From NCBI RefSeq assembly GCF_009914755.1, contig NC_060929.1: 64,000 bases of DNA. One strand, written 5' to 3'. Below are positions 1-64,000 of the stretch, piece by piece; position 1 is the stretch's first letter, and every line of letters starts with the position of its first letter. The notes beneath the pieces are model-generated. The model searched no databases, had not been told where the DNA came from, and saw only the letters and a list, made by a program, of their open reading frames with translations. The position numbers and the translations under genes are program-made. The DNA comes from the human T2T-CHM13v2.0 reference genome, Homo sapiens.

Positions 1-2035
1 CATCAAAGTGCTGAGGATTTAAAGCAATCAACTTGTTCAAAATATAAGAGACAGGAATCTACTGGGATTAATGATTACTGGTTTGTTGGGTCAAGAAACA
101 ACCAGATTGGTAAGAAAAGTTCAGCTGGGTGATTGGTGAATTGGTGGAAATTGAGTGTACAAGGGTAAAGGTTAATAAATCCCTTGGAAAAGCAAATAGA
201 GATGGACTTCATGCCCTCCAACAGGCTTTTTCTCCACCAACCCCACTGGATGTTCATAGGAAATTTGGCAGAATAACAGGAAAGTCTCTCACATGGTACA
301 GAATGGAAGTAGAGGAACAGAAATGATAAGAAGTATTTTCTCTGATAATAGTGAAATAAACTGGAAATCCACCATAGAAAAATATGTGAGAAATTCCTAA
401 ATATTTGAAAATCAAGTAACACACTTCTAAATAACCCATTCGTTTAAAAAGAAATGAAAGCACATTTTGAAATGCATAAGGAGGATTATAAAGTACACCA
501 AATGTGTGGGATACAACAAAAATAGGGCTTAATGGGAAATTTTTAGGATTAAATGCTGATGGTAGCAAAAACAAAAGCTTCCCAAATCAATACTCTAAAT
601 TTCAATCTTAATAACTTAGGAAAAAAAGCAAAGTGAATGCAGAAATCAATGAAGTTGAAAACAGTAAAAACAATAAAGAAAATCAAAACTAATGAAACTA
701 AAAACTTATTTGTCAAGGTTAACTGATAAACTTCTATCTAAATGGATGAAGAATAAAAGACATAAGACACAATTAATCAATATGAGCAATGAAAGAGCAG
801 GTATCACTACAGCTTTCACAGATGTTAATAGGAAAATAAGGGGGCATTATGAACAACACTATGACCATAAATTTAACTTACATAAAATAGCCCAAATTGT
901 TGAAAGTCACAAAAAATAGAGCTCATTTAAGAAAAAATATGTAATCTGAATACCCTCATGTCCCTTAAAGAAACTCACTTATAGTTAAACACCTTGTACA
1001 GAGAAAACTCTGCACCCAGAAGTTTTCACTGGCATATTATCAAAAACTGTTAATAAAATCATGCAAACTCTGTTCATCCTTCTCCAGAATATACAAAAGA
1101 GGAAGCACCATAAAACCCATCTTATTAGGTCAGAAGTACCCTAATACCAAAAAGAGACAAAGATATTGTAAGAAAACCACAGACCAATATGATGTGTGAA
1201 CTTAAACAGCAAAATTCTCAAAAATATTAGCAGTTAAAATCAAGCAATATATAGAACAACTGATATATCATGTAAAAGTGGGGTTTGTGTCAGAAGTACG
1301 AGGTTCATTCAACATTCAACACTCAGTCAATACAATTTACTGTATCAATGGACAAAATAAGAAATTTCATATGATCATCATAATAGAGGCAGAAAAAGCC
1401 TTTATCAAAGTTTAACATTACTGCTGATAAAACTTCAGCAAACTAAGACTAGAAAGAACTTCCTTTATTGGATAAATGCATCTACAAAAAGCTATTGCTA
1501 GCATTAAAGTTTTAAAACGTTTTTGCTTGAAAATAATAATTCTATATATTTGGAGGTAAATGTGATGTTTTCATACATGTAAACATTGTGGAATGATATT
1601 GAAAGAGTAAATGTTTTCCTTCTAACATCAGGAATAAGGCAAGGATGTCAGTTCTTAACACACCTACTTACTGTTGTACTGGATGCCATCGTCACTGAAA
1701 TAAGGAAAGAAAAAAGAAACAGAAGAAGTAAGAGGCATAAAGATTAGAAGAATAAAAATGAAACTGACTCTATTAGAAAAAAACATTATTATATATGTAC
1801 ATAATCCAAAAGAATCTAGAAGACTCTATTGGAATTAATAACCGAGTTTAACAGGGTCACATATCAATATTTAAAAAGTCAATTGCTTTCCTATATACCA
1901 GCAATGGACACTTGGAAAAATCACATACATATTATTTACCATGGCATCCAACAAAATAAAGTAATTAGGTATAAATGCAACAAAATATGTACAGGAACTT
2001 TACGTGGAAAATGATAACACACAAATAGAATTTTT
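1..2035 (+). mobile_element. Ancient L1M fragment: probable 5' region (1-~310) joined to degenerate ORF2 (EN end to RT, ~315-2035)
   Basis: A-rich sequence resembling L1 ORF2 (e.g. aacacacttctaaataaccca, atgatcatcataatagaggcagaaaaagcct, ggaataaggcaaggatg); many stops. The first 310 bp resemble an L1M4/L1ME-type 5' region (lower certainty). Confidence 0.8.
1520..1597 (-). mobile_element. Short L1MA/L1PB-type 3'-end fragment inserted antisense in the older L1M
   Basis: ataataattctatatatttggaggtaaatgtgatgttttcatacatgtaaacattgtggaatga resembles the reverse complement of the L1MA 3' terminus; L1M ORF2 resumes afterwards. Confidence 0.6.
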
Positions 2036-2919
2036 TTTAAGGTGATATTTTTGTAGTCCCAAATAAAGTATTGGAGCTGAGGGATTTACTTGGTTTTACT
2101 GTGTAGTTTCAATTTAGACTCTTAGAAGTTAAGATTGACTTCAAATTACCCTGAAATCAGAAATGTTCAGTCTTTGTTCTTTGTCACCCACTATCATCTG
2201 TTCCACTATTGAACAACTCTATATTCAAGAAACCACTGTGACAACACATCTCTGCTGTTTTGTTGTTGTTGTTGTTGTTTTCGTTTCTTCTCTCTGCTTT
2301 ACTTCTCTTCTTTCTCTTCTACTATAGGGCCTTGCCATGTGAATCTTAACTGTATGTTAATTCTCTGGTCTAGTAAGTCATCACCAATTCAGCAAGAGTG
2401 TTATTTGTCCCTGCCTGAACTATACAATTGGTGTTTAACTAAAGCCTTTTTTTCCTTTAGGTTTTATTTCTTTGCCATTGTGTGCCTGTTCTGAAACCAT
2501 CTCTTGCTGACAAAAGTATTTTCCTGTCTATTCTGGATCCAAAATTATCCCCAGAGTACAAAAACCTGGCTTCTGCTCAATCGAAGCTTTCCCGCTTTAG
2601 GCTAGATAATCCTCTCTATTTTCTCTCTCTGAACCTTGACCAATTAATATCCTGATTTCAGCATTTTCATGTGTTTAATTTTTTTTCCAATTGCATATAT
2701 AGGAGTGAATCTGGAATTCATCGTGCTCATTACTAAACACTATAAATATACTGAATGCATTGTCTGCTTCTATTACCTATAATTTAAAGAAAATTTTTAT
2801 CAACAGAATAACTGGAGTCTAAAGTTGTGGGCAAGAGCAATGCCTATTGAGTTAGATGTTTAATTAGGAAAAATTGGTTGTTTGCAAGTTTGTGTTTCTT
2901 CCTATAAATATTACCAGCA

Positions 2920-3300
2920 TAAAATGAAGAACTAGAAAGCCATTTGCCCTACCAAATATTTAAATATATTTTCAATAATTAATATGATGTGGTATTAGTG
3001 CAAAAATAAAGATTGATATAAAGCATAGCCTTATAAGAGATCATAGTATATATAAAATCTTAATATGTAATAAAGGAGGCATTATAAGTCTTTTAGAAAA
3101 GATTGATTGATTCAATACATAGTGTTATGATGGAAAAATTAATCAGCTTTTGTTGGTGGGGTGTCAATTAAAACTGTCACATATTCAACATACAAAGATA
3201 TATACCAGGTGGAATTAAAGGGTAATGTGGGAAATAAAGTGTAGAAAAAAAAGAAGAAAATTTGACCTTTATTTAAGCAGCAAAAGATTTTATAATATCA
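2920..3300 (+). mobile_element. Highly decayed L1M ORF2 3' fragment
   Basis: gtggtattagtgcaaaaataaa...taataaaggaggcatt...gattgattcaatac resembles the L1 WYW...KDGLFNKW-coding region. Confidence 0.5.
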
Positions 3301-3567
3301 ACTTTGAATCAGATACAAATAAAGAGCTCACAAAATTGAAGAATCCTCACAGTACCTAGGGTTATGGCCTCATCTACTTGGATAGCCACAGAAATCCACT
3401 GGAAAGGTAGAAAGTCATGAAATATGGGTCCTTATTTGGCTAGATCAAGGGAAGAGAACAGGAAAACATGGAGGTACAGTAAATGAAGGCTGAAAGAAAA
3501 GTAATCTGTCTAAACAGAGTTCCTTTACTACAGTTGTGTTTTAACGTTCTTAAAAATTAAAAAAGCA

Positions 3568-3643
3568 GGCCAGGCGCGGTGGCTCACGCCTGTAATCCCA
3601 GCACTTTGGGAGGCCAAGGTGGGCAGATCAGGGGGTCAGGAGA
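3568..3643 (+). mobile_element. Alu 5' fragment (first ~76 nt only, 3' part lost)
   Basis: ggccaggcgcggtggctcacgcctgtaatcccagcactttgggaggccaagg...tcaggaga, then an abrupt switch to unique sequence; no tail or TSD. Confidence 0.93.
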
Positions 3644-4038
3644 CTCTTTCATCTAAGGAGGCCAAAATGAATCCTTACTCCAGTTTTCTGAAGTACGGTG
3701 GGGATTAACTTATTTTTTTTTTTATTTTTCGGAAGAAATAGGTATGTTTATTGCAGTTGGGAGGAAATTAAGATAAATAGAAATATTTGGAATGCTGTGT
3801 GTTTCTAGGGGGAAATGGGATGTAGTGAATTGGAAATTGAAGAAAATACTTCAGGTATAAGGTGTTCATGTGAAGCCATATGAAAATAGCTTCTTTGGTG
3901 ATATAATTAAGACATAAAAATCCTATTGAACTAGATCAGTCACATTTTTGGACCAATTGAAACAGAATTTTGTGACTGGCAAAATATTAGCATCTTGAGC
4001 TAAGACCAGTAGTGTATAGTTCAGTGAGTTACGTAAAA

Positions 4039-4421
4039 CAGGGTTCCCCAACCCTCATGTTGCAGACCAGTACTGATCCATGACCTGTTAGGAGCCTGGC
4101 CACACAGCAGGATGTGAGCGGAGGGCCAGGAGTATTACTGTCTGAGCTCTGCCTCCTGTTAGATCAGATTAGATTCTCATAGGAGCGCAAGCTCATTGTG
4201 AACTGCACCTGCGAAGGATCTAAACTGTGTGCTCCTTATGAGAATCTAAAGCCTGATGATCTGAGGTGGAACAGTTGCATCCCCCAAAACCATCTCTTCA
4301 CTCCTTTGATCTGAGGTGGAACAGTTGCATCCCCCAAAACCATCTCTTCACTCCTTTGATCTGTGGCAAAGTTGTCTTCCACAAATCTGGTCCCTGGTGC
4401 CAAAAAGTTTGGGGACAACCA
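4039..4421. mobile_element. MER1B (hAT-Charlie non-autonomous DNA transposon) containing a 50-bp tandem duplication
   Basis: Termini cagggttccccaacc ... gtttggggacaacca; internal ttagattctcataggagcgca / gctccttatgagaatctaa; degenerate 8-bp TSD acgtaaaa/atgtaaag. Confidence 0.9.
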
Positions 4422-4537
4422 ATGTAAAGTGAACACCACCTCTGTCAAGAAATGGAGCATTTCCAACACACTGGAACCCCATCCTGTATTCTTCCATTAA
4501 TTTGCCCTCTCTCCAAGGTAGCCACTATAATGGTGCC
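4422..4537 (-). mobile_element. L1ME-type 3' end, first half (also ~4010-4038 before MER1B); continues in opposite orientation at 5190-5461
   Basis: aacaccacctctgtcaagaaatggagcatttccaacac...aaggtagccactat matches the antisense L1ME 3' UTR pattern. Confidence 0.7.
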
Positions 4538-4984
4538 TACTGTACAGCAAGAATTAAACAATTTGATCAAAACACACAATCTCATTCTCACCAGGGGCAT
4601 TCTATTTCATTCATATACAGAAAAGAAGAGACATCATGCCATAAGTACATGATCTCACTTTTCAGAAATATAAAACACAAAGCGTTGCAGGAAGTATGAG
4701 AGATGAGTTCCGTTTTGTATTTTGGAAACTTCATGTCTAGAATACTGAATAAAGGGAAGAAAACAGAAAGCCAGGGGACATCTGTAAGAGCAGCACAGTT
4801 GGGCAGAACGACCAATGAAATGGAAGGGAATGAAAATCTATGTACGTTAGCTGTGCTAAGTGCTTTAAATACATCACTTCCAGTGATATTACTTTTAAAA
4901 ACCACCAAGTGTAAGCACAACTGAAATTAAAATATACAAATGGAAAAACCCTACAGACCAAGATCTTTCAGAAAGACAGCATAC

Positions 4985-5140
4985 CTGTAACTGCTGAAAT
5001 ACCCCTGATCGTAAGTTTCCAAATCCACAGTGGCACTGCAGATTCAAAGCACTTTCTGATACCGCTTCATAGGGGTGTCTGCTCAATTTCCCAGTCAAAC
5101 TCTTCATGGTCAACTACTTCCTCAGGAATCTCAGAAGCAC
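4985..5140 (-). pseudogene. SHQ1: SHQ1 coding exon copy (H/ACA RNP assembly factor, residues ~111-162), frameshifted
   Basis: Translates (G)[22 protein letters not shown]/+1/[29 protein letters not shown] versus recalled human SHQ1 [52 protein letters not shown]. Flanked by cattcag| acceptor and CAG|gtatg donor; extra base in the G-run at 5072-5075. Confidence 0.93.
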
Positions 5141-5189
5141 CTGAATGTGCTAAATATTATTTTTTTAAGTATGGGATTTCCCAGGTACA

Positions 5190-5461
5190 ACTAGGGGAAG
5201 AAAAAAGTATAGGAAAGAATGTCCACACAGATGTACCAAAAGACATATACAAGAATATTTATAGCTCCCCTATTCGTGATAGCAAAAAAAAAAAAGAAAG
5301 AAATAAAAATGTGGTATATTCATACAACTGAATATTACATAGCAATGAAAGCAAATGAATCTCAGCTACAATGTGAATAAATCTCACAAAAATAATGTTA
5401 AGTGAAAGAAGCCAGACAAAAAGAAATATACTGTATGACTTATATATGCAATGCAAAAACA
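5190..5461 (+). mobile_element. L1ME-type 3' end, second half (inverted relative to 4422-4537)
   Basis: accaaaagacatatacaagaatatttatagc...ataaatctcacaaaaataatgttaagtgaaagaagccagacaaaaag...tactgtatgact. Confidence 0.8.
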
Positions 5462-5724
5462 GGATTAATTTATTTTTAAAGTTCTGTTAGAAGCTGCCCC
5501 AGTCCAATAAAATCCTTGCTATGATTGGCATCGGCATCTTTCATCAAAATGCTAAAATCCTCCTCACAGGCAGTCACTGTTTTACCCTCAATGCAAGACA
5601 CTGATTGTGAATCAATTAGATGAGTTTTGCCTGGGTCCTGAGGTAGGTAGAGCATTAACCATGGCTGGAAGTTTACAGATAAGGTTGAAAGCAATGCTTT
5701 AGTGAACTAAAATGGTTGAACATA

Positions 5725-5925
5725 TGGACTTGGAATTTGTTAAGAACTTCGAGCTGTGTGACCTTGGGCAGATTAGTCTCTCTGTGCCTCAATTTTCTCA
5801 TTGGCAAAATGTTAATAAATAAGGATTATTGTGAAAATGAACTGAATACACACACAAACACACATATATACACACATGCACTTAGATACTTAGAAGAGAA
5901 TCTGTTACAAATATTAGGCTCTCAT
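5725..5925 (+). mobile_element. MIR SINE
   Basis: MIR core gctgtgtgaccttgggcagattagtctctctgtgcctcaattttctcattggcaaaatg. Confidence 0.75.
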
Positions 5926-6384
5926 AATGTAGTTTATCAAAATTATTACTGGATAGGAAAAAAGAGTATGAATAGGAATCAGAAATATCTACAATATCCC
6001 CCAGAGCTTTAATATTTCAGTTTTTACCTCATTTTAATATAAAGCTATCCATTTAAATTCAGTTTGATATAAATAACTGCATCCTATTATGGATATAAAC
6101 ACAAAAATAAATATAAATACAACTATATTAAGGAAATTGAACCCTCCAAAACTTTTGAGCTACTTATTACGATTTGGGCCACATATTCTGCCCTATTATA
6201 ATAAAACTTTGGTATTGGTAATTGAGAGAGAATTTTCTCTAAGCCAGATATTGTATCAAAGGCTTTAATTCTATATTATCACTAAATCTTTATAAAATCC
6301 ACCTTGTACATAATTTATTCTTATAATTTAAATGGACACTTTTCATGTAGAACTTTAAAATTTCATTTTCTTTTGTTATAATAA

Positions 6385-6500
6385 CAACTCAAGAAGTAGC
6401 TTTCACCATCCCTATTTAGAGATGAGTTAAGTGACTAGGCCAAAATTAGAAAGTAAGTTAGCCAAACTGGGATTCAACCCCAGTCTCTTGTTTTATGACT
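6385..6500 (-). mobile_element. MIR fragment
   Basis: atccctatttagagatgag...ttaagtgact...ctgggattcaaccccagtct. Confidence 0.6.
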
Positions 6501-7082
6501 TTCTGCATTCTACTTCTCCACATCACATCATCATCAAAGTTATTTTCCCTCACTTAGGGAATAGAGCCTTGTCTATCATGGGACAGACATGGGATCTCCT
6601 GACTTATGAAGGTTTCTGTACATGACAGAGCCTAGAGAAATAGTCTATGCTGAAAGTTTTTATTTTCATTCAGTGGAATGGAGGGTATCCTTGCAATGGG
6701 ACAGAGCTGACCAAAAGGTCAATTCAGGCAGGGGAAGCAGTCTGTTTTCCAATCTGTTTTTCTAAGCTGGTGGGTGCAGTACAGACTCCAGGAAGTAAGA
6801 CGAAGATGTATTGGGATAGAGAGAGTGGTCAGGATTTAGAGTAGAGAAGGGCTTCAGCATTGCCTGGCTCAGCATTGCCACTCACATAGTAGTTTATCCA
6901 TCTGGATCTGTGCAATGTGTAACTTATGAGAGCATATGTGATCATCCTGAAACAGAGGTTCTTCCAGAACTACTTATGGTCTGCAGAAAAATGCTCCTGG
7001 TTGAGGCAGCGACAGAGTCTCTGGGATTGTTTCACTGACTTGTCCAGAGTCGTGTAACAAGGGATTTGAACAAAAAATACTA

Positions 7083-7295
7083 ATAGCAAACATTTGTATT
7101 ATGTTTATGACTTGCTGGGCACTGTTCTAAGAAATGTATACTTCTGAACTATTTAAACTTAATGAAAGTTTTGTGAGTAAAATATCACTTTATTATGATT
7201 TTAAAGATAGAGCAATTGAGATATATAGAGGTTTAAGCACCTGTGGAATTTGAACTCAGGCCCTCCAGCTCCAGAGTCTCTGTGCTTAACCACTC
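7083..7295 (-). mobile_element. MIR SINE
   Basis: atagcaaacatttgtat...gggcactgttctaag...attttaaagatagagcaattgag...ggaatttgaactcagg...ctccagagtc...gcttaaccact. Confidence 0.75.
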
Positions 7296-7382
7296 CATAA
7301 TCTTGCCTTGCTAGAGTAGCACACTAGATGTAATTTCTAATATGTGTTCTCTATATTCATAAGAGACGATCCCTAATTTTTC

Positions 7383-7492
7383 TTTCTCATATATATATAT
7401 AAAATATATATATATGAGAAATACATACGACATATATGTGAGAAATACATATTACATATATATGAGAAATATATATATATATATATATATAT
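7383..7492. repeat. (TA)n compound repeat with a palindrome and three ~24-bp atatatgagaaa units
   Basis: Directly visible. Confidence 0.9.
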
Positions 7493-8489
7493 TTAGAATT
7501 AACTTTGTAAGATATTTAGAAAATGTTCCCTCTCTTTCTAATTCTGCATCAGTTTGCTCAAAAGCTACCTTCAATGTTTGGATGTATTCACTAGCCAAAC
7601 AATGTATATCTTTGCCATTTTCTTCTTTAAGATTTAGTTTAGATTTTTAAGTAACAGATTAAGTATCTTTAATATCTGTTAATTATTCAGGTTTTTTCTC
7701 CTTCTTTTCAAGTATCTCCTAAACTGATACTTCAAGGCATTCATCCATTTTGAAAATCATCAAATGATTTTTATGCCATTTTCTTCCCAGTCTGCCATTT
7801 TTGCCGTAAGTATATTCGACCCGCCATAAAGGGAAGAGACTTCACCTCAGTTTCAGGGTGTGAAGTAGGAGTAGAAGTGCTGCTTCTGTGAAGGATGTAG
7901 AAATAAGAGGTTTATCTCCAGATATCCCTGAAAACTACCATTATGCAACTCCTTCAACTAGGGAGAAAGGTAAGAAACTATAGAGAGAAACAGTTTCCAC
8001 TACATATCAAAATGTCACATTTCAAGGTATAAGAATGGATTAAGCAATAAGCACTAACACTCCCCCAGATATATTTGGTCCAAACCCAGTGATTCTACAT
8101 GCTTAATAATATTCTCAAATTGTAATTTGGTGGGACAAATATTCAAGCCTCATAAACCTTGATTGTCTCCATTTGCCAGTGAGCTTTACTGCATGCACAA
8201 GGAGGCCACTTACAGCAGCAGAGCAGGTACGCAGCTAATTACACCTATAAGTCACTAATGAGAACACTGAGTTCAGGAGCACAGACATGGTATGAAGTCC
8301 TGTTTAAAACTAAGCATTTGCTCTGATAGCTGTGACTTCACCTGGCTCAGTGGCAAAGTGATGTGCCTGGCTGAAGACAAAACTGCCTGACTATAATTTA
8401 ACATAATGTCTTCTTGAGCGACTCAAAGAGTTTATTGTTTTATGTTGCTTTTTCTTTGATTTTTATGTCAACAAAGTAAAATAGTGCTT

Positions 8490-10340
8490 GATTTAATATA
8501 AGTACAAAAATGGGAAAAACTAATCTAACCTGTTAGAAGGCGGAATAATGATCATTCACTGGAAGCACAAGGGGGCTTCTGCAGAGCTGGTTATGTTCAG
8601 GCTCTTAATCTGATTCCTGGTTCCATGCCTATGTTCAGTTTATGAAAATTTATCAAGCGGTATACTGATGAAATATTTACATATCTGTGTATATTTCAAA
8701 TATATTCTAAGAAAAAATAAAATTGCATTTCTCACTACAAAGAGGTGAATGAGTAAATTCAGGTTAAAATACACTAATGCCTTGCTAATAATGAAATTAC
8801 CTGTTCAATAATTTTCTATTGGTGACAGTGGTACTACTGCAACTCAGTAAAATAAATAAGCAAGGACCCAGTCACTTGAACCACATAGTGAATGACATAT
8901 TTAATATTCAAGCAAAATAATTTTTAAATGAAGTGAATTTGAATAGAAATGTAACTTTTTAAGAAATGTAAGGAAAAAGGTTCACCTCACCAGAAATTTT
9001 AAATGCAAATTAAAAGATATAAACCTATTAAATATTTTACTCATATCATATTTTACTAATATCTTTTAAAGCTTTATTAATTTTTAATAAATTTAATGAT
9101 ATTTTAATTTTTCATAAATCTTTAAAATACATTAGTAAAATATGTAATGATCATAAAAGCGCATTGAACCTGAAAATTCTTATGTAGGCCAGGTGGGAGT
9201 TTAAATTAGTACAATTTTTAGTTTTTGTAAAATGAAAACAAAACACAATGACACTAGGTATTAAGTTCCTTAAAAATCTCCATACCATATAACAATCCCA
9301 AATAAAATGTTAGAACCATATGCAGTTGCATATTAAAGGCAATGCATCATGGCTAGATAATACTGATGTATTCAGTCTGTGCTATGAGAATTTGCAGAAA
9401 ATCTATAAAATTTCTTCAGCACTTTATTGGTAAGAGTTTTTGAAATTATCATCTTAATAGATGCTCAGAAACTACCACATAAATTTGAATATTCCAGATT
9501 ATTAAAAAACTAAGAATAGAAATATATTCTTTTAATAGTATTAGAAAATATACCTTATGTGAAACCAAGAAAAAAATATTTAATGATGAAATACTACGGA
9601 TGTGTTCTAGATACTGCTAAGTGTCTCCTTGTCGATTCTGCCTTTTTCTTTTAGTTATAAGATTCACACAGTTTAGTTACATAAGAAAAGAAAATAAATT
9701 AGTATTATATATACTATAATTGCAGAACTTAAAATCAACAGAATAACTGAGAACTATTACATTACTATAAGACCTATTACCATGAGAACTATTAAAACAA
9801 TTTAATGAGATATGCTGTTACTAATAGGACTTTATATTGGAATAGGTATATTTCTTATAGATCAATCACTGTAATTTTAAAAAGCAATAAATAGGAAAAT
9901 AAAATTAAATACCTAGGAAACTAAATACAATACCTGAATGAGGAAAGGCATAAAATCTTATTTAGGAATACAAAGTTGAATAAGATAGCGTATGCTCCTG
10001 AGTAAAATGGCTAAATAATGCAAATATGTCAATTATTTATAAACATTAAGTTGATTTTCATCCTTATTCCATTTAAATTTCATCAATTAAAATTCCAATA
10101 GATTTTTAATCCACAAAAATATTCCTAAGTTAATGTGAAAAAATAAACAGAAAAAATCCCCTAAACATTTTTGAAAAGGGAAGAAATGAAGGAGGTAATT
10201 CCCTTCCAAATATTAAATTGCAAACGTAAGCAATGCTCAGTGATACTGACACAGGAATAGACTGGCAAAGCAGAAGAATCAAATAGAAAGTCTTGAAGTA
10301 GATAAAAGTCTCACGAACCCTGGGATCATTTAATATGTAT
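8490..10340 (+). mobile_element. Cluster of decayed L1M/L1ME fragments
   Basis: L1ME 3' end (gcacaagggggcttctgcagagctgg, ~8490-8715) and ORF2-like pieces (aaatacctaggaaactaaat, aaaattccaatagattttt, aatcaaatagaaagtcttgaagtaga); interrupted by non-L1 sequence. Confidence 0.55.
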
Positions 10341-11505
10341 ATTAAATACACTATTCCACATCTGTTAGAAGGACTCCAACATCCATAAAGGATGTTGATC
10401 TGTTCATTATTGATGTTCTTTTTTAAAGCACACCATATATTTAGAATAACAACTCCATACCAGCCACTTAAGTAGAAAATAGCTTTTTTCTAATTCATAG
10501 CTTGCCTTTTAAATTAAATGAGATATTTCTGATGTACAATTTTTGAAAATCGTTTTCCAGCCTAATCTATTGATCTTTTCTCTGGCCGAATATCATGTTC
10601 ACTCTTCCTTCGAGAGTATGTCACTCATAGAAGAACTTATAATTTTTTAGAAAAATTGAGTCAACCCTTTACAACTTTGTCATTTTTTTTCTTTCACTTC
10701 CTTCCTTTCTTTCCTTTTTTCTTTCTTCTAGGAATATATTTGTGAAAGTATTAGACGCTGTTTTAAAAATATTTGTATCTTTACACATTTTTTTCCACTC
10801 CAAGATAGGTAGGAATGCTATATTAATGCTGAGAAGGCTGTAATCCAGGTATAAAAACAGCTAAGAATCTCTGGACTTAATTCTGACAGTAAAACATTAT
10901 ATTTTCCATTCAACCTGCTACCCTCCCAGCCCTGAAAAGTGGTACATAGCTCTACTGCTTTATACTGCATCAGTGTTCTGTAGCCGTTACTATTTCATCA
11001 CAGATTTTTCTGAAATCTATCCAACTCTCTTTCTTCTTTCACTTAAATCTCTCCACCTCTGATAATTCTAACACCTCAGAATATAAACATAGTCAGGTCT
11101 CTCTCATTGTAAAACAAATAAACCAATAACAGAAACCTTTCCTCCCATAGTCCAGTCATCCTCACAGTACCACTGAGGCCTCTTTCTCTGATCCTCTTCA
11201 GAGCTAGTCTTCTGAACAAAACCATTTATGTAAGTGGTTACAAATTTGAATTATCAGATTCTCCCAGAAATATTATGTGTGGACATTTTAAGGTTCACAT
11301 TTCCACCTAAATAACTGAATCAGAATTTTTCATGGGTCTAGAAATCTACAGGTATATATAGTATATGGATAATATTAACTCCGTGGGAATTAGGAGGTTC
11401 TCTGGGAAATGAGAAATTAATAGAAATTTCTCAGAGAAGATGTAAGCTGACTAGGGAGGATTTAGCAGGGCAAAAGACAAAGATGAGAGAAAAATGCTAT
11501 ATTAA

Positions 11506-11687
11506 CAGTGGTTCTTCAACTCGAGTGCACGAGAAACACATAAAGAGCTTGTTTAAAAAAAAAAAGAAACAGAAAAACAGATCATGAATTTAGTAGGTCT
11601 TGGATGTAAACTAGAGTTTGCATTTCTAACAAGTTCCCAGAATATGCTAATGCTGCTGGTTTGGGGACCACACTTAGAGAACTACTG
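11506..11687. mobile_element. MER5A DNA transposon
   Basis: cagtggttcttcaact...tttgcatttctaacaagttcccag...tgctgctggtttggggaccacacttagagaactactg. Confidence 0.85.
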
Positions 11688-11689
11688 TT

Positions 11690-12135
11690 CTAGAGTGAAG
11701 ACTGGCCTATGGAAAAAAATAAAAATAAAACCTGGAAGCTATAAAGTTCATGGGTTCTTTCAGGAAAAGAGACTTGGTATTATTTAAATGGAGAAGTCAA
11801 AGTGTAAATAAATAATAACACAATGGTTGCAGAATAAAGAAAGGGTCAAGACTTGCAAGCTATTATGAGCAGGATTTAAAAATCTAGAATTTGTACTAAG
11901 ATCGATGAGAAAACATTGAAGGTTTAAAGCAGTAATCTGACACCACACATTTGAAAAGATCACTTTGGTTCCAGTGTAAAAAATGAAGAAAGTAAGACAA
12001 AAATATTACTTAGGAAACTGTTATAATCCAGGTGAGAGATGGTAGAATCTGAGCTAGAACAGTGATGACAAGAAGTGAAAGATTAGTAGCCAAGAATGAT
12101 ATATAAGAGGAAAATCAACAGGATTTGGTAACGGA
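11690..12135. mobile_element. L2 LINE fragment (probably also 11400-11505 and 11030-11220)
   Basis: cattgaaggtttaaagcag...tttgaaaagatcactttgg...ttaggaaactgttataatccaggtgagagatggt...aatcaacaggatttggt. Confidence 0.7.
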
Positions 12136-14058
12136 TTTATTTTCAATTTAAATGCTCTAAGTCTGTCAGTATGACTAGAGATTATAGCCTCACAATAAAC
12201 CAGGTTGTTTTGCTAGAATAATGAGTTAATCAAATCCCTGTGGCACTTATACCTGGATAATGAGTAACAATAGATCAAATATAATTGTTCTTATATTTTT
12301 GTATATTCCCAACATGAGTTAATGTAACATAAAATTAATTATGTATAGGAGTCTACTATCAGGATGATCTCCAAACCATGTAAGAAAACAAAACATAACA
12401 AAACAAAAACCTGTTAAATTTATGGATTGGGAGCATATTTAGATCTGAACACCCTTATGAAAATCATGATTTCTCCCTGTATCTATGGATAGCATTCTGT
12501 GCACAGTTTCCAGGAATACTCAGCCTTCTTAGGGTCTCTCCTTGGAAATTTCCCTCCATTGAAACATTGGCTGCATATTAGTAATTATTGAACGAAGATG
12601 ATAGATTTATAGATATGCTCACACATACCTAGTAAGCAGTTTAAAGAACTTAAGCCCATAAAAATTGCCAAAAAATTTAAATGCTTGATCCTTTGGCTAG
12701 GGATAATAGTATTTAATGCCTAAATTAGTTTTCTTAAGAGATTTTTGTAAGAATTAAATTATATGTTTGTGAAAGCGTTTTTAAACTTTAATTGCTCTAA
12801 AATGCAACTTAGCATTTTTGTTACCATTCATAATGGTAATATAAGAAAAACTACATGCCTAGAAGGACTGTTGAGATGCTCAATTGGGTCATTCCAAGAA
12901 GTTGGGGTAATTAATTATTAGGAGAGTTTGAGAATAGTCCATATAGATACAGGTTAGACCTACAGGCCAACATATCTTCACTGGACAATATCCCGTGTTC
13001 TGTGTGTAATCATTTAACATGATTGTTTCTTGGACACAGTTGTTGGAAGAAAACCATAAATATTTGGTATCCTTCTATGTCCAATTTGAAAAATGCTCTT
13101 ATTGAATGATTTAACAATACAGGACAATACTCCAATATAAAGTCCACTGTGCTGCCTTTTCTTAATGCCTCCCTAATCTTGTTTCATTAATTACTGTTAC
13201 TGCCTGGAGTGCTCATTAAATAAGCAATACATTTCACTTCATTCCGAAACTAAAATGGAATTGCAAAATGGTTTCTATATAGCTCCCAGAAAAACTTAAT
13301 TGACCCTGGTAAGAATTTAAGCTTGTTTATATTGTTGGTAAATAGGCTGCTTCCTGTCCTCAAGGTTTCTAAGCTCTGATAGATATCACTTTTGTAAGTT
13401 GAATGACAAAAGTTTGACAAACAAAAAATTTATCATTTCCAATGTTGAGAAAAGGTAAATGACTTTACCAAGTTCCTTCCCATTTTCCCCTTAATAGAAT
13501 TTGAAAACAAAACTAACATTTAAGAGGACTCTAAAATTAAATTAAAGCAAAGAACAAATTGGTTGAACGTGAATTAAGTTTTATAAGTCCACCAACGGTC
13601 CTTAATTCCTTAATTTTATCTGCCGTTTCCAGGCAATTCATAGTGCAGTCCAGAATAAAACTTGAAGATGCTATATAAAGATAACTTCCAGTTAAATATC
13701 TTATCAAGCAGCAATTACAAGTGTACTAAAATAATCTGTTGACAAAACAAATGATGTTTTCTGCTTTTAAATCTCCTTAACAAAGTTTGTTAATGTGAAA
13801 ACTATATATAAAAAAGTAGCCATTTGAAATAGTCGTTGTTAGCAGAGGCAAGCAGCAGTGAACAGATCTAGAAAGTTTGTATAAAATTTGCCTTAAGGGA
13901 ACAAGGGAGACTAAAGAAAGTATGGATAGAGATCCATCGAGTTCCCCTTGGAAAACCAAATCAAAAGACCTGTTAATATTAATTAGATTACACACAAAGC
14001 AAAAAGAAAGACTCAAAGGAACAAAAATAACTTTTTTCCAGTGCCTTCTAAAAATTGT

Positions 14059-14081
14059 ATGTGTGTGTGTGTGTGTGTGTG
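14059..14081. repeat. (TG)n microsatellite
   Basis: Directly visible. Confidence 0.95.
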
Positions 14082-15399
14082 CATATGATGCATGTGTTCC
14101 TGTATGTGTTTAAGTTATTAGTTATGAAGAGGATCAATTGAATGTGAGAGTCACAGGAAGAAGAATCAAAGTTCAACCCCATGATAATTGCTACAGGTAT
14201 TAAGGAGAGAAACAGTAAGAGTGGAGAAAATGAGTTTATGCGCCTTGGTCTTCCTCTCTTATATGTAATCTCACATATTTGATTTTCATTTTCAGAATCG
14301 AATTTCATGCCCATGATCCATTCCAGTTTAATTAGAAAATATGTAAAATAAATATAGAATAAGAATATATCTTATTCAAGAGTTGGATGATACTATACAA
14401 AACCTATAGACTGCACCTTAAAGCTTGAAGGTTAGTGGGTCCAAAATCCATCCAAAGAAAAGGAAGCTGCACAGTGACAGTTTAGGTGGCTCTATTTTTT
14501 AATGTGATTTGAAGTGGGAAAAATAAGCTTTGCTTGAGGTTTTCAGTTTAACTTGTCATAGACATGCTAAATTCATGGGCTATGTATGTGAACATCTGCC
14601 TGATGTAGAGAAATAAGAAATGAAAATTGAGAACTTCAGCTTTCTCTCCCACCTCCTCTCACACACACACTCACTTGCACAAAATAGAGAGAGGGAAATA
14701 ATTATACTGATTTTGTTTTTAGAAAAATATATAAAATAAAAATATAAACACATTTTAAAATAAGATCTTGAGAGAAATATGATTCAGTATTATATAGTAA
14801 ACATATATAAACATTTGCAAACTTTAACATAAATTATCCTTAAAAGTTTGTCTTATTTCAGAATTTTCATAAATTCAATAAAAATGAATAAAATATTTTC
14901 TTGTTTTGCATGTATAAAATTACATGACACTATGAATATTCTTTTTAAATAGCAACTATCCTAAATTCTAAGGATAAAAATGTTTATAGTACAAAGAATT
15001 TTCCCTATGATAATATAGCTCATATAACAAAATATTCAGGCTCACATTCACATAATGCATTTTAAATCTCAAATAATTCCTGTATGTTATCTTTTGATGA
15101 GAACATACTTTGCTGATCTGTTAGCTCTTAAATGAATTCAAACAAAGGCTACTTTATAACTTGAAGTTTGAGGATTGATAGTTCTTATCTTTAATGAGAC
15201 ATATATCTGATAATTATATAAATAAATTGATAATAAAAACCTATTTACTTCATTAATATATCACAGCCCTGAACTTTAAAATTTGCTGTAATAAATAATT
15301 TTACTCTGTTTAAAATAGTGCAATTTCTAACAGAAAGCCATCCGCTTTCATCTGCCTAAGAAAAACATCTTCTTTCACCTATGTATTGTTTTATAGATT

Positions 15400-16165
15400 A
15401 TATTCATTTTAGATAATCTTTACATCTATATTTTGCCACATAGTCTTCAGGTCTATAGCTTTTCAATAGGTTTTGAAATCTGGTAGGTTAAGCCCTTCAG
15501 CTTTATTTCTCCAACCTCATTTTAAAAATTGCTTTGGCTATTCTAGATCCTCCTAATTTCCATGCAAATTTTAAAATCATCTTGAAAATTACTACATAAA
15601 ACCTTTTAGATAATTTATTGGGATCAAGTTAAATCTAAAAAACAAAATGAGGTCATTTAATAATATTGAGTCTTCCATTCCATAAATGCAGTACATGCTT
15701 ATATTTATTTAGCATTGCTTCAATTTTTCTTTGCAATGTTTTATAATTTTCAGTGTGGAGGTTTTGGATGGTATTTGTTTGGCTTATTTGTAAGTAGTTT
15801 AAATTTGTTGGTGGTATTGTAAATGGAACAGTTAACTTTCATTTTCAAATTGTTTGTTTCTTATGCATGTTTACAAGCAATTTTTATATGTAAATTGTGT
15901 GTTTTACAACCTTGCTACAATTTTGGTTTAATTCTAGTAGATTTATAGATTATGATTTTCTGCATAATCATATCATCTTCAAATAGAGACTGTCTTACTT
16001 CTGTATTTTGATCTTCATTCATTTTATTTTTTTCCCTTATTGCAGTTTCAAGGATCTACAATACAATGTTTTGTTAATGTAGTAAAAGCAGACATATTTG
16101 TTTTCCTCTTGTAACAGGGAGAAAAAAGAAATCAGTCTTTTATCAAAATATATCACGTTGGCTCC
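15400..16165 (-). mobile_element. Old L1M ORF2 fragment
   Basis: ttgctttggctattctag, taatattgagtcttccattccataaa, atcatatcatcttcaaatagagac: antisense L1 ORF2 landmarks. Confidence 0.8.
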
Positions 16166-16184
16166 AGCTTTTTTTTTTTTTTAA

Positions 16185-16487
<303 letters not shown>

Positions 16488-16995
16488 GACTTCATATTTT
16501 TTAGAGCAGTTTTAGGTTTGTGACAAAATTGAGCAGAAATAGAGAGAATTCCCTTGTATTCCCTGCCTCCACACATGCATAGCCTCTCCCATTACCACAC
16601 CCCCACAAAACATGATTCATTTGTTACAATCAATGAACATACATTGATGTATCATCATCACTAAAGTCCATAGTTTACATTAGGTTCACTCTTAATGTTG
16701 CACACTCTGGGTTTGAACAAATATATAATGACAAGTATTTACTATTATAGTTTTATACAGAATAGTTTTGCCATCTTAAAAGTTCTCGTTGATCAAACTA
16801 CTCATCCCTCACCCTTCCCTAACTCCTGGTAACCACTGATCTTTTTACTGTCTCCATAGTTTTGCCTTTCCCAGAATGTCATGGGGTTGGAATCAGGAAG
16901 CATATATCCTTTTCAGATTTGTTTCTTTCACTTATTAATGTACATTTTAAATTCCTCCATGTTCTTTCATGGCTTGATAGCTAATGTCTTTTTAG
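16488..16995 (-). mobile_element. L1MC1-like 3' end
   Basis: ttagagcagttttaggtt...aaaattgagcagaaa...tttgttacaatcaatgaac...aagtccatagtttacattagg...aaccactgatctttttactgtctccatagttttgcctttccc. Confidence 0.8.
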
Positions 16996-18045
16996 CCAAT
17001 TCTTTCCGTGAAGGTAACTCATCTACAAATGCCTTATCAAAGGCATTCTGCAATTCTGTAATAGTACTTTTTATACCTAGCATTTCTTTTTGATTGTTTC
17101 ATAGAATTTTTATCTCTGCCTATATTTCCCATCTGTTCTTGCATGTTGTCTACTTTATTAAAATCCTTCGTATATTAATCAAACCCAAGTCCATCTTCTC
17201 TTGAGTTCCAAAATGTCCTCATTATATTACGTAAGTGATTTAGTACTTCCCACAAAATCCATACCTCATAAAATTCCAGATGCTATTCTCAGCCCAGCCT
17301 TAGGCAGCCAGAAGAAAATCTATTATCAGTAAGGAAAGAAGGTGTTGTACACTATTATTTAGTGGCCTGGAGAAATGGTTTCAATAGTGATAGGTGGAAA
17401 TAATTTTAGAATGAATGTAATATGAGTCAAATAGTAAAGTATGTACTGACCTTCCTTCAGTACATACTCAGCTCCTAATTTGCAATTATGCTGACAAAGC
17501 CCTGCAGTCAAATTGCTTTCTGAAGAAGTAAGCTCTTTACTAAGGAACCATTCAACTTGTCTTTATTTGTTTGCAATTACAGAAAGCCAAGAATTTTTTG
17601 GCATACTGGGAAAATAGCAGTCTCAGGAAATTGACAAGCAAATCAGAAGTACAGATATATAATATATTATATAATTATTAATTATATAATATATTATTAT
17701 ATAAAATAATTACATATTAATATAAACTGTTGTGTATTATATAATTTTATATATATATCTATTCTCTCTCTAGAACCACAGGAATTGGAGACAAGATTAT
17801 CTACTAACATACAACTCTAACTTGTACTACTATGGAATATGTTCTAACATCCTACACATTTTATTCATAGCATGATCAAAGTTGTAATTATGTATGTATA
17901 TATTTATCTATCCCCTAGACTATACATTCTAAGAGAAGTAGTGCCTAGATTTATCACATTTCTTTTATTATGAACCAAACTAACCAAGTGTCTGGCATAC
18001 ATAAGCTACTATAAGAAGTGTTAACAGAATCCATGTCAGTAGTTC

Positions 18046-18738
18046 TGTTACAGTAGTAGTTAGACATGAGCTGAGCAGGAGAGGGCACACACACACACAC
18101 ACACAAACACACCCCTCAGGTGATGGCCAGGTGGTTATTAACTTTGTCTCTAAAATAATAATTAATCACAGCTGGCACCAGGGAACGGCAGTCTCCAAAT
18201 AGATAGAAAAAACCTGAAACTGGTGATCCATAGCTTCTCAATAAGATCTCATGAGTTGAGCCGGTGGGCTCAAGCATGCTCACAAAGAGGAAAAATGGTG
18301 GAGTTTAAACTTTTTCTTGAAATACTAGACCGGTAAGGGAAGAACACCTAAAATGAGCATGGGTACAACTCCAGTAAACACACTGCACATGCAGCCCCTC
18401 CCAAGTGTTATCAGGCCACTGCTATGCGGACAGCATATTCCCAAGGGGAGAATCAGGGGAGAAGGGACGCAAAACCCTGGAAGTATGCCAGTGTATAAAA
18501 CTCCAAGTCAGAGGTCAAAGCATACACTTGATATCTCAAGTCACCTGCTTGGCCCTCTTCCAAGTGTACTTAACTTCCTTTCATTCCTGCTCAAAAGCTT
18601 TTTAATAAACTTTCACTTCTGCTCTAAAACTTGCTGCTATCTCTCCTTCTGCCTTATGCCCCTCCAGTTGAATTCTTTCTTTTGAAGAGGCAAGAATTGA
18701 GGTTGCTGCAGACCCACACAGATTCACTGTCACTAACT
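18046..18738 (+). mobile_element. MER50-family solo LTR (ERV1)
   Basis: Begins tgttacagtag...agacatgagc, ends gaattgaggttgctgcagaccc...actaact; 4-bp TSD gttc (18042-18045 / 18739-18742); TATAAAA ~18495 and AATAAA ~18604. Confidence 0.88.
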
Positions 18739-20134
18739 GTTCCCCTATCTGGTAGTTAGCTATATGGTAGAATAACATTTCCAAAGTCAATAAGAAGACA
18801 GACTATATTTTATATATATATTATATATATACACATATATATATATAATATAGTACAGTCATAAGGAAATTAAGGAAAGGTAGCAGTCAGGAGGAACATT
18901 TGATGAGCTTTGATTTTAAAATATTAATCTTCCAGGGTTGCACATCAAAGAGTATGGGAAGTACTAACAGTGTGAGGCATTTGAGTTGTAGGTGGAGGGG
19001 AGAATATTATCAGAGCTGCCACTGTTGATATAGCGGGTTGCTACAAATGTGAGCAAATGAGCTAGCATTAAGAATAAGAGCAGAGAATAGAGACATATAG
19101 ATCTGAGCCTTAGAAAGTACTAAATATTAAGGGACTTGACAAAGCAGATAAAGCAGCCAATAAATTTAAACTACCACCTGCGTTTTCACTCTACAAGGAA
19201 GATTTTTTTTTTGTTCTGGTTTTAACTCATTTCCTGCTTTGGCATTGTTGATGTTTTAAATAAAGAAATAAGTTCATAATCTCTGGAAATTGCCATATGA
19301 TTGGAAAAGAAAATGAAATTACATGATTTTCCAAAAGCAGGTTTATGAAAAGAAAATCTTTAATGAAACCTAGAAGTCTTGCTTTTTCTTCTTCTTACCC
19401 TTCCTTCCTTTTGCATTTTATAATGAAGTTTTTGTTTTGTTCACTACATAGACCACGTTTTATCTTCAATCATGTTTGATTTGGGAATATCCTCTTGCAT
19501 TTGTATAAATGAAAATGGTATAATGAGCTGACCTACTATTTTCAATGATAAAGGATGTCACACAAAATAAATGACTTTTTTCATTTGCATATTCACTTAC
19601 ATTGGTAGAAGAAGCAGCTTTCTAAATCCTAAAGATAGCAGTAGTCTATCATTTAAATTGGACTCCAGTATACATAACCAAATCAATTCATATCTGAAAA
19701 AGAAATATAATCTACTTTTATTAGTAATTTGTATGTACATGTGCATACATTCATACTTTTTCATTTATAATATTCATATTTCCCTGTGTTCTACAAGTTT
19801 CTTGTTTTTAAAAGTGTAATAAAATTCAAAAGCGAGAGAAATGTTTACTTAACTGAAGACATGGCTAAAATGTACACTCTTAAAAGTTTAAAGTGGATAA
19901 GAAGGAAAGGAAAAACATAAGCAAGAAATAGTCCTCTAGATAGTAGTTTAGTATTAGGTTCTAATTTTCAAATAAATAACTGAGGCAAAATTGTTACTAA
20001 AACTGGATGCCTAAAAACAAAGATACAGTTACTGCAAATAATGTGATTGTTCTGGCTTTTTCACCACTAAGACTCCATAGCTTTAGGAGTCACTGGGAAA
20101 TATGCTTGTAAAAAGCTTTAAAAAATCCTACTCT

Positions 20135-20429
<295 letters not shown>

Positions 20430-20984
20430 CTACTCTATTACATTGAACAAATTTCAAATGTCTAGATAACAACAAAAAAGAGTTTAATCACACTCATTCC
20501 AAAAGTTACATTCTTTAGAAACTTTCTAAAAGTCACTTTTCAAAAGTTATTTGGCATTAAAAACATTCAATTTAGTTAAAATATAAATTCTATAATAAAG
20601 TTTCTTTGGACTAGTACTCTTTTCTGATACACATGAAAATTTAAGATAATTTTAAAGCAATGATGAGTTGTTGAATAGTTGCTATCTAATCTGCACTCAA
20701 ATATTTTTACGATAAATTTATTCTGACAGTGAGAATATTAAAAATAATATTGAGAATAATTTATTTTTGCCTCATTTTCCATTATAACAATTTAGTACAA
20801 ATAACATATTAATATATACTTTAACAAATAGGCATGGCCTTCTACAATTCTAAACTGATCCTTCTCTATTTGCAACCCCCCAAATCATCAGATTCTTAAG
20901 AAGAGTCACTGCAAATACTGACAAATAAGTTTAAAGAAATATAATCCAGCATTACTTTTATCAATACTTACAGAAAATACAGAT

Positions 20985-21380
20985 AAGAGGTTGTTGAGGT
21001 CTTCAACTATATGATGGTGAATTTATCAATTTTGCTTCATGTATTTGTAGCCTTTGATAGTTGGTATGTATAATACTTAGGAGTATTAAGTCTTCTGGTA
21101 GGTTAATCTTTATATAAAATTCCTATTATTGATTTAATTTATTTTTAAGTCTACTTACATAAAACTGCCTTTTTAATTAATGATTTAAATAATCTTATCT
21201 TCTTCCATGATTTTACTTTCAACATACCTATATGTTTACATTTGAAGTGAGTTTCTTTTTAAGCAGAATACAATTGAGTCACTTTTTAAATTCAGCTCTA
21301 GAAATCTCTGTTTTAGGTCATATTTAGACCCATTACATTCAAGGTAATGATTGATATGTTAGCACTTAATTCTGCTACTT
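20985..21380 (-). mobile_element. Old L1M fragment (ORF2 5'/inter-ORF)
   Basis: tgaggtcttcaactatatgatggtgaattt, tttgaagtgagtttctt, tatttagacccattacattcaaggtaatgattgatatg. Confidence 0.7.
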
Positions 21381-21549
21381 ATTTGCCACATATTTTAGCA
21401 TATTTTAATTATATTTATCTGCCAGTGCTTGGTATTTACAGAAGTAGTTAAATGAATGGGCAACGAGTATTCACTAGAACTCTGCATTATGTGGCAAGAA
21501 GTTCAAGGAAAAAAGTTTCATAGAAATAGTTTAATACTTTCTTGTGGCT

Positions 21550-21960
21550 AGTAAAAACATGAGTCTTCAGATAAAATGACCTAGTAAGTTAAAAATGAAA
21601 TGATTAAAAAAAGATCTATCTCAAATACACTTTCATCGTATTTTATAACCCCAAGAATAAAGAGAAGATCCTAAAAGCTTCCAGAAAACAAAAACAGCAC
21701 ACCCTAAAAGAATTACAATAAGAAAAGCATCATATTTATCAACAATAAACTGGATATTAGAAGACAATTGAAAGTATCCTCAAATTTTTGAGAGAAAATT
21801 ATTTTCTATCTGAGATTTTATACCACGCAAAACTAGTATTCAAATGTGAGGATAAAATGTATTTCAGACATGAAAGGACTCAAAGTTTACCTCCCATTCA
21901 CTGTTCCTTCAGATGTTTCTTGAGAAGCACAAGCAAAATGAAGAGGACAAAAGACAAAGG
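21550..21960 (+). mobile_element. Old L1M/HAL1-like ORF1 fragment
   Basis: aataaagagaagatcctaaaagcttccagaaaa (KEKILKASR-like), ctggatattagaagacaattg, gattttataccacgcaaaactag (RILYPAKL-like). Confidence 0.7.
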
Positions 21961-23669
21961 ATGGGGCAAGAAATATTTTCTTATTAATAGGAGGAAATCT
22001 GACTTAATTATAGTCTTGAAATCATCTGGCTCTGAGGCAATCTCACAATAAACTGGAAAATAAAAATCACCATCACTATCAAGCAAGAGGGACTACTCAG
22101 AAAGAGGAATCAAATTTTCACTACTCTGAATGGGCGATTCCAAGAACCTAGCTAATTTTTATAAATCTGAGTACCATCACATCTAAAATTCTAAAATCAT
22201 TTGTGTTTTTGCCCATTGGCAGGGAAACACTCCTCCCTTGGGCAATTCCTTATATTATCATATCTATTATTATAATATCAACGTCTACCGAGACATTGAT
22301 TCTATGAAATCCTGCCTTTTCTCTCATAAATGGAAGCATTCTGTCATGCTGTGTCACAGATGAGGAACTTAGGGATTCAGGTCTTTTAAAATCCATTCTA
22401 TTTTCAGAATAATGATCTTTTTAGATAACGTATGTATCAGATATTAATTTAAACACAAACATACTAATGCAACAGTTGTGTATACATAGTCCTCATAGAC
22501 TGAAGAAAGTACACTTGAAACTTTCCTGCTTGTTTGTCATGTTAGCAAACAGTCTTTTTCACTGGAAATAAAGACAAGTTCATTAGAAGATTTATCCCAT
22601 CAGACGAGGATTTCCATATACACTACCCATCAAACAACAGATGGACATTCTTTGAACTCCAAGCCTTGGACATGCACTTCCTTATGCCCTCAGGCATAAG
22701 GAAGTTTATTTTAAACATTCTACTTATTTTTAAATACTCTATCTAGCATGACTTAAATTAGCTAAAGAGGTTGTTTGCCATTCATTTTTTATTCTCTTAT
22801 CAGGCAGTTTTGAAGATACAAGAAAGCTGTATCCACAGCAATTGTTAAATATACAGTATAATTCTTCAGAAAAATCATTTAGGCCTGGTGATTTCTGGAT
22901 GGGCTACCTACTGTCAGCTGTACAACTTGCAGTTTAGTCCAATTTATTAGTTAGAGCCATTTCCCAGAATAGAGCCACAAGTCACTGTGCTAAGTGAAGA
23001 GTTAACTGGGCTGCTCTCATAAATGCTAATGTAGGGGGCACAGTTATAGGACATTATGCTGAAAATAGAGGCTCTTAAGGGTCTTTAAGTATGTAAATTA
23101 GAAAACAGGAATGATACAGTGATATAGAGGCTTGTTTGTTCTTCCATGCGAACTGCACTTCATGGAGAGTAGATATTTAGTTTAGGCATAATGTATATAA
23201 ACAACCTCCCTATGGAGTCCTCAAAGAAACATACAAAAATTAGAGCTTGCAAAATAGAAGCTTTATTTTTTCCAGAGTCAAGTATATTTATGCCTCTCTG
23301 TTTTCATATGTGGGACGTTTAATACTGCACTTTTGAGAAACTTATTTATCCATTTTTTTTGAAGGGAAGATATTGGTAGGTATTACCTCTGCCTTAAATG
23401 AAGTCATTGAAACCATTTCCATTTGGTCTTAAATATAAGGTTTTAAAATGAATTCATTTATTTTAGATGTGTCACTTTTATTGTGAATCTGTGTTATCAA
23501 TAACTTATAAGCAATAAAAATGAGAAGCAGAGTTTAGTAGCATTTGGCATAATTTAGTAGCAACACTTGGTAGAGCTACCTGTATGCCAAATTGGGACTC
23601 CACTTATTTCATTACAATAATGAGGTCTGTGGACACCTACAATTATTTTTCTTTTTTTGAATAAGATAA

Positions 23670-23768
23670 TCCATGGTAGTGAGTTATCTCAATTGATTGT
23701 TCAGTCAGTTACAGATTGAACTCTTTTCTACTCTTTTTCCATGCTCACTACTTCACTGGACTAGTCTT
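23670..23768 (+). pseudogene. Y1 RNA (RNY1) retropseudogene
   Basis: ggtagtgagttatctcaattgattgttcagtcagttacagattgaactc...ttctactcttt...ctcactacttcactggactagtctt follows hY1; 5' end degenerate; A-rich tail 23769-23779. Confidence 0.92.
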
Positions 23769-24327
23769 AAACAAATAAATATCATGCTGTAACTGATATA
23801 GACAGGACTTGTCCAGATTTCCTTAAATATTTTTTTCCCATTTCTGTGCATACCTCCTTCAACTTTGGTGTGCTTTCATTTCCAATGACCTGCATCTAAT
23901 GTCTTCAGAAGACTTCCCTTGGTTAGCCAATGATGGATGAATCATGGTTGTAAAGCCATTATCCTTACCTCAATTTGGGAAAATTTGTGAAAAACAATTT
24001 ACTCCCCGTAGAACATTGTCACTGTCTTAGCATATATCTCCTGGTAAATTTCTAGCAACTTTACTTCTGTCCAGATTTTTAAATATTATATTCCATTCCA
24101 CCAGAAGATACTATGTCTCCATCTTTACCTGTTTTCCTTCTCACTTATCAGGCATTTCCAGACTAAACCTAGACCAATGTTTCTGAATTTTGGCTGCATT
24201 TTGAAATCACCTGGGGAACATTATTTCTCCTTTTTTAAAATCAGTCTCTCTCTCTCTTTCTTTCTCTCTTTGACCTTGTACACTGCTAAGCTATATATTG
24301 AGCACATCCAGTTATATTTAAGGTGGT

Positions 24328-24554
24328 TCTGTTAGTCCAATTTCATACTGATATAAAGAACTGCCTGAGACTGGGTAATTTCAAAAAGAAAGAGGTTTAA
24401 TTGACTCACAGTGCAGCATGACTGGGGAGGCCTCAGGAAACTTACAATCATGGTGCAAGGCAAACGGGAAGCAAGGCACCTTCTTCAAAAGGTGGCAGAA
24501 AGGAGAAGAGCTGAGCAAAGGGGGAAGAGCACCTTATAAAACCATGAGATCTCA
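24328..24554 (-). mobile_element. THE1D (MaLR) solo LTR, part 1
   Basis: ttagtcc...tataaagaactgcctgagactgggtaattt...gaggcctcaggaaacttacaatcatgg; left TSD gtggt at 24323-24327. Confidence 0.9.
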
Positions 24555-26288
<1,734 letters not shown>

Positions 26289-26451
26289 AAAACCATGAGA
26301 TCTCATGAGAACTCAATCCATTATCACGAGTGCAGCATGGGTAAAACCACTCCCATGATTCAATTACCTCCGCCTATTCTCTCCTTTGACACATGGGGAT
26401 TAAGGGGATTACAATTCAAGATAAGATTTGAGTCGGGACACAAAGCCTAAC
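26289..26451 (-). mobile_element. THE1D solo LTR, part 2 (last 7 bp catatca displaced to 35343-35349)
   Basis: cccatgattcaattacctcc...ggggattacaattcaagataagatttgagtcgggacacaaagcctaac; terminal catatca plus right TSD gtggt at 35350-35354. Confidence 0.9.
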
Positions 26452-27534
26452 TGATAGTGACAGGAGACAGAAAGATTCATAGGCAGATAGGGACAGGTGT
26501 CCAGTGAAACCCAACCTTCAAGCCAAAGACAACGTGAAGCCTGAAAACAAAGCTTCCAGTTTTGGATAGAGTCCACTATCAGAGTGAGAACTTCTTCAAT
26601 GTATTTTAACCAATCGAATGGTACTTTTTCCAAGACCACCCATTTACCAATCAGCATACACTCCGCCATTCTATGCCCACAAAAACATGGCTAGCTGCTC
26701 TTGGGTCTTCTCTCCACTGGGAGCTTTCCTTCTGTTGCTCAATAAAATTCTTCTCTGACCTACTCAGTCTCCAGTGTCCATGTGCCTTATTCTTCTTGGT
26801 CCTGGGACAAGAACCTGGAGCTTGCTGAGCTGCGGGCAGCAGGAACAAACAAGCTGTAACCCTCCCATTCGTTGAGATGAGGGTGGTGGGAATGAATGAG
26901 CTGCAACTCTCCTTTCTGCCCACCAAGGTGCAGGTGATGGGAATAAAAGAGCTGTAGCACACTCCCACTCACTGAATTGTGGGGGAGAAAAAGCCACTGA
27001 GTGCCACACCCTTCTGTTCACCGAGCTGCAAGCAGTGGGAATAAAAGGGCTTGCAACATGCTCCAACTTGCCAAGTTACAGGAGTGAAGAGCTGCAACAT
27101 TTCTTGGGAGTTCAGACCTCAAGACTCCCCAAGTAAGAGCTGCAACATCCCTTGGGACCTGGGCTGCTTGCATCTCTGAGTTTTTGGATTCTACCACGTT
27201 CTCTTTGTCTAGATGCTGGCACCCAATGCAGAAGCCACTTTTGGCATGCCCAGTCCAGCCACAGGCTGGACACAGAGCCACAACAAATGTGGGATTCAGG
27301 CCAGTAGCATGAGCCAAGCACAGACTGCTTGGCTGAGTGGGCAGAGTGAACCTGGCAAGCCCTAGCGAAGCCCCAGGCATAGGTCATGTCAGTCACAGAA
27401 ATTTACAGCTGATGTAGTGGCACCAAAGGAATCCTGTAACACTGTAACCCTCCCTCCCACCTGCCAAGCAACAGAGGAGAAAAAGCCGCTGGGTGCCATT
27501 CCTTCCTGCCCGCTGAACTACAAAAGCTGCAACG
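26452..27534 (+). mobile_element. 5' LTR of the provirus (LTR28-like)
   Basis: tgatagtgacaggagacaga ... caaaagctgcaacg; CCAAT motifs, AATAAA at 26741; homologous to 34292-35338. Confidence 0.88.
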
Positions 27535-27538
27535 TTTC

Positions 27539-27555
27539 TGGGGACTCGTCAGGAT
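27539..27555 (+). promoter_or_regulatory. Primer binding site, tRNA-Pro type (decayed)
   Basis: tggggactcgtcaggat versus canonical TGGGGGCTCGTCCGGGAT, 4 nt after the LTR end. Confidence 0.8.
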
Positions 27556-28857
27556 AGTCAGAAGGGTTGGTAAGAGCGTACCGCTTTCATTTTCATTTTT
27601 GAGGTTTCTCGTCCTCAGATTTTTTTCTGAAAACAGATGAAGCACTGGGCCTCTGTCAGCCGGTTAAGAGCAAATAGCGCATCTGCCAGTTCTACAAGAT
27701 TCAGAGGACAGGCTTGCTGGGGAGGACTTTGTCAATCCCCATTGCCCTCAGATGCTGGGAATGCTGGTTTTGTTCCAAAGCAGTTTCCCTTCACAGAGGT
27801 CTAACCATCGTGTGGGACTGGAAGGAGTTCCTGCAGCAATTTAGGGTGTATGGCGGAGGCTACACCCCAGTGTTACCCAAAGGCCGCTAGACTGACTCCA
27901 GTCTCTGATAGCCCGTTAGCGTGTCAGCCCTAGGACCTCCAGACTTTCCTAACACATTTTCTTTCTTTCCTTTGCAGCCGTCGTGGCTCCTATCTCTTCT
28001 TTATATACACTGTTAAGGGTGTTGTTACAAACCGCAGAGATGATATAACTGGTTAGAATGAGCTCTTGGCTCAGTCATCAAGAATATAATTTAGAATAAT
28101 CTGGTTTCTGTCTAAGAACCAAGGAGGATGTAACTATTGAGAGTTTTCTTTCTCCTATTGAAGAAATCCATTAGCATAGAGCAAGAGGCTACTTTCTCTG
28201 GGCACCTTCCCCTCCATGCATTTAAGTCTGTTGTTTTGTTTTTCCACCATGTCAAGAGTTAACATAGTCCTGTGAATACAGGGAGTTTTCCATGCAAGGG
28301 ATTTTTTCCTCTTGGGAGGCATCTTATTAGCACAGGTCCCCAATTTCTAGGACTCCCTTCATTTTCCTTGTTTGAGGAGAATCTGGCTCCACAGCTTCAC
28401 TTTAGTATTACTCCAGTGTGTTTTCCAAGCTTTGGATTGGAGCCCTAAAAAAAAAAAAGCTAGATCTGAGTGACCTAGAGACAGTCAACAGCAGAAGGCT
28501 AGGGTGCAGCACAGGTAAGCAGGACTACCCCTGCCAACTAGGCCTTCCTGCTTCATGGGTGGAGAATTTGCTCTCATCCATGGCATAGATGAAGCTTAGG
28601 AACACACAGATTAAGGACAGTGGAAGGCTAGGGCATGGCATAGGTTAAGTGCAACTATCCCTACTGACAAGTCCTTCCCATTTCATGGGTAGACATCACA
28701 CTCACATCCATGGGTGGTGCCTTTAGTAGCCACCAGGACTCAGGGAAGGAAAGGAGGGAAGAAAGAAAAAGACGACTTTTTTTTTTCTTTCCCTCACATA
28801 CCCCAGGTTTTTGCTGGAAGCCAGGAACTAAGGGATGCCTTTTCCCCTCTCTTTCAG

Positions 28858-30320
28858 ATGAATAACAAACTACCTTCAGCCTGCACTCCTCTTGAGAGCA
28901 TCCTGAATCACTGGGACTCCTTTGACCCTCAGACTCTGGAAAAACAGAAACCACCTCATATTCCTTTGCACAAGGGTTTGGATGGATTATGTACTACAGG
29001 AAGGAAGGCGTCCAGAAGGAAACGTTAGTTTTAATACTATCCTGCAGCTGGACCTTTTCTGTAAATGTGAGGGCAAAGATCCAAGGTCTCACATGTGCAG
29101 GCTTTCTTTTCCTTGAAAGATAAACTGGACCTTTACCAACATTGTAGGATTGTTTCAGTCCTCCTGGTGGCCATGTCAGGAGTGGCTGCAAAGGATAATC
29201 CCAAGGGATAAGGGAGGCAAATCCCAGATGTGTCTCTAGTGGGGGAGTTGGCTCCCTCCAGTCCTGCTTCTCCTGGTCCATCCAGTCTTCCGTATCCAGG
29301 TTTTTTCTCAAGCTTGCGCCATCCTAGAAATCCTCATTTTAGGCAGGTCCCAGTCTCACTTCTTCCCCTACAAGAGATGACTTTGAATATTGCCCCATTA
29401 AGATCCAGGTTCCATTTTCTCTATGGGACTTAAGGCAAATTAAGGAAAGCCTTGGTAAGTTTTCAGACGACCCTTACAGGTATATAGAGGCTTTCCGGAA
29501 TTTAACCCACATATTTGAAGTTTCGTGGAAGGATTCTATGTTACTATGGAATCAAACCCTGACTACCACTGAAAAGCAGGCATCCCTAAAAGTGACAGAG
29601 AATTTTGGGGATGAGCTTTGTATGTCATATAGTGCCAAGGAATGAGATGAGCCTTATCCAATTGGAAGAATAGCAGTACCATTGGAGGACCCTAAATGGG
29701 ACCCCGATGATGAAATAGGAGAATGGAAGAGGAAATTCTTTTAGGTGTGCATATTGGAGGGCTTACAAGGGACTGGAACTAAGCCTCTCAATTACTCCAG
29801 ACTATCCATGATAGGCCATGGATCAGATGAGAATCCCAATGCCTTCCTGGAAAGGCTAAGAGAGGCCTTGATAAAGCACACCTCTGTATCTGCTGATTCA
29901 GTCGAGGGACAACTAATCCTAAATAATAAGTGTATTACTCAGGTGGCCACTAATAGCAGGAGGAAGCTACATAAACTGGCCGTGGAACCAGATAGTACTT
30001 TAGAGAACATCCTGAAAGTGACCACCTTGGTCCTTTACAATAGGGATGGGGAGGAAGCCCAAGAGACAGAGGAGACACAAGAAAAAGGCAGAGGCTCTAA
30101 TAGCTGCCTTGTAGGCTCATGAACCCCAGAATCCCTGAGAGGTACTTGTTAACTGCTATAAATGTGGCAAGCCAGGTCACTTTAGGACAGCCCAGGCAGC
30201 CTGTGGAAGCCACCTTGATCCTGTCCAGTCTGTGATGGGGACCACTAGAGGGTAGACAGTCCCCAGAGATGCAGGTCACCAGGTCCAGAGCCAGTCTCCC
30301 AAATGATCCAGCAGGATGGA
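28858..30320 (+). pseudogene. gag: ERV gag remnant
   Basis: MNNKLPSACTPLESILNHWDSFDPQTL start; major-homology-region-like GSDENPNAFLERLREAL; zinc knuckle CYKCGKPGHF ~30154; frameshifts and stops. Confidence 0.88.
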
Positions 30321-33300
30321 CGGGTCCTGCAGCTCCTCTCCCTGGCTCTGATGGTTCAGAATGCCATTACCATCCAGGAGCCTGGCTGATTCTGGAGGTT
30401 GCAGGGAGGAAAGTGGACATCTGCCTCAATACCAGAGTGTCCATTTCTGTTCTCCTCTCCAGTCTGGGCCTCCCCTCCTCCCTTATCATGACTGTGAGGG
30501 GTGTCTCAGGAAAGCTTCTAACCCAATATTTTTCCCCCTTACTTGTAGTTGGGGAGACCTCTTGTTTACCCATGACTTTTTAATCATGCCTGAAAGCCCA
30601 GCACCTCTGCTGGGCACGGATATCTTAGCTCGTATGGGAACCACCATCTTTATGGCTCCAGGACACATTCTGTCTCCCCAGATGGAGACCAATCTGAATC
30701 CAGAAGTTTGGGTAACTAACTCTAGGGAAAACCGGCCAAGCCACAACTGTCATACTGGTCTGGATCCACCTTAAAGATCACACTTCCTTCCCTAACCAGA
30801 AACAATATCACCTAAAACCAGAAGTTATAAAAGGGCTAGAAGCCCACCATTGAGAACTTGAGGATGCAGGGCCTCCTCAAACCCTGAAACAGCCCTTGTT
30901 ATACCCTAATATCGGGGGTGCAAAAACCCAATGGGCAGTTGAAACTGGTCCAGGACCTCTGCATCATTAATGGGGCTGTGGTTCCAATTCACCTAGTGGT
31001 TCCAAATCCATATACGCTGCTGTTACTTGAATACCTGAGGTATCTAAATGGTTCACAGTCCTGGACCTAAAGGATGCCTTTTTCTACATGCCACTATTGC
31101 CTGACTCCCAATATTTGTTTGCATTCAAGGATCCCTCCAACCAGACCACCCAGATAACCTGGATGGTGTTACCTCAGGGATTCCAAGACAGCCCCCACCT
31201 GTTTGGGCAAGGATTCTCAAAATATCTCTCTGAGTTCCTTTATCCTCATGTTAAAGTTTTACAATATGTAGATGACATTCTCCTTTGTGCCCTAATTGAG
31301 GAAATCTCTCAGGAGGGCAGTAAGGCTTTTCTTAATTTTCTGACTAACAGAGGATGTAAGGTCTCAAAATCTAAGGCTCAGCTCTGTCAGGCTTCAGTAA
31401 AGTACCTAGGTCTGCTCTTATCAGAAGGGACCAGGGCATTGGGCAAAGAAAGGATTAAGCCCATCTCCTCCTTCCCTCTACCCAAAATGCTCAAGCAACT
31501 GAGGGGATTCTTAGGCATTACAGGATTCTGTAGATTATGGATACCTGGGTACGATGAGATAGCGCATCCCTTATATCACCTAATAAAGGAGATTCAGGCA
31601 GCTAAGACTCACTCCCTAATTTGGGAACCAGAGGCTAAAAGAGCTTTTGGCCAGTTGAAACAAGCCTTGCTTGAGGCATCAGCCCTTCCCATAGGGAAGA
31701 CTTTCAATCTTTATGTATCAGAAAAGAAGGAAATGGCCCTGGGAGTTCTAAACAAGGACCGGGGTCCCACCCAGCAACCTGTAGGGTACCTAAGCAAGGA
31801 ACTTGATTTGGTAGCTAAAGGATGGCCACCCTGCCTCTGAGCAGTTGCAGCAGTAGTCTTGCTGGTACCAGAGGCTACTAAGTTAACCATGGGGAATAAC
31901 TTGACTGTTTACACCCCTACGTAATGTGGCAGGACAACTGCCTTCTAAGGGGAGTCTCTGGCTAATGGAAAGCCACCTCTTCAAATATCAAGCTCTGCTA
32001 TTAGAGGGATCTGCAGTCCAATTGAGAATCTGTCCCTCCCTACACGCAGCTACCTTCTTCCCAGAGGAAGCTGTGGAGCTTGAAAATGGCTGAAAACAGA
32101 TAGTAGTGCAAACCTATGAGGCCCGAGTGGACCTCAAAGAAACCCCCTTAGACAACCCAGATTGTATTCTGTTTATGAATGAAAGTTCTTTTGCAGAACA
32201 AGAGATCCGTAAAGCAGGGTATGCAATATGCACCCTGAATGACACTATTGAGAGCATGCCTTTCTCCTCGGGTAGAAGTGCTCAACTAGCTGAGCTAATT
32301 GCCCTCACAAGAGTGCTTAAATTAAGCCAGGGGAAAGCAGTTAATATTTATACTGATTCTAACTATTCTTTCCTAGTCCTCCATGCTCATGTCATTATCT
32401 ATAAAGAGAAAGACTCTCTTCCATGGGAAGTGGCAGTAATACACTGTAAAGGCCACCAAAAGGAGATGAATGAAATAGCTGCAGGAAGTAAGTTAGCAGA
32501 CCAAGCAGCTAAATCAGAAGGGAGAGGGCCTCAGATTTCTGATACACTTGAGGGCTTTCTGATCTGGGATGGCTCCATAAGAGAAATAAAACCTCAATAT
32601 TTTCCTGCAGAAGTAGAACGGGCCACCTTTCAGGGATATACCTGTCAGTCCTCAGGATAGCTACAATTGGAGGACAGAAAACTTCTTCTACCAGCTTTCA
32701 GCCAATGGAAAGTTCTTAAAACCCTTCACCAAGCCTTTTACCAAGGCAAGGATAAAAGCTATCAAATCTGCTAAAAATGGTCCAACATGTCATTAATGCT
32801 TGTGAGACTTGCCTTAAAAATAATCCCCTTAATAGATGGCTTCTCCCCTCTGGAACCCAAAGAATGGGAGTCTGTCTGGGGAAGTCTGGCATTCAGACTG
32901 GATTTAACCCATATGTCAAAGATAAGGGGCATCCAGTACCTCCTAGTATGGGTAGATATCTTCACTAACTGGCCCGAGTTTCCATATCAAACAGAGAAGG
33001 CTTCTCAGGTGATAAAAGTACTAATTAATGAGATAACTCCTTGCTTTGGACTCCCTCAGTACCTCTAGAGAGATAACAGTTCTGAGTTCAGTGTGGCTGT
33101 CATCAGGGGTTCTCAAAGGCACTAGGCATTCAATGTCATCTTCATTGTGCTTGGAGACCATGATCCTCAGGAAAGGTAGAAAAGGCAAATGATATTATCA
33201 AAAGGCATCTCAGAAAACTGTCTCAAGAGACTTGTCTCCCCTGGATTACTCTTCTTCACATAGCCCTACTACGTGTTAGAAACACTCCTCCTAAGCTGGG

Positions 33301-33720
33301 TTTAAGACCCTTTGAAATGATGTGTGGATGGCTTTTTCACCCCAATTATTTCTTGCTAGACAAAGAAATCTCTGATTTGATTAAACATGTAATTTCTTTG
33401 GCCCATTTTCAACAGGAACTGAAACAACTGTTGGAGGCTCAGCCCAATGAACTAGGGTAAACTCTATTCAACCCAGGGGGCTTATTACTGGTAAAGGCAC
33501 ACCCTTCCCCTTCTGTTCTAGGCCTGGATTGGGAAGGACCTTACACTGTACTTCTTTGTACTCCAGTAAAGATCACTGGAATAGATTATTGGATTCATTA
33601 CACTCGAGTAAAGGCCTGGGAAACTGACAGAATTACCTCTGTCGATCCAGAAGAGCACCCAAAGCACCAGTGTGAAGAAATTGGAGACCGTAAGCTAAAA
33701 ATCACAAAATGTAAGTATCA
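30321..33720 (+). pseudogene. pol: ERV pro-pol remnant (protease, RT, RNase H, integrase)
   Basis: LPQGFQDSP and QYVDDILL (RT), RGFLGITGFCRLWIPGY, SAQLAELIALTR / VNIYTDSNY / VAVIHCKGHQ (RNase H), QYLLVWVDIFTNW (IN); many disruptions and small deletions. Confidence 0.93.
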
Positions 33721-33989
33721 ATTAGCCTTCCATGGATATCCTCTTTATAATCTCACCTATGCTTGCTGTTATCACCTTCATTCTGTTCTTCACCATAAGA
33801 CACCTTTGCCAAGGACCCCTTAATCCTGAATGCCCATGGGATTATCTACTCCCCTAAACAGCTATCTATTTTCTAAAGTTTAACTGCCCTCCCCCATACA
33901 AGACTTAATTCCTTCCACCAGGGTGAAACAGCTCTGGCCACAACATTGTTTTCAGAATTATTAGTCTATTTTACTTACTATTTTTGTTA

Positions 33990-34187
33990 TCTCTGGTACT
34001 AGATTTTTCTCTTTTAGCTCCTTTTTGTATAATACTCATATTTGGCCCATGCATATTTAACCACCTTGTGAAACTTGTTTCTTCTCATCTAGAGGCCATC
34101 AAATTCCAAATGTTCATGCAAATGGATCCTAGGACAATGGCTCCCTTTTACTGTGGACCCTTAGATTGGCCTCTGAGAGAGATCTGA
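33990..34187 (+). pseudogene. env: env remnant: only the TM anchor and cytoplasmic tail
   Basis: IILIFGPCIFNHLVKLVSSHLEAIKFQM..P...FYCGPLDWP, a typical class I Env C-terminus; only ~270 bp lie between the integrase end and this piece. Confidence 0.8.
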
Positions 34188-34291
34188 CTGCCATTTTCCC
34201 AAAACAATGCCCCCTGTCAGCATGAAGCAGTTAAGAGCAGTCATAGCCCCTATCCAAACAGCAGTTAGATATACCTCTTCAGAGCAGGGAT

Positions 34292-35338
34292 AGAAAGTGA
34301 CAGGAGACAGACGAATTCCTAGGAAGACAAGGACAAGTGCCTGATGAAACCCAGCCTTCAAGCCAAAGACAGCTAGAAGCCTGAATTGTGAGCTGTTGGT
34401 TCTGGATAGAGTCCACATCAGAGTAAGAACTTCCTTGATGCTTTTTAACCAATCAAGTTATGGTTTTTCCAAGACCACCCATGGACCAATAAGCACACAC
34501 TCCTCCATTCTGGGCCCACAAAAACCCCAGACTCAGACACAGAGACAACTACCTCTCTTAGGTCCCACTCCACCGACAGCTTTCCTTCTGTCACTCAATA
34601 GAATTGTTCTTTGCCCTACTCACTCTTTGGTGTCTGTGTACCTCAATCCTCTTGATCATGGGACAAGAACTCAGGTGAGCTGGGGGTGGGGGGAACGAAC
34701 AAACTGTAACTCTCCCTTCTGTCCACCCAGCTGTGGGCAATGGGAATAAAAGAGCCATAGCATGCTCCTGCTCACCGAATGGTGGGGGTAAAAAAGCTGC
34801 TGAGTGCCACACACTTCTGCTCACTGAGCTGTAAGTAGTGGGAATAAAAGGGCTTGTAACTTGCTCCTGCTCATCAAGCCACAGGATTAAAGAGCTGCCA
34901 CATTTATTGGGAGCTCAGACTTAGGGACTCCTCAAGCAAGAGCTGCAGCTTCCCTTGGGGCTTCACAGTTGCTCGCATTTCTGAGTTTTCAGGCGCCACC
35001 GCGTTCCCCTCATCTAGATGCTGGTGCCCAATGCGGAAGCCACTTTCAGCATGCTGGGTCCAGCTGCAGGCTGAACACGAAGCCACGGCGGTATGGGATC
35101 CAGGCCAGTAGCCCAAGCCAAGCGCAACCTGCTGGACTGAGTGGGCAGAGCAAGCCCAGCAAGCCTGAATTAAGCCCCAGGCAGAGGGCACAGAGGCCAC
35201 GGAGACTTCAGGCTGGCAAAGCAGCATCAAAGGAATACTGGAACATGGTTACCCTCCCTCCTGTTCACCGACCAATGGGAGAAAAAACGTCGCTGGGCAC
35301 TATTCCCTCCCACTCACTGAACAACAAAAGCTGCAACA
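34292..35338 (+). mobile_element. 3' LTR of the provirus (LTR28-like)
   Basis: agaaagtgacaggagacaga ... caaaagctgcaaca, colinear with the 5' LTR. Confidence 0.88.
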
Positions 35339-35354
35339 TAACCATATCAGTGGT

Positions 35355-37800
35355 GATATCTTTTTGCATTGGCCCTTTTGTCGCTATGAATTTTCTGTCT
35401 TTAATTCTATAAATGCTTTATCTGCTAAAGTCTACTTTATCTTATATTACTGTAGTTTTACCAGAATTCTTTTGAATAAGGTTTGCATGGCGTCTCTTTG
35501 TCCTTGCTTTTATTTTCAACCTTTAGGTAGCTTTATATTTAAAGCATATTCCATGGAAAAAGCATTTGCTAGACTGTTTTTATTTTTAATCTAGAGGGAA
35601 AACGTTAGTATTTTATTTGTAGTATTTATTTTATGTATACCTTATATAATTATTAATATAGATGATTTACACTTATTATCTTACTATTTGATTTTATTTG
35701 GACCTTGTGATTTATGCCACCTTTCCCTTTCTTTTTTGCCTTCATTTTAATTAATCATAACCATTGTTGTACATTTTTTCATTAACTTCTTTTAACTTTT
35801 ATTTTAATATAATTTTAGATTAACATGCAATTGTAAGAAATAACAGATAGAGAACCCATCATATTTTTCACTCAATTAGCCCAAATGATAACATTCTGTA
35901 TTACCATAGTACTGTATCACAACCATAAAATTAATGTTGATACAGCCCTTAAACTTTATTCAGATTTCACCACTTACATGGACTCCTTTGTGTATTTGTC
36001 AATACAGTTTTATCTTGTGTGTATATCATGTGACCATCACTACAGTCAAGATACACAAACAGAATCATAGAATATGTAATATTTTGGAAACAGTTTTTTT
36101 TCCATTCAGTATAATTCCCTAGGTATTCATCCAAGTTACTGTGTGTATCAATAGTTTATTTATTTTCATTGCTGAATAATAGTCTATGGTATGTATATAC
36201 CAGTTTGGTTCATTGTTCACTTATTAAAGGATATCTGGGCTGATTTTAGTTTTCATTTATTGCAAATAAAACTGCCATGAACATTAATGTACACATATGC
36301 TTTCATTTCTTTAGGATAAATGCCTGGGAGTACAATTGCTTTATTGTAGGTAGTTGCATATGTCCTGCAATGATACCTCTGTACAATGAGGTAGTACTAC
36401 TCAGCAATAAAAAGACACAAACCAGACTGGAAAGGAGCCCAGTCTCCTACATTTATACATTGTATGACTCCATTTATATTCTCAAAAAGACAGAACAAAA
36501 GTGATGAAGAATGAATAAGTGGTTTTCAGGGACTGGAGTTGGTGAGAAGCTGGGGTAAGATGCAACATCTTGAAGTGACGGAAGTGTTTTATATATTGAT
36601 TGTAGTGGCAGTTACATGTCTGTATATGCCTGGCACAGCTTGCAGAATCATACACTATAAAGGGTAAATTCTGTTGTATGTAAGTAATTCTCAATTAAAA
36701 AATACAAGTAAAAATCACATGTCTGATACTCTATCTGGAAATTTTAAGCTGCAGTTGGAACAAGGGCTTTATTTTTAATTTTTTCTTTTGAAATAATTAT
36801 ATATTCATAGTAAGATGCAAAAAAATTACAGGGAGGTCCTATGCACTTTTCATGCAGTTTTCCCCAATGGTAACATCTTACATCACTATAGTGTTTTATC
36901 AAAACCCGGGAATTGACATTGGTGCAATCCACAAAGCTTATATAAATTTCATCTGTTTAACATGCATTCATTTGTATGTGCCTGTCTGTGTTTAGTTCTA
37001 TGCAATTTTATGAACTATTTATATTCATGTAGACACCACCACAATCAAGATACAGAACTGTTCCCTTACCACAATGATCCATTGTGCTACTCCATGTAGC
37101 CACACCCATTCCTTCCCCTTACTCCTAACAACTGGCAGTCAATCTGCTGTCCATCTTTATAATTTTGTTATTTCAGGAATCTTATATAAATGGAATAATA
37201 CAGTATGTAGTTATGACTTTTAAAAAATACTCTCCAGTTAATTCTAATGCACTATCAAAGTTTGAGAACCAGCACATAATCTAAACCTTTTCATTTTATT
37301 TAATTAGTTACTTTATCTTAAAAAATTTATCTTCCTTTTGGGTCTGGGTTAAGGACACTAATGGCTTAATTAGTTATATTATATTTTGCTGCTAGGTTTT
37401 TTTTCCTTCCCACTATTCAAAGTCCGTAGTATCAGAGAAGCTTTTATCTCAAGCAAAAGACATCTGCTATACAACAAGGATTTGATATTCAATTTACTGA
37501 ATGAATAAACACATGTCTTTCCTCATTGTTTGGATTATTTCCTTTGAATATGCTCCCATAAATAGCAAGTGAGTCAAAGAATATGTATACATAATTTTTA
37601 AAATTGTGGTAAGAACACCTAACTTGAGACCTACCCTCTTCATTAAATTTTAAGTACACAATACAGTACTGTTAAGGATGGGCACAATGTTGCATAGCAG
37701 ACCTCTAGAACTTATTCATCTGACAAAACTGAAACTTTACACCCACTGAACAGCAACTCCTCCCATTTCCCCTTTGTCTCCAGCAAACAGGACTTTCTAA
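35355..37800. mobile_element. Cluster of old L1M fragments (L1MC/MD 3' ends on both strands, L1MA-type at ~37590-37790) with MER5 pieces
   Basis: Recognisable 3' UTR landmarks (ccaatggtaacatctt, tactactcagcaataaaaag, gtggtaagaacacctaac...ctctagaacttattcatct); MER5-like end gtttgagaacca ~37260. Confidence 0.7.
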
Positions 37801-38714
37801 AGATTGAATTACAGCTGTCATCAAGAGTGAATTGGTAATGCCCATCTCCAACAGCCCAACTTCTCCACCTACCTTACAAAAACTATATTTTAAATCACTT
37901 TTAATTCATTATTAATTTGATGACCAGGATTGACATCTTATTTTCATTTTATTTTGTCATTAATTTAATGTGTATTTCTAGTTTTTGAATCATGAGTTTA
38001 TGCTTTCAGCTATTTATCTATTTGGATTCTTAATTTTTAGTAAATATACAAGTATAGTTTATTTATTAAGAATGTTAATAACTTCCCTGCAATGTATCTA
38101 GTAAATATCCTCTCTTTCCACCTCTAGTTAAGATTCTATTACCTTGTAATTAAATTATCTTGTTAGTTAAAGCACAGGCAAAATATAATTTTAATAAAAT
38201 TAAAACAAATTTCTTGACGACTCTAAGATACTATACTCACATTGGCTATACATACACAATAAAGAACAGAGAGACACAAATATGATATTAACTAGATGTG
38301 TTTTTAGTGAACACACACACATATGTTTTTAATAGTGTAATATAATTAATCAAAATCCAGTTTGTTCCCCAGAGGTGGGAAAGTTTCCATCATATATGCA
38401 ATATTGTCTGTTTACATTTGTCTTCCAGGGGATAAAGAGTAAAGGGAGGTAATTTCTTACTGCCCTCAATTAACCAATACTGAGTGAGTACTAATATCAG
38501 TATCAATGAAGGCTTTAAAAAGATTGCTAGCATCGTGGTAACCTGCCTTTTACTGTAATAAACTGTTTTACTTCAAAGGCAGTGACACACATTTAAAGTA
38601 TCAGGAGGAATGAGATCTAATTTTTTTAATGTTGGAAAACAAAAGTGTTTTCCCCTCCACTTTTACACCAATACTGAAACCATAAAACTTTCCAATATTT
38701 TCTACATATATATA

Positions 38715-38895
38715 TTAATTTTAAAGTTCCAGGGTACATGTGCAGGATGTGCAGGTTTGTTACATAGGTAAACATGTGCCATGGTGGTTTGCTGCACCTA
38801 TAAACCCATCACATAGGTATTAAGCCCAGCATGCATTAACTATTTTTCTTAATGCTCTCCTTCCCCCCACCCCACCCCCATCAGATCCCAATATG
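38715..38895 (-). mobile_element. L1PA8-L1PA10-like 3' end fragment
   Basis: gggtacatgtgcaggatgtgcaggtttgttacataggtaaacatgtgccatggtggtttgctgcacc. Confidence 0.85.
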
Positions 38896-39068
38896 ATATA
38901 TTTTAACAAAGAAATTTAAATCTCTTATTTTTTCTCCTCCAGTAGTTAAATATTTTTATCAAGTTCATTTCTTATCAGGGTAGATTATAAGACCATTCAA
39001 GAGCTTTTGATATCTTCTGGAGACATTCACATTCCACAAGTCAGTTGATCTCTGTAGCCATTGGTTCC

Positions 39069-39646
39069 TGTGATGGTTAATATTAGGTGACAACCTGACT
39101 GGATTCAAGGATGTCCAGATGTCTGGTAGAACATTGTTTCTGGGTGTGTTTGTGAGGGTGTTGCCAGAGTAGACTGACATTTGAGTCTGTGGACTGGGAG
39201 AGGAAAATCCACCCTCAATTTGGGTGGGCACCATCCAATTGGCCACCAGCGAGGTTAGAACCAAGCAGGTGGAAGAAGGGGGATATGCTGTTTGCTTGTT
39301 GAGTCTTCTTGCTCGCTCTGTCTTCCTGTGCCAGATGCTTGCTTCCTCTCCTCCTGCTCTTGGACATCAGACTCCAGGATCTTTGGCTTTTGAACTCTGG
39401 AACTTGTACCAGAGGCCTCGTGAGGCCTTTAGGCTTAGACTGAGGGCTGAACTGTTGGCTTTCTTTGTTTTGAGGTTTCCAAACTTGGACTGAGCCACTA
39501 ATGGCTTCTTTCTTCCCCAGCTTGCAGACAGACTGTTGTGGGACTTTGCCTTGTAATTGTGTGAACCAATTCTACCTAATAAACTGCCTTTTATATGTAC
39601 ATATATACTATTGGTTGTGTTCTGCTGGAGGACTCTGGCTAATACA
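39069..39646 (+). mobile_element. MLT2A2-like solo LTR (HERV-L)
   Basis: tgtgatggttaatattaggtg...ctaataca; 5-bp TSD gttcc/gttct. Confidence 0.9.
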
Positions 39647-40541
39647 GTTCTCACATCTGCATATGAAGGTCTTGTTCTAGATTTTGAAAAGTTCACTTCC
39701 ACTACTTCTGGTCTCTAAGGTTCTATAAGATAAACCAAAATCATTGAGTTTTAAATTATACTTTTATGTAAAACAAATTATTTTCTTCTAATTCTTCATA
39801 ATTTGTTGAACTCCTGGTGCTGAAGAAATACAGGTAAACAAGGCAGAGCTGGGTACTGCCTTTAGGAGCTCATATTCTTGTTTTACTAAGACAATAAACA
39901 AGTGATTACCAGGGTCTGCTGTGGTGTTATGTAAGTAATATACTAGAGGCCATGGAAACAGACACTATGGTTAATTTAAGCCACATTCTAGGAGCAGTCT
40001 GTGTCTTAATCAAGAATTCACGCTCTCTAATTAAATAAAGAGATGGGAGAATGTAAAGAAAATAGATCTGGGATTATTTCCATTTTTTTTGTAAAATAAT
40101 TTTGAATTTATTGTTGATTATTCTGTTTAGTGTCTCTTTTAGAAGAATTCAGTTAACAAATCTCTCTTAGAGATTGGTATTCGAGAAAATGTAATTTTCT
40201 CTACATGCTTGAATGATTCTTATTAATAATCTTATAGAATTTCTATTTTTGCCTTAGCTCCAAAGCTATTCAAAGCTAAATTTGCTGTTTCATGAAAGTA
40301 ATTAGCTTACTCTTTCCTCATATAATCTACTGAGCTTTCTCTACTACCCAGTCATATTCAACTGTCATTAAAACCATTCATGCCTCTTGCAATTTGCCAT
40401 TTGTAATATTAATCTAGTGGTTCAAGTTGCTTAGATCATGGTACTTGACCAGATATTTTATAAACTACATAGGGAGGCTGGCTTTATAAGTCAAGCCTGA
40501 CTATGTAATGAAGAGAATTGCTCTCCTTTTGGAAGTTTTGA

Positions 40542-40917
<376 letters not shown>

Positions 40918-41059
40918 CTGACTGTGTGTCTTTATTGAGCAGAACTTGAATCCAGGAGGAAGAGCACTCCTACCCAGTCCTTCCACCCGGGCCTTCTTAT
41001 CTAGACCTAGTAGCATCCATAATTTAGCCCTTAATGTTACTATTCTGTATTCAGTCATT

Positions 41060-41295
41060 TGAGAGTCAGTATTTTATAGTAGCTGAGGGTACAGAGGTAG
41101 GACTAACTTCCTGTGTTCTAACCCCACACTACAGGTTCCTTACCTTAGTAAGTAAGTAATCTTACTTACTGGAGCCTCAATTTCCTTTTTTAGAAATGAA
41201 ATAATCGAGTGTTGCTTTGGAGTTATTTGAGACAACTCACGTGAACTATTTAGAATCATCTCAGCACACAAGAAGCATTCTGTGTGTGTTAGCTA
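41060..41295 (+). mobile_element. MIR SINE
   Basis: gagcctcaatttcctttt..aaatgaaataat...gagttatttgagacaac...agcacacaagaagcattc. Confidence 0.6.
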
Positions 41296-42907
41296 ATTGT
41301 ATTTATCTGCACTCATGTAATATATATGATACCTGAAATTATTTGAAATACTTAATTGTAGATAATGTGTTATTAACTATGTAGGTGGAAGCCACAGTTG
41401 GAGCATTCAGTTGCCCTTATCAGGAATTCAGCAGAAGATGAGCTAGACACATTCCCAAGGCAGCTCTATATATAGATTCTTCAGTTATCACTTTTACTGG
41501 AGACTATCAGAGTAGTTCACTCATCAGCATAATATGTTAGAAATAGGATTCTGTTGGAAAAACTAGCATCTGTAAAGTGTTCACTAGTGATGGATTCTCA
41601 CTAGTGGTTTTCAAGATGTATAGATTGGCTAAAATATTTTAGAGATAATTCCAGTTGTTCCCTAAACAGTAGTAAGAATATAGCAAACACTGTATCTTTC
41701 ACTTACACCTTTGAGCATGACTCCTTAAGGCTGATTTGTATGTATTTCTTTTCCAACATTGATTCAGAATTTTCCTAATGACTTGACTTAGTAGGTTTAG
41801 CCAGATCTAATAATGGAATATTGTTACATTTGGCTCATCTAAATCTTTCATTCTTTTTTTCCTTTTTTTTTTTTTGGTAAACTGTGATTTTATCAAATTT
41901 TTTAAATAGGTGATATGGTTGATAGATAATATGTGTTGGTATCTGTGGCCAAATTTGTCCTGAGGCATAATTTTATTTTAACTTTTACTTATTTTAAACT
42001 GTTGACAGCTATCAATAGCTGCCCATGAGGACCCTCTGGTCATGCATAGGCATAGTGGTTTCAGCTAATTTACAGCAGTATGCCTCCCTAATTCAGCTGG
42101 ATTATAAATTCTGTGAGTACAGAAACAAAAACTTATTGAGCATTTATGTTTTACAATAAACATTTAGTTATTAAAAACCTAATGCCTGCAAGGTATCATT
42201 ATGGTAAGTGGGGATCCTCAGATGACTAAATAACGTGTTTTATTCTCAATAAGCTTTTGATTTGGTGATCAACTATTTTTTGTTGATAATCAAATATCAA
42301 CTATTTTTTCTTGATAATTATTCTTGCAATCTAAGTTGTATAGAACACATTGTTGGCAGTAGTTAATGAATAGTTGTTTAAAAGATAATTTCCTCCAGGA
42401 AAAATATTTCCCCAAAACTTATAGTCTCTTTTTTCTCTAATTGAAGGGGAGTTCCTTGCAAATTTTACTAGTAGAAAACCAGACATTTGTCATGAAGTAA
42501 AACTCACTGAAATGAAATTGCTCTTTGTGAAAAACTGCTCTGCAATAAGGTAATTAGTTCCATTGGCTTTGTTTTGATGAAAGATTCATGCATTGAAATC
42601 TGCTTAGTTGTATGTGAAACAGTTTCCACCCATAAAAAATCACAGAGTTTACAGCATTTTCTCTCTCTAAATTGGGTTTTTAAATTTACTTTCCACCTTG
42701 GTCCTTTCCGTCAAAAAAAGTAACTTTTCTTGCAAGAGCAAATTGTTTTATGCTTATCCCATAATTCATGAGTTCTTTAAAGAGGAAATGGAGGTAAATG
42801 CCAAAGTTTAATTTTAAAAAATGCCACAGTGAAATTTGCTCATTCTGTCTGCACATACGGATGTAAAAAGCTATGTGGTTTGAGCTCATGGAAATGGAAG
42901 GTACCTC

Positions 42908-44060
<1,153 letters not shown>

Positions 44061-44197
44061 AGACATTTAACACATGGGAAAATAGTCTAATTGAATTAAA
44101 ATTAAGCTGCCTTTAGAAGCAGTGGTAGAGTCAGACCAGTGGACTAATAATAGATTGTAATGTTGACATCTAGAGATAAAACTAGTAAAAAAGTATC

Positions 44198-44557
44198 TGT
44201 GATAGTTAATTTTATGTGTCAACTTGGCTGGGCCACTATACCAAAATATTTAGCCTATCATTTTTCAAGATGTTTCTGTTTGGTTGTTTTATGGATGAGA
44301 GTAACATATAAATTGGTAGGCTCTGAGTAAAGCCAATTGCCCATCTTAATGCAGATGGGCCTCATCTAATCAGTTGGTCTTAATAGAACAAAGACTGACC
44401 TTCCCTGAGCAAGAAGGGATTGTTCCAAAAGATGGCCTTTGGATTTTAACTGCAGCTCTTCCCTGGGTGTCCAGCCTGCTAGCTTACCTCATCAGATTTT
44501 AAACTTACGAAGCTGTCACAATCCATTGAGCCGATTCCTTAAAAATAAATTTCTCTT

Positions 44558-44612
<55 letters not shown>

Positions 44613-44819
44613 AAATGGAATACTGTCATGTTTGCCTCAAGTAAATCTTTTGTTCAAGTTTTTTTCATTATTTGGTAAACTGGGATTTTATCAAATATTT
44701 AAAATAGGTCATGGCCGATACATAATATGCGTTGGTATAGATAATATGTGTTGGTAATTTATATATATATAAATTATTCATGTATATAATCTATGATTAT
44801 ATATGTGTGTGTGTGTGCA

Positions 44820-44864
<45 letters not shown>

Positions 44865-44899
44865 GCATTTTCTTTCTTTGGAGAGTACTGACTAATAGA
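44198..44899 (+). mobile_element. MLT2B-like solo LTR with internal (TA)n(GA)n and (TG)n(TA)n microsatellites and a templated insert
   Basis: tgtgatagttaattttatgtgtcaacttggctggg...tgagtaaagc...gggcctcatctaatcagttg...tactgactaataga. Confidence 0.85.
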
Positions 44900-45122
44900 G
44901 TTGCCAGCAGAACTTATATGATGGGTATAGTCAATATATAGTCACAAGTGGAATAATATAACAAAATTAAAGGGCCTGTGTCTTTGTAAAGCTATAGTCA
45001 GATGAAATCACAGAGGCGTACATAGCATTCTGTGCACTGACTTTTGGCTGAAGTAGAAGACCCTTGTTAATTTGGTCTTTTATACCTGATTTTGCCTGAT
45101 ATACCATGTGATTTCAAGTTAG

Positions 45123-45535
45123 GTATCTCAGCTTGGATCCTCCTCAAAAGCAAATGCTAAGACAAAAAATTAAGTGCAATTATTTAATTTAGGAGTTGCA
45201 GAGAAAGGAGACAACCTATAAAAGATCAGATATTAAATTGGCTAATACAGTGGGAAAGCCTGGGAACTGTGTAAAATACATGCTTCAAAACGTTCTGCCA
45301 AAGGAACCAGAAAGTTGATGTACTTATACAGCAATGTCTGAGAGTCACTGGTAGGGAGATACTCTCAGGGAGTATCAATTTCTTGCCACTTATAAGAGTT
45401 AGACGGAAGCTTTGTAAAATTCCAAGAAAAGCCCTCAAGCACACAGATATCCTAATACTGCACACGGGAGGTTGGTGGAATATACTGGAATGTAAGTCTG
45501 AGAGATATGGCAGGGCATTGAAAGCATCTACTCCA
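45123..45535. mobile_element. LTR33-like (ERVL) solo LTR
   Basis: tctcagcttggatcctcctcaaaagcaaatgctaagacaa...agtgcaattatttaatttagg ... gggcattgaaagcatctactcca. Confidence 0.55.
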
Positions 45536-45639
45536 TTACAAAAGTTCAGACTGCCTTTACTTTTGATCTATCACCATCATAGAGTAGGCGGTTCTATTTT
45601 ATTAATTACAAATTATTTTTCCAGCAAGTGACAAGGAAC

Positions 45640-45948
45640 CTCACTAACAATGGCAGTCCAGAGCTTCGTTAGCAGCCTACTAACATTAACATCATCAACG
45701 ATCCAGGCTTTTTTCATCCTTCTCTACTATCCCTAACATAATAAAGCACACCAACACTGCTGGAACCACAGCAAACTGAGGTCTTTGGTTCTTATTCATC
45801 CAGTCATCTCATGGTTGCAGGATGGCTGTTATAACTCTAAAACTTCTAACAAAGATCAAAGGGAGGAAAGAAGAGGAGAAGGAAGGAGCAGGGCAGTTTA
45901 AGCTACTATTTTTCATACCTCCATATTCTTAATAAGAAAACAATTTGT
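45640..45948. mobile_element. Old MLT1-type MaLR LTR fragment (target of the L1PA3)
   Basis: catcatcaacgatccaggcttttttcatc, ctcatggttgcaggatggctg. Confidence 0.5.
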
Positions 45949-46984
45949 GTGAAGGGAGGAGCCAAGATGGCCGAATAGGAAGAGCTCTAGTCTACAGCTC
46001 CCAGCATGAGCAACGCAGAAGACGGTGATTTCTGCATTTCCATCTGAGGTACCGGGTTCATCTCACTAGGGAGTGCCAGACAGTGGGCGCAGGTCAGTGG
46101 GTGTGCGCACCGTACGCAAGCAGAAGCAGGGCGAGGCATTGACTTACTCGGGAACTGCAAGGGGTCAGGGAGTTCCCTTTCCTAGTCAAAGAAAGGAGCG
46201 ACAGACAGCACCTGGAAAATCGGGTCACTCCCACCCAAATACTGCGCTTTTCCGACGGCCTTAAAAATGGCACACCAGGAGATTATATCCCGCACATGAC
46301 TTCGAGGATCCTACACCCACGGAGTCTCACTGATTGCTAGCACAGCAGTCTGAGATCAAACTGCAAGGCCGCAGTGAGGCTCGGGGAGGGGCGTCTGCCA
46401 TTACCCAGGCTTGCTTAGGTAAACAAAGCAGCTGGGAAGCTCGAACTGGGTGGAGCCCACCACATCTCAAGGAGGCCTGCCTGCCTCTGTAGGCTCCACC
46501 TCTGGGGGCAGGGCACAGACAAGCAAAAAGACAGCAGTAACCTCTGCAGACTTAAATGTCCCTGTCTGACAGCTTTGAAGAGAGCAGTGGTTCTCCCAGC
46601 AGGCAGCTGGAGATCTGAGAATGGGCAGACTGCCTCCTCAAGTGGGTCCCTGACCCCTGACCCCTGAGCAGCCTAACTGGGAGGCACCCCCCAGCAGGGG
46701 CAGACTGACACTTCACACAGCCAGGTACTCCTCTGAGACAAAACTTCCAGAGGAAAGATCAGACAGCAGCATTCACGGTTCATGAAAAACCACTGTTCTA
46801 CAGCCACCGCTACTGATACCCAGGCAAACAGGGTCTGGAGTGGACCTCTAGCAAACTCCAACAGACCTGCAGCTGAGGGTCCTCTCTGTTAGAAGGAAAA
46901 CTAACAAGCAGAAAGGACATCCACACCAAAAACCCATCTGTACATCACCATCATCAAAGACCAAAAGTACATAAAACCACAAAG

Positions 46985-47991
46985 ATGGGGAAAAAACAGA
47001 GCAGGAAAACTGGAAACTCTAAAAGCAGAGCACCTCTCCTCCTCCAAAGGAATGCAGTTTCTCACCAGCAACAGAACAAAGCTGGACGGAGAATGATTTT
47101 GACGAGCTGAGAGAAGAAGGCTTCAGACGATCAAACTACTCCGAGCTACAGGAGGAAATTCAAACCAAAGGCAAAGAAGTTGAAAACTTTGAAAAAAATT
47201 TAGAAGAATGTATAACCAGAATAACCAATACAGAAAAGTGCTTAAAGGAGCTGATGGAGCTGAAAGCCAAGGCTCAAGAACTACGTGAACAATGCAGAAG
47301 CCTCAGGAGCCGATGCGATCAACTGGAAGAAAGGGTATCAGCGATGGAAGATGAAATGAAGTGAGAAGGGAAGTTTAGAGAAAAAAGAATAAAAAGAAAC
47401 AAACAACGCCTCCAAGAAATATGGGACTATGTGAAAAGACCAAATCTACGTCTGATTGGTATACCTGAAAGTGACAGGGAGAATGGAACCAAGTTGGAAA
47501 ACACTCTGCAGGATATTATCTAGGAGAACTTCCCCAATCTTGCAAGGCAGGCCAACATTCAGATTCAGGAAATACAGGGAATGCCACAAAGATACTCCTC
47601 GAGAAGAGCAACTCCAAGACACATAATTGTCAGATTCACCAAAGTTGAAATGAAGGAAAAAATGTTAAGGGCAGCCAGAGAGAAAGGTCGGGTTACTCTC
47701 AAAGGGAAGCCCATCAGAGTAACAGCAGATCTCTCGGCAGAGACTCTACAAGCCAGAAGAGACAGGGGGCCAATATTCAACATTCTTAAAGAAAAGAATT
47801 TTCAACCCAGAATTTCATATCCAGCCAAACTAAGCTTAATAAGTGAAGGAGAAATAAAATACTTTACAGTCAAGCAAATGCTGAGAGATTTTGTCACCAC
47901 CAGGCCTGCCCTGAAAGAGCTCCTGAAGGAAGCGTTAAACATGGAAAGGAACAACCGGTACCAGCCACTGCAAAATCATGCCAAAATGAAA
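46985..47991 (+). pseudogene. L1 ORF1p remnant
   Basis: Starts MGKKQSRK; indels and an in-frame TAG at 47521; ORF 47581-48027 gives the ORF1 C-terminal domain with the stop codon lost. Confidence 0.92.
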
Positions 47992-48054
47992 AGACCATCG
48001 AGACTAGGAAGAAACTGCATCAACTAACGCGCAAAATAAACAGCTAACATCATA

Positions 48055-51877
<3,823 letters not shown>

Positions 51878-52614
51878 ACAATGAGAACACATGGACACAG
51901 GAAGGGGAACATCACAGGAAGGGGACTGTTGTGGGGTGTGGGGTGGGGGGAGGGATAGCATTGGGAGATATACCTAATGCTAGATGACGAGTTAGTGGGG
52001 CAGCGCACCAGCATGGCACATGTATACATATGTAACTAAGCTGCACATTGTGCACATGTACCCTAAAACTTAAAGTATAATAACAATAATAATAAAAACA
52101 ATTTGTACAAACTTCCAATAACCTTGGCAACTCCTGTGTCACATAGCCAAGCCTACCTTCAAACACAAGTATGTAGCTGTGTCCAAGTTCAGTGTAAGAA
52201 ACAGAAGCCTCTCTAGTTACTTTAAGCAGAAATATTTAATACAGGAATTAGATGCTTACAAAGTCCTGGAAACAACTGCTGGAGTGAATTCCAACCTAGA
52301 CCCTCAATGATTTCTAGAAGTACTTAGCTGAATGTATGTACCCAGGGCATGATGTGGCCAGAATCAGGAAACTTGGGCTACATGAGAATACTACACTAAC
52401 TACTGAGTTTAGGAAGTCACACCTGAGGTGTGACCCAGTGATTAGGAAGCCAGGATCAGAGAACCAAGACTGCTTTGACCACTACAATACAGGCTGCAGC
52501 ACTGCAGTGGGAAAAACAAAAAAAAAAAGCAAATGCATCCATGTGAGTAACTGACATTTAGAGCACTTACTGCAAAGGAGACCGCAGAATGTAGAAATTA
52601 AAATGAGATTATCA

Positions 52615-52913
52615 GGCCAAGCACAGTGGCTCACGCCTGTAATCCCAGCACTTTGGGAGACCGAGACGTGTGGATCAAGAGGACAAGAGTTCAAGACCTC
52701 TCTGGCCAAGATGGTGAAACCCCGTCTCTACTAAAACTACAAAAAGTAGCCAGGCATGGTGGCGGGCACCTGTAATCCCAGCTACTAGGGAGGCTGAGGC
52801 AGAGAACTGCTTAAACCCGGGAGGCAGAGGTTGCAGTGAGCTTAGATTGCGCCACTGCTCTCCAGCCTGGGCAACAGAGCAAGTTTCCGTCTAAAATAAA
52901 TAAATAAATAAAA
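52615..52913 (+). mobile_element. AluSg-family (Sg4/Sg7-like)
   Basis: ggccaagatggtgaaac, gaggcagagaactgc; (TAAA)n tail; TSD aaaatgagattatc on both sides. Confidence 0.9.
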
Positions 52914-54879
52914 AAAATGAGATTATCTGGAAAACTCAATAGACCAAATTATGACTCTTCTTCTATGGTTAAACACATTGCATTTCTCTAAAAATCAAGG
53001 GTCTGTAGGCAAGGTAAACATTGGGGAAATGGCTAGTAGAAAGCTGATTAATGATGCTGGCGTCAGCATCCACTTAAGGTGGTGGAGATAGTACTCCAAC
53101 TCTACAGTTTCCTTTTTATCAAAATCTTCTCCTGTAAGAGTTCCACACCTTCTTTGACTCAGGTTCAAGGCTGACAATCATGGGACTCTTGCTAAGCCTT
53201 GACAATTAATATAGGCAAGAGCAGTAAAAAGAAAAGGTTATAAAGAAATGCCGTTAACTCAATAAAAGTATGTTTTTATTGTATATAAAATAAAAATTGG
53301 TTATATTTTTCCTAAGACTTCGGAATTTGTAAATATAAACTAAGTTGTGGCATCGACTATCATTTCTGTTTTCATTTAATAAAGCTCAATCACATTGTAG
53401 CTAATTTTACACAGGAACAAAAATCCACAATCATTTTAATTAAATTTGTGCACTGTCTAAAATACTATATGATAAATATTGAAATATATATGGTATTGAA
53501 GCAATTTTGGAAGCATCAGATAATGCTTAGTACTTGTGATATATGTTAGGGAGATAGCAGCAGATACCAAAATGTAGTTGCTCACTGTAGAGGAAAAGAG
53601 GCACACAAAGCTTACTCTACTTCTGTTGTAATTTCCAGTCAGCAGTTTGATATAGCTATAGCTTATTATAAGGCACTAAAATGGTACCTATTGACTCAGA
53701 TAAAATAACATAATATATTTGAGGGTGAACAACACTGAAAGCCTATGGAAACCCCACTAGCATTCTGTTTCCAAGATGAACAAGAAACAGTTTGCTCACA
53801 CACACAAAGAAAAGCTTTTACAAAATACAGCTTTCAGGCATACAGCATATTCAGTGGTTTGTTTCACTCTTTAACAAGAAGACCATCAAGGCCAAAACAG
53901 CATATGCAATGTAATAAAAAAAGGTATAGATTTAGAATAAATAATCTTATATTACATAAATGTAATTACTATGCATTCTAGAAGATTGTCTTGAGCCAAT
54001 AGTAAGTTTACTCACGGCTCAACAGCAAATGTTTTGAGAGTATGAAAAACACATCACAAAATAATAATTTTGAATTTAAAAGAAAATAACAAAACATACT
54101 AGGAGTTTTCTATAAATGAGATTGTTAACACCACTAAAGCACTGAAGAGAACAAAGAGGTTCAACCATAAGGTTTTAACACAGCAAAGCAACAGCAAGTG
54201 GTCAATCATAGCCACAGATTGTTCCTTAGAATTTGAAAGAATATTTTTACTCAAAGATGGGGAAAAAAAGCCATAATGTGTCTGTGTGCATATGTGTGTG
54301 TGTCTGTTGGTTGGTAGGTTGAGTGATGGGAGGAGGTTAAAAAAAGGATAATACAGGATTCTTACTGAGAGAATTTGTGAAGTTTATTGCCAAGGTTTTG
54401 ACTAGGGAAAGGGTTTTGGTATTCATTAGTTAATATTACCATGCATCAAAGCTCTATAGTACTAACATAACTAGATAGCACTATTTATGATAAGGAAGAC
54501 ATCTTAGTTTAAAATAATTTGACCAATAGGGTTCCAAAGGCAAAAGCTACCTTGAAGACTACAATGAGCTTCTGAGAAAAAGAAAAAAAATATTTCAAAC
54601 TGAGGAGACATGTCATACCTGATAGTCTTGGAACTTAACTGTCTTATACTTCTTTGTTCTAGAGAATCTGAAAGAAATATTTGAGAACATATTGATATAT
54701 TTTTCTAATAAGTTTTCTTTAAAGATTGCCTCTTTTTTACACTAATATATTAGAGCAATTTTAATTTGGGTAGTTGACATTTTCCAAAAGGAATTATGTT
54801 TTTTCCAAAATGCATGCTTTTCTTTTAGTATTTGCTAATCCAATATACCACCATTCTAATCTCTCTAAAATATGTTCTA

Positions 54880-55455
54880 TGTATTAATAACTGAATATAA
54901 ATGAACTAAACAATCTCATTAAGAAACTGAGATTGTGATATGGATTAAAACAAAACAAAACAAAAACCAAAAAAAAACTACATGACATACAAAAGAGGTT
55001 TAATAATTGCACACACAGGAAATAAAAAGAGGTTCCACTAGACAATCAAAGATAATGAATTATTTTATGACAAAATTTGAAAAATTTGATGAAATGGACA
55101 AATCCCTGCAAATACATACACAATTTACCAAGAGATACAAAAGAATAAATTTTTAAAATGGAATGAAATTAAAATTATTATTATTCTAAATTAAAATGCT
55201 GACTATGTAATCAAAGACTCTTCACATAATAGACGAGTGGCTTGGAAGGCTTCCAGTGAAAACTTTCAAATATTGAAGAAAGAAATCAGTTCAAACAAAC
55301 TCTTTCAGGGAATAAAGTGGAAACAATTAACAACTCATTTTATGGAGACAGAATAAGCTTCATGTTAATAATTTACAAGGCTATTAAAGAAAGAAAAATC
55401 ATAGATCACTTGCTTTCATAAATATAAACGCAAAAATCCTAAACAAAATATCACT
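54880..55455 (+). mobile_element. Old L1M ORF2 fragments
   Basis: aatttgaaaaatttgatgaaatggacaaatccc, caactcattttatggagac, aaatataaacgcaaaaatcctaaacaaaatat. Confidence 0.75.
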
Positions 55456-55716
55456 GAAGCAGTTGTTGGAAGGGGAAAAAAACACAGGAATACAAGAGTA
55501 AAAAAATAGATGAGGATTTTGAAAAGTGTTCTGGAACAAGGAGTGAGAGAAGAGAGACTTCTGGGGAGTCATAAGGACTTTGACATGTGAATAGGTAAAG
55601 GGATTTTAGTAGGTATTTATGTATAATTATAGCTACAATTTTTCTCTTCAGTAAATTTTCAAAAGACTTATGCTGAGTTGTCAAATTTGGAATGGATACA
55701 GTGAATGTGAATTCTT

Positions 55717-56043
<327 letters not shown>

Positions 56044-57189
56044 GAATGTGAATTCTTAATGAGGTATCTCATGTTTTACTCTTTATGATAAAATAATAGT
56101 CATGTAAAATTGTTAATATGATAAATGATATTATGAACTTTCCTGTATTAATGTCAGGAAGAGCTTAATGATGTATAAGGGTATGTCACATTGAAAAAAT
56201 GTTCACACGTATTGACCAAAAAGATGTCATTTTATAGTTTATCACCACACTGAAACTTTTAAAGTAGGTAATATGTTTAGACTCATTTGTCAAATCAGAA
56301 ATTAGAAATATGGAGATTATTAACTTGGGTAAGGCCATACAACTAATAAGTCCTAGATGTCTGACTCCAGAGCCTACAGGCTCTGTCTGCAACTGTCTCC
56401 CATGCACATAGATGTGCATTTCGAGCTCTGTTCAAGTCACATACACAGATGAAGCCATTCCTGATGTATAGGTGTCTTGAAAGTAATAAGAAAGGGTAAT
56501 TTTAACTGTGTTTTGGTAACATCGGTATTGGACACAGTTTTAAGAATAAAAATAGTAGAAATCAATAATATAGAGATAATAAGAAGCATCAGAAGCAGTA
56601 ATTTTTGTGTGTCAACACTCATTTGGCCACCATATCTACACTCAATTCTGAGAACCCTCTGATGGTGTATTACATTTAGAAAATAATGGCCTGATTTCAT
56701 ATGTGCTTTAGAGCAATCAAATTCCTGACATTAAATAGGCAATGATTCTACTCTTAAAAGTATTTTATAGTACTGCTGCCAATTGCTCAGTTGAGAGAAA
56801 TTACTGAAATAATTTGTCCCGTAAGTCACACATTTGAGAAATATCCCTAAAAATTTACAAGCTGTTCTTTGATAATGATGGAATAATATGTTCACATTCT
56901 GAAAGATAACACACAGCATGTTTATGTTGTTTATTAATGAAAGAATGTTTTAGAGAGAAGAGCTAACACCACTCCTGCCATTTTAATTCTCACATTTTGC
57001 CACTATAGGCTGTTAAATACTGCTATCTGAGTCACACTTACATTCTTGGCATGTTATGGCTGCTTTGGGGGCACACTGCAATACACTTCCTTTAGAACTA
57101 CCACAAATAACTAAAAGATAAATTAATAGGGGCTACTTTCTGGCACTCAGACTGATAGAGATTCATGTCCTTATTCTATTACAATTTAG

Positions 57190-57570
<381 letters not shown>

Positions 57571-57642
57571 AGCCACGCCCAGCCAAGCAGGCACTTACTC
57601 AAGCTCTCTGAAATTTGCACTATGCAATCAAAAGGTCATGAG

Positions 57643-57721
57643 GAGCCGAGATCGTGCCACTGCACTCCAGCCTAGGCGACAGAGGAAGACTCTGTCTCAA
57701 AAAAAAAAAAAAAAAAAAAAA
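57643..57721 (+). mobile_element. Severely 5'-truncated Alu (last ~55 nt plus pure poly(A))
   Basis: gagccgagatcgtgccactgcactccagcct...tgtctc(A)n; 15-bp TSD aaaaggtcatgagga at 57630-57644 / 57722-57736. Confidence 0.93.
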
Positions 57722-58570
57722 AAAAGGTCATGAGGAATAGGTAGCAAACAGTGGAATTATAGAGAAACAATAGTCCTCAATTTTTTTTATTGTTAATTTT
57801 ACTGATGTTTGGAATCATGACACACTTGGAACCAGAGGAATTTCAGAGGTTACCTAGACTAACTTTCCCTTTTATATATATATGAAGTTGGGTTATCTAG
57901 TCCAACTTACCGTTTCCAAACTCAAAGTTGAAATGCTTCTTTGAAGCTATATAATTGGCCAGTGGCACAAAGGATATAGCATTCCCCATGAAATGTTATT
58001 TCTATAATACAACAGTTTACCTATCTCTCTCCTTTTGCATACATAATTTTACTTCTCATATGCGAATAGCAGCTTGCCACACACACTGAGGGATGCAAAG
58101 GCAGCTTCAACTTGATGCATATGGAGGTGATCAAGGGCCCAGGTTTCTCCATCACTCCAAGGCATCCCAGACACCAGGCAGAGGCATCATTCTACTTTTG
58201 GATCTCAGTATATTTCCAAGCCTATAGACCATGGCTGAAGTACCAGGTGGGGGTGGGCCAACTAGGAACTAATAGCTATCTATTAGTATTCAAGAAAGAG
58301 TGAAGAAGGAAGACAGCACAGTGTATAGAAGCTGGTACCTTTTACTTATATCTCCCCAGCTGCCGGCTGTTCCTTACACCAATCTGGATGGACCTTATAT
58401 AAATCCTGATTATGATATCTTTTAAAATACCCACAATTTACCACTGTCAGTGTCCTCTTACCCAAACCTCTCTTTACCTACCCACTCCCAACTTGATCAG
58501 GATGGTTCCCAAGCTCCTCAAATGAGCTTTTCAATTCAGACTAGGAGTTAGGTTGGGAAGAGAAATCTAC

Positions 58571-58945
58571 TGCTATATTTTGTGCCCTTCAAAATTCATG
58601 TTGAAACTTAATCCCCAACAAAGCAGTATGGAGAGGTGGGGCCTTTCAGAGGTGATTGGATCATGAAGGCTCTGCCCTTATAAATAGATTAATTCATTTG
58701 TGGATTAATGGATTAAAAGACTACTGGATTTAGGGATTATCATGGGAATGGGACTGGTAGCTTTATAAGAAGAGGGAGAGAGTCCAAGCTAGTGCACTAA
58801 GGCCTCACCATGTGATGCCCTTCACTGCCTCACAACTCTCAGAGAGTTCCCACCAGCAAGAAGGCTCTCACCAGATGCTGCCTCTCAACCTTGGACTTAA
58901 CAGGTTTTATAACTATAAGAAATAATTTCCTTTTATTTATAAATT
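58571..58945 (+). mobile_element. MST (MSTD/MSTC-like) MaLR LTR, 3' end missing
   Basis: caaaattcatgttgaaacttaatcccc...gaggtggggccttt..gaggtgattggatcatga...ccaccagcaagaaggctctcaccagatgc. Confidence 0.85.
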
Positions 58946-60529
58946 ATTCATCTTCAGATATTCTACCTTCCCTTATCGGGTTTCCACTCCCAGACTCTTT
59001 TCATGTTCGAAGAGCCTGACCTCTTAAAACGCATACCATTCTTAAAGACTTTGCTATACTTTTCTAGTATCAAAGCCCAGTACACTAGTACTTGCCTGAC
59101 AAGACTGATGAGGAACCAGCTATAGTCCTGCCAGACACTAAGGTGAGAAGTAGATTCTGTCTAGGCATTCTGCCAAAGTGGGAAGTTAAAAAATTAAAAC
59201 AAAGCTGAAGACCAAATACCAGAGGGTGTTGTGGGGAGAAGGAAAGCAAACTGTAGCACTCAGATTGGAGAAGATCTTGAACAAATGGGGTAATTAAAAA
59301 GGAAAACCATGAATTTAGCACAGGGGAGGTATCATGGGGAATAATTCTCAGAAACTCTAAGAATTGACATTGAAAACTCTTATCTAAGTTCCTAATGTGA
59401 CTTATGCTTCCTATAAGACATAAATAATTACCTTATTAACCATCCCTTCCCTATTTTCTTATAGTGTAGCTCTACCGTTTTAATGTAAGCCTCGTTGCTA
59501 CTTGGCATTGTAATATTCATTGATTTACTACATTTTTACAGCCTGTTTATTTATTTTATCCAGTCTTCCTTTTTGTATTTGATGTTTTACTTTTTGTTCA
59601 TTTTGACACATTTTAAATTTTATTAGTTTTTATATTTGTTATGAGCAATAGCAACTCAAACATTCAATTACTTTTTGCTTGAATGAGCCACCCAAATTTT
59701 CCATTTCATTGATCTTTTAAATACATTTATTTTAAGAACCTAAACTTTAACAGGAAAAAGAAAATAATTACTCAGAAAACAAACATGAAAAGAATACTCA
59801 TCTTTAAAAGGATTTTCAAAAATTACTATAAGAATAACAGTGAAATGAAATAACCTTGTAATTTTGATAATGGATTTGAAGAGGACTTTACCTTGTTCTA
59901 TAAATTAAAGAGTGTAATGATATGATGATATAGTTGGAATCTAACTCAGTAATTAAGTTGACCATTGCTTTTAACCATTTTTCCCTACAAGTTAACTTGA
60001 TGAATTTATGCAAAACCATGAATAAGGGAAAAATAAAGATTCAACTCATGATAAATTTAATGTAGGGATAAAAATAAATAAATAATAAATAAATAAAGTG
60101 ACAACATGTTGTTGACAAAAAATGTTGGACTTCCATTGGGTGAGCTGTGTGGCATTATGCATTCCCTTTGGAAGTTTTTAAGTGTTGTATCCAATTCTTC
60201 CTGTACTTAGGGGCTGAACTAATCTACTTCTGAAATAAGTTATATGCAATATAATTTCAATAAAAGGGTTAAGGTGTTAATGAGTTAAAACATTATTTTC
60301 AAGTAAAATTCCATGATAATGTTCAAGATTTTCAGCAAAGCTATTCATTAAAAGATGGATAAATTCCTCTGAGTATTTCATCATATTTATTTCTACCTTT
60401 TATTCTAAGAATTCTCTTTAAATACCTAAAGCTTAAATGCTAGAAACCAGTTGTTAAAATCATAAAGAAATAAAGAAAAAGGAGTTACTGATAGAAATCA
60501 TCCACAAAGAGACACTTTTTAATCCAGCA

Positions 60530-61010
60530 GTTGGAAGCTAAGAAAAAAGAATCTTGAAAGCAGCAAGAGAGGAGTGATTTATCATATACAATGATTCTTC
60601 AGTAAAATAGCAGCTGATTTCTCAGCACAAACTATGAATGCCAGAAGGCAGTGGGATGACATATTTAAAGTGCTGAAAGAAGATAACTTTCAACCAAGAA
60701 TTCTGTATCTGGCCAAAGTATCCTTAGAGAAATCAAAGAGAAACTAAGACATTCTTAGGTAAACAGAAGCTGAGATAGTTCTTTGCTAGTAGGCCTGCTC
60801 TACAAGAAATGCTTACTGTATTACCTTCCTTCAGGCAGAAATAAAAGGACACTGGAAAGTAACTCAAAGCCATATGAATAAAAAGAACACTAGTAAAATG
60901 CAATATAATTACATTTTTGGTTTGTCATTTTATATATTGTCTTTATATTATTTAAAAGACAAATAAATAAAATGATAATTATAAATATATTAATGGGTAC
61001 ACAGTATATA
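60530..61010 (+). mobile_element. Old L1M ORF1 3' part and inter-ORF region
   Basis: gaatcttgaaagcagcaagaga, gccagaaggcagtgggatgacatatttaaagtgctgaaaga, caaccaagaattctgtatctggc. Confidence 0.85.
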
Positions 61011-61164
61011 AAGGAATAAGAAAATGATATTATATTTTTTAAAGTATATTCAAAGAAGGAAAACAGAAGTATTAGGGACTAAAGATATGGTAGAAAATTA
61101 AAAACTCAAGCTAAATATTGAAGGATAATGTTGAGGAAAATCCCTCAAAGCAAAATATATTCTC

Positions 61165-63640
61165 CAAGATTGTGGCTTGTCTTTTTATTCTTCTGACAAT
61201 GTTATTTTGTTTTCTTTTGTTTTGTTTTTGAAGAGTAGACAATCTAGAATCTGATAAGATCCAATTCAGCATTTATTTTTCTTTTATTGATTGTGCTTTC
61301 ATTATTATATCTAAGAAATCCTTTTTACTAACTCAGATCAAACAGGTTTTCTTCATGTTTTACACTAGAAGTTATAATCTTAGGTTTTATATTTAAATCA
61401 ATGATTAATTTTGACTTAACTTTTGTTTATTGTCTGAGGTGTGAGTTAATGTTCATTTTTTGCTGCTCTATATTCATTTATTTCAAAACCATCTGTTTTA
61501 AGAAAGATTCTTTACCACTAAATTGTCTTTTCACTATACTTATTATTTTTATCACATCTATATAGTACCTTACAGCATTCAAACCTGCTAAACTGATTTA
61601 TCACTTTTAATAGCTTATTTATAGATTCATTTGGATTTTCTATGCAATCTTTATTCATTTGTGAATAAAGCTACTTATAATTGTTCCTTTAAATATGGAT
61701 GCTATTCCTTTCCTTTTATTGTCTTATTGCACTGGCTGGAAGCTCAGTATAATATGAATGAATGTGTGAGAGTCAACACACATAATCTATTTCTGGTATT
61801 AAGAAGAAAATATTCAGTTTTTTATCATCAAACATTATATTAGCTGCATGTATTTTCTAGATATTTTTAATGGGGTTTAGCAAGCTTTTTTTCTTTCCTG
61901 GTTTACTGAGAATCAAGAGGTTTGTTTTTTAATGAATAGTTGTGCATTTTATCACAATTTTTTCTGTATTTGATTATGTACAGTTTTATAGATATGTAGT
62001 TTTCTCTTTTCATTCTGTTAATATGGTGGTAACTGTTTTTTTTTCAATATTAAACAATTTGCTTTACTATAAATAGCGCTTACTTTATTATAAATAGGGT
62101 TTATAGTAAAGCAAATTGTTTAATATTCAAAAAACAATATACTATAAATCCTATTTTGTCATTATATTATTTTTATGTACTGTTGGATTTGAAATGTCAA
62201 AATTTTGTTAACAATTTCTGGACCTATGTTGATAAGGAATATTTGACTGCAGTTTTGTTTTCTTATAATGCCTTTGCCTGGGCTTGGGATCAGTGTAATT
62301 CTTGTCTCATACAATGAACAAGAAAGCATTCTCTTTTTTTAAAATTTACTAGAAGAGTTTTTATAGAATTAGCATTATTTCTTACTTGGAAGTTTGATAG
62401 AAATCCTATGATGGTTGATATTAGGTGTCAACTTGACTAGGTTGAGGGATACCTAGATGACTGGTAAAGTATTGCTTCTAGGTGTATCTGTGAGGGTGTT
62501 GCCAGAGGAGATTGACATTTGAGTCAGTGGACTGGGAGAGGAAGATCCACCCTCAGTGTTAGTAGGCATCATCCGATTGGCCTCCAGAGTTGCTAGGGCA
62601 AAGCAGGTGAAAGAAGGGAGATAGGTAGTTTTCCAAGTCCTTTTGCTCTCTCCGTTTCTTTCTGTGCTGGATGCTTGCTCCATCTCCTCCTGCCCTTGAA
62701 TATCAGACCCCAGGTTCTTTGGCCTTTGGACTCTGGGACTTGCATCACTGGCCTCCTGGGGGCTCTCAGGCCTTTATCCTCAGACTGAGGGTTGCACTAT
62801 CAGCTTCCCTGGTTTTTGAGGCTTTTGTACTTGGCCTGAACCATGCTACCAGCTTCTCTCTTTCCTTAGTTTGCAAATGGTCTGTTGTGGGACTTCATCT
62901 TGTAATCATGTGAATCAATTCTCCCTAATAAACTTCCTTTTATATATACATATATGCTATTGGTTCTCTCTGGAGAACCCAGAGTAATACAAATCCCCAG
63001 TAAAACCATCTGTGTTTGGAGTTCACTTTGTGGAAAGGATTTAAATATGAAATCAATTTATTTAATAAATATAGAATAAGTCTAATTGCTCAATTCTTCT
63101 TAAGTATGTTTTGGAGTTTGTATCTTTCAAGAAACCATCTATTTTATTTAAGTTTTTCTTTTATGGGCATAGAATTGTTTGTGTAATATTCATTTACCTA
63201 TTTAACATCAGTGGGATTTCTAGTGATATATCTTCATTCCTGATGTTGTCTGATATTAGTCATCCATTGTTCTCTCTCTGACTCTCTGTCCATCTCTCTG
63301 TCCATCTCTCCCTCCTGCCCTCCCTCCCTCTCCCCCTCCCCCTCCCTCTTCTTTGTTAGATTGCTGGAGGTTTGTCAATTTTTGATATTCTTAAAAGACA
63401 GATACTGGTTTGGTTGATTTTATCTCTTTTTCTGTTTTGAGTGAAATTGATTTCAGCTCTTATTACTTCTCTAAATTTTCATTTATTTTGTTCTTTTTCT
63501 AGTTTTGTGAGATGGGAGCTTAAATTATTGATGTGATGTTTTTTTTTCTCTTTTCCGACATAGGTATTGAGTATAATGCATTTCTCTCTACGTATTGTTC
63601 TAGCTGTGTTCCACAGACTTTGAAATTTTTCATTTTTATT
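61165..63640 (-). mobile_element. Old L1M ORF2 (antisense), interrupted by MLT2A2
   Basis: ttttacactagaagttataatcttagg, cttattgcactggct, tgttgataaggaatatt, cagtaaaaccatctg, gcatttctctctacgtattgttctagctg. Confidence 0.8.
62407..62991 (+). mobile_element. MLT2A2-like solo LTR (HERV-L)
   Basis: tatgatggttgatattaggtgtcaacttgact...gtaataca; perfect 5-bp TSD aatcc (62402-62406 / 62992-62996); colinear with 39069-39646. Confidence 0.9.
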
Positions 63641-63651
63641 GTAACATATAA

Positions 63652-64000
63652 TTTATTTTATTTTATTATTATTATACTTTAAGTTTTAGGGTACATGTAC
63701 ACAATGTGCAGGTTTGTTACATATGTATACATGTGCCATGCTGGTGTGCTGCACCCATTAACTCATCATTAAGCATTAGGTATATCTCCTAATGCTATCC
63801 CTCCACCCTTCCCCCACCCCACAACTGTCCCCAGAGTGTGATGTTCCCCTTCCTGTGTCCATGTGTTCTCATTGTTCAATTCCCACCTATGAGTGAGAAT
63901 ATGTGGTGTTTGGTTTTTTTGTTCTTCCAATAGTTTACTGAGAATGATGATTTCCAATTTCACCCATGTCCCTACAAAGGACATGAACTCATCATTTTTC
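63652..64000 (-). mobile_element. L1PA3-like 3' end, runs off the window
   Basis: ttattatactttaagttttagggtacatg...cccacctatgagtgagaatatg...gtccctacaaaggacatgaactc. Confidence 0.93.

What the first reader, a model, noticed from the sequence alone, without database searches (positions are those of the whole stretch)
3702..5477. Splice-site-intact SHQ1 exon mobilised by retrotransposition of an unspliced ANTISENSE transcript (orphan transduction-like)
Seen in the sequence: a 15/16-identical TSD (3702-3717, 5462-5477) ending at an L1 endonuclease-type TTTTT/AA site; a poly(A) tail on the minus strand (3713-3729) about 17 nt after a minus-strand AATAAA (3747-3752); and no young L1 body inside. Recalled from the SHQ1 protein: 4985-5140 is a SHQ1 exon, and GGAAGAAATAG|gtatg (EEI-G) is the end of the preceding exon. 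The polyadenylated strand is antisense to that exon end, which explains why the introns were not spliced out. Inference: the template was an antisense transcript running through SHQ1 intron 4 to exon 3, either an L1 3' read-through whose L1 part was truncated away or an antisense lncRNA. This is an RNA-mediated route that moves an exon with both splice sites and mimics an 'unprocessed' DNA duplication. The locus may already be catalogued as a SHQ1 pseudogene; the mechanism is the point of interest.
Basis: partly seen in the sequence, partly recalled or inferred. Interest (0 to 1): 0.85.

Follow-up and report, generated by a model that had tools for sequence, protein, structure and literature searches.

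The report
Retrocopied antisense piece of SHQ1 gene
A 1.7-kb piece of the SHQ1 gene, including one whole exon with its splice sites, was copied to chromosome 5 through an RNA read from the gene's opposite strand and pasted in by the LINE-1 machinery; it is a clean, old and decayed example of a route already known.

Summary
Window 3718-5461 is an insert bounded by a 15/16 target-site duplication at a TTTTT/AAAG nick site. It has a 12-13 nt poly(A) remnant on the minus strand, 16 nt after a minus-strand AATAAA.

The genome search found one contiguous parent of 1,703 bp, chr3:72882460-72884162. It covers the last 11 nt of SHQ1 exon 3, all of intron 3, exon 4 and 456 nt of intron 4. Homology stops exactly at the tail and at the right duplication. 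The parent has the AATAAA but no A-tract.

The two halves lie on opposite strands, with 11-13 nt lost between them.

The template was therefore a polyadenylated, unspliced RNA antisense to SHQ1. No L1 lies within 20 kb upstream in the parent, which favours a cellular antisense transcript. An orphan 3' transduction from a lost L1 is not excluded.

The copy is about 9% diverged, its exon is frameshifted, and no gene lies nearby.

It is a new member of a known kind (orphan transduction, or trans-mobilised genomic DNA). Interest is moderate to low.

The parts
3702..3717 (.). Left target-site duplication (16 nt).
   Evidence: It matches 5462-5477 at 15 of 16 positions. Control: 1 of 62,224 pairs at the same spacing.
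3718..3730 (-). Poly(A) tail remnant, 12-13 nt. Read on the minus strand: one G (perhaps a mutated first A), then A5 T A6.
   Evidence: The tract is absent from the parent, which continues with exon-3 antisense sequence.
3731..4528 (-). Non-inverted 3' segment of the retrocopy (segment B). Its minus strand is the RNA sense. It equals chr3:72883414-72884162 and is antisense to the SHQ1 exon-3 end and the 5' part of intron 3.
   Evidence: 684 of 747 aligned bases are identical; K2P 0.090.
3747..3752 (-). AATAAA polyadenylation hexamer, 16 nt upstream of the tail.
   Evidence: It is conserved in the parent at chr3:72884141, where the downstream sequence is the most GU-rich of the four hexamers in the template.
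3731..3746 (+). Last 11 nt of SHQ1 exon 3 (3731-3741) followed by the intron-3 donor GTATG (3742-3746).
   Evidence: The chr10 spliced retrocopy ends its exon-3 block here.
4257..4356 (.). Perfect 2 x 50 nt tandem duplication that arose in the copy after insertion. It lies inside an old interspersed repeat (about 4020-4430) that was carried over from the parent.
   Evidence: 100% identical. One search shows the parent lacks 48+2 nt here. In one search, 66 of 70 genome matches fall in this repeat.
4529..5461 (+). Inverted 5' segment of the retrocopy (segment A). Its plus strand is the RNA sense. It equals chr3:72882460-72883400 and holds 456 nt of intron 4, exon 4 and the 3' part of intron 3.
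   Evidence: 849 of 925 aligned bases are identical; K2P 0.088.
4985..5140 (-). Copy of SHQ1 exon 4 with intact AG (5142-5141) and GT (4984-4983). A 1-nt insertion shifts the frame and brings a TGA stop.
   Evidence: The exon borders come from the chr10 spliced copy.
5234..5359 (+). Ancient L1 ORF2 C-terminal fragment. It is part of parental intron 3 and is not the mobilising element.
   Evidence: 41% amino-acid identity. The parental counterpart is chr3:72883160-72883297.
5462..5477 (.). Right target-site duplication. Its first two bases (GG) also match the parent at the internal priming point.

Best explanation
An RNA polymerase II transcript ran antisense through SHQ1 on the chr3 plus strand, through the start of intron 4, exon 4, intron 3 and into the end of exon 3. 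It was cleaved and polyadenylated 16 nt after an AATAAA that lies in the antisense of the intron-3 donor region. Being antisense, it carried no usable splice signals and stayed unspliced.

The LINE-1 machinery then inserted it on chr5 by target-primed reverse transcription.

1. The plus strand was nicked at TTATTTTT/AAAG, and its T-rich end primed on the poly(A). This gave segment B.
2. The second-strand end (...AATCC-3') primed inside the same RNA at a GG, 11-13 nt upstream of where the first cDNA stopped. It copied towards the RNA's 5' end and gave the inverted segment A. This is twin priming.

Shown:
- the one-piece parent and the exact ends of homology;
- the tail, which the parent lacks;
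- the polyadenylation signal;
- the 16-nt target-site duplication and the nick site;
- the inversion geometry;
- the strand of the template.

Inferred:
- that the RNA was a cellular antisense transcript and not L1 read-through, with odds of about 3:1 within this explanation;
- the age, roughly 30-40 million years.

The copy has no evident function today.
For: Parent and ends.
- outside the interspersed repeat, the insert matches only chr3:72882460-72883400 (same strand) and chr3:72883414-72884162 (opposite strand). These are adjacent pieces of one stretch.
- homology ends at window 3731 and at 5461 (or 5463). The parent reads on into exon 3 with no A-tract. The parent keeps the AATAAA.
- the window flanks have no chr3 match.

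Polyadenylation site.
- the hexamer that was used has the most GU/U-rich downstream sequence of the four in the template (G+T 0.65 against 0.33-0.53).

Target-site duplication.
- the 15/16 match is unique, 1 of 62,224 pairs at that spacing.

Gene, strand and exons.
- Pfam SHQ1 exons lie on the chr3 minus strand downstream of the parent, so the template strand is antisense.
- the chr10 spliced retrocopy defines exons 1-4 and their borders.

Source of the transcript.
- 31 L1 peptide pieces found only 1 match in chr3:72862000-72892000, the ancient fragment inside intron 3. The same queries found 38 matches elsewhere in the window, down to 26% identity.
- the intron-4 stretch further upstream is unique, so no second retrocopy exists.
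- no Rfam family lies in the copied segment.

Twin priming in print.
- (PMC12016303, passages): 5' inversions occur in 18-22% of L1 insertions and in 3 of 23 processed pseudogenes, with gaps or overlaps of about this size between the two cDNAs.
Against: - No outgroup primate genome could be searched, so no empty site has been seen.
- The transcript's start and promoter are unknown, and I have no independent evidence of antisense transcription at SHQ1.
- The tail is short (12-13 nt), is interrupted by one T, and begins with a G.
- Three earlier hexamers (chr3:72882679, 72882858, 72883314) must have been read through.
- The inversion junction 4528|4529 shows no microhomology.
- The 5' end of the copied stretch falls only 10 nt after the A-tail of a plus-strand Alu in the parent. 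I cannot explain this or date it relative to the event.
- Absence of an L1 from today's parent does not exclude a source L1 allele that was later lost.
Confidence: 0.9

Rival explanations
1. Orphan L1 3' transduction. A full-length L1 once sat in SHQ1 intron 4 in the plus orientation. Its transcript read through its own poly(A) signal to the AATAAA at the exon-3 border. 5' truncation or twin priming then left only the flanking sequence in the new insert. This differs from the best explanation only in the promoter and in cis versus trans mobilisation.
For: - The hallmarks are the same: tail, duplication, nick site, downstream poly(A) signal.
- The class is in print. PMC12533184 uses the term 'orphan transductions' and cites Rozmahel 1997 and Ejima & Yang 2003 (passage).
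[quoted passage not shown] That these two concern the same insertion is my recall.
Against: - No L1 coding remnant on either strand in the 20.5 kb upstream of the copied stretch in this genome. There was 1 match in 30,001 nt, and it is the ancient truncated fragment inside intron 3. The same queries detect very old L1 pieces elsewhere (38 matches).
- The 3 kb immediately upstream, read by eye, is unique sequence plus Alus.
Confidence: 0.22
2. The inversion is secondary. An ordinary, collinear retro-insertion was later rearranged by a DNA-level inversion of its 5' part, with no twin priming.
For: The final arrangement alone would look the same.
Against: - One inversion breakpoint would have to fall exactly at the boundary between insert and duplication, and the other would have to remove only 11-13 nt.
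- The 2-nt GG overlap between the start of the duplication and the parent at the priming point is what twin priming predicts.
- Twin priming is common: 18-22% of L1 insertions and 3 of 23 processed pseudogenes.
Confidence: 0.04
3. DNA-level duplication. A genomic fragment of SHQ1 was copied to chr5 as DNA (an unprocessed pseudogene fragment), and the T-run and the direct repeat are chance.
For: Introns and splice sites are retained, which is how an unprocessed copy looks.
Against: - The tail is absent from the parent and sits 16 nt after an AATAAA.
- The direct repeat lies exactly at both ends of homology and is unique among 62,224 controls.
- The target has an endonuclease-type nick site.
- No flank homology exists.
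Confidence: 0.02

Closest known systems
Trans-mobilised or 'orphan' transduced genomic DNA carrying CFTR exon 9 with its flanking introns (Rozmahel et al. 1997; Ejima & Yang 2003, Hum Mol Genet 12:1321)
   Same: A single exon with flanking intron sequence moves through an RNA intermediate and the L1 machinery, with no L1 body in the insert. PMC12533184 cites both papers for 'orphan transductions'.
   Different: The gene and the locus differ. Here there is a twin-priming inversion and no later amplification: only one copy exists in the genome. I saw only the titles and one citing sentence. Neither paper is held, and what I remember of their details (antisense orientation, L1 association) is recall.
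L1 3' transduction and exon shuffling (Moran et al. 1999; Pickeral 2000; Goodier 2000), and the orphan transduction of Solyom et al. 2012
   Same: Read-through to a downstream poly(A) signal, then insertion with a tail, a target-site duplication and often 5' truncation or inversion.
   Different: No source L1 is found upstream of the parent, and no L1 sequence lies at the insert's 5' end. These papers were seen only as reference-list titles.
Twin priming (Ostertag & Kazazian 2001)
   Same: An inverted 5' segment lies next to the 5' duplication. The two segments are contiguous in the source apart from a small loss. There is microhomology at the internal priming point.
   Different: The template is not L1 and not an mRNA, and the inversion junction itself shows no microhomology. 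The mechanism was read as described in PMC12016303 (passages). The original paper was not read.
snoRNA retroposons of types 2 and 3 (Weber 2006, PMC1687206)
   Same: These are L1-type retrocopies that keep parental intron sequence, sometimes with exons, and are polyadenylated at cryptic signals (one figure case is 16 bp before the tail). The author uses them to infer unannotated antisense transcription units (passages).
   Different: No snoRNA or other Rfam family lies in this insert. The template here is antisense to a protein-coding gene and carries a whole coding exon in reverse.
Processed pseudogene, such as the SHQ1 copy at chr10:51478612-51479939
   Same: The same machinery and the same parent gene.
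   Different: The chr10 copy is sense and spliced, with exons 1-4 joined. The chr5 copy is antisense-derived, unspliced and inverted in part.

Membership tests
L1-mediated (target-primed) retro-insertion | Target-site duplication of about 7-20 nt lying exactly at the ends of homology to the source. | tested here: met
   A 16-nt duplication, 15/16 identical, abuts the tail and the last homologous base. Control: 1 of 62,224.
L1-mediated (target-primed) retro-insertion | A 3' poly(A) tail that is not encoded at the source. | tested here: met
   A 12-13 nt A-rich remnant. The parent reads on into the exon-3 antisense without an A-tract.
L1-mediated (target-primed) retro-insertion | First-strand nick at a TTTT/A-type endonuclease site. 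| tested here: met
   The reconstructed target is TTATTTTT/AAAG. The motif is as listed in PMC12016303.
L1-mediated (target-primed) retro-insertion | An empty site in lineages that split off before the insertion. | not testable with these tools
   Only the window's own genome can be searched. No other primate genome is held.
Twin-priming 5' inversion | The inverted 5' segment and the direct 3' segment are adjacent in the source. The end of the inverted segment nearest the duplication lies next to the start of the direct segment, with a small gap or overlap. | tested here: met
   The end of A at chr3:72883400 (or 72883402) lies at the right duplication. B starts at chr3:72883414. 11-13 nt are lost.
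Twin-priming 5' inversion | Microhomology between the second-strand target end and the internal priming point. | tested here: met
   2 nt (GG) are shared by the start of the duplication and chr3:72883401-72883402. This is weak on its own.
Processed pseudogene | Copy of a mature, spliced, sense mRNA with the introns removed. | tested here: not met
   Intron 3 is complete and part of intron 4 is present. The tail is on the strand antisense to SHQ1. It is not filed here.
L1 3' transduction (orphan form) | A source L1 in the same orientation directly upstream of the transduced stretch. | tested here: inconclusive
   None within 20.5 kb upstream in this genome (control). A lost or polymorphic source allele cannot be tested.
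Unprocessed (DNA-duplicated) pseudogene fragment | Homology ends that are unrelated to a tail, a poly(A) signal or a duplication, usually as part of a larger duplicated block. | tested here: not met
   Homology stops at the tail and at the duplication. The flanks are unique.
SHQ1 gene (identity of the parent) | The parent blocks are spliced together in an mRNA that encodes the Pfam SHQ1 domain. | tested here: met
   PF04925 hits lie on the chr3 minus strand downstream of the parent and in the chr10 retrocopy. The chr10 copy joins four chr3 blocks, the first with the ATG, in a CpG island. Exon 4 translated alone gave no Pfam or PDB match.

The most novel reading that the evidence does not exclude
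The insert is a roughly 30-40-million-year-old fossil of a genuine cellular antisense transcript of SHQ1. That transcript is absent from everything I could consult, was expressed in the germ line or early embryo, and used a strong cryptic poly(A) site at the exon-3/intron-3 border. If so, trans-mobilised antisense RNAs are a route, independent of any L1 neighbour, by which complete exons with both splice sites are scattered through primate genomes. Some fragments now classed as unprocessed pseudogenes would then be RNA-derived.
Probability: 0.6. Interest if true: 0.45.

Novelty: new member of a known kind. Interest (0 to 1): 0.35.

Why it matters
It is an unusually complete worked example. The parent, both ends, the tail, the signal, the nick site and the twin-priming geometry are all still readable. 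It shows that the L1 machinery can move an intact exon with both splice sites when the template is read from the opposite strand and so escapes splicing.

Such copies look like DNA duplications to annotation pipelines, and this one is not annotated at all.

It also records an ancient antisense transcript and a cryptic poly(A) site in SHQ1.

The practical weight is small:
- the copy is old;
- its exon is frameshifted;
- no gene lies within 100 kb upstream of it, and the nearest one after it is a lncRNA about 145 kb away;
- the route was described for CFTR exon 9 two decades ago.

Tried and rejected
- Translating the window's exon copy for Pfam failed on its in-frame stop. The parental exon 4 alone (51 aa) matched no Pfam family above noise (one match, E 0.12) and no PDB chain. 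The gene was identified instead through the Pfam SHQ1 search of the genome and the chr10 spliced copy.
- blastn of chr3:72862000-72892000 against the window's large L1 gave no match at either setting. I replaced it with a peptide search that had a positive control.
- A CpG-island scan found only the SHQ1 promoter region, chr3:72889500-72890750. This lies beyond the poly(A) site and so cannot be the antisense start.
- Reading the 3 kb upstream by eye showed Alus and unique sequence and no evident promoter.
- I could not tell whether the plus-strand Alu that ends 10 nt before the copied stretch is older or younger than the event.
- Rfam found nothing inside the copied segment. The only matches are sub-threshold Alu-related ones to SRP and mir-1268, outside it.
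- Literature. No paper in the library holds 'SHQ1 pseudogene' or 'SHQ1 antisense'. The 31 papers matched yeast Shq1p or 'SHQ1-associated'.
- Ejima & Yang 2003 is not held, and five citing papers gave only reference-list entries or one sentence.
- A search on semi-processed or intron-containing retrocopies gave 3 papers, none to the point.
Full report
**What is in the sequence**

Window 3702-3717 and 5462-5477 are a direct repeat of 16 nt, identical at 15 positions. Scanning every pair of 16-mers at the same spacing across the window, 1 of 62,224 pairs reaches 15/16, and it is this pair. Put together, the target reads ...TTATTTTT/AAAG, the kind of site that the L1 endonuclease nicks.

Directly after the left repeat comes T6-A-T5 (3718-3729) and a C (3730). 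On the minus strand this is a short, decayed poly(A) tail. The hexamer AATAAA lies on the minus strand at 3752-3747, 16 nt before the point where the tail begins.

**The parent**

A search of the window's own genome with 3718-5461 gave 70 matches:
- 1 is the window itself.
- 66 fall within query 302-715 and belong to an old interspersed repeat.
- 1 is an exon-sized match on chr10.
- 2 are on chr3. Window 4529-5461 equals chr3:72882460-72883400 on the same strand. Window 3731-4528 equals chr3:72883414-72884162 on the opposite strand.

The source is therefore one contiguous stretch of 1,703 nt.

A permissive BLAST with flanks added on both sides found nothing beyond these ends, apart from two further bases at the right end. 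The base-by-base view shows three things:
- Homology stops at 3731.
- The parent carries on with non-A sequence, the antisense of exon 3.
- The parent has the same AATAAA.

The window's flanks match nothing on chr3. Their only repeats are an Alu piece and a short dispersed element some 290 nt to the right.

**That the parent is SHQ1, and which exons**

The Pfam SHQ1 model (PF04925) finds five matches in the genome. Three are exon-sized and lie on the chr3 minus strand, at 72859102-72859269, 72854541-72854678 and 72834778-72834930. That is 23-49 kb downstream of the parent in the sense of a minus-strand gene. The other two are contiguous matches at chr10:51478612-51479167.

The chr10 locus is a spliced retrocopy. 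It joins four chr3 blocks:
- 72890070-72890285
- 72886226-72886302
- 72884150-72884277
- 72882912-72883073

The first block lies in a CpG island and holds the start codon. So the third and fourth blocks are exons 3 and 4 of the mRNA.

The chr5 insert begins 11 nt before the end of exon 3. It runs through the whole of intron 3 and exon 4, and ends 456 nt into intron 4. Exon 4 translated on its own was too short to be recognised.

**Strand and mechanism**

SHQ1 is on the chr3 minus strand. The segment that carries the tail (segment B) is chr3 plus-strand sequence followed by poly(A). The template was therefore antisense to SHQ1, which explains why intron 3 is still there: an antisense RNA has no SHQ1 splice signals.

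Read on the tail-bearing (minus) strand of the window, the insert is:
1. the duplication;
2. segment A inverted, running from chr3:72883400 down to 72882460;
3. segment B, from 72883414 up to 72884162;
4. the tail;
5. the duplication.

This is exactly the arrangement that twin priming produces. The first cDNA starts on the tail and stops at 72883414. The second target strand primes inside the same RNA, 11-13 nt further upstream, and copies towards the RNA's 5' end. The start of the duplication (GG) matches the parent at that priming point.

In a recent long-read survey, 5' inversions of this type were found in 18-22% of L1 insertions and in 3 of 23 processed pseudogenes. Gaps or overlaps of about a dozen bases lay between the two cDNAs (PMC12016303, passages read). 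A later DNA inversion could give the same picture only if one breakpoint fell exactly on the edge of the insert.

**The poly(A) site**

The template holds four AATAAA or ATTAAA hexamers. The three that were read through have A-rich or mixed downstream sequence (G+T 0.33-0.53, T 0.15-0.23). The one that was used is followed in the parent by a C-A step at the cleavage point and then a GU/U-rich stretch (G+T 0.65, T 0.38). This is what a functional site looks like by textbook knowledge. It makes an antisense cleavage at this spot plausible, but it is not evidence that such a transcript exists today.

**Where the RNA came from**

This is the one point left open. I cut the large L1 of the window into 31 peptide pieces and searched chr3:72862000-72892000. 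One match appeared: an ancient ORF2 C-terminal fragment inside intron 3, which is part of the copied sequence and is truncated right next to exon 4. The same queries found 38 L1 pieces elsewhere in the window, some at only 26-35% identity, so the search is sensitive.

The 3 kb just upstream of the copied stretch are Alus and unique sequence. A further upstream stretch has no other copy in the genome. No snoRNA, miRNA or other Rfam family lies in the segment.

This favours a cellular antisense transcript mobilised in trans. It does not exclude a source L1 allele that was never fixed. By recall, the insertion named in two reference-list titles of PMC4859970 (Awano 2010, Solyom 2012, titles only) was first read as a retrocopy of a non-coding gene and then as an orphan transduction from a non-reference L1. 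That is the cautionary precedent. I put the L1 read-through variant at about 0.2-0.25.

**An unexplained detail**

The copied stretch begins 10 nt after the A-tail of a plus-strand Alu in the parent, with a second plus-strand Alu before it. Either the Alu arrived later at an A-rich spot and the closeness is chance, or it was in the RNA and the second cDNA stopped just short of it. I could not date the Alu against the event.

**Age and state**

Leaving gaps out:
- Segment A is identical at 849 of 925 aligned bases (K2P 0.088).
- Segment B is identical at 684 of 747 aligned bases (K2P 0.090).
- There are 13 indel events in all.

From recalled figures for neutral divergence between human and Old World monkeys (about 6-7%) and New World monkeys (about 11-13%), the insertion falls roughly between those splits, some 30-40 million years ago. 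This is an inference, not a measurement.

The exon copy keeps its AG and GT but has a 1-nt insertion that shifts the frame into a TGA. A perfect 2 x 50 nt tandem duplication arose in the copy later. According to the annotation supplied with the finding, no gene lies in the window or within 100 kb before it. There is therefore nothing for the exon to be spliced into.

**Comparison with what is known**

This works like an orphan transduction, or a trans-mobilisation of genomic DNA. [quoted passage not shown] I could not read either paper, and what I recall of their details is not used as evidence.

Weber 2006 (PMC1687206, passages) described L1-type retrocopies that keep parental introns and exons, are polyadenylated at cryptic signals, and reveal antisense transcription units.

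The chr5 insert is not a processed pseudogene, because it is unspliced and antisense. It is not a DNA duplication, because it has a tail, a signal, a duplication and a nick site. Nothing on an SHQ1 pseudogene or antisense transcript was found in the library.

**Verdict**

The added point is that the two-strand structure is twin priming. This is a new, very legible member of a known kind. It has some value as a teaching case and as a record of an ancient antisense transcript, but it is not surprising to a specialist. Interest 0.35.

Noticed in passing
L012 (chr10:51478612-51479939, minus strand): A processed (spliced) SHQ1 pseudogene. SHQ1 exons 1-4 are joined without introns and followed by the Pfam SHQ1 domain. 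There are stops and frameshifts, and it is 86-93% identical to the chr3 exons.
   Followed up: partly
window 4257-4356: A perfect tandem duplication of 50 nt (100% identical) inside the retrocopy. It is absent from the chr3 parent, so it is much younger than the insertion and may vary between people.
   Followed up: partly
L011 1-459 (chr3:72882001-72882459): Two plus-strand Alus in tandem end 10 nt before the first base of the copied stretch. An inverted Alu lies just before them, at L010 9630-9930. It is unexplained whether this closeness to the 5' end of the retrocopy means anything.
   Followed up: partly
window 3549-3645: An Alu 5' fragment of about 80-95 nt, 88-97% identical to other Alus, breaks off without a right half or a tail about 55 nt left of the insertion site. 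It gives a sub-threshold SRP RNA match in Rfam.
   Followed up: no
window 46381-52107: A large plus-strand L1 with a 456-aa open stretch of ORF2 and many shorter open pieces. Related younger L1 3' ends lie at 24561-26157 and 42909-43942.
   Followed up: no
window 725-2012: A very old plus-strand L1 ORF2 remnant (26-65% amino-acid identity to the window's large L1), 1.7 kb left of the insertion. No link to the insert is evident.
   Followed up: no
L011 7500-8750 (chr3:72889500-72890750): The only CpG-island-like stretch in the 30 kb examined. It holds the first block (with the start codon) of the SHQ1 mRNA, so it is presumably the SHQ1 promoter.
   Followed up: partly
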